In this document: positions 1 to 61,474 of the stretch, one piece after another
Numbering within the stretch: the first letter of the stretch is position 1
Layout of the letters: the number at the start of each line of letters is the position of its first letter
Made by a program: the position numbers and the translations under genes
The notes under the pieces: generated by a model
The model's database searches: none
What the model was told of the DNA's origin: nothing
What the model saw: the letters and a program-made list of their open reading frames with translations, nothing else
Assembly (NCBI GenBank): GCA_964483315.1
Contig: CAZAAL010000003.1
Location: 90,805-152,278, forward strand
DNA length: 61,474 nt
Direction: 5' to 3'
Source: an uncultured Candidatus Saccharibacteria bacterium
GTDB lineage: Bacteria > Patescibacteriota > Saccharimonadia > Saccharimonadales > UBA10212

Positions 1-440
1 GCTGGTTCTGGTGCTGGTGTTTCAGGTGCTGGCTCAGGTGCTGGTGTGGTACTTGGAGCACCGGCCGAACCATCAACTGGCACAAATTTTTTAGCAACAT
101 TTACAAAATCTTCAAGTGTAACTTGGGATTTTACCAAGTAATGAACCACCCCAAGACGCTTAGCTGTATCTTTGTCTTCTGCCATCGATAAGGCAGTCAT
201 CATGATAACAGGGATATCTTTTAAGTTTTGGTCTTGGCGCATCTTTTCAAGCATCTCAAAGCCACTTAATCTCGGCATCATCACATCGGATATTATTAAA
301 TCCGGCTTGTCGCGTCCGGCGATTTCAAGGGCTTCCATGCCATCAGCGGCCGACGAAGTATCGTAGCCTTCTGCCTTTAGACTGGTCTCATAGATTTCCC
401 TTAAATTGTTGTCGTCTTCTACTACTAGTACTTTTGCCAT
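1..440 (-). CDS. Response regulator receiver (REC) domain protein. The C-terminus runs off the left edge, and the visible tail is Pro/Ala-rich.
   Basis: Manual minus-strand translation from ATG (rc of cat at 438-440): MAKVLVVEDDNNLREIYETSLKAEGYDTSSAADGMEALEIAGRDKPDLIISDVMMPRLSGFEMLEKMRQDQNLKDIPVIMMTAL... This has the typical CheY-like DD...D...K pattern. It lies just downstream of the histidine kinase on the same strand. It is absent from the ORF track because no stop codon falls inside the window. Confidence 0.8.
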   Translation of the reverse strand, partial: MAKVLVVEDDNNLREIYETSLKAEGYDTSSAADGMEALEIAGRDKPDLIISDVMMPRLSGFEMLEKMRQDQNLKDIPVIMMTALSMAEDKDTAKRLGVVHYLVKSQVTLEDFVNVAKKFVPVDGSAGAPSTTPAPEPAPETPAPEP

Positions 441-482
441 AATTATGAAGCTTTAGCTTTATTAATTTTCATTTTAGCACGT

Positions 483-1844
483 TTAGTTTGGATTGCTACT
501 GTTAATTACTGCATCCGGTCTAATAACATTTGGGTTGTTCTCTTCCTCTTTTTTTAAGGCCTCAGCTCGTTCACTACTTAACCTTGGCAGAGCAATCGCA
601 AACGTACTACCCTTGCCTACTTCGCTTTCAGCCCAAACACGTCCATTATATAGCTCGACGATTCGTTTGCAGATATATAGGCCAAGTCCGGTACCGCCTA
701 TCGTGCGGGTTAAGCTGTTATCGACACGATAGAATTTTTGGAACAAGTGTGGCAGATCTTCGGCGGCAATACCTGGACCGGTGTCGGATATCTTTATAAC
801 CACGTTTTGAGCGTCACCGCTAAGGCTAACAGTTACGCCACCTTCTTGGGTGTATTTTACGGCGTTATCAAGCAGGTTTTGAATCACCTCACGCAGTCTA
901 TCTGGGTCAACATGCGAATAATATAAAGGTCGGAGCGTATTCGCGGCTAAAGTATTTTGATCGCCTACTACAAAATCCATGGTTAGTTGCTTCTTTTCAG
1001 CGTTAAATTTAGCAGCGTCAGTTGTCTGCTGTAGTAGTTCACCTATTTCTGTAACAACTGGGTAGCTTGATAAGCGTCCGTCCTCAGCCTTAGAACTTGT
1101 AAGTAGATTCTGGAATAGCATTCCAAGATGCTGAGCCGATGATCTGGCCTTTTCGAGGTAATTTTTGGTACTTTCAGCCAGTGTAACAGTCTTATCGTTT
1201 AAGGCCAGCCCTAAATAGCCATCTAAAGCAGCGATTGGCGTACGCATTTCGTGGCTTGCTGTACTAATAAAATCCGACCGTTGTTTTTCTTGTTCCTTTT
1301 CCTGGGTTATATCCCTAAATACTCCAACAACACCCAAAAGGTTTGATGAGGATTGGTCAATCAAAGGGGTTACATTTAAGGATATAGATACTCGCTTTGC
1401 TGAGCGACTAACAAGCACAGCATCGTTGTCGCGAATAGTTTGTTTTGACGCCATTGCCTTATCAAAAGGATTTGATCCATCAGGGTATGGCTGGCCTTTT
1501 ATATCAACTAATTGAACTACATTATGGTAGTCAATACCAGTTGCTTCGTCCTCGCCCCAGCCAGTAATTTTTGCTGCAGCAGTATTAAACGATTGAATGG
1601 CTTTTGAGGCATCAACTAAAACCACACCATCCTCAATTGCGCCCAATATTAATGATGATTTTTGCTGTTCATTTTGCAAGTTCTTAGATAGCATCAATTT
1701 TTCGTCTGGCTTTTTGCTTGGACCTGCTTTTGCTCTTTTTTTTGCAACAAACAACCATGCAAGCGATAGCGTTGCTATCAAAAAGAAGATGCCCCCGATT
1801 ATGTATGTAATGTTACTTTCCATTATAGTGCTTGTGCTTAGCAC
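483..1844 (-). CDS. Sensor histidine kinase (N-terminal TM, PAS-like domain, HisKA, HATPase_c)
   Basis: H-box STASHEMRTPI, N-box LLDNAVKYT, G1 DTGPGI and G2 GGTGLGL are present. There is one N-terminal TM helix. Confidence 0.9.
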   Translation of the reverse strand: MLSTSTIMESNITYIIGGIFFLIATLSLAWLFVAKKRAKAGPSKKPDEKLMLSKNLQNEQQKSSLILGAIEDGVVLVDASKAIQSFNTAAAKITGWGEDEATGIDYHNVVQLVDIKGQPYPDGSNPFDKAMASKQTIRDNDAVLVSRSAKRVSISLNVTPLIDQSSSNLLGVVGVFRDITQEKEQEKQRSDFISTASHEMRTPIAALDGYLGLALNDKTVTLAESTKNYLEKARSSAQHLGMLFQNLLTSSKAEDGRLSSYPVVTEIGELLQQTTDAAKFNAEKKQLTMDFVVGDQNTLAANTLRPLYYSHVDPDRLREVIQNLLDNAVKYTQEGGVTVSLSGDAQNVVIKISDTGPGIAAEDLPHLFQKFYRVDNSLTRTIGGTGLGLYICKRIVELYNGRVWAESEVGKGSTFAIALPRLSSERAEALKKEEENNPNVIRPDAVINSSNPN

Positions 1845-1858
1845 TAATTATCTGATTA

Positions 1859-2854
1859 TTATCTGTTTTTTGCAACAATTTTGGGCTTAGATGAATATCT
1901 GATGATGAGCGTCGTAGCAACTGCGACAATAATACTGCCAACGAAAATCGTAATCATCATCCTAGATAAACCTCCAAAGACGGCACTCGTTAGGGCGCTA
2001 ACAAAATCAGCTACTGTCTTATCTTGACTTAGCTTAACACGGCTAAAAACAAAGATTATTAGTGCTGTGAGCCCGCTTGATACTGCTAATCCAAATGCTA
2101 GCTTGCGAACCATTTTTAGCCGTCTGTTGGCAACTAATACAGCCAAACCGGCAAAGATAATACTTAAAATGAGGGCTGTTGTATCAACACTAACAAATTT
2201 TTTATAAGCTTGTCTGGCGTCACTAATGGCCTGAGCGTCAAGACTGATAACTCCTGATTCTTCACTCAGCTTAATTTCTTGACCTAAATTAAGCTCCTGC
2301 TTATTTACTAGATTAATCAGTTCTTGAAGTTGTGGTCCTACGCTAATTTTAGCAATCGAGTTATCCTCAGACTCAAGTGTTTTTATGATTTGGCTATGAG
2401 CTGTACTTACAAGTGAGACCCAAATTCTTCCAAACTGATCAGAGCTCATTACCCTATCAATAGTACTGTCAACCTTTTGATCTAACTGAGTTTCAAGAAC
2501 AGGGGTTATTTGAGCGCCTACTGGTGTTTTAAGCAGTTCGTTCGCTAGCTCAGTCTGGCTGACCTCTTCGTTAATTGTTTTACTAAGCTCACGACTAATA
2601 AGATTTTTTACTTCTTCTTTTTCAGCGAGTGGTCCGACAATTTCTACAAAATTATCAGTGTCAGTCAGGGTACGTTCTACCCAAAATGAAAAAATGGCTA
2701 TACTTGTTAAAAATAATGCCAGGCTAGCAAATGTAAAAGCCAAGCTTGCTCGCAGTTTGCTTGGTTTATCAGCGGATAGCTTAATAATTGGTTCAGATTT
2801 AGGCACCGGTTTAGTAGTGTTAGACTTAGTGGTTGCCATGATTAACATAAGCAT
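1859..2854 (-). CDS. Hypothetical integral membrane protein, paralogous in architecture to 40876..42099
   Basis: 331-aa ORF with an N-terminal TM, then the motif W-x-x-R-T-L-x-D-T-D-N-F, a helical soluble region and C-terminal TM helices. No family recognised. Confidence 0.6.
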   Translation of the reverse strand: MLMLIMATTKSNTTKPVPKSEPIIKLSADKPSKLRASLAFTFASLALFLTSIAIFSFWVERTLTDTDNFVEIVGPLAEKEEVKNLISRELSKTINEEVSQTELANELLKTPVGAQITPVLETQLDQKVDSTIDRVMSSDQFGRIWVSLVSTAHSQIIKTLESEDNSIAKISVGPQLQELINLVNKQELNLGQEIKLSEESGVISLDAQAISDARQAYKKFVSVDTTALILSIIFAGLAVLVANRRLKMVRKLAFGLAVSSGLTALIIFVFSRVKLSQDKTVADFVSALTSAVFGGLSRMMITIFVGSIIVAVATTLIIRYSSKPKIVAKNR

Positions 2855-2913
2855 AACAAGGATTTAAAAAAATTACACCTTTGGGGTAAATAATTGTAAA
2901 ATAATATAGCCTT

Positions 2914-2988
2914 GGCCCCATCGTCTAGCGGTTAGGACGCAAGGTTCTCATCCTTGTAACAGGGGTTCGATTCCCCTTGGGGTCACCA
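2914..2988 (+). tRNA. tRNA-Glu (anticodon CUC), CCA encoded
   Basis: Cloverleaf read by eye. Acceptor GGCCCCA/TGGGGTC, anticodon stem CAAGG/CCTTG with loop TTCTCAT (CTC), T-arm AGGGG-TTCGATT-CCCCT, discriminator A plus CCA. Confidence 0.9.
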
Positions 2989-2994
2989 AAAAAA

Positions 2995-4263
2995 TTATGG
3001 AACGTATTTTACGTCAGCTGGATTGTCGACAACAGTAACCCAGGTTTGCCCTGGGTTTAGTTTTATCTCGGCTCCAGCCGAATCCTTAAAGGCAAATTGA
3101 CTTTTGCTGTCGGTCTTTGACCATGTACCAGAGGTTACGTTGCCATCTTGAAAAACATACATCTGGCCTGAACCGGTTGTGCCGTACGCTGTACGCCAGC
3201 CATCATTGGCTTTCACCGTACTGAATGGCATCACGAGTGCAATCACTACCTTTGGGCTAAGTTGCCGTGGAGCAGGATCTTTTTGGCTAGTTACATCAAC
3301 ATGTGGCTTTCCTGCTTGGCTCCGTAAATAACTATTAGTTACTGGGTCATAGTCGTAATGAACATTGTAATAAAACCCCGAAACATTAAAGTCTATCGAT
3401 TTGGCGGTGGGAGTTGGAAGTTTTGACTCATTTTTTCTTGACCATGGTGTAAAGGTGCTGCTGTTAAAGCCCTTTGCAGAATTTAGAGCATTTAGTTTTT
3501 CAAAGCTGGTGTAAACATTATGAGGCGCATAACGTTCTGAAATACGCCAGTATGAACCAGCGTTAAAAAATTGGTCTAAATCTTTGTGGCCTGGGCTCCT
3601 TATAATATCTAGCGCATCCCTACTGCCACCAACATGAGCAACAGAAGCATCGAATGGGTCTATCCAATCAATGTAGTATGGCCTAAGACTACGGACTGGT
3701 CCGATATATGCCGGTTGGCTTTCTAAAAACAGGGTGGCAAATCTGGTTATTCCGCCTTCGGCAATAGCCTCAAAGATAATTCCGGCATCTCTTAGAGCAG
3801 ATTGAGGGCGGGCATCTGGGCTGTTTTCAATCATGATTGCAGTAACTGGTCTTTTAGCAAGCTCCGGGCTAATTTGTGTTCCAGTTAAAGGTGATGCCAC
3901 AGTTGTTGGTTTTGCAGGTTCGGTTTTTTTTACAGCTGTAACTTTTTTTGCAGGTTCGGTTTTCGGTTCTGGCTTAAAAACAAAATAATATGTCGCACTG
4001 GCACTTAAACTAATTAAAAGGAACAATCCTACCAATAAGATTATTTTTTTCTTTGTAAAGAAAGGTTTTTTTGGGTTAGGTTGATTTGGCACATTCTCAA
4101 TAGTTCCTTCGATTGGTACAGAAAGATTAGGTGAGGCATTTGGCTCACTTAAGCGTTGTTTAGCACCATCTGCAGAATGCCCGACTAACCTCTGTCCGCG
4201 CATCGGTTGACGGTTATTGGTAGTAGGTAATTTTGGTTCGGGTGGTTTTATGTCTTCAATCAT
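2995..4263 (-). CDS. DUF3048 (YerB-like) domain protein, membrane anchored
   Basis: PLTG...RPVTAIMIENSPDARPQSALRDAGIIFEAIAEGGITRFATLF...IGPVRSLRPYY matches the conserved DUF3048 core. There is an N-terminal tail plus a single TM. Confidence 0.8.
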   Translation of the reverse strand: MIEDIKPPEPKLPTTNNRQPMRGQRLVGHSADGAKQRLSEPNASPNLSVPIEGTIENVPNQPNPKKPFFTKKKIILLVGLFLLISLSASATYYFVFKPEPKTEPAKKVTAVKKTEPAKPTTVASPLTGTQISPELAKRPVTAIMIENSPDARPQSALRDAGIIFEAIAEGGITRFATLFLESQPAYIGPVRSLRPYYIDWIDPFDASVAHVGGSRDALDIIRSPGHKDLDQFFNAGSYWRISERYAPHNVYTSFEKLNALNSAKGFNSSTFTPWSRKNESKLPTPTAKSIDFNVSGFYYNVHYDYDPVTNSYLRSQAGKPHVDVTSQKDPAPRQLSPKVVIALVMPFSTVKANDGWRTAYGTTGSGQMYVFQDGNVTSGTWSKTDSKSQFAFKDSAGAEIKLNPGQTWVTVVDNPADVKYVP

Positions 4264-4342
4264 CGACCATTATATTGTAACAATGCTAAAGCTTTATCGC
4301 GAGATGGGATAGTTTGACTAAGACTGATAAAATATCAGTTAG

Positions 4343-5992
4343 ATGAGTGATGAGCTTAAAAAAATAATCAGTCAAAAATTAGCACCAGATGGTTGTATGC
4401 GTCGCGAAGAGGCAGAAGCCGGCTATCCACCGCGCAAGCTAGTTGATGGTGCACTGGTGACCCGTTTAGCGCCCAGTCCTACTGGGTTTGTGCACCTTGG
4501 GACAATCTATGCAGGCTTGGTTAATTATCGTTTAGCGCGCCAGAGCTCGGGGGTATTCTTTCTGAGGATTGAGGATACGGATAAATCAAGAGAGGTTGAA
4601 GGCGGGCGCGATATGATTATTGACGCACTAAAGACCTTTAATATCAGTTACGAAGAAGGTCCAGATAATGGTGGGATGTATGGACCGTATATTCAGAGCC
4701 AACGTGGCCCGCTATACATGAGCTATGCCCTATGGCTTTTAGAACAAGGACGGGCTTATCCATGCTTTGCCGATAAAGCTGAGCTAGAACAAATTCATAA
4801 AGAACAAATTGATCAAAAACTAAGACCAGGATATTACGGAAAATTTGCAGTCTGGCGTAACAAGTCGGATACCGAAATCAAATCTGCCCTAGAGGTTGGT
4901 AAGCCTTTTGTACTTAGATTTTTATCAGAAGGTGATCACTCAAAGCGTATAAAAATTAATGATGCCCTAAAGGGTCAAGTCGAACTACCTGAGAACGATT
5001 TGGATGTGCCACTGCTAAAGTCTGACGGACTACCAACTTATCATCTTGCCCATGTTGTTGATGATTTTTTAATGGGCACAAATTTAGTAATTCGTGGTGA
5101 CGAATGGCTTTCGAGCGCACCATTGCACATTGAACTTTGCACTGCACTGGGCATAGCACCATTCAATTACGGGCACCTTGCACCGATTTCGGTTTTAGAT
5201 AATGGGTCAAAACGTAAACTATCCAAGCGTAAAGATGAAAATGCCAACATTAAGTATTGGATTGATGCTGGCTATCCCCCAGAAGCAATTGAGGAGTATC
5301 TATTGCGCCTAATGAGTTCAAGTTATGAGGATTGGCGCAATGCTAATCCGCTAGCCAACAACCAGGATTTTAAGCTTGATATAAAAAAACTGGCAATGAG
5401 CCGGGGCCCATTGTTAGATGAAGCAAAGCTGGCAAATGTTAGTCGTGACTATATAGCATCAATCGAACAAGAAGAATATGAAAAACAAATTATCAACTGG
5501 ATCTCGCAGCATGATTTTGACTTCGCAAAAGTTCTCGCAGAGGATCCAGCCTACACTTCAAAAGTCTTAACTATCGAGCGCGATTCAGCCAACCGACGTA
5601 AAGATCTTGCTAAGTGGTCTGAGGCTAAACAAGTGTATTCTTACTTTTTTGATAGTATGTTTAATCCAATAAGCGCTCAGGCTATAGATCAGGAGCTGCC
5701 GGAGGTTCCGCTACTTGAACAAACCAATGTTTGCCTTGCCTTTTTGGAGGTTTATCACCCAAACGACGATCAACCAACCTGGTTGCAAAAACTAAGATCG
5801 GCTGCCATGTCGGCTGGCTATGCGCCTGATACCAAGACGTTTAACGGTGACCCATCAAAGTTCAAGGGTACTCTTGCTGATTTTGCCAAGATAATAAGAG
5901 TTAAGCTAACCGGGCGTAATCAGTCACCAGATCTATATTCAGTTATGCAGATAATGGGCCAACAAAGAGTCCGAGGCCGTCTACACAGCTAA
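4343..5992 (+). CDS. gltX: Glutamate--tRNA ligase
   Basis: Class I HIGH-type motif PSPTGFVHLGT and KMSKS-type motif KLSKRK. Overall GluRS-like N-terminal catalytic core. Confidence 0.9.
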   Translation: MSDELKKIISQKLAPDGCMRREEAEAGYPPRKLVDGALVTRLAPSPTGFVHLGTIYAGLVNYRLARQSSGVFFLRIEDTDKSREVEGGRDMIIDALKTFNISYEEGPDNGGMYGPYIQSQRGPLYMSYALWLLEQGRAYPCFADKAELEQIHKEQIDQKLRPGYYGKFAVWRNKSDTEIKSALEVGKPFVLRFLSEGDHSKRIKINDALKGQVELPENDLDVPLLKSDGLPTYHLAHVVDDFLMGTNLVIRGDEWLSSAPLHIELCTALGIAPFNYGHLAPISVLDNGSKRKLSKRKDENANIKYWIDAGYPPEAIEEYLLRLMSSSYEDWRNANPLANNQDFKLDIKKLAMSRGPLLDEAKLANVSRDYIASIEQEEYEKQIINWISQHDFDFAKVLAEDPAYTSKVLTIERDSANRRKDLAKWSEAKQVYSYFFDSMFNPISAQAIDQELPEVPLLEQTNVCLAFLEVYHPNDDQPTWLQKLRSAAMSAGYAPDTKTFNGDPSKFKGTLADFAKIIRVKLTGRNQSPDLYSVMQIMGQQRVRGRLHS

Positions 5993-6024
5993 AATTATCA
6001 CGCCAAGCAAAATTGATTTAATTG

Positions 6025-7173
6025 TCAAAGACTTGAGGCTATTTTAGTCAGTTGATCGACAGTTAGATTTGCCTTTTCGCCCTCAACGATATACCAAATT
6101 CCACCACTAACCCACGTTGCATTATTTTTATCGTATATGTACATTACTCGTCCAGCATTTGAGGTGTCTTGCTGGTAGTTTCGGTCTTCGTATTTAACAA
6201 AGTTACTAAGTAGAGTTTGCGAATCCCAGCTCGAGCCTTTTTGCTTAACTGTATATAGCCGATTGTCATTAGTATTGGACTGGTAACTAACTACGACTGT
6301 ACCAGGTGTAGTGTTAATAGATTCGAACGAAAAGCCAGACGGTTGATAATTTGGTAAACTCGCATCGATTCCAGCTCGTTGCGAAGCAACCCGCATAGCG
6401 AAGTTTGGTATATATTGGTAAGCAAAAAATCCAGCTATCAAAAATACAAACAATACCATCGCCATAGCGGACACTATTTTTGGCTTTGTAACTCGTTTTT
6501 TTGGCTTTTGTTCTTTATGAGCGGTGGCTACAGCTAGTGCCCTGTCGACTAGCTCATCAATATTGCCATGCGTTGAAGTTGCGACAGTCGAAGGTAAAAT
6601 GCTTGGCATTGGTTGAGTAGTAGGTTCAGCCTTTATTGAGTTAGTCATGACTTCGCCTTGCAAGGCTTTTGGCTCAGCCTGATTTATAGATGTTTTTGGC
6701 TGAAAAGTGCCGGCACTAAATTTAGCAATAAGTGTGCTCTTTGATATCGTTTTAGCTCGGCCGAGCCTTGATTCATCAACTTTTGAAATGTTGTGTGGCT
6801 GAGTTGTAGTTGTTATGGCTGGTTTTGGAACTTTTGACTTTGAATGGATTGGTTTAGGAGCAACCGGTTTTTTTTGGGCGCCACGGATTAAAGTGGTTGA
6901 TCTGCTCAGACGACTATGTACATTTTTTGCCGGTTGGGCATTTTTTGCCGGTGCTTGTTTAACAATAGAACCTTGCTTATAGGTCACAGAACTTGATTTA
7001 GCAGGTGTCGGGCTAGGCTTTGATACAGGACGTCTCACAACACCGTCCATAACCAATCCTTTTGGTGTAGCTTTATTTACTGCTTTAGCGGTTGCTTGAC
7101 CGGTAAGCAGTTTACCTGTTTTTGTATCGTATTTATTGCCGTTAATGTCTACTATGCTTGTATTTGGTGCCAC
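6025..7173 (-). CDS. Hypothetical single-pass membrane protein with a long basic low-complexity N-terminal region and a DUF4367-like C-terminal domain
   Basis: 382-aa ORF with a TM near residue 240 (VSAMAMVLFVFLIAGFFAY). The extracytoplasmic C-terminal domain resembles anti-sigma-associated DUF4367 by eye. Confidence 0.55.
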   Translation of the reverse strand: MAPNTSIVDINGNKYDTKTGKLLTGQATAKAVNKATPKGLVMDGVVRRPVSKPSPTPAKSSSVTYKQGSIVKQAPAKNAQPAKNVHSRLSRSTTLIRGAQKKPVAPKPIHSKSKVPKPAITTTTQPHNISKVDESRLGRAKTISKSTLIAKFSAGTFQPKTSINQAEPKALQGEVMTNSIKAEPTTQPMPSILPSTVATSTHGNIDELVDRALAVATAHKEQKPKKRVTKPKIVSAMAMVLFVFLIAGFFAYQYIPNFAMRVASQRAGIDASLPNYQPSGFSFESINTTPGTVVVSYQSNTNDNRLYTVKQKGSSWDSQTLLSNFVKYEDRNYQQDTSNAGRVMYIYDKNNATWVSGGIWYIVEGEKANLTVDQLTKIASSL

Positions 7174-7278
7174 TTATTACCCTCGAGTTTTGCTCATCAT
7201 ATACTACTCCCCCGGCGCGTTTTTTTCAATATCATGGCTTATTAAATAACCTATTGCTTAGTATAATAAGTGACATCA

Positions 7279-8775
7279 ATGGATTTTCTTGACCCCAAAA
7301 AAAAGCGCGCACATAGAATAAGGTTAATGATTGGCTACGTGCTAATGACTATAGTTGTTGCCATAGGCACTATTATTTTGGTGTACGAGGCATATGGCTT
7401 TGGCTACAATCGCGAAACTGGCGAAGTTGTCCAAAATGGTTTGGTGTTTGTTGATTCTGCACCAGTCAAGTCCGACATCTATATTAATGGCAAAAAACAA
7501 GATTCAGGGACCGATGCGCGGCTAGTTTTACCAGCAAATCAGTACAAGTTTGAGCTTAAGCGCGAGGGTTATTATGACTGGCAAAGGAGCTTGTTTCTAG
7601 AAGCCGGTAGCCTTGAACGATTAGTTTACCCGATGCTGATACCAAAAACCTTGACTCCAAAAACAAGTGACACACTTAACTCAGCCCTACCTTTTGCTTC
7701 ACAAAGCCCTGACAGGCGCTGGATATTGATTCAAACGGCATCGGCTCAGCCCACCACCCTAAGTTTTAATGAATATGACACGACCCTTAGACCAAACCCG
7801 CAAAAACGAACCATTAGCTTGCCGGTGGGTATTGTTAAAACGACAAGTGGCACATTAAAGGAGCTCGAATGGTCGACCGATAATCGACACCTGTTGGCAG
7901 AATATACTACCCCAACTAGCAAAGAATTTATTGTTGTAGATAGAGAGGATGCTACCAAATCCTTTAACATAAATAGCTTATTTAGCGTTACTCCGACAAC
8001 TGTGACTTTAAGGGATAAAAAAGCCGATCAGCTATACCTTTTACTCCCTGCTGAAAATTCTTTAGTTCAAGCTAATGTTGGGCAAAAGACGCTATCTGAA
8101 CCGCTCATAAAAAAAGTCCTAACTTTTAAGCCTTACGGAACAGATGTAGTAACATACATTACAGATAGTACGACCGCTGGAACGGTTAGGGCCGTGATAT
8201 GGGAAAAAGGACAAAACCACAATCTTCAATCATTACCTGCCGGCGAAGTTTATGTGGTTGATAGCGCTAGGTTCGATGGTGACTGGTATTTTGTGATTGG
8301 CTCTAATAAATTGGACAGAGTTATAATTTACAAAAACCCGCTCGATAGTATAAAAAATAGCCAAAAAAAATCAGCAATTCCGCTGCTGTCTTTGCCAATT
8401 TCAAATGTTCAGTCAGTTAGTTTTTCGGCTACGGCAAGGTTTATAAGTGCTCAGTCTGGTCAAAACTTTGCACTATACGATATTGAGGCCAAGGATACAT
8501 TTAAATATAGCCTTGATGCTCCACTTGCTGGCCCGATGCGCTGGATGGACGGCCACAGACTTATCGGTACAGCTAGTTCAAAAGTGATAATTATGGACTT
8601 TGATGGTATCAATCGCCATAGTCTAGTAGCCACTAACATGTCAAAGTCGGCATTTTTTGATCGAGACTATGAACAGATGTATGTCACAAATCAGGATAGT
8701 GCCGTCGCCACAAATATACTTTTGCAAAGGGTAAGTATGTTTTCTGAGGCGGATACTCCCAATAATCTAAAATAA
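7279..8775 (+). CDS. PEGA-domain membrane protein with a C-terminal beta-propeller-like region
   Basis: The ATG at 7279 (MDFLDPKKKR...) is preferred over the GTG at 7270. N-terminal TM. The PEGA-like segment is VFVDSAPVKSDIYINGKKQDSGTDARLVLPANQYKFELKREGYYDW. Confidence 0.7.
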   Translation: MDFLDPKKKRAHRIRLMIGYVLMTIVVAIGTIILVYEAYGFGYNRETGEVVQNGLVFVDSAPVKSDIYINGKKQDSGTDARLVLPANQYKFELKREGYYDWQRSLFLEAGSLERLVYPMLIPKTLTPKTSDTLNSALPFASQSPDRRWILIQTASAQPTTLSFNEYDTTLRPNPQKRTISLPVGIVKTTSGTLKELEWSTDNRHLLAEYTTPTSKEFIVVDREDATKSFNINSLFSVTPTTVTLRDKKADQLYLLLPAENSLVQANVGQKTLSEPLIKKVLTFKPYGTDVVTYITDSTTAGTVRAVIWEKGQNHNLQSLPAGEVYVVDSARFDGDWYFVIGSNKLDRVIIYKNPLDSIKNSQKKSAIPLLSLPISNVQSVSFSATARFISAQSGQNFALYDIEAKDTFKYSLDAPLAGPMRWMDGHRLIGTASSKVIIMDFDGINRHSLVATNMSKSAFFDRDYEQMYVTNQDSAVATNILLQRVSMFSEADTPNNLK

Positions 8776-9963
8776 CGAATCTACCAGCCTGCTCCACAGG
8801 GTGGGTGAATTGCCAGCAATAGTTTGAGGTTTTGTTGTAGCTTGGTTTGAGGGCGCTGGTTTATTGGCGGTCGGATCGGGACTTATTTGTTCACCCACGA
8901 CTACAAGCCGGTTTATAGACGTTCCTGGTGGGTCACAGGTTATAAGTGTAACACTTGATGTAGATCCATTAGCCTCGAGTACACTCAAGTCGGTGGGCGA
9001 AACGACTTTTTTATCTGTAACTTTGTATGTATACCTTACCCCATCCTTTTCCATCATGAATGTATCGCCTTTATCGAGTTTTTTCAAAAGAACAAATGCA
9101 AACTTGTACTTTCCGCTGTTAAAAATATTGTTACTAGAATGCCCAACAATCACACTATTGCCAATCTGACCCGGTTCAGCGGTATTTGCGTAGTGGACGA
9201 CTCCACTTTCAAGAGCGCTTTGTACTTTTTTTTCTTCAACTGTATCAACACCGTACACAACAGGTATCTCAACATTGATTTTAGGAATAATTATTTTAGG
9301 GTCCTTACCGACTGCGGTAGTACTGTCACTGATAATTGGCGTTGAGCTAACCGCTTTTGCAGGAGTTATAAAAGGGGCGATAAAACGTTCGTTAAAAAAT
9401 CCAAAAAGCAAAACTAAAAGCACAATTGCACCAACCCCAATCCCAAAAAATACTGACTGAAGGTGTTGCTTTGGCCCTAATTTTTTTGAAGCCATTACAT
9501 TAGAGTTGATTTGTCGCTTTATTTCGGCTGGAGTTTTTTTTGAAGTTTTTCGAGACAACTCAAGGCTGTTTGTGCTGTGTGCTGGCGCTTGGTGATGTGG
9601 CGTGTGGTACGTAGACGGCGTAGGGTGTTTAGCGCTGTGCTGATTAGCGTGGAACTCTTGCCATACCTCATGTTTTTCTTGCTCGCTCAATCTGCCGTAA
9701 TAATCATGCCATTCAATCTGAATCTCTTCGGGGGTTTTAGCGGATTTACTTAACTCAAGCATAAACATCTGATGTTTTGATAGCTTTTTATGGCCAGATA
9801 AGTTTTGTACTTCTTTTAATTCTTTAGATGCGCTAGGCTCGTGTGAGTAGATTTGATTTATTTTTTGACGCAGTAGTTCAGCCGCCGGGTTATCTTCGGG
9901 GATAGGTAACCTAGGCGTGTTATCTTTTTGTGAGCCTGCGAGTTGGTCGTCTTTTGGGTCCAT
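8767..9963 (-). CDS. Sortase-family transpeptidase with a ~170-aa His-rich N-terminal extension
   Basis: Catalytic His context VIVGHSS, TLxTC motif VTLITCDPPG, and a downstream Arg (NRLVVVG). There is a single TM (VFFGIGVGAIVLLVLLFGFF) before the catalytic domain. Confidence 0.8.
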   Translation of the reverse strand: MDPKDDQLAGSQKDNTPRLPIPEDNPAAELLRQKINQIYSHEPSASKELKEVQNLSGHKKLSKHQMFMLELSKSAKTPEEIQIEWHDYYGRLSEQEKHEVWQEFHANQHSAKHPTPSTYHTPHHQAPAHSTNSLELSRKTSKKTPAEIKRQINSNVMASKKLGPKQHLQSVFFGIGVGAIVLLVLLFGFFNERFIAPFITPAKAVSSTPIISDSTTAVGKDPKIIIPKINVEIPVVYGVDTVEEKKVQSALESGVVHYANTAEPGQIGNSVIVGHSSNNIFNSGKYKFAFVLLKKLDKGDTFMMEKDGVRYTYKVTDKKVVSPTDLSVLEANGSTSSVTLITCDPPGTSINRLVVVGEQISPDPTANKPAPSNQATTKPQTIAGNSPTLWSRLVDSLF

Positions 9964-10017
9964 TTATCTAATTTTCTCTGTTGTTATTGTACAATATTTA
10001 GGTATCATAAACTACTC

Positions 10018-10104
10018 GGGCGGGTGGTGAAATTGGTATACACGCTAGACTCAAAATCTTGTGAGCGTCAGCTCGTGAGGGTTCAAGTCCCTCCCCGCCC
10101 ACCA
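10018..10104 (+). tRNA. tRNA-Leu (anticodon CAA), long variable arm, CCA encoded
   Basis: Acceptor GGGCGGG/CCCGCCC, anticodon loop CTCAAAA (CAA), long variable arm, T-arm GAGGG-TTCAAGT-CCCTC, discriminator A plus CCA. Confidence 0.9.
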
Positions 10105-10117
10105 CGTCACAATGTAC

Positions 10118-10180
10118 AAATAGGGTTAGTCATAGTTCTGAGAACAAGAATCAAAACTACTGCTAACCCTATTTTGTTTG
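10118..10180 (+). terminator. Structured hairpin plus T-tract downstream of tRNA-Leu
   Basis: AAATAGGGTTAG (10118-10129) pairs with CTAACCCTATTT (10163-10174). There is an inner GTTC-TGA-GAAC hairpin, and the structure is followed by TTTGTTTG. Confidence 0.5.
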
Positions 10181-10238
10181 CTCCTCTAAGTTTTACAAAT
10201 AACTTTGCTTGATTTTCAAAACTTCATCCAACTTACAA

Positions 10239-11012
10239 TCAATTTATAAGACTTGTAGTAACAGCCTCAAAAGTCCTAGATGGGTTTTGTAGCCAGAACA
10301 CACTGGCTGAACTAGCACAATCAATTTGCCACATGTCTCCAGACGTTTCAGCTTGCGTAGCAACCCTGCCTCTGTATCCCACCACCATACTTCCCTGATG
10401 TTTGGTTAAAATAGCAATTTCAAACCTGCCAGTAAAAAGATGTAGGGCTTCGACTAGTTGGTTGAGCTGCATGCCCGAATATATTGCATGCATACTATGT
10501 GCTTCGATCATAAATTTTTGGAGCTCTTTCATATTAAGAGTTACCAATGAGTCAGCACGACGGATTAATTCTCTTACGTCAAGCTGGGCAAAAACTTCGC
10601 CCAAAAAGTTAATTTGTCCTTTATGCTTCTCTATAAATTTTTCTAAAATGATTGATATCTCACTATTTTTGCCAAGATCATCATCAACTAAGATACCATC
10701 TGCCCAGTTGGCATGATCGAGCCAGTCTGCCAACGCTTGTTGGTTAAAACTACCACTTTTATTACTTGGGCAGTACCAAATATCCTCAAGGTGGGTGCCG
10801 ATTGTCGATTGCAGACTTTCAGGCAAAAGCACCCTTACACTGCCGATACCAGAGTTTTTGACGGTTTCGTATGCCCTAACAGTATGGGAAAAAGCGTTTG
10901 CATGCCCGCCAATAATAAGTAGCTTGCCAGCCGAACGTTTGTTCTCTGGCCTGCTCCATAACACATCCTCAAATAAAGGTTGGTCCTTAGATTGCCTTAA
11001 CCAATATTCCAT
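10239..11012 (-). CDS. YjeF_C-like (NAD(P)H-hydrate dehydratase / carbohydrate-kinase fold) protein, divergent
   Basis: RPENKRSAGKLLIIGGHANAFSHTVRAYETVKNSGIGSVRVLLPESL resembles the N-terminal signature of the YjeF C-terminal domain. The rest is divergent. Confidence 0.5.
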   Translation of the reverse strand: MEYWLRQSKDQPLFEDVLWSRPENKRSAGKLLIIGGHANAFSHTVRAYETVKNSGIGSVRVLLPESLQSTIGTHLEDIWYCPSNKSGSFNQQALADWLDHANWADGILVDDDLGKNSEISIILEKFIEKHKGQINFLGEVFAQLDVRELIRRADSLVTLNMKELQKFMIEAHSMHAIYSGMQLNQLVEALHLFTGRFEIAILTKHQGSMVVGYRGRVATQAETSGDMWQIDCASSASVFWLQNPSRTFEAVTTSLIN

Positions 11013-11485
11013 TTTGTTCTCGGGATTCGATTAATGTCATGGCTAATCAGTCTATCCTCTTTGTCAAAATAAATCGTTGCTTTGAATGGTTTGTTAGAAA
11101 TTACAAGAGGTACCCAAAGCTCATCGCTTGGCCACATTTTAGTGTATGGGATATTTTCAAAATTAAACCACTTTGGGCGCATCTCTTCTGTTTCTAGAGG
11201 GGAGCCATCCCAACTGCTTACGATGTAGCAATGTGCTTTTGTTGGACTTTCTTTAAGATCAGAACCGCCTATAAAATCAATTTCAGCAACCTTTTTATAA
11301 ATTAGTGGTTTTAGCGTGACTTCTTCTAAGCATTCTCTAATCATCGCTGATTCGATTGATTCGCCTGCATCAGGTTTTCCTCCAAAGCCATTCCACTTAC
11401 CCTGCCCGTGGCCTCGCTTTTTTAAGCCCAATAAAACTTCTTTATCTTTGACGAAAAATGCTACCGTTCTATCGCGAATTATCAT
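10997..11485 (-). CDS. NUDIX hydrolase (MutT-like)
   Basis: Nudix box GGKPDAGESIESAMIRECLEEVTL (G-x5-E-x7-RE-x2-EE). Confidence 0.85.
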   Translation of the reverse strand: MIIRDRTVAFFVKDKEVLLGLKKRGHGQGKWNGFGGKPDAGESIESAMIRECLEEVTLKPLIYKKVAEIDFIGGSDLKESPTKAHCYIVSSWDGSPLETEEMRPKWFNFENIPYTKMWPSDELWVPLVISNKPFKATIYFDKEDRLISHDINRIPRTKWNIG

Positions 11486-12277
11486 CTATCCTAGCTCGAT
11501 GCTAACTGGGCAGTGGTCTGAACCCATCACGTCGGCGTGGATTTCAGCTTTTTTTACCCTGCCCTTTAATGACTCGGACACTAAAACATAATCGATACGC
11601 CAACCAACGTTTCGGGCTCTGGCGTTGGCCCAATGAGTCCACCAAGTGTAGTAGCCGTTACCTTTTGTAAACATCCTGAATGTATCAACAAAACCATGAT
11701 CGATTAACGCTTGGAAGCCAGACCGTTCTTCATTAGTAAAACCACGTTTACCGACATTTTCTTTAGGTCGGGCCAGATCATCTTCGGTATGAGCTACATT
11801 TAAGTCACCGCAAAAGACTACAGGCTTAGTTTTTTCGAGTTGTTGGCAGTAGGCGATAAAGGCCTTATCCCAAGCCGTTCGAATCTTGAGCCTAGATAAA
11901 TCATCCTTTACATTTATCGTATAAACACCAACTATATAAAAATCTTCAAATTCACCAGTCACTACTCTACCCTCGGCGTTCGGATCTCCGTATTCGTCAC
12001 CTTTTACACCAAACTTTTTAACAATATCGGCTGGCAAGCCTTCGCTTGTACTTAAGGGCTCAGTTTTCGAAAATAAAGCGGTTCCAGAGTAGCCTTTTTT
12101 TACAGCAGAGCTCCAAAATTCGTGGTAATCTGGCAAATCAATTTCAACCTGATCACGGCTAGCCTTTGTCTCTTGTATGCACAATATATCCGGTGAGTGC
12201 TTAGTCATAAACTCACCAAACGCGCCTTTGTTAATGACAGCTCTTATGCCATTAATGTTCCACGAATATATTTTCAT
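11486..12277 (-). CDS. xth: Exodeoxyribonuclease III
   Basis: MKIYSWNINGIRA..., ILCIQETK, GDLNVAH, RIDY and SDHCPV are the classic ExoIII/EEP AP-endonuclease motifs. Confidence 0.9.
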   Translation of the reverse strand: MKIYSWNINGIRAVINKGAFGEFMTKHSPDILCIQETKASRDQVEIDLPDYHEFWSSAVKKGYSGTALFSKTEPLSTSEGLPADIVKKFGVKGDEYGDPNAEGRVVTGEFEDFYIVGVYTINVKDDLSRLKIRTAWDKAFIAYCQQLEKTKPVVFCGDLNVAHTEDDLARPKENVGKRGFTNEERSGFQALIDHGFVDTFRMFTKGNGYYTWWTHWANARARNVGWRIDYVLVSESLKGRVKKAEIHADVMGSDHCPVSIELG

Positions 12278-12359
12278 AACACAATTATATATTTTTTATT
12301 ATTCTTAAACTACTGATAAAATACAATTAACATAAGTTTAATGGGGTAAGTTAAAACAT

Positions 12360-13769
12360 ATGCAACCTCAGGGTGATCGACCTGTTACTATAAGTTTTAG
12401 GCCTCAACAAATGATAGGTTGGATGGTGACTCTCGTGGTGTGTCTGATTCCCATCATCCTATGGTTGAGCATGACGCCCATATCTGTACGATTTTATGAT
12501 TTATCAATAGGGCTGTCATCAGTCGGTAAGATCACAGGCATCATAGGTATCGTTCTATATGCGCTTAATTTAGTTTATTCAACTCGCTTAAGATTCTTGG
12601 AAAATTGGTTTGGGGGTTTAAACAGAGTTTACATCGCGCATCACGTCGTAGGTGGTTTGGCACTAATTTTTTTATGCATTCACCCATTGTTCTTGTCCTT
12701 AGGGCTCATTAAATCATCATTATACGAGGCGGCTATGCAGTTAATACCCAACGGTTTGTCGCCTGTATCAGCATTATTTGATTCAAATCATGAATTTCAC
12801 GTAGAAGTTCTTGAGCAGTGGGCATTATTCTTCGGGATTATTGCTTTTTGGGGGATGGTTGGGTTGTTAATCATAACTTTTTTTGTAAAGTTACCATACC
12901 GACTCTGGCTATTTACTCATAAATTTTTAGGTCTTGCATTTTTTTTAGCAGGCTTGCACGTGCTTTTGATTAGTAGTGATACATCTCGTAACGCATTGCT
13001 CCGTTACTATGTAATTGGTCTGTCGATTTTAGGACTCGGAGCGTTCATATATAAATCCTTACTGGGTAAAATATTGATTAGAAAATATAAATATTACGTT
13101 GATAAAGTTCAAACAGTTGGGGGGAATGTAACGCAGTTGGAGCTAAGGCCGGTAGATTTGCCTATAACCTACCAGCCTGGTCAATTTGTTTTTGTAAGAT
13201 TTTTATACTCTGGTGCAGATAAAGTAACCGCAGAATGGCATCCGTTTTCAATTTCGTCTGCCCCGCACGAGCAAAATCTGAGACTTAGTATTAAAGCGTT
13301 AGGTGACTATACAAAGGCAATGCCTCAACTCAAGCCAGGAGCTATTGCAGAGGTCGAGGGAGCGTATGGGAAGTTTAGCTTTAAAGGATTTAAAAACCCA
13401 AATCAGATTTGGATAGCAGGCGGAATTGGTATAACTCCGTTTTTATCGATGGCAAAAAGTTTACCAAGTTCAGGTTACAAAATTGACCTGTATTATTCGG
13501 TTAAAACAATATCTGAACTTATAAACTTTAACGAATTAGTTGCGGTGCACGAGCTTAACAAAGAGTGCTTTAGATTTATTCCTTATGTTGCAGATAAAAA
13601 ACCTCAACTTTTAAATGCTGATTTTATTGAAAAGACAAGCCAGGGATTACAGTCAAAAGAAATTTTTATTTGCGGACCACCGCCAATGATGAAAGCTTTA
13701 AAAAAACAGCTAAAGGATAAGCAGGTTTTAAGCAGTGTGATTCATACTGAAGAATTTGCAATGAGTTAG
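12360..13769 (+). CDS. NOX/FRE-type flavocytochrome: ferric-reductase transmembrane domain fused to an FAD/NAD(P)H-binding dehydrogenase domain
   Basis: Two H-x12-H pairs lie in predicted TM helices (AHHVVGGLALIFLCIH and HKFLGLAFFLAGLH). FAD motif HPFSISS, NAD(P)H motifs GGIGITPF and CGPPPM. Confidence 0.85.
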   Translation: MQPQGDRPVTISFRPQQMIGWMVTLVVCLIPIILWLSMTPISVRFYDLSIGLSSVGKITGIIGIVLYALNLVYSTRLRFLENWFGGLNRVYIAHHVVGGLALIFLCIHPLFLSLGLIKSSLYEAAMQLIPNGLSPVSALFDSNHEFHVEVLEQWALFFGIIAFWGMVGLLIITFFVKLPYRLWLFTHKFLGLAFFLAGLHVLLISSDTSRNALLRYYVIGLSILGLGAFIYKSLLGKILIRKYKYYVDKVQTVGGNVTQLELRPVDLPITYQPGQFVFVRFLYSGADKVTAEWHPFSISSAPHEQNLRLSIKALGDYTKAMPQLKPGAIAEVEGAYGKFSFKGFKNPNQIWIAGGIGITPFLSMAKSLPSSGYKIDLYYSVKTISELINFNELVAVHELNKECFRFIPYVADKKPQLLNADFIEKTSQGLQSKEIFICGPPPMMKALKKQLKDKQVLSSVIHTEEFAMS

Positions 13770-13770
13770 T

Positions 13771-14886
13771 ATGTGGCTAAAAAGAGCAGTTAAATATACA
13801 TTAATTGGCACGCTGGGGATTTTTCTGATTATCATTCCTGCTGGGCTGATCTTCTCGGACTCAAGTGATGATTCTTTGACTCAAGAGTTGCCCGTAGACA
13901 CACAAACTGGGTTGCCAATTTCTGATACAGCAACAACCGTGGCTGGGCAAAATCCAAATCAGCCGCAATCAAACAACCCAAGTCAAGCTTACGTTCCAGC
14001 GCCAGTTGTTAAAACCGGCGGAAGCGGTGGAGTAAATCGACCAAGTGTCACATTATCGGCACAGGTTGGCGCCCTAAACACTGGTCAAAGCACAACCCTA
14101 AATTGGGCGAGCACTAACAACCCAACAACTTGCACCGCAAGCGGTGACTGGTCAGGCTTAAAAGCAAGTAGCGGGACCCAAAGCACCGGCACTCTTTCGC
14201 AGTCGAAAACCTATAGCTTTACGCTTACTTGCGTTAACGGCTCTGGTAGTGGGTACGCTACTGTTTCAATTACTGTAAGTACGCCAAGTGGTTCGTCGGG
14301 TGGCGGTGGTTCGGTGGTCTCTAAACCAGTTATCACACTTTCCGCATCGCCAGCTGTGATTAGCGCTGGTGCAAGTTCGACGATTAGTTGGAGCGCTTCG
14401 AACAGCCCGAGCTCATGCTCAGCAAGTGGTAGTTGGAGCGGATCAAAATCTGCTAGTGGTAGTCAAAGTACAGGTGCGCTTAACTCGGGCACACATACTT
14501 ACACTTTAAGTTGTTCAAATAGTGGTGGCAGTGACACAAAATCGGTAAATGTAAGCGTAAATGCGGTTGTGACATATTGTGGCGGGCAAACTCCTTGCTA
14601 CGGACCGTCAGAAGTCGCACAGCACAACACAGCTGGGAATTGCTGGGGCTACAATATTAACAGAGTAATAAATATAACCAGTTTTGATAGTGGCTATCAC
14701 ATAGGTAAGAGTGGTATAGGGAGTATCAAAGTTTCGGGTGTTTGTGGTACAAATCTTGCTAGCTCGCTAGCCGGTGGCGTATCAGCTGGCGGGCAAACAA
14801 GGAACCATTCTTCTTCAGCAAAGAATAACTCAATTAGTGCATATAACTCATATTATGTAGGATACTTCGATGCCAACAAGCCATAA
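13771..14886 (+). CDS. Secreted or membrane-anchored protein with two tandem Ig-like repeats and a C-terminal cytochrome b5-like heme-binding domain
   Basis: The start is 1 nt after the stop of the NOX-like gene. N-terminal TM/signal. There are two ~80-aa repeats (aa 91-169 and 185-263). The C-terminal segment YGPSEVAQHNTAGNCWGYNINRVINITSF..GYHIG...CGTNLAS...NHS resembles cyt b5 (H-N-x-x-x-x-C-W, V-x-x-I-T-x-F, both axial His candidates). Confidence 0.7.
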   Translation: MWLKRAVKYTLIGTLGIFLIIIPAGLIFSDSSDDSLTQELPVDTQTGLPISDTATTVAGQNPNQPQSNNPSQAYVPAPVVKTGGSGGVNRPSVTLSAQVGALNTGQSTTLNWASTNNPTTCTASGDWSGLKASSGTQSTGTLSQSKTYSFTLTCVNGSGSGYATVSITVSTPSGSSGGGGSVVSKPVITLSASPAVISAGASSTISWSASNSPSSCSASGSWSGSKSASGSQSTGALNSGTHTYTLSCSNSGGSDTKSVNVSVNAVVTYCGGQTPCYGPSEVAQHNTAGNCWGYNINRVINITSFDSGYHIGKSGIGSIKVSGVCGTNLASSLAGGVSAGGQTRNHSSSAKNNSISAYNSYYVGYFDANKP

Positions 14887-15397
14887 AATTAATGATTCGC
14901 GAGTTGTGATGGGGTTGATACTAATCACCCTGCTTGCCTTGCTGATTTTCTTTAATCCCAGCTTTAATCAATCAAATATAAGTAAGAGATTAGATGCCAA
15001 TCAAGTTGCTCATACAAGTTACTATGATGTTAGCCTTTCTAACTTTTACCTAGATACCCAAGGAATGCGAGGATTTAAGCCAAGTGAAGACGGTCAAATT
15101 TTAGTATTTGACATAACAATACATAATAAGTCTGATCAAGAGTTGGATTTTTTGCCTTCGATCCAGACCTACATTAGAGATAACCAAGGTGCATTTTACT
15201 TAATGAAGCCAACAAAGTTAAATACTCCTTATGAATCAGGTAAAATTAGCCCACACAGTAAAAAAAATGGGCAATTATCATTTGAAATACCCAAGCGAGG
15301 GGTGCCTTTAATGTTTTACTTAGACAGTGGATGGTATAACTATGCACCAACTGTCTTTAACTTACCTGCGATCGAGACATTGAATATAAAATATTAA
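14870..15397 (+). CDS. DUF4352-like beta-sandwich protein, N-terminal TM anchor
   Basis: TM helix followed by ILVFDITIHNKSDQELDF...G.LSFEIP, the pattern typical of DUF4352. Overlaps the upstream gene by 17 nt, so the start is uncertain (alternative ATG at 14909). Confidence 0.55.
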   Translation: MPTSHKINDSRVVMGLILITLLALLIFFNPSFNQSNISKRLDANQVAHTSYYDVSLSNFYLDTQGMRGFKPSEDGQILVFDITIHNKSDQELDFLPSIQTYIRDNQGAFYLMKPTKLNTPYESGKISPHSKKNGQLSFEIPKRGVPLMFYLDSGWYNYAPTVFNLPAIETLNIKY

Positions 15398-15416
15398 TAT
15401 GGTATAATATATAAAG

Positions 15417-15896
15417 ATGAGCACACCTAAAAATAACAAAATAATTCTAATCCTTGTAACGGCTCTGATATTAGTAGGTATTGCCGCATTTTTTGGGTTA
15501 ATAAATAATCAACCATCAGGTAATGAAAATAACTCAGTTTTAGGAACTTCACAAAAACAAAGCGAAGTTGCTATAAAGGTTTTGTCTACCGATCAGCTAG
15601 AAGTTGAATCGGGATATGGCAAAAAAGTCATCCGTTTAGGTGTTGAAGTGCAAAACGATTCCAATGCTGATTTACTTTTATCACCCGGATTGCAAACTTT
15701 TTTATCAGGCAATAATGGGACGCTATATAACTACACTGCTGTTTATAATAATAGCCAACCAGTAGGCGGAGTGATCGAGTCTGGTTCAAAAATTAAGCTA
15801 GACCTTGACTACGAGATACCAAACTCGGTGTACCCTAAGAGTTTTATTTTTCAAAAGGACGCCACTTCTGCGCAAATCGAGACTAGTCTAAACTAG
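15417..15896 (+). CDS. DUF4352-like beta-sandwich protein, N-terminal TM anchor (paralogous in architecture to 14870..15397)
   Basis: TM helix followed by VIRLGVEVQNDSNADLLL...KIKLDLDYEIP. Confidence 0.55.
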   Translation: MSTPKNNKIILILVTALILVGIAAFFGLINNQPSGNENNSVLGTSQKQSEVAIKVLSTDQLEVESGYGKKVIRLGVEVQNDSNADLLLSPGLQTFLSGNNGTLYNYTAVYNNSQPVGGVIESGSKIKLDLDYEIPNSVYPKSFIFQKDATSAQIETSLN

Positions 15897-16360
15897 TATT
15901 TTTGGTATTGGCTCCTGGCTATATCACGCTCTGTGTCGCGTTTTTTTATTTGCTGTCGTTTATCATGGCGCTTTTTACCCTTAGCCAGGCTAATCTTTAA
16001 CTTTATATATCGCCCGCTTGTTATTAAATTAGTCGGTACAATTGTAAGACCTTGTTGTTTGCCGGCAACCAATTTTTCGATTTCTCGCTTCTTGGCTAGT
16101 AGCTTGCGGTTGCGGACTTGGTCTTGCTCATCAATTGGCCCACTAGACGTACCAAATATCTTTGCTCCCACTAAAAAAAGTTCTCCGCCAACAATGTTGA
16201 CATACGAACCCTGCAGTTGGCCTCGGCCCATTCTTAGTGCTTTTGCCTCAGCCCCGCTTAGTTCTAAACCTACCACTAAAGAATCACCAAGCTCATAATC
16301 ATATCGTGCTCGGCGGTTTGATAGTCCTTTTTGGGTTGAACGTTTAGCTTTAGCGCTCAT
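15893..16360 (-). CDS. smpB: SsrA-binding protein
   Basis: NRRARYDYELGDSLVVGLELSGAEAKALR..., RKLLAKKREI and a basic C-terminal tail. Confidence 0.9.
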   Translation of the reverse strand: MSAKAKRSTQKGLSNRRARYDYELGDSLVVGLELSGAEAKALRMGRGQLQGSYVNIVGGELFLVGAKIFGTSSGPIDEQDQVRNRKLLAKKREIEKLVAGKQQGLTIVPTNLITSGRYIKLKISLAKGKKRHDKRQQIKKRDTERDIARSQYQKY

Positions 16361-16374
16361 GTAGACATTTTACG

Positions 16375-17487
16375 CTAATTTGTCCCAGATTTTGCTTGGA
16401 CTTCTTTAAATGAGTCTCTTACAGCCTCCCACAAACTAGGATCATTTAGTTTAATTTTTCGCCAGTACCACCACTCACCACCCCATAGGTCTATGTCTCT
16501 GAAACCGGTATCAATACCGTATTGAATACGAGTCCGTAATCTTTCAACATCCATTGATTTATTCTGCTCTTCAATCGGGGCATTTTTAAGCCCACCATAG
16601 CCATCGGCTATCCATGGCTCGGCCTGAAGTTCGTGCAACATGCTATCTTTACCGGTAAATATCTCAGTTAAGCCAGCTCTATAAGCATAATAGTTTGGGG
16701 TAAATGGATATTCAAAGTATCTTTTAGTTACGGTTTTATCCCATACTCTTTTATAGACACTTACACCAAATTGATCTGCTCTTGGCTGGCCCGTTGGTAT
16801 GCCAAAGTAATTGTTAGCGAGGCTCATTATTATCGGTTTGTTGGGATCTGCTTTCTTTACTAGATCAAATTCTTCTTGAAGCCTTTCACGGGTTGGCACT
16901 GGGCATTCGCCAAAAACATTAAGAAAATGTTCATTCTCAAGCTGGTAGTCTTTTATCACTTTACGAGCTTTAACATGATTGATTGTAGCCTGCATGTATT
17001 TATAGAGTGGCGTCTGCCATTCGGCTTGGTTATCATGATTTTTTACCCATGTCGGGAAATGGCACTCTGGCCAGCGAGGTTGTCTTAAGCCAATCGCCAG
17101 GCTGACTTCACCATTTACTGCTTCGACTTGATCCAGTTGCCAATCAAGCTCACTAAAATCATATTTGCCTGGTTCTTTTTCAACATTCTTCCAGTAACTA
17201 ACTAGCCTAAACCTTTTAAAGCCTAAATCGTCTCGTAAGGCAAGCATTGTCTGTTTGCGATCAAGGCCAAAATATTCTGCATAATCAGCTATATAGGTAA
17301 CTCCAATACTTAAAGGCTCATCGGCATGTTTTTGTTTGTACCACTCAGCGATTAACGTGCCTTGAATAGCAAGCAAAAACCAACCAGCCATAATAATTAA
17401 AATAATTTTTATTCCAATAGACCGATTGTGCCACCAACTACGAAATGTACTGATTCGATATTTTCTAAGTTTACTTTTTGATTTCAT
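16375..17487 (-). CDS. Membrane-anchored TIM-barrel glycoside hydrolase-like protein (GH5/GH42-like, family not resolved)
   Basis: N-terminal TM. Candidate acid/base in QLENEHF and candidate nucleophile in ELQAEPW, spaced as in clan GH-A enzymes. Confidence 0.5.
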   Translation of the reverse strand: MKSKSKLRKYRISTFRSWWHNRSIGIKIILIIMAGWFLLAIQGTLIAEWYKQKHADEPLSIGVTYIADYAEYFGLDRKQTMLALRDDLGFKRFRLVSYWKNVEKEPGKYDFSELDWQLDQVEAVNGEVSLAIGLRQPRWPECHFPTWVKNHDNQAEWQTPLYKYMQATINHVKARKVIKDYQLENEHFLNVFGECPVPTRERLQEEFDLVKKADPNKPIIMSLANNYFGIPTGQPRADQFGVSVYKRVWDKTVTKRYFEYPFTPNYYAYRAGLTEIFTGKDSMLHELQAEPWIADGYGGLKNAPIEEQNKSMDVERLRTRIQYGIDTGFRDIDLWGGEWWYWRKIKLNDPSLWEAVRDSFKEVQAKSGTN

Positions 17488-17527
17488 GCTGGAGCTTATG
17501 CTTTTTATAAATTATACTAAAGTGTAA

Positions 17528-18385
17528 GTGAAAGCACAAAACTCGCCTAAAATATCAGTTGTTATACCCTGTTATAACGAGCAGAACAATATCAAGTCTT
17601 GTTTAAAAGCTGTTTTGGCTCAGGATAAAGCAGTCTATGAGGTTATTGTCGTTAACAATAATTCAACCGACGACACGGCTAAAATTGTGGGTAAATTTAA
17701 AGGCGTAAGACTGATAAACGAGTCAAAACAGGGTCTAATCTCTGCTCGGAACAAAGGTATGAACACTGCCAAAGGCGATATCATTGCCCGAATCGACGCC
17801 GATACGATTGTGAGCAAGAGCTGGTCAAAGACATTGCTTTTGATGTTTAGTGATGAATCAATTCAGGCTGTGACCGGCACGGGCTATTTTTATGACGCTC
17901 CTTTTAAGCATTTATACCAGGGACTGCGTAATTTAATTGCGGTACACATTAATCGTGTAATACTTGGACATCACATGCTTTGGGGTACAAATATGGCCCT
18001 ACGTGCCACTTGCTGGCGGGCGGTTCGATCTGAGGTGTGTGCAGAATCCGATATTATGGAAGACCTAGATGTAGCAATCCATGTTAATCAGCTATATGGC
18101 AAAAAGTCACTTTTATTTAGTAAGGAACTTCGAGCAGATATATCTGCTCGTCGGGCAATGACCAATCTAAAACAAAATTATCTCTATCTAAGAATGTGGC
18201 CAAAAACTTTAAAAATGCACGGCTATATTTTATCGCCATTATTATGGCCAATAGTCTTAATTACTATGATTGGTGGCGTGCCTGTTAGTGCATCTCTCCG
18301 GTTGTATAACACTGACCAGCAAAGGCTAGTTTTTAGTAGAAAACAGTGGCAAACAAGCCAGTTATATGACCGTCCTGCGCCCTAA
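17528..18385 (+). CDS. Glycosyltransferase family 2
   Basis: ISVVIPCYNEQNNI, VVNNNSTDDT and ARIDADT (DxD) give a GT-A fold signature. GTG start. Confidence 0.8.
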   Translation: MKAQNSPKISVVIPCYNEQNNIKSCLKAVLAQDKAVYEVIVVNNNSTDDTAKIVGKFKGVRLINESKQGLISARNKGMNTAKGDIIARIDADTIVSKSWSKTLLLMFSDESIQAVTGTGYFYDAPFKHLYQGLRNLIAVHINRVILGHHMLWGTNMALRATCWRAVRSEVCAESDIMEDLDVAIHVNQLYGKKSLLFSKELRADISARRAMTNLKQNYLYLRMWPKTLKMHGYILSPLLWPIVLITMIGGVPVSASLRLYNTDQQRLVFSRKQWQTSQLYDRPAP

Positions 18386-18978
18386 GGCTTAGACTCGTAG
18401 GAACCGTATTTATTTACAAAAACCTCACAATTTGCCCAAACCCCTAGGTTAGAGTTTTTTGCTGATTCCTCATATGATTTAAATTCTGCAGATTTTTGGA
18501 ACGGAAAGCTAGTATATGCGAACCCTTGCCCTTCCTTTATTAGCTGAGAGTTTAACAATGCTCCATCCTTTAGGTAAACATATCGTAGTAGCCTATCATA
18601 CCTATCGCGATTCGTGTTTATCGGGTCTGCCTCGAGACGGACTTTATTTGAATGACTACTTATGACCTGTTTTGTGTAGTTAGATGCTTCAGGGCCCCAG
18701 CACTGAATAGGGGTATTAGGTTTATGTGTCTCAGGAGTATCGACTCCAATAAATCGAATAGTTTCAGATTTACCGGCCATATCTACAACTATTGTGTCGC
18801 CATCGTTAACCTCTTTAACTTCGTAAAATCCTTCTGAGCTAAGCTCTGAATGAGGAATTTTGATATTTATATTCGAGGCCTTATTTAAAACTACAACCAA
18901 AATAACAAGAAGAGTTAAAAGTATTATTGCACTAAAAATAGCTCTTCTTAGATCCCAGTTAGGTTGATTATTTTTCAT
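18382..18978 (-). CDS. Thermonuclease (SNase/micrococcal nuclease-like), secreted or anchored
   Basis: N-terminal TM, with RFIGVDTPE and DRYDRLLRYVY motifs. Confidence 0.85.
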   Translation of the reverse strand: MKNNQPNWDLRRAIFSAIILLTLLVILVVVLNKASNINIKIPHSELSSEGFYEVKEVNDGDTIVVDMAGKSETIRFIGVDTPETHKPNTPIQCWGPEASNYTKQVISSHSNKVRLEADPINTNRDRYDRLLRYVYLKDGALLNSQLIKEGQGFAYTSFPFQKSAEFKSYEESAKNSNLGVWANCEVFVNKYGSYESKP

Positions 18979-18989
18979 CTAATTTTATG

Positions 18990-19958
18990 TTAAGTTGAAA
19001 GATCTGTGCCAACTCGTTGCATTAGATCATCATGCATGTTTGACCTACCCTGTTCATACTCGATAACTTTTCTTCGTATCATAAGCACTAACTGGTTAGC
19101 CAAGTGCATTACTCCATCAGGATGTACGGATGATTTTAACAGCTCCTCATAGTATCGTCGATACTCATCCAAGCTTCCGTTTTGGTGGTTGACAGTGTAA
19201 CTTAAGATCTTGGTATATTCGGAATCTATTGTAAGTATACTTTTTATTACCTCTGTTATATTCTCATCAGTTTCGAATAAACGTAGGAGCCTGGCATTTA
19301 TTTCGGGCGTATCGGATTCGTGAATCCTGCCTTCAGTTAGACCCTGAGATTCGAGTACTTGCAGTAGTTTCCTGCCCAGAGAACGAGGCGACTCCATGGC
19401 TCGTTGAAGTCCATCTGGTTTTACCTCGCTTGAGTGGAATGATTTGTTAAATGAATTGATCTTTGCTCTTAAAAAATCCCACATATCTGCAAAATCTGGG
19501 ATTAAATCTTCTGTAGATATCTCGTCAGTTGGGTTTGACCCAGCCCCCCATTTTTTAAAATCTAATTTTTTTAAGTGCAACAGCATCGATTTATCGAGGG
19601 TGGAATCAAATGGATTTAACGGAACTTCTGCTGGCCATATATTTGGCTCCTGACCGACGTGGAACCGACTATCTATTTCCTGAAGTAGCATCGTCAATTC
19701 AGTAGAAGGCGAGTCGACTGTATGCGCGTATTTACCAAAAACATCAAAATCGCTGCGCATATTTTGGCTACCATGGTTTACTGAGCCATAAACCACCACC
19801 CCTCTAAGAACTGGTTCTCCAATTGACCGATATGCTTCATCCAAGACCAAACCGCGCTCGACAACCTCGCCAAGAAAAAAATGAGCCGCTTTTAGATGCG
19901 CTTCAGGGGTTGGTACATGGCCCATCGCTACCTGTTCAGGCGTAAAAACTCTTCCCAT
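18990..19958 (-). CDS. Nucleotidyltransferase (Pol-beta superfamily) domain protein with a helical C-terminal region
   Basis: VVVYGSVNHGSQNMRSDFDVF matches the hG[GS]-x9-13-D-h-D NTase signature. No HEPN R-x4-6-H motif is evident. Confidence 0.55.
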   Translation of the reverse strand: MGRVFTPEQVAMGHVPTPEAHLKAAHFFLGEVVERGLVLDEAYRSIGEPVLRGVVVYGSVNHGSQNMRSDFDVFGKYAHTVDSPSTELTMLLQEIDSRFHVGQEPNIWPAEVPLNPFDSTLDKSMLLHLKKLDFKKWGAGSNPTDEISTEDLIPDFADMWDFLRAKINSFNKSFHSSEVKPDGLQRAMESPRSLGRKLLQVLESQGLTEGRIHESDTPEINARLLRLFETDENITEVIKSILTIDSEYTKILSYTVNHQNGSLDEYRRYYEELLKSSVHPDGVMHLANQLVLMIRRKVIEYEQGRSNMHDDLMQRVGTDLST

Positions 19959-20020
19959 TAATCTTATAATGCCACCATGGGTTAAGATGACAAAATAAAA
20001 ACTACAATTTTACAATGATT

Positions 20021-20077
20021 TTAAAAATCGATTCCTTTATTGGCTAGGTATTTTTCATTAAAGTGATGCTTTAGCTT
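20021..20077 (-). repeat. Direct repeat copy A: a decayed duplicate of the last 18 codons plus stop of the cobO-like gene
   Basis: 57 nt align without gaps to 21357..21413 with 3 mismatches. On the minus strand copy A reads KLKHHFNEKYLANKGIDF*, against KLRHHFDKKYLANKGIDF* in the intact gene. Confidence 0.85.
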
Positions 20078-20127
20078 AGGTCTAATGCGGTTTTGTTTTT
20101 AGCGGATTAATACGATAAAATTTTTTA

Positions 20128-21360
20128 ATGCTCGAAGCTAGTGAGGGTAATGCGGAACCTATATTTGATGCCGGTGAGTATTGTGATCTTTTAGAACCCT
20201 TTAATTTTGGCGAAAGACAATCAGAGCATCTGAAGCTAAGTGATATTATTACTCTTGCCCAAATTCGACACACAAAAAATGCCGAGTTTGATTCGATTAA
20301 GGAATCTATCAAAAATACTGGTCTTATAAATCAAATTGACGTCGCTAGACTGACACCAGATGCTTTTGCAAGCTATTTAGATTTTATTAACCATCTTTAT
20401 AAAACAAGTTATGATTCTGTAGATTATCACCCGTGCAATGACGGTTATATGTATCTCGTAATTGCTGGTCATACTAGGTTCCAAGCCATGTGCGAGCTAG
20501 ATGAAGAACGACAAGAAAAATTGAAACAAAAGGGTTATTCAGGCCAAATTGATCCAGGCACAACTTACTGTAAAATTTATGATCAGCCTACACCAAATCA
20601 AATTATTTCGGTCCAGTTTAATGAGAATCTACATACCCAGCCAGCAAAAGAACGTAATGCAATGGTTATTGTGGAAGGATATTTTTACGGTTTACGAACA
20701 GGTTTATGGACAACCAAAGAAGAGTTTTTGCGGTTAACTGGAAAGAGTTTTAGCCGTAAGGTCTTAAATGATGCTATACATTTTTGTGAATTACCTGAAC
20801 ATATTCGAGAGTTTGTATTTTTAAAAGAAATCCCTTATTTAGCCGGGGTTGAGTTGGGTAGAAGTTTACCTATATTACAAGAAAAAATATTGACGACAGT
20901 GTTTAATGTTCTTCATCAGACAGATCTTAATGCAGATGAATTATCAACTTACAAAAGTGATATTCTGCAATGGCTTGGAGAAGAGGTAGCTTACATCCAA
21001 GTTCATAAACTCCAAGGAGCCGCGCTAAAGGGTCGTTATAGTAGCATGCGGGATTACCTGCAAGATGAAATTAATAAAAAACTTAATAAAAAAACTTCTG
21101 ATGAGCAACAACTTGGCTTAGATGTAATGCATGATCCTAAGCATGCCTGGGAGCTTGAACGCCGCCGCCGCCGGTATGCGTATGCTGGGTTAGTTGAACA
21201 AATTCAAAGAGGTATGGTCCAAAGGGGCACCAGAGCCATTGAGCTACATAATGAATTACTTAGACAGGGGTCTGAGGACCTACCAATTTATTTAGCAAAA
21301 AACTTTATAAATGCGGCCGAAAAACTAGGTTGGGTGGCCACTCAGCCAGCTAAAAGTTAA
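20128..21360 (+). CDS. ParB/Srx-fold (ParB-like nuclease domain) protein
   Basis: YMYLVIAGHTRFQAMCE resembles the ParB N-terminal domain core (h-h-x-G-h-h-R-h-x-A). The C-terminal two-thirds is unrecognised. Confidence 0.6.
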   Translation: MLEASEGNAEPIFDAGEYCDLLEPFNFGERQSEHLKLSDIITLAQIRHTKNAEFDSIKESIKNTGLINQIDVARLTPDAFASYLDFINHLYKTSYDSVDYHPCNDGYMYLVIAGHTRFQAMCELDEERQEKLKQKGYSGQIDPGTTYCKIYDQPTPNQIISVQFNENLHTQPAKERNAMVIVEGYFYGLRTGLWTTKEEFLRLTGKSFSRKVLNDAIHFCELPEHIREFVFLKEIPYLAGVELGRSLPILQEKILTTVFNVLHQTDLNADELSTYKSDILQWLGEEVAYIQVHKLQGAALKGRYSSMRDYLQDEINKKLNKKTSDEQQLGLDVMHDPKHAWELERRRRRYAYAGLVEQIQRGMVQRGTRAIELHNELLRQGSEDLPIYLAKNFINAAEKLGWVATQPAKS

Positions 21361-21413
21361 AAATCGATTCCTTTATTGGCTAGGTATTTTTTATCAAAGT
21401 GATGCCTTAGCTT
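21357..21413 (-). repeat. Direct repeat copy B: the functional 3' end of the cobO-like gene
   Basis: See copy A. The TAA stop of the ParB-like gene (21358-21360) lies inside this repeat. Confidence 0.85.
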
Positions 21414-21926
21414 GGTCATATTGGTAGCTATATCAACCTTGTCCAAAAACTCATCAGGAAAGTTGCGCCCAGTCAGGCACAGACTTGTTTTACTATGCCG
21501 TTTATCGATTAGAGTTTTTATTGCCGATTTAGGCAATAAACCTTCTTTAACAGCGTTATTTATCTCATCGCAAATCACTAGGTCGTATTTGCCAGAGCTG
21601 GCTAGTTTTAACGCTTTATCAAAAGTATCTTTTGCGGCCTTTTTATGTTCTTGTTCACTTACGCCCTTGGCACTTAAATCGCCGGCATTGTAAAAGCCCT
21701 TTCCGCCTTTATAAAAAAATAGCTTTGACTTAAAGATTGGTTCAATTGCTTTAATGAACTCGTGCTCGCCAACTGTCCAGTGTTTAATGAACTGGATATA
21801 TGCAACTGTCCAGCCAGTACCAAGCGCGCGCGACATTAGCCCAACACTCGCGCTGGTTTTACCCTTGCCCTCGCCTGTATAGACGATTACAACTGACTCT
21901 TTTGTTTTGTAATCTTCAAACGCCAT
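21357..21926 (-). CDS. Cob(I)yrinic acid a,c-diamide adenosyltransferase-like P-loop protein (CobO/BtuR family)
   Basis: VYTGEGKGKTSASVGL (P-loop), VAYIQFIK and LVICDEINNA. Confidence 0.75.
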   Translation of the reverse strand: MAFEDYKTKESVVIVYTGEGKGKTSASVGLMSRALGTGWTVAYIQFIKHWTVGEHEFIKAIEPIFKSKLFFYKGGKGFYNAGDLSAKGVSEQEHKKAAKDTFDKALKLASSGKYDLVICDEINNAVKEGLLPKSAIKTLIDKRHSKTSLCLTGRNFPDEFLDKVDIATNMTKLRHHFDKKYLANKGIDF

Positions 21927-21936
21927 TGCTAATCTA

Positions 21937-22572
21937 TTATACGCTTTCGAGTGCAGACGGAGGAATCGGCAGTTCTAGCCCAAGCTCGCCGGCAATTAAG
22001 GTTCTGACAATTCCTTGGGACTGTCGGTAAATAAGCGGTCCGATGTCTGGTGTTGGACGACGGTTGGCCATCTGCCTTAAAACATGAAGTACGGTGTTGT
22101 TATCTGGGGTTATTTTTTCAGTTAACTGCTTGATCTCTTGCTCCTGGGCGTATTGGTACTGCGAATACAGACAGTTTGCGTCGGTAACTAAAGCAAGTAC
22201 ATCATTGGCTACAATTTCCTGTTCGTTATAGCGGGACTCTATATTGTCTAAATTGCGAGCGACCTCCTCGGCTTGCTCTAAGCTTAGTGGGGAGCTCATA
22301 AGTTGTTGTAGCTTTTCTAGCTCTTGGCTGGCTTCATCTCGATTTCTAATCAAACTGGCGAGTTCAAGTGCATACATTACTATTGCTACTGATCGATTTT
22401 CAAGCGGTATTGCGTCGATCTCCTGGATTCGCTCTTCTGTAGCTCTTGCGTGTTGTTTTGATTTTTTTCGTACTATGGACCAGTCTTTAAGCGTATCTAA
22501 CTTCGACAATCTCTCAATATGAGTTGCAATAAAATCGCTCGTATCACTTGGTTGAGGAAAAACTGCTTCCAT
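21937..22572 (-). CDS. Hypothetical protein (helical, acidic)
   Basis: 211-aa ORF, co-directional with and 10 nt upstream of the cobO-like gene. No motif recognised. Confidence 0.5.
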   Translation of the reverse strand: MEAVFPQPSDTSDFIATHIERLSKLDTLKDWSIVRKKSKQHARATEERIQEIDAIPLENRSVAIVMYALELASLIRNRDEASQELEKLQQLMSSPLSLEQAEEVARNLDNIESRYNEQEIVANDVLALVTDANCLYSQYQYAQEQEIKQLTEKITPDNNTVLHVLRQMANRRPTPDIGPLIYRQSQGIVRTLIAGELGLELPIPPSALESV

Positions 22573-22642
22573 TACTGGCTCCTAGATTGATGATACGCTA
22601 AATGTAGCGCAGTGTAAACAACTTATTACACTACATAGCTGA

Positions 22643-22900
22643 CTAATCAACTAATTTGTATTGCCTTAAAGCCCCATCAATGCGCTCTCGGTCAAAGCCT
22701 AGTATCACTTCGTCGCCAATCTCTATTACCGGTACACCAGCCTGCCCTGTTTTTTGCATAATATACATACCAGCAAGCTGATCTTGTTCTACATTCACAT
22801 CCTCAAACTCGACTTTTCTACTCTTTAAGTACTCTTTAGCCATTTTACAAAAACCGCACCAAGTTGTGCTATAAACTTTAACCTTGTGACTTTTCGTCAT
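22643..22900 (-). CDS. Glutaredoxin-like protein (NrdH/YruB type)
   Basis: 85 aa with a CxxC active site in YSTTWCGFCKMAKEYL and a GVPVI motif. Confidence 0.85.
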   Translation of the reverse strand: MTKSHKVKVYSTTWCGFCKMAKEYLKSRKVEFEDVNVEQDQLAGMYIMQKTGQAGVPVIEIGDEVILGFDRERIDGALRQYKLVD

Positions 22901-23102
22901 CGTCTGCCCTATCTGATTTACTTGATTTTGGTGAGTCCGCTTTGTTGGAAAAAATTAACACTATACAGGCTAATACAATCAATATAAATGCCGAGATTAG
23001 TAAGATAGCAATCAATGGGTTATCGCTAATTTTATGCGAAAGCGATTGGGCAGATGTTTCTGTCTCGCCAGTTTGGTGCGCCAAATATATCATTACTATC
23101 AT
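22878..23102 (-). CDS. Possible small membrane protein
   Basis: 74-aa ORF with one TM (LIAILLISAFILIVLACIVLIF). Overlaps the glutaredoxin start by 23 nt. Coding status uncertain. Confidence 0.35.
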   Translation of the reverse strand: MIVMIYLAHQTGETETSAQSLSHKISDNPLIAILLISAFILIVLACIVLIFSNKADSPKSSKSDRADDDEKSQG

Positions 23103-23136
23103 AAGTATAACAAATTGTACTGCTATAATTGTTGTG

Positions 23137-23763
23137 ATGAGCAGGGATAAAAAACAGATAGCAAAGACTAGTTTAATTATATTAATTGGATTCTTGGTTG
23201 GAGTTATTTGGCTAGTGTCGCTTAGAGTAGTGCTTGCTAAAAATACCAGTCCCCATTATCACGCTAATTTTGCAGTGTTTGTTAACGGTGAAAGACTGAA
23301 GTTTGAAGGTCCAACTTTTTATGAAGAGATTACAGCCTGTTCTGACGACCAGTCATCTGATCCAAAAACACGAGCTCATATGCATAGTAATGTCTCGTAC
23401 TTAGTACACGTTCATGACGATTTAGTAACTTGGGGCAATTTTTTCGCTAACCTTAGATACGGTGTTAGCGATAAAGCGCTTACCTTGGATGATGTAGTAC
23501 TGGTTGACGGCCAAAATAACAATCAATTATCTTTTGTGCTAAATGGGCAACAAATTGATTCGGTTGCCAATAAAGTGATTAATAGCGAGGATAGATTATT
23601 GATAAGCTATGGGCAAGCTGATTCATCCCAGTTGAATGATCAGTTTAATCAGGTTGAACAAGATGCCAAAGACTACAATCAAAAACAAGACCCGGCCTCT
23701 TGTAGTGGGAGCGAAGCTTTATCGTGGTCACAAAAATTTAAAAAAGCCATAAGCTTTAACTAA
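23137..23763 (+). CDS. Hypothetical membrane-anchored protein with clustered His motifs
   Basis: The internal ATG at 23137 (MSRDKKQIAKTSLIILIGFLVGVIWLV...) is preferred, because the upstream part of track ORF 22942.. is antisense to another ORF. Motifs are HYHANF and HMHSNVSYLVHVHDD. Confidence 0.6.
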   Translation: MSRDKKQIAKTSLIILIGFLVGVIWLVSLRVVLAKNTSPHYHANFAVFVNGERLKFEGPTFYEEITACSDDQSSDPKTRAHMHSNVSYLVHVHDDLVTWGNFFANLRYGVSDKALTLDDVVLVDGQNNNQLSFVLNGQQIDSVANKVINSEDRLLISYGQADSSQLNDQFNQVEQDAKDYNQKQDPASCSGSEALSWSQKFKKAISFN

Positions 23764-23840
23764 CTTATAAAAATCTATTGAATATTTTGCAAACAGCGGT
23801 ATAGTTAGCCTAATACAATAATTATTGGGAGGTAATAAAA

Positions 23841-24521
23841 GTGAAATTTGATAAAGATAAACTAGCTATGCTGGTTGCCGAATTTATTGGTACCGCATTC
23901 TTGGCATTGTCGGCCCTGACCTTAATTAACACTACTTCGGTAGCTTATTTTATTGCAACAACGGTCGGGTTGACACTAGCTATTTTGGTTATGGTTCTAG
24001 GGCCTGTATCAGGTGGCCATTTTAATCCAGCAGTAACTTTTGGCCTCTGGACAGCGCGCAAAATTGATACACTTTCGGCTATTTTTTATATCATCGTGCA
24101 AATGCTTGGTGGGTTTGCTGCCTTAAAAGTTTTTGAATATTTAACCGATAAAACAATCAGCACAAAATCCACAGAATTTGATACACCGATCTGGCTAGCC
24201 GAAGTTGTGGGAACATTTATCTTTACAATGGGAATCGCTGCTGTAATTACTCGGGGCTATGATGGATTGCAAAAAGGCGTAACTATTGGGGCATCTTTGT
24301 TTGTAGGTATTATAATAGCGGCAAATGCTTCAGCAGGGCTACTTAACCCAGCGATAGCGCTATCGGTCAAAGATTTTACTTCAGCCTATGTTCTGGGCCC
24401 ACTACTTGGTGCCGTTTTAGGCTTTAATTTGTATATGTGGTTATTTACCCCTAAACCTAAACAAGTTAGTACAAACTCTAAAACACAAAAAACTAATTCA
24501 AAGACAAGAAAGCGCAACTAG
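23841..24521 (+). CDS. MIP-family channel (aquaporin/glycerol facilitator-like)
   Basis: Two NPA boxes (GGHFNPAVTF and LLNPAIAL). GTG start preceded by GGGAGG. Confidence 0.9.
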   Translation: MKFDKDKLAMLVAEFIGTAFLALSALTLINTTSVAYFIATTVGLTLAILVMVLGPVSGGHFNPAVTFGLWTARKIDTLSAIFYIIVQMLGGFAALKVFEYLTDKTISTKSTEFDTPIWLAEVVGTFIFTMGIAAVITRGYDGLQKGVTIGASLFVGIIIAANASAGLLNPAIALSVKDFTSAYVLGPLLGAVLGFNLYMWLFTPKPKQVSTNSKTQKTNSKTRKRN

Positions 24522-24546
24522 CACTAGTAAGAAAACAGGCTTTAGC

Positions 24547-25347
24547 GTGAACCCTGATAATTTAATTGAATTTGAAAGACGCGAAGAGTTAGCCAGAGCC
24601 ATCATTCCAGAGACTACAGCAGAGAGATTAGGATTTATTCCGGAGATGGACACTATTGAGTCGAGACAAGCCTTTTACAAAGTTGAGTATGAACATATGA
24701 AGGAGTACACTCCTAACATTTACACTAGTATAAACACACTTGGTGAAGCTTATGGGTGGCAAGAGTTTTGTGCGCCACAAAATAAAGGCTATAGTCAGAA
24801 AATCAAAGAGTTCAGACTTGCAAAGGCTAGGCGGGATACCCTTAAGAATAATTTCGTCATCGGTGGTTTTTATGGATCTCTAGCTTATCGATCTCAGACT
24901 GGCACCCAAGGGCACGAGACAGCTGACCTGCCCCTTGCATTTAGGTTAGGTTCTTCAGCTGGCTCGATGGCTGTAAATTATTCTAACGCTAAAACAATAT
25001 TTGAGTTATTAGAAAAAGACACTGAGGATGTAACCTTTTATCTATCCAATGTTATCAGTGAAACAAATATAACATATCCAAGTCCTGTAAAAGCCGTCAA
25101 AAAAGCAGTAATACTTGGCGCGGTTGCCAGTTACCATCTTTGCTCGTTCGCAGATTGGCATAACAAGGGCACAAAACATGAGATAAGCAAACAGCTTAAC
25201 GACTTATTCATAGATTCAATATGGCTTGAATTTGAATCGTACAAATACTCAATACGAAGAATGTTAGCCTTGATGCCATCAAAAATCCGACAGTACAAGG
25301 AACTTTCCAAATATATAGACTGTTATGGCAGTAATGTTATAAGCTAG
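24547..25347 (+). CDS. Hypothetical protein
   Basis: 266-aa ORF with no recognisable motif. Converges on the helicase gene with a 4-nt stop overlap. Confidence 0.5.
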   Translation: MNPDNLIEFERREELARAIIPETTAERLGFIPEMDTIESRQAFYKVEYEHMKEYTPNIYTSINTLGEAYGWQEFCAPQNKGYSQKIKEFRLAKARRDTLKNNFVIGGFYGSLAYRSQTGTQGHETADLPLAFRLGSSAGSMAVNYSNAKTIFELLEKDTEDVTFYLSNVISETNITYPSPVKAVKKAVILGAVASYHLCSFADWHNKGTKHEISKQLNDLFIDSIWLEFESYKYSIRRMLALMPSKIRQYKELSKYIDCYGSNVIS

Positions 25348-28300
25348 TTGTTTATCAGATCGTTTTCGAATTGAATTATTCCTTCGGCAGTTTTAGGGTA
25401 ATTTTGGGTATCGTTAAAATCTAAGTTCATGATTTTATCCCAGACCGATAGGATGAGTTTTTTAGTTCGTTCTAGCTCTTCGTTATTAAAACTCAGACTT
25501 AACTCACGGATTTTGCCATAACTATCTGGCTCAACGAATATCAAACATCCCGATTCGGCTCTTACGCCTTTTGCCCCGAACTCACTCGAGTTATCCATCA
25601 ATAGTTTATAGAAAAGTAGTTGCTGACGGTAGCGGTGGGACTTGATTCGATTATATTCTTTTGCGCTAGCTGGTTGCTCCCATGCTGATAATGCAGACCC
25701 GGTTTTATAGTCATAAACAATGCAACTTTTAGTGGATTTATCAAATTCTATAACATCAATTAGCCCTTTTAAACGGGCTGGTCCGACCAACACGCCCTGA
25801 TCTTTAAAATCAAATTCGGTTTTTTGGGCAGGCTTGAACCAGTTTGCCTTTTGAGTGATATAGCCATCAATAACTGCAATTCCCTGTTTAAGATAACGGC
25901 TTTTATCATTGGCTGATAACGGCTGTTGATCTAGTTTACTTTCAAACGATTTTTTGAGTTTATCTGTATCAATTTTTTGCGATTTTATAACCATGGCGTG
26001 TACCTCATTTAATATTGAATGGATAACACTACCATAGACCGCGCTTGGCGACATCGCACTTGGGAAGTGTAGGAGATTTTGGGTTAAAAAGTATATTGGT
26101 CCGCCCTGGGTAACGTCGGTAAAGTTGTTTAGGTGAGTTGCACTTAGTTTGTAGGAATCTAAGCTATCTTTTAAAAGCGATTTTAGTTGAGTTTTGTCAT
26201 AGCTTGCATGAGTACTTAGCCATCGTTGTTCGTATTGCTCAGAAACAATAGCAGGTTGGTGCTTAATCTTCGGCTGTTTGGGACTACCGATAGACAGCAG
26301 AGGTGCATATGGTTGGAAGGATTTAGCAAATTCGTCATTTTTAAAGTAGCTTAATGTTAGGTTTTGTTTAGCCCTGGTCATAGCCACAAACAACAATCTT
26401 AACCCATCATCATCTTGGTTATCGCTGGGTTTAATTTGGTTTAAATTTTCAGGATAAGCAAATCGGCTGTTGCCGGCATTTTTTGACCAAGATTGGTGGG
26501 TTAGACCGATTACAAATACATTCTCAAATTCGAGCCCCTTGGCTTTATGAACCGTCATCAACTTAACTGAGTCAGAGGTTTCATTATGTGGCGATTTATC
26601 TACCATTCTAAGTCCGGCACGTTGGTAGGCATCAAAGTAACTTATAAGATCACTTAGATATAGGGTCTTTGCTTGACTGTCCTGATAGCTTCTAAGGTTT
26701 GATCTTAACGTTGATAAATGCGATAAAAACCTTAGATAAATTTTGGGCTCGGTATTTAATGTCGAGCTACTAAAAAAGTAATCTTTAAATGGCGAAAAAA
26801 TTTTAGTTGATTTAGATTTTTTTTGAGCGGTATCTTCATAGTCGTCTTCGTTTTTATGTGCAGAGGTGCCGATTAGCTCGTCAAGCACACTTTCAACCGG
26901 CAATGATTTGGCTCGATTGGCCAAACGTACAAAAAAGTCGGCAATATTTTTGGTTTTTGGTGAGTCTAGCTCGTAGATTGCATCAAGCCAAAAAGTTTTA
27001 TTTTTGTATGCAACTTTCGAAATCTTCCAAATCTCAGCAGGTTCGACTTGCCACATTGGTTCTGAAATAATTCTTGGCATCAACTCATTTGCCCCAGAAT
27101 AATCTTGGCTTGAGAGCGAGTTTACAAGTCTGGCCATTTCAACAAGGGCTCTGATATGCTCTTGTTCTAATACATTCTCTCGTCGTTCGTAATCTATTGG
27201 TATATTCAGATGTCTAAGGTATGGCACTAATTCATCTAGTTGCGAACGTTCGCGTGCCAGAACTGCAGTGTCGGTATGTCCTAAATCTATTAATTGCCTG
27301 ATTTTATTAGCTATATCACTATTCTGGGCCGTATCGTAGTCATATTCGAACAGCTCTAATCCTTTGCCCTTTTGTTTTACAGTTGATGTTAGATTTTTAT
27401 TAATGGATTTTAAATTTTGCAATGAAAAGCTGATTTGTGAGTTGATTTGTTGAGCTGGGTCTAAAATTGATTTAGAACTACGGTAATTAACTCCAAGCTT
27501 TATTGTTTGATAGCCTGGGAACAGATGTTCAAATTCACCGATGTTACCTATATCGGCTCCCTGGAACCTATAAATCGCTTGATCGTCGTCGCCTACCACC
27601 AGTATATTAGTCTCGTTAGCCAGCTCATTAGCTAAATATCTTGCCAGCAATAACTGTGAACGGTTAGTATCCTGAAACTCATCAATCATAATAAATTGAA
27701 ACTGCTCTTTTAAGTTAAGAGCTAGCTCCGGCTCATTTTTCAGAACATCAAGAGTCCAGTTTATTTGATCGCTAAAATCAACCATACCCTTTTCTTTTAG
27801 TAGTTTTTGGTAGTTTTCATAGACTACAAGTACCTCTTTTAGCTTATTGTTTTGTGCTTGGGCTTTGAACTCCCAGCCGTCAGTAGTTTTTACAAGCCAA
27901 TTGTTTTTCCATGCGGTCAATGGTTTTGTTGCTGAACGACCAGGTAGTTCGGTCGATTCCTTAACAGCTTTACTAAGAGTTAGCGCAACAGAATTTTTTA
28001 AAGGTAGGATTGCTTCGACTACTGAAGCTTCACTGTCTAAATCGGAAAGCCCTTGTACAAGTTGGTAAACTTGATTGATATTTTTGACCGATAAGCTTAG
28101 TGGCCAGCTTTTTTTAAACATGGGCGTAAGTTCGTTGAGGTCGGATTGATTTTTATCGAGTATTTTCTTAACTTGCTCAGGGTCTAGATTGGCATTTTTG
28201 CAGTCATTAATAAAGTTTTTTACAAATCTTATACTTAGATAACTGTTATCAATCCCCTTTTTAACTAAATCACTATCAGGAGGCAAGTCATCTAATGCTT

Positions 28301-28679
28301 GCTCGATAAGTTGGTACGAACTTAACTCATCAGCAGTTTTACTCTGTCGTAATCCATAAAAATACTCTGGGTAAACCCCCATAATATACGAACCAAAAGC
28401 ATGAAAGGTAAAAACACCGACCTTAAAAGCATCCTGACCTATATATTTAATTAGTCGATCACGTAAGTTGTTTGATGCCGAATCTGTAAAAGTGAGGCAA
28501 AGAATATTGCTCGGCAAAACAGTTGGGTCCATCTTTAAAATATTGGCTGTTCTGATTGCCAAAAGTTGGGTTTTACCTGTACCCGGTCCAGCAATAACCA
28601 TTACAGGGCCATATATCGTATCTACGGCTTGCTTTTGATCGTCGTTTAGATTTTTATAGGCACTCTTAAACTCTTCCAC
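25344..28679 (-). CDS. UvrD/PcrA-type SF1 helicase fused to a C-terminal PD-(D/E)XK (RecB/Cas4-like) nuclease domain
   Basis: Walker A AGPGTGKT, motif II MIDEFQDTN, VGDDDQAIYRFQGA and TVHKAKGLEF. The C-terminal segment GLIDVIEFDK...IVYDYKTG resembles the RecB-nuclease D..D/E-x-K core. Confidence 0.85.
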   Translation of the reverse strand: MEEFKSAYKNLNDDQKQAVDTIYGPVMVIAGPGTGKTQLLAIRTANILKMDPTVLPSNILCLTFTDSASNNLRDRLIKYIGQDAFKVGVFTFHAFGSYIMGVYPEYFYGLRQSKTADELSSYQLIEQALDDLPPDSDLVKKGIDNSYLSIRFVKNFINDCKNANLDPEQVKKILDKNQSDLNELTPMFKKSWPLSLSVKNINQVYQLVQGLSDLDSEASVVEAILPLKNSVALTLSKAVKESTELPGRSATKPLTAWKNNWLVKTTDGWEFKAQAQNNKLKEVLVVYENYQKLLKEKGMVDFSDQINWTLDVLKNEPELALNLKEQFQFIMIDEFQDTNRSQLLLARYLANELANETNILVVGDDDQAIYRFQGADIGNIGEFEHLFPGYQTIKLGVNYRSSKSILDPAQQINSQISFSLQNLKSINKNLTSTVKQKGKGLELFEYDYDTAQNSDIANKIRQLIDLGHTDTAVLARERSQLDELVPYLRHLNIPIDYERRENVLEQEHIRALVEMARLVNSLSSQDYSGANELMPRIISEPMWQVEPAEIWKISKVAYKNKTFWLDAIYELDSPKTKNIADFFVRLANRAKSLPVESVLDELIGTSAHKNEDDYEDTAQKKSKSTKIFSPFKDYFFSSSTLNTEPKIYLRFLSHLSTLRSNLRSYQDSQAKTLYLSDLISYFDAYQRAGLRMVDKSPHNETSDSVKLMTVHKAKGLEFENVFVIGLTHQSWSKNAGNSRFAYPENLNQIKPSDNQDDDGLRLLFVAMTRAKQNLTLSYFKNDEFAKSFQPYAPLLSIGSPKQPKIKHQPAIVSEQYEQRWLSTHASYDKTQLKSLLKDSLDSYKLSATHLNNFTDVTQGGPIYFLTQNLLHFPSAMSPSAVYGSVIHSILNEVHAMVIKSQKIDTDKLKKSFESKLDQQPLSANDKSRYLKQGIAVIDGYITQKANWFKPAQKTEFDFKDQGVLVGPARLKGLIDVIEFDKSTKSCIVYDYKTGSALSAWEQPASAKEYNRIKSHRYRQQLLFYKLLMDNSSEFGAKGVRAESGCLIFVEPDSYGKIRELSLSFNNEELERTKKLILSVWDKIMNLDFNDTQNYPKTAEGIIQFENDLINN

Positions 28680-28710
28680 ATCAGTATTATCGCACGTTGG
28701 CAGTTTTGCT

Positions 28711-29172
28711 CTAAACTAAGTAGCCCTCTGGCTGGGTTTTGCAAATTGCCTCTACTTCTTTGCTGGTGTATTCAAGGCTATATTCTGGGGTTGCTAGCCC
28801 GATGACTAAACAGTTACCAATGTTACCTGCGACTTTGATGTTTAATTTGTATATTTGTTCTTGGTTTATTTCTCTGTCGCAAGTAACGGTACCAGCCTGT
28901 AAATCATTAAGGGACGCGCCCTTTAAACCAAGCCCACCCAAAACTTTATTTATATCAAGATAGCTACTTCGAAGCGATGCGCTTTCCCAGGTTGCTGGGT
29001 GCTCAATTCGGCATTCGGGGGTTTGTGGCAATGCATCCTCAGCCTTATTGGTGTTAAAGACATCACCAAATAAAGCAGCTGACGCTAAACCTAGGAAGAT
29101 CGCTGCGAGAGTTGATTTATTGCCTTTATTGCTTAACCCAGTCGCTGACTCCTTAGATTGACCTTTAGGCAT
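28711..29172 (-). CDS. Hypothetical small secreted/anchored protein
   Basis: 153 aa, with an N-terminal hydrophobic segment LAAIFLGLASAALF. Confidence 0.5.
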   Translation of the reverse strand: MPKGQSKESATGLSNKGNKSTLAAIFLGLASAALFGDVFNTNKAEDALPQTPECRIEHPATWESASLRSSYLDINKVLGGLGLKGASLNDLQAGTVTCDREINQEQIYKLNIKVAGNIGNCLVIGLATPEYSLEYTSKEVEAICKTQPEGYLV

Positions 29173-29247
29173 AGTTATATTTTAACGTAGTTTTTAGTCG
29201 TTTTTAACTAGTAGGCTAACTTAGATGAATTTTTGGATGTCACATTT

Positions 29248-30978
29248 CTATTGTCTGAGCCAAAGGATGTTGTCAAGATATGCAGTAGTGTTTCCTGCAC
29301 CGACAATTATCTGGAAACTAGCGTGTTTTACTATTGCAGAAGTTGGACTGTAGTTTAAGGATAGTTGATAGGTCCCAAGCGTGGATCTTTCAGCCAAATA
29401 TTGGCCTGATATCCAATTACCATTCGCGTCATATTCATCAACATAAAAACCGATAAAGCCAGTAGTACCTTGTGAAATAACTAGATAACAGTTAAGTTGG
29501 TAAACTTGACCAAAATTTACGGCTACTTTATCTGAAAACAAGTGTGAATTTCCTGCAGACTTGGAAACTAGTTTTACAGAGTTTTGGGGGTTGGTAGGTT
29601 CGCCCCTACCGGTGTTATCTTGTGTGACTTGTGCAGGTGAATCAGTAGCCCAGCCGTTCATACCACTTTCAAAGGTAGAGTTAGGCATAATATTTGTTGG
29701 AGCTGGTGGTGGCGTAACAGGAGTCCCAGTTGTACTAAACCACTCAAAGTTATCAACGAATGCAGTTAAAACTGATGCTTTTGGGACAACTAGCTGTAAA
29801 CGAGCGCTCTTAACATTTGTTGAGGTTGGTATATATGCAAATGACTTTTCTTCGGGGAAAAGCCAGGATACATTAGCCTTATATTGCCCTGAAACCCAAT
29901 TACCCAATGAATCGTATTCGTCTATGTAATAAGTAATGTCGCCACTTGTACGCTGGGTAATTTTTACATAGCTCTTTATTGCATAAGTATCACCAGAGTT
30001 AACATAAGTTTTTGGCGAAAACAAATGAACGTTTTTTGTAGCGTTACCAGTTAATCTTACAGAATTTGCAACGTTTGGTATTCGACCATTACTGGCAGTA
30101 TTAATTTTTACGTTAGTTGTGCTATCAGTTGTCCAACCGGCGCTAAGCCCACTTGCAAAATCACCGTTTGGCAGTAGGTTTGTGCTAGAAGATATAATGC
30201 CTTCAGAGACATTTTTTACAGGGACGTTTGCTTGCTTTACATAGTTTGCGATTGCGTCAAGATCAGCAGTTGAATATTCATACTCATTAGGATCAAGATT
30301 AGGCGAGTCCTGGATATCATGAAACACAAGTATCAGCCAAACACCGTTATCTCTGGCGTAGTCAATGTAAGCCTTAACCTGATCAACAGATACTCCAACC
30401 TGTACTTGCTGGACTCTAAGGATATAGTCGTTGTAGGGAAAGACATTATAACCAGTGTCATGAAAACCCCGGTGTGAGGTGTAGTACTTCGAAAGTAAAG
30501 CTAATGTTGCAGGATCATAGTCGCCTTCAGGGCTGGCAAATGCTGTTGGGTAGATACCTTGCGCGTTGAAGGCCGATTGGCTTTGGGTAATCTGTTTTAA
30601 TTTTTGATTAGCACCAAGTGTTGTCATTGGTTGATGGCTATTTGTGTGTGCTCCAATTTCCCAACCATAAGTATTCTTTAAAGCGTGAATCTCAGACCAA
30701 GTCATATAAACTCCCTGCTCGTCTGCTGGGCAGGTTCCGGTAGTACCAACACAAGCTGTTGGAACATAGTTAGTACCAGAGAATCCGTATTTTGCTAAAG
30801 TTGGAGCGGCTTTTGTAATCGAGCTTTGATATGCATCATCAAAAGTAAAAGATACCTTAGCGAAATTAGCAGTATCGGCGTAAGCCGAGCTAGCATTTAT
30901 ACTAAAAATGGAAAAACTTAAAACAAATGCAAAAAATAAAAACAGCATTTTTTTTATAGCACCAGACAATCTTGACAT
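29248..30978 (-). CDS. Secreted polysaccharide deacetylase (NodB/CE4) with two C-terminal carbohydrate-binding-module-like repeats
   Basis: Signal peptide, plus NodB motifs SFTFDDAY and HTNSH. Two repeats begin NLLPNGDFASGLSAGWTTDS and NIMPNSTFESGMNGWATDS (CBM4/9-like). Confidence 0.8.
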   Translation of the reverse strand: MSRLSGAIKKMLFLFFAFVLSFSIFSINASSAYADTANFAKVSFTFDDAYQSSITKAAPTLAKYGFSGTNYVPTACVGTTGTCPADEQGVYMTWSEIHALKNTYGWEIGAHTNSHQPMTTLGANQKLKQITQSQSAFNAQGIYPTAFASPEGDYDPATLALLSKYYTSHRGFHDTGYNVFPYNDYILRVQQVQVGVSVDQVKAYIDYARDNGVWLILVFHDIQDSPNLDPNEYEYSTADLDAIANYVKQANVPVKNVSEGIISSSTNLLPNGDFASGLSAGWTTDSTTNVKINTASNGRIPNVANSVRLTGNATKNVHLFSPKTYVNSGDTYAIKSYVKITQRTSGDITYYIDEYDSLGNWVSGQYKANVSWLFPEEKSFAYIPTSTNVKSARLQLVVPKASVLTAFVDNFEWFSTTGTPVTPPPAPTNIMPNSTFESGMNGWATDSPAQVTQDNTGRGEPTNPQNSVKLVSKSAGNSHLFSDKVAVNFGQVYQLNCYLVISQGTTGFIGFYVDEYDANGNWISGQYLAERSTLGTYQLSLNYSPTSAIVKHASFQIIVGAGNTTAYLDNILWLRQ

Positions 30979-31164
30979 AACAACTTACTCCTAATATTTA
31001 ATAGGTGATGCATAATGTCATCACCCACCTCTGATATTTTATTATTAAAAATCAGTATACAATACTTATGATAAATAATCAAGTTAGTTTTATAAAACTT
31101 AAAGATCTATGATAACTTTTAAGGATAAATTTAAATAGAGGATGTTACTTATTTTAAAATAGTA

Positions 31165-31193
31165 TTTACAAACGTACATACATATGTTAATAT
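31165..31193 (+). promoter_or_regulatory. Sigma70-like promoter TTTACA-N17-TAATAT
   Basis: Hexamers at 31165-31170 and 31188-31193 with a 17-nt spacer. The same hexamer pair occurs upstream of atpB. Confidence 0.45.
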
Positions 31194-31206
31194 ACATGTG
31201 TTATAG

Positions 31207-31237
31207 CGAGGGCGGTATTTCATACCACCTCGTTTTT
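31207..31237 (+). terminator. Intrinsic-terminator-like hairpin plus T5 in the leader of the LPNTG mini-ORF (possible attenuator)
   Basis: CGAGG-GC-GGTA / TTTCA / TACC-A-CCTCG followed by TTTTT. There is no upstream plus-strand gene for it to terminate. Confidence 0.5.
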
Positions 31238-31260
31238 AATTAACCCAAAAGGAGTTAGGG

Positions 31261-31437
31261 ATGACTGAAAATCCAGTAACCCCTGCTGTACTATCAACTA
31301 GTGGAGCAGTAGTTCTACCAAACACTGGTGGAAATAGCGTACTAACTGTTATTGCTATATCAGCAATTTTAGTTGGTGTTGCAATCCTTTTGACAATGGG
31401 TGCAAAATCCGTTGCTAAAAGGGTTTATAAAGCCTAA
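31261..31437 (+). CDS. 58-aa sorting-signal-only protein: short N-tail, LPNTG, hydrophobic helix, basic tail
   Basis: Manual translation: MTENPVTPAVLSTSGAVVLPNTGGNSVLTVIAISAILVGVAILLTMGAKSVAKRVYKA*. SD AAAGGAG ends about 7 nt upstream. There is an in-frame TAA at 31237-31239. Not in the supplied track because it is under 60 aa. Confidence 0.6.
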   Translation: MTENPVTPAVLSTSGAVVLPNTGGNSVLTVIAISAILVGVAILLTMGAKSVAKRVYKA

Positions 31438-31464
31438 ATTTGTTTAGGTTTTAGAGGTGGATAT

Positions 31465-32097
31465 ATGAAGAAAACGAGCATTAACTCAGCCCAAAGCGCT
31501 AAGTCCGATGCTCGTTTTTTTCGTGGACGTGGCATACATGATTTAATTTGGCTAGGTATCGGGCTAGTTGTTTGTGGGTTGATTGTACTTTTTAAAGATG
31601 GGCAGTTAGCAAACAATTTTACTTCTAGCTCAGCCAGCATAGTTTTTGCTTCAGCGCCCGATGAAGTAAAAAAACAACCAATATCAGGTATACCTACTTT
31701 TATAAGTGTAAGTTCAGTAGGTATTAACAATCTTGTTGTAGCCGAAGGTAAATACAGTCCAACGACAAAACAGTGGACACTTTCCAACGACAAAGCTCAC
31801 TTTGCAGAAATATCGACTCCGGCCAATGATACCAAAGGTAATACATTCATATACGGCCATTATCGACCAGGCGTTTTTGTTAATCTCAAAAAACTAAAAA
31901 CGGACGATCTTGCCGTAGTTAAAACGGACAACAATCGCTCATTCGTATATAAATTCAGGACAAGTGTAACTGTTCAGCCTAACGATGCAAGCACATTTGC
32001 CCATAAAGGAACGTCAATCTTGACTCTTCAGACTTGCACGGGGGCGTTTTTCCAGAATCGTCAATTATATATCTTTGACTTTGTGGAGGTAAAGTAA
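31465..32097 (+). CDS. Sortase-family transpeptidase
   Basis: N-terminal TM, His context FIYGHY, TLxTC motif ILTLQTCTG, and a downstream Arg (QNRQLYIF). Confidence 0.85.
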   Translation: MKKTSINSAQSAKSDARFFRGRGIHDLIWLGIGLVVCGLIVLFKDGQLANNFTSSSASIVFASAPDEVKKQPISGIPTFISVSSVGINNLVVAEGKYSPTTKQWTLSNDKAHFAEISTPANDTKGNTFIYGHYRPGVFVNLKKLKTDDLAVVKTDNNRSFVYKFRTSVTVQPNDASTFAHKGTSILTLQTCTGAFFQNRQLYIFDFVEVK

Positions 32098-32098
32098 A

Positions 32099-33436
32099 AT
32101 GTTGCAACAGCTAATTCTATATATGTTCATTTTTGTTGCTTTACTAAATATTTTACATTTTGGTTTGTTTCAGGTGGGTGCAAATCTTTACGATATAAAA
32201 GATTACAAGCGAAAATCACGACTACCAAAAAGGCGAAATCACAATCCTTTGGTTAGTGTTATAGTACCGGCGCATAACGAAGAATCGGTAATCACAAGGA
32301 CTCTGAGCACGATACTTAAAAGTAATTACAAAAATCTTGAGATTATCGTTGTTGATGATGGCTCAAAAGATAAAACAGCTTTAGTAGTACGAAATTTCAT
32401 ATCTGGCTTGCCGGAAAGGCGGAGATACTATCTTAGGAGAGACTGGCGTTCAGGAAAAATGCGAAGGATCAGCACAGGGCTTAGTTATACTGGTCCGGTT
32501 GTCAGGTTGGTTAAACAGCAAAACGGCGGTAAGGCATCAGCAATGAATAATGCCATTAAAAACCATGCTAGGGGCGAGCTTATAATGTGCCTTGATGCTG
32601 ACTCAGTTCTTAGCCCAGAAGCAATAAGGAATGCAGTTAATCATTTTAATGATCCAAAAGTTATAGGTGTTGCTGCTAATGTGACGATTATAAATCCAAA
32701 GGGCGTTTTAGGTGTTCTACAAAAGTTTGAGCACATGATTGGTTATCGATCAAAAAAGTTTTACACAATTGCAAACAGCGAATTTTTAGTTGGTGGAGTA
32801 GGTTCTACCTACCGCTCTGAAGTGTTAAAAAAGGTAGGCTTTTATGATGAAGACACAATTACCGAAGACATTGGTCTTAGCATGAAGATTGTAAGTGAGC
32901 TAGGCAACTTAGACCAAAAAGTAGTTTATGCTTCTGATGTTGTTGCGTCAACCGAAGCAGTAATGAGCTTTAATGATCTTTTAAAGCAACGTTATAGATG
33001 GAAAATGGGCAACCTACAAAACTTAATAAAATACAAGCATCTACTTGGTTCGCTTAAACGGCATAAATATAGTCGTGGGCTAACACTTTATCGTATCCCT
33101 ATGGCTATACTTGGCGAAGTATTATTATTGATGCAGCCATTTATGCTGGCCTATGTAACTTACCTAGCAATTGCCTATCAATCAATTGGAGTTTTTCTTG
33201 GTGCATATATTGTTATGTCGCTGGTTTCAATAATGGCATTATGGCCCGATGAAAATAACAGCTTTAAGCAGAAGCTGGGCTGGAGTCTAGCAATACCATT
33301 CCTATACTTCATATTTTTTATTATGGATGTAGTGCAAATAGTATCAGTCTTTAAATGCTTATTGAATCACAAAAAAATGCGTAGAATCGATAGCTCTAGT
33401 TCGACTTGGGTTTCACCAAAACGCGCAGGTGTTTAA
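32099..33436 (+). CDS. Processive family-2 glycosyltransferase (PgaC/IcaA/cellulose-synthase-like polysaccharide synthase)
   Basis: VSVIVPAHNEE, VDDGSKD, GGKASAMNNA, LDADS, TEDIGLS and QRYRW (QxxRW), flanked by N- and C-terminal TM helices. The start is 1 nt after the sortase stop. Confidence 0.85.
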   Translation: MLQQLILYMFIFVALLNILHFGLFQVGANLYDIKDYKRKSRLPKRRNHNPLVSVIVPAHNEESVITRTLSTILKSNYKNLEIIVVDDGSKDKTALVVRNFISGLPERRRYYLRRDWRSGKMRRISTGLSYTGPVVRLVKQQNGGKASAMNNAIKNHARGELIMCLDADSVLSPEAIRNAVNHFNDPKVIGVAANVTIINPKGVLGVLQKFEHMIGYRSKKFYTIANSEFLVGGVGSTYRSEVLKKVGFYDEDTITEDIGLSMKIVSELGNLDQKVVYASDVVASTEAVMSFNDLLKQRYRWKMGNLQNLIKYKHLLGSLKRHKYSRGLTLYRIPMAILGEVLLLMQPFMLAYVTYLAIAYQSIGVFLGAYIVMSLVSIMALWPDENNSFKQKLGWSLAIPFLYFIFFIMDVVQIVSVFKCLLNHKKMRRIDSSSSTWVSPKRAGV

Positions 33437-33457
33437 AAAGCTCGATATAATTACTGG

Positions 33458-34438
33458 ATGGCACAAATCACTAGTATGAACTTTGATTTACCCAATAATC
33501 TAATTGCGCAAAGGCCGGTGAGCCCGCGTGATCACGCCAGGCTTTTGATATATAACCGTGCTGACGGTTCAATAACTGATGACCATTTTTATAACCTGGG
33601 TAAATATTTAAACGCAGATACAGCACTTGTTGTGAATAATTCTAAAGTTGAAAAGTGCCGTTTAAAATTTGGAACCGATGAGGTTTTTGTTACTGAGACT
33701 ATTAATCCAACTACATTTAAGGCATTAGTCCGGCCTGGACGAAAATTTAGAGCAGATAAAATTTATAAACACGGCGTCATAGAGCTTGTAACTACTGATG
33801 TACTCGATGATGGACAAAGAATATTAAGATCAAATTTTTCAATAGATGATAAGAGGTATGACAAATATCGCTTAACTCCCCTACCGCCATATATTAAGCA
33901 AGATGAATCACTATCTGACGAATACCAAACTGTCTATGCAGAACCTTTAGGCTCGAAAGCATCGCCAACAGCTGGACTCCATTTTACAAAAAATCAGCTT
34001 AGTGAATTGTCTAAAAAACATCCAATTGCACATATTACCCTACACGTGGGGCTCGGGACATTTAAATCGCCAACCCCAGATCAGATTAAAAACTTAAAAC
34101 TACACGAAGAAGAGTTTTTTATCTCGGCTGAATCAGCAGACCGACTAAACTCAGCACAACACATTACCGCGGTTGGTACTACGTCACTTAGGTCTCTTGA
34201 ATCCGCCGGCAAGCCATTTAAAGAGATAAACGCAAAAACCGATATTTTTATTACGCTTGGGTACGAGTTTAGTGCAGTTGATAGTTTAATTACTAACTTT
34301 CATTTGCCGGGTACATCGCTTTTAATGCTGGTGTCGGCTTTTGTTGGATCAGAAAAAGAAGCCCAAAAAATATACAACCATGCGATTAACGGCTCCTATA
34401 GATTTTATTCGTTTGGTGATGCGATGTTGATTTTGTAA
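33458..34438 (+). CDS. queA: S-adenosylmethionine:tRNA ribosyltransferase-isomerase
   Basis: N-terminal FDLPNNLIAQRPVSPRDHARLL, AGLHFT, VGTTSLRSLES and the C-terminal FYSFGDAMLI. Confidence 0.9.
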   Translation: MAQITSMNFDLPNNLIAQRPVSPRDHARLLIYNRADGSITDDHFYNLGKYLNADTALVVNNSKVEKCRLKFGTDEVFVTETINPTTFKALVRPGRKFRADKIYKHGVIELVTTDVLDDGQRILRSNFSIDDKRYDKYRLTPLPPYIKQDESLSDEYQTVYAEPLGSKASPTAGLHFTKNQLSELSKKHPIAHITLHVGLGTFKSPTPDQIKNLKLHEEEFFISAESADRLNSAQHITAVGTTSLRSLESAGKPFKEINAKTDIFITLGYEFSAVDSLITNFHLPGTSLLMLVSAFVGSEKEAQKIYNHAINGSYRFYSFGDAMLIL

Positions 34439-34466
34439 TTTACAGGTTAATCTGTTAAGCTAATAT
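34439..34466 (+). promoter_or_regulatory. Sigma70-like promoter TTTACA-N16-TAATAT upstream of the atp operon
   Basis: Hexamers at 34439-34444 and 34461-34466. Confidence 0.4.
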
Positions 34467-34533
34467 TAAATATGATTACTTTTGGAGGGTTAAGTTGGGC
34501 TTGTAGTGCCAGCCTTTTTAGGGGGCGTATCTT

Positions 34534-35349
34534 GTGAAATTTAATACTTTTTTTGCATCTAGTGAGCCTTCACCCTTAGCGGCTGAGCAAATATTCTCAA
34601 TAGGTCCGCTAGTTATTACTAACACGATCTTCTATGGAATGGTGACGGCAATCGTTGTGTTGAGTCTTTTTGTAATCGGTGCCAATCTGAGTAACTTATG
34701 GCCAAAAAGTAAACTAGCCTTTGTGTTGGAATCAATGGTTGATATGATTACCGGTTTACTGACTGATGTATTTGGTGATCGGGCCAAAGCCGTTAAGCAT
34801 TTACCAATGTTGCTGAGCCTATTTATATTTATCTTAGCTTGTAATCTTAGCGGTTTATTGCCAGGAGTTGGTAGTATTCAGATAACCCACGACGGCGAAG
34901 CAGTACCCCTACTAAGAGCTTTTACAACCGACTTAAATGCAACCCTTGCATTAGCTATTTTTAGCCTGACTGCTGTGCAGGTATATGCAATTAAAGAACT
35001 TGGTCTGATTGGGCACATAAAACATTACTTTAATAACAACCCTAAAAAGCCACTAAACATGTTTATTGGTATTAATGAGCTGTTTGGTGAGCTGTTAAGA
35101 CTGGTTACTTTATCCTTAAGGTTATTCGGTGTAATTTATGGTGGAGAGGCCTTACTTCACGCTATTTACGAACTAGCGGGAATATTTGGTCCGGTCGCTA
35201 ATCTACCGATTATGTTCTTAGAGATATTTTTCTCCCTTGTGCAAGCCTATCTGTTCATGATGTTAACAGCCACTTATTTGGCGATGGCAACATCGCACAT
35301 CGAAGAGGCGGAATCGGAACAGCCGGCTTTGGCTACTGCTAAAGGATAG
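34534..35349 (+). CDS. atpB: F0F1 ATP synthase subunit a
   Basis: Multi-TM protein with the conserved Arg in LSLRLFGVIYGGE. First gene of the atp operon. GTG start. Confidence 0.9.
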   Translation: MKFNTFFASSEPSPLAAEQIFSIGPLVITNTIFYGMVTAIVVLSLFVIGANLSNLWPKSKLAFVLESMVDMITGLLTDVFGDRAKAVKHLPMLLSLFIFILACNLSGLLPGVGSIQITHDGEAVPLLRAFTTDLNATLALAIFSLTAVQVYAIKELGLIGHIKHYFNNNPKKPLNMFIGINELFGELLRLVTLSLRLFGVIYGGEALLHAIYELAGIFGPVANLPIMFLEIFFSLVQAYLFMMLTATYLAMATSHIEEAESEQPALATAKG

Positions 35350-35374
35350 TAAACTAATAAATTAAGGAGAATAG

Positions 35375-35593
35375 ATGGAAAACGTTGACCCAGCATTAAT
35401 CAAAGGTTTAACAATAGGTCTAGGAGCAATTGGTCCGGCCATTGGTGTCGGTTTAATTGGCGCTTCGGTTGTTGGAGCCATTGGCCGAAACCCTGAGATC
35501 CAAGGCAAAATCTTATCAACTGCCTTTATTATGATTGGCTTAGTTGATGCAGTCCTCGCTTTTGTACTACTAATTGTGTTTACGACAAACTAG
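35375..35593 (+). CDS. atpE: F0F1 ATP synthase subunit c
   Basis: 72-aa hairpin protein with loop GRNPE. The carboxylate in helix 2 is Asp (IGLVDAV). Confidence 0.9.
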   Translation: MENVDPALIKGLTIGLGAIGPAIGVGLIGASVVGAIGRNPEIQGKILSTAFIMIGLVDAVLAFVLLIVFTTN

Positions 35594-35606
35594 ATCAATT
35601 TAAGCA

Positions 35607-36149
35607 ATGACATATCAAAACCTTACATATTTTGCCGAATCGGAGGTTCCCAAGAGCGGGATTGGTGCTTTTGGCGTGGACCTACAACTGTTCTTAGCCC
35701 AACTAGTCACTTTTGTAATTGTGCTTTTAGTGCTAAAAAAGTTTGTGTTCCCCAAGCTTAGTCAGACTCTTGAGAATAGGCGCCAAGCACTTGAAGAAAG
35801 CTTAGAAAATGCCAAAAAAACCGAAGCTGCGCTGAACAACGCCCAGGCTAAAGCCGAAGAGCTTATAAAACAAGCTCGGGTTGAAGCGAATGACTTTTTA
35901 AAGCAAGCCGATACTCAGGCTCAAGAAGTTATTGCTATCGCTGAAGCAAAAAGCGTTAAGCGAGCTGAACAAATTATGCAAACCGCAAAGGATCAGATTG
36001 AAATTGAGCGCCAAAAACTTAAATCTGAATTGCGTCAAGAACTTGCTGGATTAGTTGCTGAAGCTAGCGGGCTTGTTTTAAGTGAAAAGCTTACAAGCGA
36101 ATCAGACAAACGTCTTATCGAAAAAGCGCTTAAGGAGACCCAATCATGA
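35607..36149 (+). CDS. atpF: F0F1 ATP synthase subunit b
   Basis: One N-terminal TM plus a long charged coiled coil. Position in the operon supports the call. Confidence 0.85.
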   Translation: MTYQNLTYFAESEVPKSGIGAFGVDLQLFLAQLVTFVIVLLVLKKFVFPKLSQTLENRRQALEESLENAKKTEAALNNAQAKAEELIKQARVEANDFLKQADTQAQEVIAIAEAKSVKRAEQIMQTAKDQIEIERQKLKSELRQELAGLVAEASGLVLSEKLTSESDKRLIEKALKETQS

Positions 36150-36544
36150 ACAAACTATCTCGACGCCAACTAAGTGATTATGCGGTTAGCGAACTTTTAA
36201 AAGGAACGCCACCAGAAGTTGTATCTAGCAGGTTGGTCGCAGAGCTCCAATTAAGCGGTAGAACCACCCAGTATCAGTTACTAATAGATGATATCTACCA
36301 AAAACTTGAAAGCGATAAACTGCTTAGTCGTGCTCGGGTTAGTTCAGCCAGGCCCATAAGTCAATCAACCAAAAGATTAATCAATGGGCTAGTATCAGCT
36401 CAAACAGGGTCCAAAGAGGTTGAGCTAATCGAAACCCAAGACAAAAGTTTAATCGGTGGCCTAAGAATTAGCACACCGAGCTTTAGCTGGGACAACACAG
36501 TATCAAACAGATTAAACAGGCTAGTAAGCGAAAAGAGGATATAA
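36146..36544 (+). CDS. atpH: F0F1 ATP synthase subunit delta (short, 132 aa)
   Basis: Operon position, plus the C-terminal OSCP-like motif [28 protein letters not shown]. Confidence 0.65.
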
Positions 36545-36545
36545 A

Positions 36546-38106
36546 GTGTCAAAGCAAATTAGTGAATTATCAAAGCAGTTAGCGGATGAAGTTCGTCAGA
36601 GTATCAATCAGCTAAACGATGTCAATAAAGCTAGCCAGAGTGGTGTTGTAACAAAAGTTGGCGACGGTACGGCATGGGTGTGGGGGCTTTCGGGCTGTGG
36701 TTATAATGACATGCTTGAGATTGAGACCATCGACGGCCAAGTTGCCAGTGCGTTTGCTTTAAACATCCTAGAAGATGAAATTGGTGCCGTATTATTAAGT
36801 GACGAAAGTCAGGTTAAAGCTGGTGCCAAAGTTACATTAAGTGGCCAAACCCTTTCAGTCCCTGTTGGGCCAGAACTGGTTGGCCGTGTTGTTAACCCGC
36901 TTGGTCAGCCACTAGACGGTAAAGGACCAATAAAAACCAAGCAACGTGGTTTAATTGAGCAAAAAGCACCTGGTGTTTTGGACCGAAAAAGTGTGCATGA
37001 GCCATTAATGACTGGAATTACTGCAATCGATGCCATGGTGCCGATTGGTCGTGGACAACGCGAACTAATTATTGGCGATCGGCAAACTGGTAAAACAGCG
37101 ATTGTAGTCGATACTATGATAAATCAATCAAAGCAAAAAACCGGAGTAATCAATATCTATGTGGCGGTTGGCCAAAAAAATGCCAAAATTGCTCGTTTAA
37201 TTGATAGGCTAACCAAAGAAGGCGCCATGGAAAACACCATAATAGTCGCTACTTCGGCTTCTGACTCAGCTTCAATGCAATATATAGCACCCTATGCTGG
37301 ATGCGCTATGGGTGAGTATTTTCGAGACAACGCTCAGCATGCCCTGATTGGCTATGATGACCTAACAAAACACGCCGCAGCATATAGGCAAATGAGTTTG
37401 TTATTGCGTCGTCCGCCTGGTCGCGAAGCATATCCAGGTGACGTTTTTTATCTACATTCTCGATTGTTGGAACGTTCAGCCAAACTATCTGATAAGTTGG
37501 GCGCTGGTAGTCTGACTGCTCTGCCAATTATCGAAACACAGGCTGGTGATGTGAGCGCCTATATACCAACTAATGTAATATCCATAACTGACGGTCAAAT
37601 TTATCTTGAAACTGATTTATTCTATCAGGGTATCAGACCTGCCATCTCGGTCGGCTTAAGCGTATCAAGGGTTGGTGGTTCTGCTCAAACCAAAGCAGTA
37701 AAAAGTGAATCAGGCAGTCTTAGACTTGCCCTTGCCCAATATCGCGAACTTGCGGCTTTTGCGCAATTTTCAAGCGATCTTGATGAGACTACAAAAAATA
37801 GCCTTGCCAGGGGCCAACTACTCACAGAGCTACTAAAACAGGACCAGTACAGTCCCCTAAGTGTATGGCAACATACCGCAATTTTAGTATCAGCAAATAA
37901 CGGAGCTCTTGATGGCTTGCAAGTAACAGATGTCAAAAAAGCAAAGGCTACTTTGCTAAGAGAACTCGACTCGGGACATAAAGCCGATATGTCACAGCTC
38001 GAAAAAGGTGATATACCATCTGACTCCATTAAAAAAGTGATTTTAGCGGTTGCTAGCAAAGTTGCATCACAATACAAGCCAAAACCGGCGGATAAAGAGG
38101 CGATGA

Positions 38107-38114
<8 letters not shown>
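36546..38114 (+). CDS. atpA: F0F1 ATP synthase subunit alpha
   Basis: Walker A GDRQTGKT and the alpha signature [40 protein letters not shown]. Confidence 0.95.
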
Positions 38115-40810
<2,696 letters not shown>

Positions 40811-40875
40811 ACCATAAGTTGCGCACTCTTCATAAATAGTGTATTATATTTATAATAAATTTTAGGAGCAAGCTT

Positions 40876-42099
40876 GTGTCTACAAAGACTAAAAAGCAAC
40901 TTGAAGATGAAGTGGTAAAACTCAAAGCCGAACTAAAAAAATCTAAGTCTGGTACGAGTAAGCCAACTGGGCCAGATAGACACATCTTTAGAAGCACATT
41001 CAAATGGTTAGCATTTAGCTTAGCCTGTGCAGTATTGGTAGTCGCTAACCTAACTTTCTACACCGCTAGAACAATTGTCGAGACAGATAAGTTTAGCGCC
41101 GTTGCAACAAAGATAATTGAACAGCCAGCTGTACAGTCAGCCATAGCCGAAATATCAACAAAGGCCATTTATGAGAACGTCGATGTTGAAGGTGTGTTTG
41201 TTGAGGCCTTACCCGAACGGGCCCAACCAGTAGCACCATTTTTAGCCAGCGGAATTGAAAAGTTTACTCTCGATACGACCAAATCAATTTTGGCAAATCA
41301 AAGCTTCCAAGATGGCGCAAGTCAGATAATTACTAAGGCCCACAGCACCTTAATACAAGGCATAAAGCAATCTAACGGAGATGGCTCGGTCAATGTAAAC
41401 GAGCTGTATCAAGCGATTGGCGCTCAGCTCCAAAACACAAAACTGCAACCCATAACTAATAAACAGCTACCAAGTAAAATTGGTAACATCCAGGTCTTTG
41501 AGTCAAGTTGGGCGCCTACTGTTCATAGGCTGGTCAACGATTTAAATACAATCAGATTATTTACATTCATCTTTGTAGTTATCTTAATGGCTATTTTCTT
41601 ATGGCTTTCTCGTAATCGACGCAAAGCTTTGGTTCAAATTGGGATCGGCATATTTATGATCGGTTTGTTCACTTTATTGGCACTAAGGGTTGCTAAGTCG
41701 ATGGTTGTAGCCGAAGCGGTCAACTACCCAGAGGCAGTTGGCGAAATTTGGGATATATTAATTAGCCCTCTCAGAATACAAACTATTGGAGCTATGGTCG
41801 GTGGACTTGGTCTAGCATTTGTAGCTTGGATTGGTGGGTCAACCAAATCTGCAAAATCAACTCGGAGCCGAGTTGAGGCAATATTTAATGGTAAAGTTCA
41901 CAGCGCGATTTTCAAAAACGAAAATGGTTTAAGTAGGTGGACTGGTCAGCACAAGCGGTTACTTCAGACAGCAGTAGGTATATTATTCGTCCTAGCTCTT
42001 CTATTTATAAATATAAGCTGGGCAAGCGTTATATCGGTTAGCCTAATCAGCTTAGTGCTTAGCTTTTTGGTTGAAGCTATCTCAGAGCCAACAAAATAA
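40876..42099 (+). CDS. Hypothetical integral membrane protein (same architecture as 1859..2854)
   Basis: Basic N-tail, TM, motif Y-x-x-R-T-I-x-E-T-D-K-F, helical ectodomain and C-terminal TM cluster. GTG start with GGAG upstream. Confidence 0.6.
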   Translation: MSTKTKKQLEDEVVKLKAELKKSKSGTSKPTGPDRHIFRSTFKWLAFSLACAVLVVANLTFYTARTIVETDKFSAVATKIIEQPAVQSAIAEISTKAIYENVDVEGVFVEALPERAQPVAPFLASGIEKFTLDTTKSILANQSFQDGASQIITKAHSTLIQGIKQSNGDGSVNVNELYQAIGAQLQNTKLQPITNKQLPSKIGNIQVFESSWAPTVHRLVNDLNTIRLFTFIFVVILMAIFLWLSRNRRKALVQIGIGIFMIGLFTLLALRVAKSMVVAEAVNYPEAVGEIWDILISPLRIQTIGAMVGGLGLAFVAWIGGSTKSAKSTRSRVEAIFNGKVHSAIFKNENGLSRWTGQHKRLLQTAVGILFVLALLFINISWASVISVSLISLVLSFLVEAISEPTK

Positions 42100-42181
42100 T
42101 GTTGTTGTAATTGTTACTCCTATACTTGAATTTTGACATAATTACTACATAATAGGCTTATAAAGTTTAAGGAGGAATTAT

Positions 42182-42811
42182 ATGGAAGAGGTACTGTTTG
42201 GCCTATTGGCCATTGCAGTCGGTGCCGTGTTCTGCTTTGGCGGATTCGGTGCATTTAGATTGCTCTTGCCTATTTGGGGATTCTTTGCGGGGTTCACTCT
42301 GGGGCTTGGCGCAGTAGCTAATGTAACTGGTGATGGCTTCTTTGCTACCACTCTTGGTTGGGTTGTAGGTTTAGTGATAGGTTTGGTTTTTGCCATATTC
42401 GCCTATTTCTTTTATGCGGCTGCCGTCATAATTTTTGCGGCTTCAGTTGGTTTTTGGTTATTTAGTGGTTTACTAGCCCTATTAATTGATAGAGGCTTCT
42501 TGACTGGTTTAGTAGGCGTAGCAGGCGCTGTAATCTTTGCTGGATTAGCCTTGTATTACAAACTACCAAGTGTAGTTATATTAGTCTTTACGTCATTTTT
42601 TGGTGCTATAGCAATGGTATCTGGTGTTATGTTGATGATCAATCAACTGGAGCTTGGTGATTTTGAAAACGGACTAGTCGACGCTGTTGTTACGACTTCG
42701 ACTTTTTGGGCTATTGTTTGGGTTGCTCTTGGACTATTTGGTCTTATCACTCAACTTCAGCTTAGTCGACAAGTTGATCAAGAACTAAAAGAGTACTGGG
42801 AGGTTTCTTAA
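42182..42811 (+). CDS. Multi-pass membrane protein, DUF4203-like
   Basis: Gly/Phe-rich TM helices (FRLLLPIWGFFAGFTLGLG...). Strong SD AAGGAGG. Confidence 0.55.
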   Translation: MEEVLFGLLAIAVGAVFCFGGFGAFRLLLPIWGFFAGFTLGLGAVANVTGDGFFATTLGWVVGLVIGLVFAIFAYFFYAAAVIIFAASVGFWLFSGLLALLIDRGFLTGLVGVAGAVIFAGLALYYKLPSVVILVFTSFFGAIAMVSGVMLMINQLELGDFENGLVDAVVTTSTFWAIVWVALGLFGLITQLQLSRQVDQELKEYWEVS

Positions 42812-42812
42812 C

Positions 42813-43424
42813 ATGAGCGCAAAATCAAAGTCATCTACCCTTAACTCGGTCGACAATGCAGTAGCTGAACTACAGAGTAGTAGTTTGAATACCAAGAAGT
42901 CACTTAGTGAATTGTGGTGGATGTTTACTCTACGAGGCTTATTCCTAGCCATTTTTGGTGTCACAGCGATGGTCTGGCCTGGCATAACTCTGTATGTATT
43001 CTCGTGGCTATTTGCCTTGTACCTATTGGTAAACGGAGCCTTGAGTATTGTTTCTGGTATCCGTTCAATCGGTAATCACTCAGCATGGTTCTTAAGAACT
43101 TTGCTTGGGTTTTTGGAAGTCGGAATTGGTGTCTATCTGTTTGCTAGCGAGGTTGCAGAACAAGTTTCATTATTCGTAATCTATATTGGGCTTATGTTCT
43201 TGATCCAGGGTGTAGTCGAAATTGTTGAGGCATTTGCTAACAATAAAGATTCTGGACACAAAGTTTTAGTCTTTCTGGGCGGACTGTTTGCTGTAATTGC
43301 CGGTCTGATTCTTGTACGATACCCAATTACTGCTGGAGTTACTTTTGCGTGGGTAGTTGGGCTATATGCAATAATAGCTGGCGCGATGGGCTTTGTTTAC
43401 GGACTTAGCTTACGTTCAAAATAA
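42813..43424 (+). CDS. HdeD/DUF308 family membrane protein
   Basis: WWMFTLRGLFLAIFGVTAMVWPGITL plus repeated DUF308-type helix pairs. The start is 1 nt after the upstream stop. Confidence 0.7.
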   Translation: MSAKSKSSTLNSVDNAVAELQSSSLNTKKSLSELWWMFTLRGLFLAIFGVTAMVWPGITLYVFSWLFALYLLVNGALSIVSGIRSIGNHSAWFLRTLLGFLEVGIGVYLFASEVAEQVSLFVIYIGLMFLIQGVVEIVEAFANNKDSGHKVLVFLGGLFAVIAGLILVRYPITAGVTFAWVVGLYAIIAGAMGFVYGLSLRSK

Positions 43425-43446
43425 AAACTATCTAAGATTTAAAGAT

Positions 43447-43477
43447 AAAATAGAGTCCCTTAATCGGACTCTATTTT
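43447..43477. terminator. Bidirectional intrinsic terminator overlapping the last codons of ndh
   Basis: AAAATAGAGTCC / CTTAATC / GGACTCTATTTT, flanked by A- and T-tracts. Confidence 0.65.
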
Positions 43478-44704
43478 ATTTAGGTCCATGTGTGATGGTT
43501 GCCTACATATCTTGCAAGTTTCTTCAGCTATATCACTAGCTAGCCAAATTTTGATAGCTTTTTTTGTGCCTAATATGTCGCGATAACCCATTAAATCAGC
43601 CATGGCTCGGACTACTGATACCCACCAACCAGAGAATACTCTTCCGTCGCGCTCCATAACAGCCCAATTTTTACCGATAGGCACTACATAGGTAGGTTGA
43701 GTTGGTTTGTATGGCCCGGTAGTCTTATGGGAGATTTTTTTATTGATCAATTTACCAACAAAATGTCCATGTTTAACTGCACTTTGAGCTAAACCACTAA
43801 ATCGACCTTCGATGTTATCGCCAATAACGTGTAGGTGCTTATCAACCTCAAAGTAATCATTGACTATTACTTTACCGCGCTCACTGATTTCGAATTGCCC
43901 AGCATTTGATTTAAAAAATGGATTATTCGATGTGCCAGCCGTCCAGACAACAGTCCTAGTCAGGATTGACCTATCAGCCAATTTTAGAGTTGTATCTGTC
44001 TCGCTGACCACTGCTTCGCCAAGTAGTATTCTTACGCCCATTTTTCTGAGTCTTTTTGTAACTAACTCAGAAACCTTAGGGCTCATGGTTGGCAACACCC
44101 TATCTGCTCTTTCAATAACTTCGATTTTTAAGGTTTTGTTAGCTAAACCATGTTTTTTAATAATTTTTTTTAAATATGTAGTAAGCCCTGCTGAAAGCTC
44201 AGTGCCAGTCGGGCCGGCACCAACTATTACGTAGTTTCGATCGGGTTTGTGGTTGTGAGCTAGGTCGCTATGTAAATGAGCGTGAAAGTGATCAAGCGTG
44301 CTAGCCGTTTTAATACCAAACGAAAACTTTTCAAGCCCTGGTATTCCAAAGTAATTTGTTACAACTCCCAAAGCCAGTACTGCGTAATCGTAGCTGATTT
44401 TTTTGCCATCGGTCATAGTAATCACTTGTTTTTGTTTGTTTATAGCCAGGACTTTTGCCTGGATAAACTGAGTATTGGAGTTACTGGCAATCAGCTCTTT
44501 AAGAGGAATTATTGCTTGTCGTCGTCTATATCCGCTAGCCGCTCGATACAGAGCCGGGCTATACCTAAAACTACTTTCATCATTAATTATTGTAATCTCA
44601 AGTTCGCGATTATCTTTAATTTTGCGGTAAACAGCCATACCGCCAAAACCTGCCCCGACAATCACTACTCGAGTCTTAGGCTCGCTACGTTTTTTTCTTT
44701 TCAC
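43460..44704 (-). CDS. ndh: Type II NADH dehydrogenase (NDH-2) family flavoprotein
   Basis: Two dinucleotide-binding motifs: VVIVGAGFGG and YVIVGAGPTGTE. Confidence 0.85.
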   Translation of the reverse strand: MKRKKRSEPKTRVVIVGAGFGGMAVYRKIKDNRELEITIINDESSFRYSPALYRAASGYRRRQAIIPLKELIASNSNTQFIQAKVLAINKQKQVITMTDGKKISYDYAVLALGVVTNYFGIPGLEKFSFGIKTASTLDHFHAHLHSDLAHNHKPDRNYVIVGAGPTGTELSAGLTTYLKKIIKKHGLANKTLKIEVIERADRVLPTMSPKVSELVTKRLRKMGVRILLGEAVVSETDTTLKLADRSILTRTVVWTAGTSNNPFFKSNAGQFEISERGKVIVNDYFEVDKHLHVIGDNIEGRFSGLAQSAVKHGHFVGKLINKKISHKTTGPYKPTQPTYVVPIGKNWAVMERDGRVFSGWWVSVVRAMADLMGYRDILGTKKAIKIWLASDIAEETCKICRQPSHMDLNKIESD

Positions 44705-44768
44705 TGATATTTATTGTAACGCTTATGGCTATGGCGTCAATGACCGAACAGTGCTAATCTAAATGTAA

Positions 44769-46415
44769 ATGGATGGACTAAAAGATCAAGTCAGGGCGAT
44801 TATTAAGGGCGAGGTTGATGATTCGCCAGAGGCTAAAGAATTTTATAGTCACGATGCTAGCTTATTTGAAATGACCCCTGAGCTAATTGTGATGCCTAAA
44901 GATGTTAAAGATGTGCAGTCGATAGTTAAATTTGTATCTAGCAACAAAAAGCACAACCCTAAGTTATCGATAACAGCCAGGAGTGGCGGAACATGCATGT
45001 CGGGTGGAGCGATTAATAATTCGATAGTTTTGGATTTTACCAAGCACTTTAATCAGATACACAGCGTTAGTGCATTAAGTGCCAGCCTACAGCCTGGAGT
45101 TTACTACCGGGATTTTGACGCCCAAACTATAAAGCATCAAAACATGATGCCCTCTTATCCAGCATCACGCGATTTGTGTACGGTCGGTGGCATGGTTGCA
45201 AATCATTCCGGTGGCGAAAAATCACTAGAGCATGGAAAGATCGAGCGCTTCGTCTCTAAGCTAGAAGTAGTTCTTGCCGATGGTGAAAGCTACACGCTTA
45301 AACCGCTAAACCGACGTGAGCTAACCCAAAAAATGTCGCAACAAGATTTTGAAGGTGAGATATACCGGAAAACTTTCAAACTAGTTGAAGATAATTATGA
45401 AGAAATTAAATCGGCTAAGCCCACAGTAAGCAAAAACTCCACTGGTTATAATTTATGGAACATATGGGATAGGGAGAGCGGGGTTTTTGATCTTAGCCAA
45501 GTTTTTGTTGGGTCACAAGGTACACTTGGCTTGGTAACCGATATTAACTTCAGGCTAGTCAAACGTCCAAAACACTCTGGCCTATTAGTATGTTTTATGA
45601 AGGATACAAAAAAATTAGGTGAAATTATAAACGTAGTTCTTACTCATAAGCCTGCAAGTTTTGAATCATTCGATGACAATACCTTGATACTAGCCCTAAA
45701 ATTCTTCCCTTACTTTCGTAAAACACTCGGCTATAAAGGTTTAGCGAAGCTTGCATTAAGTTTAATACCCGATGGCCTAATTCTCATCAGAGGCATACCA
45801 AAACTAGTATTAATGATTGAATTTACAGGAGAGTCTACAGAAGAAGTAGCCGAAAAAATACATAAGATGAAAAATACCCTAAAACCGTATAAAATGGCCA
45901 TGGAAGAAGATGAAACAGAAGCAAAAAGCAAAAAATTTTGGATTCTTAGACGAGAAAGTTTCAACTTGCTCCGTAAAAAAGTTAAAGATAAACACACCGC
46001 TCCGTTTATTGATGATTTAATTGTTAGACCAGAGTACCTGCCAGAATTTTTGCCCAAACTCAGAAGGATTATAAAAAAATACAAACTGCTAGCTACAATT
46101 GCCGGACACATGGGCGATGGTAACTTTCATATAATCCCACTCATGAAAATTGAAGATAAAAAAGAACGGGCTAAACTAAAGCCGGCTATGTATGAGGTTA
46201 ACGAGCTAGTGCTTAAATATCATGGTTCATTATCGGGCGAGCACAACGATGGGATGATTCGTGGTCCTTGGCTCAAAGAGATGTACGGCCAAAGCATGTA
46301 TGGCCACTTTAAGGAGCTAAAAACAATATTTGATGAGCAAAATATATTTAACCCACATAAAAAGACTGACGCAAAATGGGAATACTCGATGAAGCATATT
46401 CGCGAGCATTTCTAA
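44769..46415 (+). CDS. FAD-linked oxidase (D-lactate dehydrogenase/GlcD-like)
   Basis: FAD_binding_4-type motifs ITARSGGTCMSGG and TVGGMVANHSGG. C-terminal domain with GSLSGEHNDG. Confidence 0.85.
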   Translation: MDGLKDQVRAIIKGEVDDSPEAKEFYSHDASLFEMTPELIVMPKDVKDVQSIVKFVSSNKKHNPKLSITARSGGTCMSGGAINNSIVLDFTKHFNQIHSVSALSASLQPGVYYRDFDAQTIKHQNMMPSYPASRDLCTVGGMVANHSGGEKSLEHGKIERFVSKLEVVLADGESYTLKPLNRRELTQKMSQQDFEGEIYRKTFKLVEDNYEEIKSAKPTVSKNSTGYNLWNIWDRESGVFDLSQVFVGSQGTLGLVTDINFRLVKRPKHSGLLVCFMKDTKKLGEIINVVLTHKPASFESFDDNTLILALKFFPYFRKTLGYKGLAKLALSLIPDGLILIRGIPKLVLMIEFTGESTEEVAEKIHKMKNTLKPYKMAMEEDETEAKSKKFWILRRESFNLLRKKVKDKHTAPFIDDLIVRPEYLPEFLPKLRRIIKKYKLLATIAGHMGDGNFHIIPLMKIEDKKERAKLKPAMYEVNELVLKYHGSLSGEHNDGMIRGPWLKEMYGQSMYGHFKELKTIFDEQNIFNPHKKTDAKWEYSMKHIREHF

Positions 46416-46525
46416 AAATTTGAGTAATATTTTTAACAAAATATTTTTAGTCAAATTGTATCTAGATTTGGTATTCAACAGTTTAAATGACGTAAAAAAA
46501 CTGTTGTAAAAAAGTAAAATTAGCT

Positions 46526-46554
46526 TTGACTTGAACACTATTTTTAACTAAAAT
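46526..46554 (+). promoter_or_regulatory. Sigma70-like promoter TTGACT-N17-TAAAAT for the first WxL-like gene
   Basis: Hexamers at 46526-46531 and 46549-46554. The upstream motif GTTGTAAAAA is shared with the paralog promoter region. Confidence 0.45.
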
Positions 46555-46682
46555 ATTACTTAAGGTAATAAAATAAAAACATATAAAAAGTTACCTAAAA
46601 TATTAAAACAATCGGTTTACTTAATTTATCGAGGTGTAAACTTATTGTGGCTCGCGTACCATCAAATAAAAAAGGAGACAAT

Positions 46683-47396
46683 ATGGTCAAATCAATATCA
46701 ACTAATGTCAGTAAGATTGCTTTTATAGTAGCCACGCTACTGCTAGCTTTTTCTCTAAGCTCAACGCATGTTCTGGCATCAAACACGCCTAACTTTACTC
46801 AAACACTAAACGCTGGTGTTTTAAGCACGGATATAATGGACGCATCAAGAGTTACTGTCGTTAGCCCTAGTGTAGCGTTTTCAGCAAAGACATTCTCATT
46901 TGATTGTCATTACGACGGAAGCCCAACCAATACTGCCTCTACGGGCACACTGGGAACTGCCTCTCAACGTGTGTATGTAATGAACCCGGATGCCGCCGAT
47001 AATGGCTGGACTCTATCAATTGCTGCAACTGGTGGCATCACTTCGGCTTGGGACGCCGGTGCTGCTACTGACTATGACTTTAACGACCCAACTAGCTCCG
47101 GCTGTACAGACGGTGCAGATGGCGACTCATTTGGAGGTCAAATGACCATTGATCCAAGTGTAAGTACCTTAACTGCAGATTGTTTGACTTGTGTAACAAC
47201 AAACGTCACTAAAGGCTCAAGTGCATCATTCAACCAAGGTACAGTAGACAGCATTACACTACTTAATGCCGCAGCTGCTTCTGATGATGTTTGGCGCGGT
47301 TACATGACAGGTGCTTCAACATCACAAACTGTTCCCGCTGAGCAACCTGCTGGTAGCTATAGTGTTGGTATGACAGTTACAGTCGTAGCTAACTAA
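46683..47396 (+). CDS. Secreted WxL-like surface protein, paralog 1
   Basis: The ATG at 46683 is preceded by AAAGGAGA. Signal peptide ending VLA-SNTPNF, a GWTLSIAAT motif, four conserved Cys, and C-terminal GSYSVGMTVTVVAN. Confidence 0.6.
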   Translation: MVKSISTNVSKIAFIVATLLLAFSLSSTHVLASNTPNFTQTLNAGVLSTDIMDASRVTVVSPSVAFSAKTFSFDCHYDGSPTNTASTGTLGTASQRVYVMNPDAADNGWTLSIAATGGITSAWDAGAATDYDFNDPTSSGCTDGADGDSFGGQMTIDPSVSTLTADCLTCVTTNVTKGSSASFNQGTVDSITLLNAAAASDDVWRGYMTGASTSQTVPAEQPAGSYSVGMTVTVVAN

Positions 47397-47417
47397 AGTA
47401 TTACGCGACCATTATTT

Positions 47418-47443
47418 AAAAAGCTCCAACCAGGAGCTTTTTA
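47418..47443 (+). terminator. Intrinsic terminator
   Basis: AAAAAGCTCC / AACCA / GGAGCTTTTT. Confidence 0.75.
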
Positions 47444-47542
47444 AATTGAATACAATTTGTGTGACAAGTCAAAATAAAAAAGCTGTGCAGACTTATATAA
47501 ACAGAGGTAAAACTAAATTACGTTGTAAAAATTATTATACCT

Positions 47543-47571
47543 TTGACAGGTACAAGATTATGCATTACCAT
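47543..47571 (+). promoter_or_regulatory. Possible promoter TTGACA-N17-TACCAT for the second WxL-like gene
   Basis: Consensus -35 but weak -10. Preceded by GTTGTAAAAA, as in the paralog. Confidence 0.35.
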
Positions 47572-47603
47572 TATTGTCATAACATCTAATATGAGGGGGA
47601 TGT

Positions 47604-48305
47604 ATGACCGAAGCAAAACGCTTTGAAAGTGTTATTAAAATGGGATTTGTATTGGCTTTAACGCTAGTACTAGCCTTTAGTGGGGGATCGCTTTATGCAG
47701 CTAATACCCCAAACTTTACACAAACTATAAACGCAGGAGTGTTAGCAACTGATATCTTAGATTCATCTAGGGTTAGTGTTGGCTCGCCGACTGTAGCTCT
47801 ATCGTCAAAGACTTTTTCTTTTGATTGTTATAGCGGCGGTACTGCGTCAACAGGCACATTGGGTACTAACACTGAGCGTGTTTATGTAATGAACCCGGAC
47901 GCTGCCGATAACGGCTGGACGCTTACAATTGCAGCAACAAGTGGTGCAACAACTGCTTGGGATGCAGGCGCTGCTACTGACTATGATTTTAACGATCCAG
48001 GTGGTTCAGGCTGTACTGATGGCGGTGATGCCGATAGCTTTGGTGGACAGCTGACAATTGATGCTAATGCAGGTACGCTTACGGCTGATTGTTTAAGCTG
48101 TACGACTACTAACGTCACCAAAGGTTCCAGTACTGCTTTTAACCAAGGCACGACCGATAGTGTAACTTTACTTTCAGCAGCTTCTGGTTCAGATGATATC
48201 TGGAGAGGTTACTTAACTAATGCTGGAGTTTCGCAAACTATACCTGCGGAACAAGTATCAGGTAGTTATTCGCTTGGTATGACCTTAACGGTCACAGCAC
48301 TGTAA
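47604..48305 (+). CDS. Secreted WxL-like surface protein, paralog 2
   Basis: Collinear with paralog 1 and highly similar by eye. Signal peptide ending LYA-ANTPNF, a GWTLTIAAT motif, C-terminal GSYSLGMTLTVTAL. SD GAGGGGG. Confidence 0.6.
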   Translation: MTEAKRFESVIKMGFVLALTLVLAFSGGSLYAANTPNFTQTINAGVLATDILDSSRVSVGSPTVALSSKTFSFDCYSGGTASTGTLGTNTERVYVMNPDAADNGWTLTIAATSGATTAWDAGAATDYDFNDPGGSGCTDGGDADSFGGQLTIDANAGTLTADCLSCTTTNVTKGSSTAFNQGTTDSVTLLSAASGSDDIWRGYLTNAGVSQTIPAEQVSGSYSLGMTLTVTAL

Positions 48306-48377
48306 GACTCTATCAAATAAAAACCCTAAACACTCGGCTGATTAATCGGCTGGTCTAACCCCTCATTGCAAAATAAT

Positions 48378-49589
48378 ATGCACATAAACTTTAAAAAAAT
48401 CAGTCGCTTTAGCTCGGTGGTAGCCTTACTGCTGTTAGTTTTGCTTTCGCCACAGCTAGTTAGCGCTATTGAATACCGTGGTATTGGCGGACAACCCGCA
48501 AACCCAAGGTCAGATAACCCACGCTCAAATTCAATATTTATCTACGCACTCAAGCCTGGCGAATCAGTTAAGGATGCGGTTATAGTTAGGAATGGTACTG
48601 AACAGACCAACACAATATTGGTTTACCCTACTGATTCACTGGTTTCAAGTGGTGGAGCTTTTGCTTGTGAACAAAAAGTTGAAGATGCGAACAATGTTGG
48701 TTCCTGGATCAAGATGGATCGAACCGAAGTTGAATTACCGCCACAAGGCTCTGAAACAGTTGGGTTTACGCTTACCGTTCCAAAAGATGCCGATGTTGGT
48801 GAGCATAATGGCTGTATTGCTATTCAGTCCGGGACTGCTCTGCCAGAAAAAGATGTAAATGGTTTAACACTTAGCTTTCGTTCGGCAATCAGGGTTGCCG
48901 TTACAGTGCCTGGCAAAATTAACAAGTCTTTAAATATAACCAAGCTTGAACTACAAAAAGCATCGTCTGCCGATAAACAAGGTGTGAAGACGGAGTTTAG
49001 AAACCGCGGGAACGTTTCACTTGACACCGATGTTACTGTGCAAATGACCGGTCCTTTTGGTAGGCAGATCGAAAAGATTGATGGTACATATGTAATGCTA
49101 TCTGGTGTTTCAACAGAGCTTAACTTCGAGCTAAAACGACCTAAGATTCCTTGGTTTTATACGGTTAGCGTAATTGGTAAGTATAATGACGATCCATCCA
49201 AGCCCCTTGGACAGACTGCTGACAAAAACAACGTAGTTGTAAAATCAAAAACTGTAATAATTTGGCCAAGCCTAAAGCAGCTGGCTATCATTATGCTGAT
49301 ATTAGCGGTAGTCATAGCTATCTTCATGAAATTCTTTTACAAGAAGTACTTACTGAAAAAACGTCAAAAAAGCGCACGTCGATATATCGTTAAAAAAGGT
49401 GACACGCTTGAAGGTATTGCCGACAAGCTTGGTGTAAGCTGGTACGATGTAGCGCTGCTTAATAATCTAAAAGCTCCATATAAGTTAAGTAGTGGCAAAA
49501 AGTTACTGTATGTACCCACTAAAGCTAAGCCTAGAACAAAAAAAGGCAAAAAGGTCAGTAAAAAGCAAATCTTAAAGCGCAAGAAGTAA
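48378..49589 (+). CDS. DUF916/DUF3324-like cell-surface protein with a C-terminal TM anchor followed by a LysM domain and a poly-basic tail
   Basis: The ATG at 48378 is preferred over the TTG at 48366. Signal peptide. NSIFIYALKPGESVKDAVIVRNGTEQTNTILVYPTDS resembles the DUF916 core. TM LAIIMLILAVVIAIFMKFF. LysM YIVKKGDTLEGIADKLGVSWYDVALLNNLKAPYKLSSGKKLLYVP. Confidence 0.6.
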   Translation: MHINFKKISRFSSVVALLLLVLLSPQLVSAIEYRGIGGQPANPRSDNPRSNSIFIYALKPGESVKDAVIVRNGTEQTNTILVYPTDSLVSSGGAFACEQKVEDANNVGSWIKMDRTEVELPPQGSETVGFTLTVPKDADVGEHNGCIAIQSGTALPEKDVNGLTLSFRSAIRVAVTVPGKINKSLNITKLELQKASSADKQGVKTEFRNRGNVSLDTDVTVQMTGPFGRQIEKIDGTYVMLSGVSTELNFELKRPKIPWFYTVSVIGKYNDDPSKPLGQTADKNNVVVKSKTVIIWPSLKQLAIIMLILAVVIAIFMKFFYKKYLLKKRQKSARRYIVKKGDTLEGIADKLGVSWYDVALLNNLKAPYKLSSGKKLLYVPTKAKPRTKKGKKVSKKQILKRKK

Positions 49590-49594
49590 ATTGA

Positions 49595-49623
49595 TTGACA
49601 TATCAGTTGGTTGTTAGTATACT
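49595..49623 (+). promoter_or_regulatory. Near-consensus promoter TTGACA-N17-TATACT
   Basis: Hexamers at 49595-49600 and 49618-49623, about 57 nt upstream of the ATG at 49680. Confidence 0.5.
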
Positions 49624-49679
49624 TAGCGTAAGTACTTTACCGTCTCGCAACAGGCGTACAAAACAAAAACTATTTAAAT

Positions 49680-50156
49680 ATGTTGCGACGACTACTAAAA
49701 ATCCTGCCCTTTCTAGTTTTTAGCGTTTTTTTTGTAGCTAAAGCTTCAGCTAGCTCGAATCCGACATTTAAGTTAAGAATATTACCAAAAGACTGCATTT
49801 TTACGGTTTTGGACGTCGGCACACAAACTTTATTTTTTATAACTCCAAAAATATGTGAGCCACCGCCACCAGTTAATACCTCTACAAACCTTGAGCTTCC
49901 ACTTGAGCAGCTTGTAACTTATGAAGACGCTACTGGTAAAACTACTTTTATACCACCAGCCAACAATAATCCTAAGGTTGATAATATAAGCATTGACTCA
50001 TATAAAATTATTGGCAGCATTACTAATACATTGTTTTATGCTATTGGCTGGACGTTAATTGGGCTGCTTTGGGCGCTCTTAATATTTACCATTGCTTTTG
50101 GGCTAGCAGGCTTTAGAAAATTCATCGCTACACTTGGCTCTGTCATTCATCGTTAG
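49680..50156 (+). CDS. Small hypothetical protein with a signal peptide and a C-terminal TM anchor
   Basis: 158 aa. Signal LPFLVFSVFFVAKASA and C-terminal TM LFYAIGWTLIGLLWALLIFTIAFGLAGF. Confidence 0.5.
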   Translation: MLRRLLKILPFLVFSVFFVAKASASSNPTFKLRILPKDCIFTVLDVGTQTLFFITPKICEPPPPVNTSTNLELPLEQLVTYEDATGKTTFIPPANNNPKVDNISIDSYKIIGSITNTLFYAIGWTLIGLLWALLIFTIAFGLAGFRKFIATLGSVIHR

Positions 50157-50179
50157 AATCAGTTATTCTATATAAGATT

Positions 50180-52156
50180 ATGGGAAATAAAAAATTCTTT
50201 AGGCAATTTTTTGTTACGTTTATAATTACCACGCTTGCCCTGGTAATTTTAAGCAGACTGATGTCTGGGTTTGATTTAAATAACGATCTACCAGCGGCAA
50301 TTAGTATGTCAGCTATACTTAGTTTGATAAATGTTGTACTTTGGCCTTTGATTATTAGGCTTGCCCTACCCTTTACTGTTTTGACTTTTGGGTTGGGTGT
50401 ACTGATTCTAAATGGTATGGCAGTTAGTTTGGCTGCTAGCTTAGGGTCTACCGAGGTATATATTGAGTCGTTTTGGGACTCAATCATTGTTGCTTTAGGC
50501 GTTACCGTACTAAATACACTAGTCATGTCTATTTTTTCAGTAGAAGACGATGACTTTTATTATTTGAATATAGTCAAAAAAAATTTAAATAAAAAGTCGC
50601 AATCTACACATGACCCAAATCAAACTGGACGCTTTTTTCTAGAGATTGATGGGCTTGCACACGATGTATTATTAAGAGCACTAAGGGATGGAAACGCACC
50701 TACTATGTCTCGCTGGTTACGCGAGGGTAGCCATAAACTGATTGGGTGGGAAACCGATTGGTCATCACAAACTGGTGCGATGCAGGCTGGGATCTTACAC
50801 GGCAACAATAAGAATATGCCAGCATTTAGATGGTGGGAAAAAGCCGAAAATCGAGCAATGGTTTCTAATCACCCTAAAGACGCCATGGAAATTGAGTCTA
50901 GGCATTCAAATGGGAGAGGCCTGCTAGCAAACAACGGTGCTTCGAGAGCCAACTTGCTATCAGGTGATGCACCGTACAGTATGCTGACAATGAGCACCGT
51001 ACTCAAAAAAAATAGAGGCGGTCGAATAGGCCGTGATTACTATACTTTTTTTGTTAATCCTTACAATCTTCTAAGGACAATAGTCCTAACAATCCAAGAA
51101 GTTGTGATTGAGTTGTGGCAGGCTAATCAACAAAAACGACTTGATGTGTATCCAAGAGTGCACAGGGGCTTTAGCTATTCACTGTTAAGAGCCTGGACAA
51201 CAGTTATACAGAGGGATTTGCAGGTCCAGGCAATTATTGGTGATATGTTGGCTGGCCGTCCAATTGCTTACACAACATTTTTGGGTTACGACGAGGTTGC
51301 GCATCATTCTGGGATTGAGCGACTCGATGCACTGGCAGTGTTGCGACGCATAGACAGACAATTTAAAAGGATCGAATCAGTAATTAAGATTGCACCAATT
51401 AAATACGAATTGATTATTTTGTCTGATCATGGTCAGACGCAAGGTGCTACATTCTTGCAACGATATGGGTTAAGCCTTGAGCAATTAGTTACCAATCTAA
51501 CTAATGCACAGGTTGCAGTAGTTGATCATGGCGACGAAAGCGCATCGTCGCTAAAAACATCGATTACCGAGGTCGGTAGCGGTAAGGGAGGTTTTGCCAA
51601 GATAGTCAGAGGCCTCCATAGGGAGCATAAACCATCGGATCAAACCTCGGCAGAAAACTCGAATATAGTAGTTATGGCATCCGGCTGCTTAGGCCTGATT
51701 TACTTTAAAGACATAAAATCAAGGGCGACTGCACAGCAAATCGAGAATAAGTACCCTAATCTGATTCAGTCGCTAGTTGCTCATCCCGGGGTTGGATTTT
51801 TGCTAGTAAAGGATAAAGACAATGGATCGGTTGTTCTTGGAAGAGATGGTAAAAACTTTTTGGACCAAAATAGAATTGAAGGCAAAGATCCACTTGAACA
51901 CTATGGCGAAAACGCCAGTCAACACGTATTAAGAACAAGCTCGTTTACAAATTGTGCCGACATTATGATCAACAGTACTTATTGGCCAATGACTGGCGAA
52001 GTAGCAGCCTTTGAAGAGCTTGTTGGGTCGCATGGCGGACTTGGTGGTACACAGAACCATCCATTTGTACTTTTCCCTGCAGCTTGGACTGAGCCAACTA
52101 AAGATATTGTAGGTGCTGAAACTTTACACCACCAGCTACTTAAGTGGCTTAAGTAG
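50180..52156 (+). CDS. Fusion of a DUF360/phage-holin-4-like 4-TM module to an alkaline-phosphatase-superfamily (type I phosphodiesterase-like) domain
   Basis: The N-terminal ~125 aa has the DUF360-like pattern (LINVVLWPLIIRLALPFTVLTFGLGVLILNG). The C-terminal part has FLEIDGLAHD and ILSDHGQTQG metal-site-like motifs. Confidence 0.7.
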   Translation: MGNKKFFRQFFVTFIITTLALVILSRLMSGFDLNNDLPAAISMSAILSLINVVLWPLIIRLALPFTVLTFGLGVLILNGMAVSLAASLGSTEVYIESFWDSIIVALGVTVLNTLVMSIFSVEDDDFYYLNIVKKNLNKKSQSTHDPNQTGRFFLEIDGLAHDVLLRALRDGNAPTMSRWLREGSHKLIGWETDWSSQTGAMQAGILHGNNKNMPAFRWWEKAENRAMVSNHPKDAMEIESRHSNGRGLLANNGASRANLLSGDAPYSMLTMSTVLKKNRGGRIGRDYYTFFVNPYNLLRTIVLTIQEVVIELWQANQQKRLDVYPRVHRGFSYSLLRAWTTVIQRDLQVQAIIGDMLAGRPIAYTTFLGYDEVAHHSGIERLDALAVLRRIDRQFKRIESVIKIAPIKYELIILSDHGQTQGATFLQRYGLSLEQLVTNLTNAQVAVVDHGDESASSLKTSITEVGSGKGGFAKIVRGLHREHKPSDQTSAENSNIVVMASGCLGLIYFKDIKSRATAQQIENKYPNLIQSLVAHPGVGFLLVKDKDNGSVVLGRDGKNFLDQNRIEGKDPLEHYGENASQHVLRTSSFTNCADIMINSTYWPMTGEVAAFEELVGSHGGLGGTQNHPFVLFPAAWTEPTKDIVGAETLHHQLLKWLK

Positions 52157-53336
52157 TATTAAATCGATTCTTCAGACGCTTGTATAAAGAGCGTTTTTTG
52201 CCGTCTTTGGTTCTATCTAAAGACTCTTTTTGATGAAAGACCTCAATAAACATTTGAATTGTGGTTTGAATAATAATCATCAATACAGGTCCAATCACAA
52301 TTCCTATGAATCCGAAAAATGCCAAACCTGAAAACACCGCTAAAATCATCAGTGCTGAATCTAGTTTGGCGCTTGCAGGAACAAGCTTTGGCCTCAGTAC
52401 ATTATCTATATTAGTTACGATAAGTAGATGGTTGGCGATAACTACAACTCCCTGCCAAACATTACCTGTAAGAATCATTAGTATGCCAAGTGGTATTGTG
52501 ACAATACCTGCACCGAGTGGTATGAGCGACAAGAATGAAAGGAGTATAAAAAAGAACGCAAACCAGCTCTCTAGACCTACAAGCGATAAAACAATTGCAC
52601 TTTCCAGACCCTGACAGAGCGCAATGGTAAATTGCCCTCTGACTGTTGCTTTGGTCATTGCGCCAATTTTTTGTAAGTATAAATCACTAACTTCGTCGCC
52701 AAGTGGGTTGATGCGTTTTAGTGAACTAATTATGGCTTCCTGGTTTCTTAGCATGGACATAAAAACGTATATATAAATTATTGATGTTGTAATGAGAGCA
52801 AAGATACCGCTAATTGAGCTTAGAACATTTTCAGCAAGTGCTTCTCCGAACTGTTTAATTGCGTCGGACAAAGTTGCTGTTACAGATTCGGCTGAGATTG
52901 TCTTGGATATACCCAAATTTGCTAACGTGTTATTAACAAAATCGACAAATTGATTTAACAAATCTGTAAAATTAACCGAATAACTTTCTGTGCCAATTTT
53001 ATCTGCTAATGAAGCTAATTGGAGCACCGTAAGCGTGATAATGAATATTAAAGGTACAACAACTGCAAAAACGCTAACCAAAAAAGTTAAAAGGGCTGCC
53101 TGACCGACTCCTCTACCCTTTTTTAAAAACCAGCTAAAAACCGGGTTAAATAGGTAAGCAATTATGGCTGACAAGATTATAAGCATTAGGTAGTGTTTTA
53201 AGAAGAAAACACCAACAATAATTGCAAAAATTGTTGCAATAGCTAATGCTTTTTTTTGGGACTGATTTACTTTAAGTAGCGCCATTAATTTTTCCTGTCT
53301 TTGTAATATTTTAATATAAAAATGCAAAAAAATCAA
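52149..53336 (-). CDS. AI-2E/PerM (UPF0118) family transporter
   Basis: Multi-TM protein with the DNVLRPKLV motif. The true start may be the ATG at 53285 (MALLKV...). Confidence 0.8.
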   Translation of the reverse strand: MIFLHFYIKILQRQEKLMALLKVNQSQKKALAIATIFAIIVGVFFLKHYLMLIILSAIIAYLFNPVFSWFLKKGRGVGQAALLTFLVSVFAVVVPLIFIITLTVLQLASLADKIGTESYSVNFTDLLNQFVDFVNNTLANLGISKTISAESVTATLSDAIKQFGEALAENVLSSISGIFALITTSIIYIYVFMSMLRNQEAIISSLKRINPLGDEVSDLYLQKIGAMTKATVRGQFTIALCQGLESAIVLSLVGLESWFAFFFILLSFLSLIPLGAGIVTIPLGILMILTGNVWQGVVVIANHLLIVTNIDNVLRPKLVPASAKLDSALMILAVFSGLAFFGFIGIVIGPVLMIIIQTTIQMFIEVFHQKESLDRTKDGKKRSLYKRLKNRFNTT

Positions 53337-54031
53337 CTAACTAAAAAGCCAACAGCCCCTTTTACGGCAAAGATTGCGCCAATTAAAATTAGACCGTAGG
53401 CAATATAGCTAGACGTGTCTTTTTGTACCCATACATTTAGTTTTTCATCAATTCGGTTTAGGCTTTGGTGTCTAAACCAGTGCAGATACATAATATATAG
53501 CAAAGGCAAGAATCCAATAATCAAGATCCAGACTAACACCATCGTGCTTATGGTAACGCTCCAATTGCCTACAACGGCTTGTCGAGCTAGAACTAAAATA
53601 GCAAATATATTGCTAACACTTAGGGTAGATTTAACCAAGCCGAATAAAAATATCTTTATCGGTCCTTCGGGAAGTTTAAAGTTGGCTAGCGAACGAGTTG
53701 ATTTAAAGCTTGATTTAATTTTGTATCGCTTAATACCATAGCCGACTAAAAGAAGTCCGGCCAAAACCTCAACTGAAGATGGCAAATCGAAGCTTTCCTT
53801 TATCTTTTGAATACTTATATCGCTATCTGGAGAAATAGCCATGCTCGCCAAAGTGAACATTATTGCCACGGACGTAGCAAACCCTGCCAGTAGCATAATT
53901 GTATTGAAAATTGGTCGTTTACTTCTTAACACCAATAAAAAATCAACCACAATCAGCATAGGATTAAACGATAAGATCAAACCCAGTAGGCTAACTATAA
54001 AAAGTCCGTATATAAACTCAACAAAGTCCAT
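53333..54031 (-). CDS. Hypothetical multi-pass membrane protein
   Basis: 232 aa, about 6 TM helices, family not recognised. Confidence 0.5.
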   Translation of the reverse strand: MDFVEFIYGLFIVSLLGLILSFNPMLIVVDFLLVLRSKRPIFNTIMLLAGFATSVAIMFTLASMAISPDSDISIQKIKESFDLPSSVEVLAGLLLVGYGIKRYKIKSSFKSTRSLANFKLPEGPIKIFLFGLVKSTLSVSNIFAILVLARQAVVGNWSVTISTMVLVWILIIGFLPLLYIMYLHWFRHQSLNRIDEKLNVWVQKDTSSYIAYGLILIGAIFAVKGAVGFLVS

Positions 54032-54042
54032 ACGTATTTAAT

Positions 54043-54438
54043 CTATTTTTTAGGTGTTTTTTCGGATTCAAGCACAGCCAGTTCAAGTTCCTGCTGATGC
54101 TTGTACATTTTCAGCGTGATGTAATTTATCAAGCCGTGTAATAACATGGCTAACAGTAGGTACATTATGATCGCAAAAACAGCTGATGTGCTAAAGTAAC
54201 CGGTTTCGCTGATCTGCTTTGGTGGGAAAATACCCCTAAATGGCTCTAGAAAGTTTTGAGCACCGCTATAGATGAATTTTACAAAATTGGTATCAGGATT
54301 AGCTGAAAATGCTAATAAAAATGTTCCAATTGATAAAAAAGTAATAGCAACTAGACTATAGCCATATACCAGATATGTTAGTAGCCTTGATATTTTAATC
54401 AATACTAACTTTGAATCACTAGGTTTTTGACTGGCCAT
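54043..54438 (-). CDS. Hypothetical membrane protein
   Basis: 131 aa, 3-4 hydrophobic helices. Confidence 0.5.
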   Translation of the reverse strand: MASQKPSDSKLVLIKISRLLTYLVYGYSLVAITFLSIGTFLLAFSANPDTNFVKFIYSGAQNFLEPFRGIFPPKQISETGYFSTSAVFAIIMYLLLAMLLHGLINYITLKMYKHQQELELAVLESEKTPKK

Positions 54439-54474
54439 TATTTACCTCCAATTAATATTTAGTCCTATAATAAC

Positions 54475-54506
54475 AAAACTCACGGCATTTTGTGCCGTGA
54501 GTTTTA
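54475..54506 (-). terminator. Intrinsic terminator (bidirectional form)
   Basis: AAAACTCACGGCA / loop / TGCCGTGAGTTTT. On the minus strand it is followed by TTTTGTTATTAT. Confidence 0.7.
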
Positions 54507-54528
54507 GTTTTGGCTTAAATTTTATGCC

Positions 54529-54933
54529 CTATTCGTCTTTTAGCTCACCACCGTGCACGATAACTGCCCAAAGAACTAGTATATCTACTGTGATGATTAA
54601 AAGTGACCAAATTGGGTAAATTGGAATAAACAACATGTTTGCTACTGCACTTACAAGTGCCACAATAACAGCAACCGTTCGTCCAAAAGCGTGACCTTGC
54701 ATTAGTGAGCTAGCAGCCCAGATTGCCAAAAGTCCACCAATTACGTGAATCCATCCCCACTGGGTGTAATCCAATGCCCAGATGTTTTCTTCCCCAATTA
54801 GGTAAACCGTGTCGGTAAATAATGCTGCAAAACCAGCAATTACATGGAAGAATCCGACAAGTAATAACATAATACTTGCAAATCCTACCCAACCAACCCA
54901 GCCTGACATTTCGCCAGAGTTTTTCTTAGCCAT
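54529..54933 (-). CDS. DUF7144-like membrane protein
   Basis: GWVGWVGFASIMLLLVGFFHVIAGFAALFTD..VY...W..D.TQWGWIH..G matches a conserved Actinobacteria-type family as I recall it. Confidence 0.65.
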   Translation of the reverse strand: MAKKNSGEMSGWVGWVGFASIMLLLVGFFHVIAGFAALFTDTVYLIGEENIWALDYTQWGWIHVIGGLLAIWAASSLMQGHAFGRTVAVIVALVSAVANMLFIPIYPIWSLLIITVDILVLWAVIVHGGELKDE

Positions 54934-55037
54934 AACCTTCCTCCTTAGTTGTTATACGATAATTATTGCTCCGGTAATATATTTTGTCAATCAAAAAATA
55001 AGCATTTTATTTTTTTATATCTGTTTAACCTGGATAA

Positions 55038-55808
55038 TTAATTGGTTTTTACTGTTGCCAATAAACCATAATGATCAGATACGAACACTGATTCGTCATA
55101 AATACTTGGATTGTTAAAGGTGACTTCTGTATCAATTATTTGGAATTTGTTATCCACAAATATGTAATCTATAGAGTCCGACCAACCATGTAATTTAAAT
55201 CCTCTAAATAAACCAAGCCAAAAGATGGCATTATGCCTTATTAACGCTCGTGGGCCATGCCTTTTAAATGGTGATGGGTATGTTGGCTTTTGACTAAGGC
55301 CGTTTACATTTTGATATTTGGATAGTACAAGCTTTATCGATCCCATATCTTTAGTTGCGTTAAAATCTCCCATAATAATATGTGGCTTTGGTGTAAGTCG
55401 AATAAGTTGGTTGGCATGTTTTAGACGTATTCTGTCGCTGACTATACTCCAATGCATATGAACGTTAACCAAGCTTATTTTTTTATTGTTATGGCTAACA
55501 ACTATTTGTTGCGCGACTCGTTCCTGCCTATCAAGCACAATTGTTTTAGAAAACAATATTTTTGGTTTAGATAAAAATAACAATCCTTCCTTATGGTGCA
55601 GCCGACCAGGTCGTGAAGAGATAAAATGACTATAACCTCTAAACCTATCAATAATAAATTTATCGATTTTTGAATCAAGGTCTACTTCTTGCAGTGCGAT
55701 GATATCTGGATTATATATTTTCAGTTGCTCTATAAGCAGTTTGATGCGTTCTGCTTTTTTAAAATCGTCGTTTAAAAGATTGATAGTTACGACTTTCAGA
55801 TGGCTCAC
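55038..55808 (-). CDS. Endonuclease/exonuclease/phosphatase (EEP) family protein
   Basis: IIALQEVD, NVHMHW, MGDFNAT and VSDHYG. Confidence 0.8.
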   Translation of the reverse strand: MSHLKVVTINLLNDDFKKAERIKLLIEQLKIYNPDIIALQEVDLDSKIDKFIIDRFRGYSHFISSRPGRLHHKEGLLFLSKPKILFSKTIVLDRQERVAQQIVVSHNNKKISLVNVHMHWSIVSDRIRLKHANQLIRLTPKPHIIMGDFNATKDMGSIKLVLSKYQNVNGLSQKPTYPSPFKRHGPRALIRHNAIFWLGLFRGFKLHGWSDSIDYIFVDNKFQIIDTEVTFNNPSIYDESVFVSDHYGLLATVKTN

Positions 55809-55814
55809 TGGCCA

Positions 55815-56168
55815 TTACCTATCTAGCTTAAGCGGTTTGTTTTTAGATGCATTTACAAGTTGTCTTTTGGTAACTGACCGTTTAAGGAGCAGGTTAGCAA
55901 ATGTTCCGATTATGCCTATACCTAAAATTGCATAAAACGAAGTGAATATTTTGCCCAAATTTGTAGTCGGGGTTATATCACCGTAACCAATGGTTGTAAG
56001 TGTTATAGTACAAAAATAAAAGGCATCTACCCAATTTAGTTTTTCAGTATAGTGAAAAAATATAGCACCACCAGCCAGAACTGTAACTGCTACCACCCCT
56101 GCAATTCGAAATTGATTCAAAGTACTATGGTATTCGGCTTTTATTGACTCAATTTGACGTTCTTCCAC
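55815..56168 (-). CDS. Minimal two-TM potassium channel (KcsA-like pore module only)
   Basis: Selectivity filter TLTTIGYGD between two TM helices. I prefer the GTG start at 56168, preceded by GGGAG. The longer track ORF to 56399 overlaps the MFS gene and has no channel-like sequence. Confidence 0.7.
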   Translation of the reverse strand: MEERQIESIKAEYHSTLNQFRIAGVVAVTVLAGGAIFFHYTEKLNWVDAFYFCTITLTTIGYGDITPTTNLGKIFTSFYAILGIGIIGTFANLLLKRSVTKRQLVNASKNKPLKLDR

Positions 56169-56250
56169 TTCCCTACTCCCGTCTAGATTATTTTTAGTAT
56201 AACAAAGTTTGCTGGCATTAATATAATTGCAACTATTGAGAGTTTGGGCT

Positions 56251-57855
56251 ATGCTTTTTGTAGTGAAAAAGTGGTTATTGGTTATAGTTTTGGCTTGCGC
56301 CCAGTTTATCATGGTGCTTGATAGTACTGTAATGAATGTCTCTATATCAGAGGTAGTATCCGATTTGGGCACGACAGTATCAGGGTTACAAGCCGCCATT
56401 ACTTTTTATACATTAACTATGGCCGCTTTTATGATGACTGGTGGCAAGTTTGGCGATAAACTTGGTCGTTTAAAAGCATTTAGAATCGGAGCAATAATCT
56501 ATGGCATCGGTTCACTGATTACTGCCCTAAGTCCAAACCTCGAAACTTTAATGATCGGCTGGTCAGTAATCGAAGGACTTGGAGCTGTCTTAGTTATCCC
56601 TGCTATTGCAGCTTTGATTGCCATGAACTATAAAGGCAAAGATCGAGTAGTTGGTTTTACGCTAATCGGTGCAGCAAGCGGTGTAGCAGTGGCAGCCGGA
56701 CCACTTATCGGTGGTTATGTGACAACTTATTTTTCTTGGCGCTATGTTTTTGCAGCCGAAACAGTCATCATGGCCCTAATCTTGCTATATTCTTTGACTA
56801 TGCCAAAAGCCAAAAAAATTACATCTAAAGTTAAGATAGATGGTCTCAGCGTGTTTTATTCGGCTAGCGGAATGGCTTTATTTGTGTTTGGTATTTTACA
56901 AAGTAAAACCTGGGGCTGGGTTGTGCCAAAATCAAAACCAGAAGTCAATGGCAATGAGCTTGCACCACTTGGTGTATCGTTAGTTATATATCTAATTATT
57001 GCTGGACTCTTAACTTTGTATGTTTTTTATAGGCGACAGCAGACACTAGCCGAAAAAGGTCAGGATCCACTACTTGATGTCTCAATGCTAACAATCAAAG
57101 AACTCAGAGCCGGACTTGGGGTTTTAAGTGGCCAATATTTAATTACTGCCGCAATGTTCTTTGTGATCCCAATTTATCTTCAAATGGTCCTAGGCTACGA
57201 TGCTCTAAAAACTGGCATGAAAATTTTCCCTCTGTCAGTTGCTATAGTTATATCTTCTATGTTAGGTTCAAGGTTGGTCAACAAGTATAGCCCAAGGCAG
57301 ATAATTAGATTAGGCCAGCTTTGCTTGATAATTGGCGCCGTGTTGCTTACAGCTTCTATCAATCCGGATATGGAAGGCTGGCTGTTCGGAGCATCTTTAT
57401 TTATAGCTGGTCTTGGTCTTGGTTTGCTGGTTTCGCAAATTGGCAATGTAACTATGTCATCTGTCCCAGAATCTAAATCGTCAGAGGTTGGTGGGCTTCA
57501 AGGTACGTTCCAAAACCTAGGCGCTTCGCTTGGTACGGCGCTTATTGGGTCAGTTATGATTGCCTCGTTAACTACTAATTTTGTTAATTCGGTAGATCAA
57601 AACCCTTCACTGCCACAAAACGTAAAAACGACCATATCGGATAATTCAACTGCTGGTATACCAATTGTATCGGCTAGTGATGTTGAAGAGTACGCCTTGC
57701 AAGCAGGGTTATCTCAATCTGATGCCGAATCATTAAGCGATGAATATCAAAGTTCGCAAATATCAAGCCTTAAGGCCTCTATGGTCTTTTTGGTTGGGCT
57801 TGCTATCCTGACACTATTACTATCGCGAAATATTCCAAATAATAAAATCGCCTAA
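56251..57855 (+). CDS. MFS transporter, DHA2 (14-TMS, EmrB/QacA-like) family
   Basis: LDSTVMNVSI and motif-A-like GKFGDKLGRLKAF, with about 14 TM helices. The ATG at 56251 is preferred over the TTG at 56227. Confidence 0.85.
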   Translation: MLFVVKKWLLVIVLACAQFIMVLDSTVMNVSISEVVSDLGTTVSGLQAAITFYTLTMAAFMMTGGKFGDKLGRLKAFRIGAIIYGIGSLITALSPNLETLMIGWSVIEGLGAVLVIPAIAALIAMNYKGKDRVVGFTLIGAASGVAVAAGPLIGGYVTTYFSWRYVFAAETVIMALILLYSLTMPKAKKITSKVKIDGLSVFYSASGMALFVFGILQSKTWGWVVPKSKPEVNGNELAPLGVSLVIYLIIAGLLTLYVFYRRQQTLAEKGQDPLLDVSMLTIKELRAGLGVLSGQYLITAAMFFVIPIYLQMVLGYDALKTGMKIFPLSVAIVISSMLGSRLVNKYSPRQIIRLGQLCLIIGAVLLTASINPDMEGWLFGASLFIAGLGLGLLVSQIGNVTMSSVPESKSSEVGGLQGTFQNLGASLGTALIGSVMIASLTTNFVNSVDQNPSLPQNVKTTISDNSTAGIPIVSASDVEEYALQAGLSQSDAESLSDEYQSSQISSLKASMVFLVGLAILTLLLSRNIPNNKIA

Positions 57856-57887
57856 AAATAACACCCCGTTGTAACGGGGTGTTTTTG
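57856..57887. terminator. Bidirectional intrinsic terminator
   Basis: AAAAATA-ACACCCCGT / TGTA / ACGGGGTGT-TTTT, between convergent genes. Confidence 0.8.
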
Positions 57888-57903
57888 GTAATTTAAATTG
57901 TAT

Positions 57904-58317
57904 TTATTTATTCGATTCGAAGTAAGCGTCGGCTTTAGAATTAAACAGGAAGTAAAGTACTAGTCCTGAAAATACTACTGCGAATAATCCGGCTGCACGT
58001 TGTTCTGAGTGTAGTGCCACTGTTGCCCACAAGCCAGCAGCTAAGTTTAGTGAAGCTACTACCGCATAAAGCATTCGAACAATGTTATTTGCTTGTCCAA
58101 GAGCCATAGCCAGAAGTAACTGAACTGAACCAAAAACAATTGCTACAATCCCGGCTGCTAAAACCTGATCGTTGCTATGAAATGATTGGTTTAAAAGCGC
58201 TACGTCGTTTCTGTCTAGTATTGCAAAAATACCGAGTGCAATATTAGCCAATCCAACTAGCGATCCGTAGACCATTAATAATGTAATTCCGAATGGGCGT
58301 TGTGTTGTTTGCGCCAT
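57904..58317 (-). CDS. Hypothetical membrane protein (4 TM)
   Basis: 137-aa hydrophobic ORF, family not recognised. Confidence 0.5.
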   Translation of the reverse strand: MAQTTQRPFGITLLMVYGSLVGLANIALGIFAILDRNDVALLNQSFHSNDQVLAAGIVAIVFGSVQLLLAMALGQANNIVRMLYAVVASLNLAAGLWATVALHSEQRAAGLFAVVFSGLVLYFLFNSKADAYFESNK

Positions 58318-58384
58318 GATTCCTCCTTGATTATTATTTCGCCCACCACTTATTTACTAATATAGCAATAAATATTTAATAAGC

Positions 58385-58418
58385 AAACAGCACTAGCGTT
58401 TTATAGCCAGTGCTGTTT
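58385..58418 (-). terminator. Hairpin downstream of the SHOCT gene
   Basis: AAACAGCACT ... AGTGCTGTTT 10-bp stem. The trailing T-tract is imperfect. Confidence 0.45.
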
Positions 58419-58435
58419 AACAATCTTAAGTTTAT

Positions 58436-58702
58436 TTAAAGACCTAATAGTTGCCGCTTTTTTGCATCAAATTCTTCTTGGGTTAAAATTCCCTGCTCTT
58501 TAAGTTGACCAAGCTTTTCAAGCTCTAGATAAACATCGTCTTGGCTTGCTTGTGGAGCTTCGGCAACTGGTTGCTGAGCTACTTGTTGTTGATCTTCAGC
58601 AGCCCATCTTTGCGCTTGCCTACGGCTTACGTTGTTTGACACGTGTGTTGCTGTTCCGGCAATAACGGCTGTTCGGGCTACGCCCCTCATTAATCCTGGC
58701 AT
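58436..58702 (-). CDS. SHOCT-domain protein
   Basis: C-terminal LEKLGQLKEQGILTQEEFDAKKRQLLGL is the SHOCT signature. Confidence 0.75.
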   Translation of the reverse strand: MPGLMRGVARTAVIAGTATHVSNNVSRRQAQRWAAEDQQQVAQQPVAEAPQASQDDVYLELEKLGQLKEQGILTQEEFDAKKRQLLGL

Positions 58703-58727
58703 TTTTTTACTTACTCCTTATATAATT

Positions 58728-59132
58728 TTAGTTTAATTCCGCTGCTGCTTCTGGGTGAATACGGCCCTCGGCAAGCAGTACTCCATTTGCATTTACAATC
58801 GCTTCTTTAAGGGGCTTTGCCCACAGATGCTCAACTACCAAAAGTCCGGCTGAGCAATTTTTTTCAATTAAATCTGCAACTTCTTCTATATCTTCAACAT
58901 CGGTATTTGCAACTGATGGTTTGTATTTTTCTACAAAACTAACTGCGTACTCATCGCCCAAGTCTGCAATATTAAGTTTGGTTACATTATCATCGCTATC
59001 TCGCATAACAAATGCTAAGTCTACTAATGCTATTACGCCACTGTCAATCGCCTCACCTAAGGCTTTTAAGATACTTCCATCAAATTTATTACCTTCGAAG
59101 CCGACGATAATGTAATCAATTGGTCCTCTCAT
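58728..59132 (-). CDS. Hypothetical protein, DUF6325/DUF1269-like by N-terminal pattern
   Basis: MRGPIDYIIVGFEGNKFDGSILKALGEAIDSGVIALVDLAFV. Families of this kind commonly pair with SHOCT proteins. The assignment is from memory. Confidence 0.45.
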   Translation of the reverse strand: MRGPIDYIIVGFEGNKFDGSILKALGEAIDSGVIALVDLAFVMRDSDDNVTKLNIADLGDEYAVSFVEKYKPSVANTDVEDIEEVADLIEKNCSAGLLVVEHLWAKPLKEAIVNANGVLLAEGRIHPEAAAELN

Positions 59133-59169
59133 TTTTATCTCCTGTTTAGAAAATTTATACTCTTAATAT

Positions 59170-59189
59170 TATAACACTTTTATAACACT
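59170..59189. repeat. Two copies of TATAACACT with 11-bp periodicity in a divergent promoter region
   Basis: Copies at 59170-59178 and 59181-59189. Confidence 0.5.
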
Positions 59190-59289
59190 AACATAATCGA
59201 TACTGTGTTTAGTTAACTGTAGCTGGAAGTGTTACTAGTTGCGTTTTGCCTAATATACAATCACACTGAGTAGCATAATAATTAAGAGC

Positions 59290-60999
59290 ATGTGGTTGAG
59301 TAACTTAAATAGGAACAAAATAAGTCGCTCTTGGCCGTTCTTTGTCTTTTCGATTGCTATAATTTTAATGTTCTTGTGCTTTAACTTTATTGATGCAAAA
59401 AACCAAGATGTAGATTGGATGTCAGCACAAGAGTGGTCGTATTTCCCAGGTGCAGAAGTGGTTAGTGACGGAGTTAGAATTATGCCGATAAACCGTGAAA
59501 TAAGCCACAAGGATACCTCTAAGGCTCAACCAAATCCACCAGTTAATGTCAGGAGCTCATCATTACAAGTTAGTGGCGATTTTAATATAGAAGCACAAAT
59601 ATATTCGGCAAAAAATGGAGCGGTTTTACAATTTTATGGTCGCACACCGGTTATTTACGATGAATGGCGACAAGAAAGAGCATCTGTTCGTTTAGAGCTT
59701 AACAAGGAAAGTCTGTCGGTAAGAATATGGGACGGGACTGCGGCAAATTCAATTGACGAACGGACTTATATACTGAGTGTAGCTGATGAAGATATAATTA
59801 GTATAAGCAAAGTAGATGACGAAATTATAATCAATCACGGCGCTAAAACACTGGGGACTATGCCTGCTCATAACATTTTTAAAGACGGGACAATTTGGTT
59901 TGGTGCCGATGCTAAACCTGGCACAGACGGCTGGATACTAAAATCCTTACGAGCGCGAAGTTTAGGCAAGGGCTCAGTAGATGTAATTGCATCGCTTTCC
60001 TCAAATAGTGACACAAACAAGTCGAATAGTTTAAGAAATCTAGCAACGGCTCACTCACGCCAGCTGCCAATTGGTGCCGCTATTGCTGTATATCCATTAT
60101 TTACTGATGAAAATTACCGTTCGATTGCTCTAGACGAGTTTAGTATGATGACGCTCGAAAATAGCATGAAGCCTCAGGCGATTCATCCAGGAAGGAATCT
60201 GTATACTTTTCAGGAGGCAGACAGCATGGTAGCAACAGCCCTAACAAACAAAATGCTAGTGCACGGTCACGCGCTTGTTATGCCAAAAGCAAATCCACAG
60301 TGGATGCAAGATACGACCGAAGCCGAGCGCCAACAAGTAATGATTGAGCATATAAACAGCGTAGTTGGTCATTATAAAGGCAAAGTAGCACAGTGGGATG
60401 TTGTTAATGAACCACTCTCCGAGGATGATATTGACTACTTTAACGAAAACCTAGGCCTACGTAGTCAAATCTGGTTTGATGCTATGGGCGAAGCTTACAT
60501 TGATGTTGCTTTTCACACTGCTCGTGCAGCTGACCCAACTGCCAAGTTGTTCATAAATGAATTTGGACTTGAAAAAGACGGAAAGCGCTGGGAAGCCTTA
60601 ATTGCTTTGATTAAACGACTCCAAGTACGGGGAGTTCCAATAGACGGAGTTGGTTTTGAAGCACATGTTTATCATGAACCTGATTTTATTGACCCGAATG
60701 TTTTGAGGCGACATATTCAGCAGTTGGCTAGCCTAGGTGTGGTTTCAAGAATATCTGAGATTGATGTATTAGGCGATGAACCAACGATGCAAGCCAGCCA
60801 ATACTCAGAGGTGTTAAAGGTCTGCTTAAGCGAGCCAACATGTACATCTTACGGCGTTTGGGGAATAACGGATTTATATGGCTCTACAACTCTGTCCGAC
60901 AGATACCCAATTAAACTTGGGGATAGCTTGTTATGGGGCTCTGACTACACACCAAAACCAGCGCTTAATGAACTGCAAAAGGTCTTATCAAATTACTAG
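59290..60999 (+). CDS. GH10 endo-1,4-beta-xylanase with an N-terminal TM anchor and a LamG/concanavalin-like domain
   Basis: GH10 motifs WDVVNEP (acid/base) and ISEIDV (nucleophile), plus FINEFG. Confidence 0.8.
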   Translation: MWLSNLNRNKISRSWPFFVFSIAIILMFLCFNFIDAKNQDVDWMSAQEWSYFPGAEVVSDGVRIMPINREISHKDTSKAQPNPPVNVRSSSLQVSGDFNIEAQIYSAKNGAVLQFYGRTPVIYDEWRQERASVRLELNKESLSVRIWDGTAANSIDERTYILSVADEDIISISKVDDEIIINHGAKTLGTMPAHNIFKDGTIWFGADAKPGTDGWILKSLRARSLGKGSVDVIASLSSNSDTNKSNSLRNLATAHSRQLPIGAAIAVYPLFTDENYRSIALDEFSMMTLENSMKPQAIHPGRNLYTFQEADSMVATALTNKMLVHGHALVMPKANPQWMQDTTEAERQQVMIEHINSVVGHYKGKVAQWDVVNEPLSEDDIDYFNENLGLRSQIWFDAMGEAYIDVAFHTARAADPTAKLFINEFGLEKDGKRWEALIALIKRLQVRGVPIDGVGFEAHVYHEPDFIDPNVLRRHIQQLASLGVVSRISEIDVLGDEPTMQASQYSEVLKVCLSEPTCTSYGVWGITDLYGSTTLSDRYPIKLGDSLLWGSDYTPKPALNELQKVLSNY

Positions 61000-61001
61000 C
61001 T

Positions 61002-61229
61002 TTAGAGGTTTTGGTTTCGAATTTTATCAAGTGTGTTTTGGGCTTGTTGCTCGGCGGCATCGGCATCTCTAGCTTGTCTTTCTAAATTTGATGCTTCGTC
61101 CTCTAACTGATTTGCCATTCGCTCTAAATCAGCAGCAGATTTGTGCATTGTTTTGGCTTGTTCACGGTGTTGCTTGGCTTGCAAGCGCGTCTGTTGCGCT
61201 GCGTTTCTTGTTTGATCCCCTGCTGTCAT
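61002..61229 (-). CDS. Small coiled-coil hypothetical protein
   Basis: 75 aa, Gln/Ala/Glu/Arg-rich heptad-like sequence. Confidence 0.4.
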   Translation of the reverse strand: MTAGDQTRNAAQQTRLQAKQHREQAKTMHKSAADLERMANQLEDEASNLERQARDADAAEQQAQNTLDKIRNQNL

Positions 61230-61376
61230 AGTGCCTCTTTTATTAATACTATTTTATCATATCTGGTTAGAAAGCGAGGGATTCGCCTCGCATTACTACA
61301 TAAACTTGCTACGGGCAACTTTTAGGCTATTAGGTAATAAGGATTTGCCTCTGCTAAACCCGCTGGCTCTACCATC

Positions 61377-61420
61377 AAAACAGGGCCGATGAACAGAATA
61401 AAGTCTACTCTTCGGCCCTG
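61377..61420 (-). terminator. Hairpin plus T-tract immediately after tRNA-Gln
   Basis: Minus strand: CAGGGCCGA / 22-nt loop / TCGGCCCTG followed by TTTT. Confidence 0.55.
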
Positions 61421-61474
61421 GCTAGGGAGGAGGGATTCGAACCCCCGAATGCCAGGACCAAAACCTGGTGCCTT
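61419..61474 (-). tRNA. tRNA-Gln (anticodon UUG), 5' part beyond the window edge
   Basis: The reverse complement reads AAGGCACCAGGTTTTGGTCCTGGCATTCGGGGGTTCGAATCCCTCCTCCCTAGCCA. Anticodon loop TTTTGGT (TTG), T-arm GGGGG-TTCGAAT-CCCTC, CCA encoded. Confidence 0.85.

Follow-up and report, generated by a model that had tools for sequence, protein, structure and literature searches.

Saccharibacteria live attached to host bacteria, and to our knowledge the substrates of sortases in CPR bacteria are essentially undescribed. Over half of the CPR genomes contain sortases (PMC6744442). In the GspA/LcpA/SrtA system of Actinomyces oris, a glycosylated LPXTG protein is anchored by sortase, providing a precedent for a sortase substrate that brings glycan to the wall (PMC6381275). 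PEP-CTERM/exosortase systems, described by Haft, are found in EPS loci (summarised in 10.1101/2023.06.07.544157). The other described systems that come closest to the locus reported here are canonical LPXTG sorting, the icaADBC and pgaABCD loci and, in topology only, the Pf3 coat protein.

The locus encodes a mini LPXTG protein, a sortase and a GT2 synthase, with a polysaccharide deacetylase gene upstream. We propose, with about even confidence, that the mini-protein is a dedicated minimal sortase substrate in a poly-HexNAc exopolysaccharide pathway; its cleavage by the sortase, the nature of the acceptor and any connection with the polysaccharide are inferred. No description of this cassette was found in the literature on sortases of CPR bacteria, Saccharibacteria, Patescibacteria or TM7x, on small LPXTG proteins or on signal-peptide-less substrates, which is in keeping with the initial annotation that no characterised system has a mini-LPXTG-sortase-GT2 architecture. 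The CPR 'Pam' pilus was considered and set aside as unrelated, since it assembles by donor-strand exchange (10.64898/2026.03.03.709456).

Gene content of the locus

The initial annotation had described a short ORF with a strong Shine-Dalgarno sequence that encodes an 18-residue tail, LPNTG, a TM helix and a basic tail; an in-frame TAA at 31237, upstream of this ORF; a sortase with His, TLQTC and Arg 27 nt downstream; and a processive GT2 starting directly after the sortase stop. All of these were present where it had placed them (Table 1).

Table 1. Coordinates of the features of the mini-LPXTG cassette
Feature	Coordinates	Strand	Remarks
Secreted polysaccharide deacetylase (576 aa)	29248..30978	-	Divergent from mini-ORF
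Promoter-like site TTTACA-17-TAATAT with TG upstream	31165..31193	+	Consensus match only
Leader hairpin followed by U-run	31205..31239	+	Between promoter-like site and Shine-Dalgarno sequence
Shine-Dalgarno sequence AAAGGAG	31248-31254	+	ATG 6 nt downstream; read from sequence
Mini LPXTG protein gene (mini-ORF)	31261..31437	+	58 aa: MTENPVTPAVLSTSGAVVLPNTGGNSVLTVIAISAILVGVAILLTMGAKSVAKRVYKA
Mini-protein, N-tail	31261-31314		Residues 1-18
Mini-protein, LPNTG	31315-31329		Residues 19-23
Mini-protein, TM segment	31339-31395		Residues 27-45
Mini-protein, basic tail	31396-31434		Residues 46-58
Membrane-anchored sortase (210 aa)	31465..32097	+	Basic N-terminus, TM residues 24-42; ATG at 31465, 27-nt gap after mini-ORF
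Sortase H132	31858-31860
Sortase C191 (in TLQTC)	32035-32037
Sortase R199	32059-32061
Membrane-integrated processive GT2 synthase (445 aa)	32099..33436	+	1 nt after sortase stop

The mini-protein has a single hydrophobic segment, which is the TM segment (Kyte-Doolittle 2.78). Its tail is charged at K49, K53, R54 and K57, while the N-tail carries a single charge, E3; the 18 residues before the motif lack a basic n-region and have a mean hydropathy of 0.66. The protein meets the tripartite sorting-signal criterion (LPXTG, hydrophobic helix and positive C-terminal tail) but not the canonical criterion for a sortase substrate, a Sec/Tat signal peptide plus a passenger domain. The earlier description, in which the sorting signal has neither a passenger nor a signal peptide and leaves a transferable cargo of 22 residues, agrees with the sequence. 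Among profile models, NCBIfam TIGR01167 (LPXTG_anchor) matched at 18.6 bits, above its cut-off of 15.9, and Pfam PF00746 at 17.7 bits, slightly under its cut-off of 20. These LPXTG models were the sole Pfam and NCBIfam matches at E<=0.1, and none placed the mini-protein in the IcaD/PgaD families. No further LPXTG-type ORF was found in the window, by which we mean the whole 61-kb stretch of DNA that was analysed.

The leader region was also inspected. The total count of promoter-like consensus matches was not above the shuffled expectation. The fold of 31196-31265, which includes the leader hairpin, has a dG of -18.4 kcal/mol (z -2.2), and a comparable hairpin with a T-run lies 24-50 nt 5' of the ATG in roughly 15-20 other loci. 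The leader matched no Rfam family; the Rfam scan yielded tRNAs only.

The sortase matched Pfam PF04203 at 1.2e-17 (64 bits, above the cut-off of 26.6), and H132, C191 and R199 are invariant across 32 sortase homologues. It reached none of the NCBIfam cut-offs for classes A-F, scoring best with class D (37-38 bits, cut-offs 140-165) and 25-30 bits with classes E, C and F (cut-offs about 160). The AF2 model (pLDDT 86) has the sortase fold, an eight-stranded beta-barrel, and Foldseek matched it at probability 1.0 to class E, A and C sortases. Among solved structures the nearest belong to classes E, D and A, none of them close, and the sortase is left unassigned to a class. Judging from the intact catalytic residues and the modelled fold, the sortase looks functional, although cleavage itself is inferred. 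A search of genome contigs with the sortase returned a single, unrelated locus in Anaerolineaceae, in which a sortase domain is fused to a 1412-aa ORF.

The GT2 qualifies as a membrane-integrated processive synthase of the BcsA/HAS/chitin synthase type, in which a TM channel is joined to a GT-A domain. The motifs that define this type (D, DxD, TED, Q(R/Q)xRW) are found here as DDG86, DAD166-168, TED255-257 and QRYRW297-301. One hydrophobic segment lies at the N-terminus and three at the C-terminus. The best NCBIfam match was PgaC_IcaA (TIGR03937; 2.9e-47, 161.5 bits), and since this score is far below the equivalog cut-off of 422.3, the product linkage and sugar cannot be assigned. A partial match to the XrtG-associated GT2 family TIGR03111 (3e-23) was also obtained. 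The AF2 model (pLDDT 85) matched Cv-HAS, BcsA and Chs1, the nearest folds being hyaluronan synthase (query-normalised TM about 0.68), BcsA and chitin synthases; a fold search cannot give the product linkage either. Based on its motifs and its predicted hyaluronan-synthase/BcsA-like fold, the synthase looks functional.

The deacetylase carries a signal-like hydrophobic segment at its N-terminus and contains, besides the CE4 domain, two CBM_4_9 modules (Pfam Polysacc_deac_1 2.5e-16, CBM_4_9 6.6e-9), and its best NCBIfam match was HfsH-like (5e-18). No enzyme that could join polysaccharide to peptide, such as an LCP protein or an O-glycosyltransferase, was seen in the cassette.

Conservation of the mini-protein and the cassette

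A word-indexed search with the mini-ORF found only six relatives, and the family was revealed only by an exhaustive HMM search together with a sortase-anchored survey of loci. The profile search of 1.84 billion representative proteins returned 110 relatives, 108 of them 50-96 aa long, and no full-length relative. The compiled family has 164 distinct members of 50-69 aa (median 59), in which the motif positions are conserved at 100% (L), 100% (P), 75% (N), 98% (T) and 84% (G); LPNTG is invariant in the six 57-aa orthologues. AAGGAG or GGAGG stands at the same place in all orthologues, and all have an in-frame stop close upstream. The named matches are Saccharimonadales (CPR), and the host lineage of the cassette is Saccharibacteria.

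Pairwise comparisons of the mini-ORF gave pN values of 0.08-0.41 and pS values of 0.52-0.80, with pN far lower in every comparison. The dN/dS ratio was 0.22 for the N-tail and 0.18 for the remainder. At the level of codon comparisons, then, both parts are under purifying selection, the N-tail as strongly as the sorting signal. Across the family, N-tails measure 7-32 aa and have a net charge of -1 to +2, and the last 14 residues carry a net charge of +1 to +5 in 163 of the 164 sequences.

The mini-ORF is very short and missing from the supplied annotation track, as might be expected of an unexpressed chance ORF or of the 3' end left over from the decay of a gene for a surface protein. We give that explanation almost no credence. 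Its homologues are themselves mini-proteins, 164 of them, with conserved start, Shine-Dalgarno sequence and upstream stops; no full-length surface protein was found at homologous loci; the gene is under purifying selection; and a protein identical to its product is called as a gene on eight public contigs. These comparative data rule out a remnant or chance ORF, and with length, start, Shine-Dalgarno sequence and synteny kept in many independent contigs, the mini-ORF is, as judged by such comparison, a real and strongly conserved gene, beyond what chance would give.

The gene order is conserved as well. In a metagenomic survey that started from the sortase alone, and so had no bias toward finding the mini-ORF, the mini-ORF was present at 75 of the 76 sortase loci with upstream room. 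Several loci that apparently lacked it proved on inspection to have motif variants, contig-end cuts or an over-extended sortase start; variants of the form LPNT[S/H/A/N]G, which occur at some loci, are missed by a strict LPxTG screen. A GT2 follows within 1.6 kb of the sortase in 54 of 55 loci. Searches starting from the GT2 recovered the synteny in 3/3 loci, and those starting from the mini-ORF gave homologues in the order mini-ORF, sortase, GT2. The checks called for by the initial annotation, synteny across related loci and purifying selection on the small ORF, were thus both borne out, and neither of the comparative outcomes that it named as refuting, full-length surface proteins at homologous loci or an unconserved small ORF, was seen.

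A CE4 deacetylase homologue lies 5' of the sortase in 29 of the 37 loci whose upstream sequence extends for 3 kb or more, and also upstream in loci L092-L094; the deacetylase is a regular fourth member of the cassette. Cell-wall precursor genes (a MurA-like gene, MurB, SHMT) often flank the cassette. Near-obligate synteny of this kind shows a functional link, but not its nature. In 419 kb of related loci, only one other LPXTG protein of at least 90 aa was found, and it lies in an outlying locus. The evidence for substrate exclusivity covers the sortase neighbourhoods and the window, not whole Saccharimonadales genomes.

Proposed role of the mini-protein

Pf3 coat-type insertion is known for proteins of roughly 45-60 aa with an 18-20-aa low-charge N-tail, one TM segment and a basic C-tail, which adopt an N-out, C-in topology without a signal peptide. 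The charge distribution of the mini-protein predicts the same topology, and its hydrophobicity fits as well; such a topology, if correctly predicted, explains the missing signal peptide. The 58-aa protein would enter the membrane with its nearly uncharged 18-aa N-tail outside and its basic C-tail in the cytoplasm, by a Pf3-coat-like translocation of the N-tail that is probably YidC-type, although the insertion route is inferred only. LPNTG would then lie just outside the membrane, beside the ectodomain of the co-encoded sortase, which would cut between T22 and G23 and form a thioester with the 22-residue peptide, rich in G, A, V, T and S. Translation, cleavage and transfer all lack experimental evidence. 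The sortase would pass the peptide to a primary amine in the envelope, most likely the cross-bridge of peptidoglycan or lipid II by analogy with all non-pilin sortases. The wall-linked peptide may then cooperate with the partly de-N-acetylated poly-HexNAc that the adjacent synthase and deacetylase make, and most plausibly it would be the point at which this polymer is attached or anchored; any such link, covalent or non-covalent, is inferred.

The identity of the acceptor is where an alternative deserves most attention. The CE4 enzyme could expose GlcN amines on nascent poly-HexNAc and the sortase add the 22-aa peptide to them, giving a peptide-decorated exopolysaccharide. Synthase, deacetylase, sortase and acyl donor would together lack no chemical step of such a pathway, and most loci have all of them side by side. 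Amino sugars can also serve Sortase A in vitro as acceptors for LPXTG peptides (review PMC9060782). That ligation is, however, specific to the -CH2-NH2 group of 6-aminohexoses and other sugar amines are not used (review PMC9060782), so a C2 amine as acceptor would be unprecedented. Once transferred, the peptide would also have nothing of its own to hold it in membrane or wall, which makes the benefit hard to see. We consider a polysaccharide acceptor unlikely, though it remains a possibility.

The peptide might also be its own acceptor. Class C sortases polymerise pilins, and the sortase could join the peptide head to tail or via Lys into a thin fibre, cyclise it, or hydrolyse it free as a soluble signal. 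The N-tails start with a conserved MY in 77% of members and 39 of the 164 have a Lys near the N-terminus. Against this, 125 of the 164 tails have no Lys, and the N-termini vary (MY, MSG, MT) and thus offer no uniform nucleophile. The sortase model lacks a class C lid-type signature, its nearest structures being those of classes E, D and A, and the synteny with synthase and deacetylase would be left unexplained. Polymerisation or release seems very unlikely on these grounds.

Conservation of the membrane part raises a different question. Across the TM segment and tail, a Gly at +20 is found in 88% of sequences and an R at +30 in 54%, type-1 cytoplasmic tails conserve ..AR(F/L)VAKKAYKA, and tail type tracks operon architecture. 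As far as alignments can tell, the TM Gly and the type-1 tail are conserved beyond the need of a simple stop-transfer segment, which hints at a function of the membrane part itself. The membrane part could be the functional product, a single-pass subunit or regulator of the synthase (compare IcaD with IcaA and PgaD with PgaC) that sortase cleavage would switch or from which it would yield a signalling C-peptide; in ica and pga loci, a small membrane protein is likewise encoded beside a GT2 and a CE4 enzyme. Yet the N-tail is constrained as much as the remainder, LPxTG is essentially invariant, no IcaD or PgaD model in Pfam or NCBIfam matches, and a regulator needs no dedicated transpeptidase, whereas the mini-ORF keeps its sortase at nearly every locus surveyed. 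We regard it as quite improbable that the membrane part is the functional product.

A more specific reading can be put forward only tentatively: that in Saccharibacteria a ribosomal peptide of ~20 residues, inserted N-out without a signal peptide, covalently tethers a synthase-made, de-N-acetylated polysaccharide in a sortase-dependent manner. The tether could take two forms, one in which the sortase acylates GlcN amines of the polymer and one in which a glycosylated peptide is anchored to peptidoglycan. O-glycosylation cannot be universal, as seven of the 164 N-tails lack both Ser and Thr. If true, a covalent tether would be a previously unknown route for fixing a lipid-carrier-independent exopolysaccharide to a monoderm envelope, and the mini-proteins would be the first natural family of sortase substrates to bypass Sec and Tat signal peptides.

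The cassette gives one clade of CPR sortases a defined, co-encoded substrate that consists of a sorting signal and about 19 residues, and it is thus an unusually clean system in which to ask what a sortase attaches and to what. Its pairing with a synthase and a deacetylase bears on how synthase-dependent polymers are retained at a Gram-positive-type wall, since such polymers, made without a lipid carrier, have no LCP route. Given the host-attached lifestyle of Saccharibacteria, a surface polymer that is adhesive or anchored bears directly on how they live. If a sortase substrate can do without a signal peptide, the criteria by which sortase clients are recognised would become wider. The mini-ORF also illustrates what short-ORF filters miss.

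Comparison with known systems

The likeness to the Pf3 coat protein is one of topology only, without homology, and dependence on YidC is inferred. PEP-CTERM/exosortase systems share with the cassette a sorting enzyme and short, low-complexity, Ser/Thr-rich clients encoded with exopolysaccharide genes. They differ in that exosortases are polytopic membrane proteins of an unrelated fold, the motif is another one, the hosts are mostly diderm and the clients have signal peptides.

As in icaADBC and pgaABCD, a processive GT2, a CE4 de-N-acetylase and a small membrane protein are found in one locus. Here, however, the small protein is a one-TM LPXTG protein without similarity to IcaD or PgaD, IcaC, PgaA and PgaD are absent, and a sortase is present.

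The A. oris system resembles the cassette in having a sortase substrate that apparently carries a glycopolymer to the wall, on a stalk in which small residues and Ser/Thr abound. GspA differs in being secreted as a full-size protein, and an LCP phosphotransferase adds its glycan from a lipid-linked precursor, whereas the GT2 of the cassette is of the synthase type, which works without a lipid carrier, and no LCP protein is present in the cassette.

With canonical sorting, as by S. aureus SrtA of protein A and by class D/E sortases, the cassette shares the tripartite signal, a membrane-anchored sortase, the His-Cys-Arg residues and TLxTC; cleavage after Thr and transfer to an amine are expected in common and are inferred for the mini-protein. 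Unlike canonical substrates, the mini-protein has neither signal peptide nor passenger, its entire ectodomain being about 19 residues, and its sortase stays below the NCBIfam A-F cut-offs with a weak best match to class D. In about 99% of loci the substrate gene directly precedes the gene of its own sortase, and the TM segment and tail of the sorting signal are unusually conserved.

The mini-ORF and its gene order

The initial annotation had described a small ORF with a Shine-Dalgarno (SD) sequence, an LPNTG motif, a hydrophobic helix, a basic tail and an upstream TAA, followed closely by a sortase gene and a GT2 gene. All of these elements are present in the sequence, and the coordinates bear out the order and spacing of the three genes (see table). 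The mini-protein begins with an N-tail (residues 1-18, MTENPVTPAVLSTSGAVV) whose sole charge is E3, followed by LPNTG at residues 19-23, a single strongly hydrophobic segment at residues 27-45 and a C-terminal tail with four basic residues. It scores above the cut-off of the NCBIfam LPXTG_anchor model (18.6 vs 15.9) and narrowly below that of the Pfam LPXTG model (17.7 vs 20). A scan of the 61-kb window for LPXTG-type ORFs found none besides the mini-ORF.

Between a promoter-like site and the mini-ORF SD is a stable hairpin (dG -18.4, z -2.2) with a U/T-run after it. It has no match in Rfam, and a similar hairpin and T-run occurs 24-50 nt 5' of the ATG in roughly 15-20 other surveyed loci (for example L044, L047, L064, L067, L073, L028, L056 and L068). 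Possible roles of the hairpin are attenuation, leaky termination and 5' stabilisation. Downstream of the divergent CE4 deacetylase gene is a 153-aa ORF with one N-terminal hydrophobic segment and no match in Pfam or NCBIfam, which may be part of the deacetylase's transcription unit.

Features of the window and of homologous loci (L-numbers)
Feature	Location	Strand	Remark
153-aa ORF	28711-29172	-	downstream of deacetylase
Leader hairpin and T-run	31205-31239	+	
In-frame TAA	31237		upstream of mini-ORF start
SD AAAGGAG	31248-31254	+	6 nt 5' of mini-ORF ATG
Mini-ORF	31261..31437	+	ATG start, 58 residues, read from sequence
Type-1 cytoplasmic tail	31399-31434		last 12 residues of mini-protein
Sortase gene	31465..32097	+	27 nt gap after mini-ORF
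GT2 gene	32099..33436	+	begins 1 nt past sortase stop
Basic GT2 insertion	32396-32503		GT2 residues ~100-135
176-aa LPVTG protein	L076 1494-2024	+	mini-ORF's usual place; then sortase 2053-2652, short GT2-like 2649-3560
Second sortase, 188 aa	L005 457-1023	+	about 5 kb upstream of cassette
HTH_3-MurA-like fusion	L002 8225-9787, L005 8195-9709, L093 5366-6904, L094 5447-6970	-	
GH10-like protein	L002 1072-2832, L007 786-2636, L094 1125-2879		
GH16-like protein	L038 6331-7377		
Paired-Cys mini-protein	L090 3242-3430		

Conservation of the mini-ORF

A word-indexed search with the mini-protein found six relatives, every one of 57 aa with an invariant LPNTG, an SD and a nearby upstream in-frame stop. 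When 1.84 billion representative proteins were searched exhaustively by HMM (E<=1e-3), 110 matches were obtained, 108 of them 50-96 aa long with the matched region C-terminal. In the longer matches, as in the single 139-aa match, an internal 'MY...' marks the true start, and the only large protein (1562 aa) is a weak, repetitive match. Since no full-length surface protein ending in the mini-protein's signal was found among these 1.84 billion representative proteins, the idea that the ORF is the 3' remnant of a larger gene, already doubted in the initial annotation, is refuted. Purifying selection, which the annotation had suggested looking for, was evident in every pair of mini-ORFs (Nei-Gojobori pN 0.08-0.41 vs pS 0.52-0.80); among the closer loci, conservation is higher in the mini-protein than in the sortase. 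The dN/dS values are approximate, as distant pairs are nearly saturated at synonymous sites. Either a remnant or a chance ORF is ruled out by the lack of full-length relatives, the constraint and the conserved short length.

Synteny and distribution

Lookups from the mini-ORF side always gave mini-ORF, sortase and GT2 in that order, with a CE4 deacetylase just upstream. To avoid circularity, metagenome contigs were also searched by alignment with the sortase alone (80 loci) and neighbours were sought afterwards. Pooling these with those already reached from the mini-ORF side gave 76 with at least 250 nt 5' of the sortase, approximately 8 of which are duplicate contigs from related samples. The mini-ORF was present in 75, and the sole locus without it has just 289 nt of upstream sequence. 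Of 55 loci that extend far enough past the sortase, 54 have a GT2 homologue starting within 1.6 kb of it (32 co-directional, 22 convergent); of 37 loci with 3 kb or more of sequence on the upstream side, 29 have a CE4 deacetylase there. The same cassette was reached from each of three GT2 homologues. The family and synteny searches proposed at the outset recovered relatives in which the gene order is kept. Judged from sequence, the mini-ORF is a genuine gene, constrained and linked to its neighbours.

Across 419 kb of locus DNA, duplicates excluded, the only other LPXTG protein of at least 90 aa is one of 176 aa in L076; it has a normal signal peptide and lies immediately 5' of a sortase that is a distant member of the same clade. 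It may be the conventional form from which mini-proteins derive, or an alternative form of the cassette. Homologue source names are mostly 'Candidatus Saccharimonadales/Saccharibacteria bacterium'; the MAG labels are not uniform, with one contig labelled Limnocylindria and one Verrucomicrobiae. The window proteins share only about 50-55% identity with their nearest relatives.

Recurrent neighbours of the cassette are a GH10-like protein, an HTH-fused MurA-like protein, MurB and SHMT. The HTH protein (505-520 aa) unusually joins a DNA-binding domain (N-terminal HTH_3) to a cell-wall precursor enzyme (EPSP_synthase fold). It is convergent and directly after GT2 in 22 loci, often beside SHMT and sometimes MurB, and is absent from this position in the window. 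GH10-like proteins adjoin the cassette in 16 loci and GH16-like proteins in a few; trimming or remodelling of the polymer is a possible role for them, and their presence hints that the glycan is beta-linked. L005 has another sortase gene, distinct from that of the cassette, so at least some cassette organisms have more than one sortase.

The mini-protein family

Surveyed loci and representative proteins together yielded 164 distinct sequences of 50-69 aa (median 59), with N-tails of 7-32 aa (median 19) that start with MY in 77% and MS in 13%. Within the motif, L and P are found in 100%, N in 75%, T in 98% and G in 84%, variants being LPNT[S/A/H/N]G and LP[A/S/H/D/K]TG; G/S/D and then N/S follow. 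The N-tails (21% G, 17% A, 15% V, 12% T, 7% S) fit a loose MY-G-x-V-L-G-A-S/T-T pattern with a net charge of -1 to +2, while in 163 of the 164 the net charge over the final 14 residues is +1 to +5. Seven N-tails, otherwise rich in G/A/S/T, contain two cysteines 3-10 residues apart, as in ..SACTGTCAA... (family members P0135, P0150, P0157, P0162, P0172, P0230 and P0233), which points to a disulfide loop or some other modification.

The family divides into two subtypes that follow the layout of the operon. The mini-protein of the window belongs to type 1, in which LPNTG(G/S/D)N is accompanied by a highly conserved tail (..AR(F/L)VAKKAYKA) and a co-directional GT2; in type 2 motifs and tails are more varied and GT2 is convergent. 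Tail type thus co-varies with GT2 orientation. The type-1 tail is nearly fixed, ..AR(F/L)(V/I)AKKAYKA, and a mid-TM-helix Gly is conserved in 88% of the family; this conservation is far beyond the need for stop-transfer and is unexplained. It would fit a functional product residing in the membrane part, either a subunit of the IcaD/PgaD kind or a C-peptide that signals, a reading weakened by the invariant motif, the ever-present sortase and the equally constrained N-tail. Across 57 gap-free pairs (55-98% identity), dN/dS was 0.22 for the N-tail and 0.18 for the rest, and therefore the 'cargo' is constrained as much as the signal. Polymerisation, cyclisation or release of the peptide is opposed by the absence of a uniform nucleophile among the N-tails, Lys being found in only 39 of 164.

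The sortase and the GT2 synthase

The window sortase has a basic N-terminus, one TM helix (residues 24-42) and an ectodomain modelled at pLDDT 86; H132, C191 (in TLQTC) and R199 are invariant among 32 homologues. It falls under every cut-off of the NCBIfam sortase class models. The nearest classes are D by HMM, D and E by PDB sequence, and E and A by fold, and we treat it as an unclassified clade.

Besides 1+3 hydrophobic segments, GT2 carries DDG, DAD, TED and QRYRW motifs. Among families PgaC/IcaA matches it best, though far under the equivalog cut-off, and the structures that fit its model (pLDDT 85) most closely are those of hyaluronan synthase, BcsA and chitin synthases. The enzyme is predicted to be a membrane-integrated synthase that polymerises and translocates its product. 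That a CE4 enzyme is encoded next to it favours a polymer of N-acetylated hexosamine, with sugar and linkage undetermined. Between the DDG and GGK motifs, GT2 has a very basic insertion specific to its family (RRRYYLRRDWRSGKMRR...), which is a beta-hairpin on the cytoplasmic GT-A domain in the AF2 model.

Proposed mechanism

Beyond a real, constrained and linked gene, the steps of insertion, cleavage, acceptor and polymer attachment are inference. From a neutral N-tail and a C-tail of +1 to +5, the positive-inside rule predicts an N-out, C-in topology. Translocation of an N-tail with this length and charge need not involve a signal peptide, Pf3 coat protein being an example, and the mini-protein might insert likewise. 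In this orientation, LPNTG would lie just beyond the outer face of the membrane, the site at which the tethered sortase acts and the position the motif has in a normal LPXTG precursor following Sec export. If the sortase cuts after T22, it would be left carrying a 22-residue peptide. This may be passed to the peptidoglycan cross-bridge on lipid II, which non-pilin sortases use by default. Alternatively, the deacetylase could make GlcN amines that the sortase then acylates. The chemistry is tidy, but the only amino-sugar acceptors used by S. aureus SrtA were the -CH2-NH2 groups of 6-aminohexoses (PMC9060782). The near-obligate linkage to synthase and deacetylase indicates that peptide and polymer act in one process, and we infer that its most likely version is a wall-linked peptide serving as the polymer's attachment point.

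Comparison with known systems

A sortase family occurs in over half of CPR genomes, according to a study that did not address substrates (PMC6744442). Full-text literature searches did not find the mini-LPXTG/sortase/synthase/deacetylase arrangement described, in keeping with the earlier remark that no characterised system with this architecture is known. The parts (LPXTG signal, sortase, processive GT2 and CE4) are of known kinds. What is new is their combination: a substrate cut down to its signal and about 19 residues without a signal peptide, encoded with its own sortase (exclusive pairing is not shown) and placed inside a synthase-dependent polysaccharide locus spread across Saccharibacteria. 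Covalent joining of peptide to polysaccharide, if true, would be a new mechanism. The proposed attachment point follows a logic analogous to that of A. oris GspA, a sortase substrate that brings glycan to the wall (PMC6381275), and it resembles the PEP-CTERM clients in EPS loci (10.1101/2023.06.07.544157).
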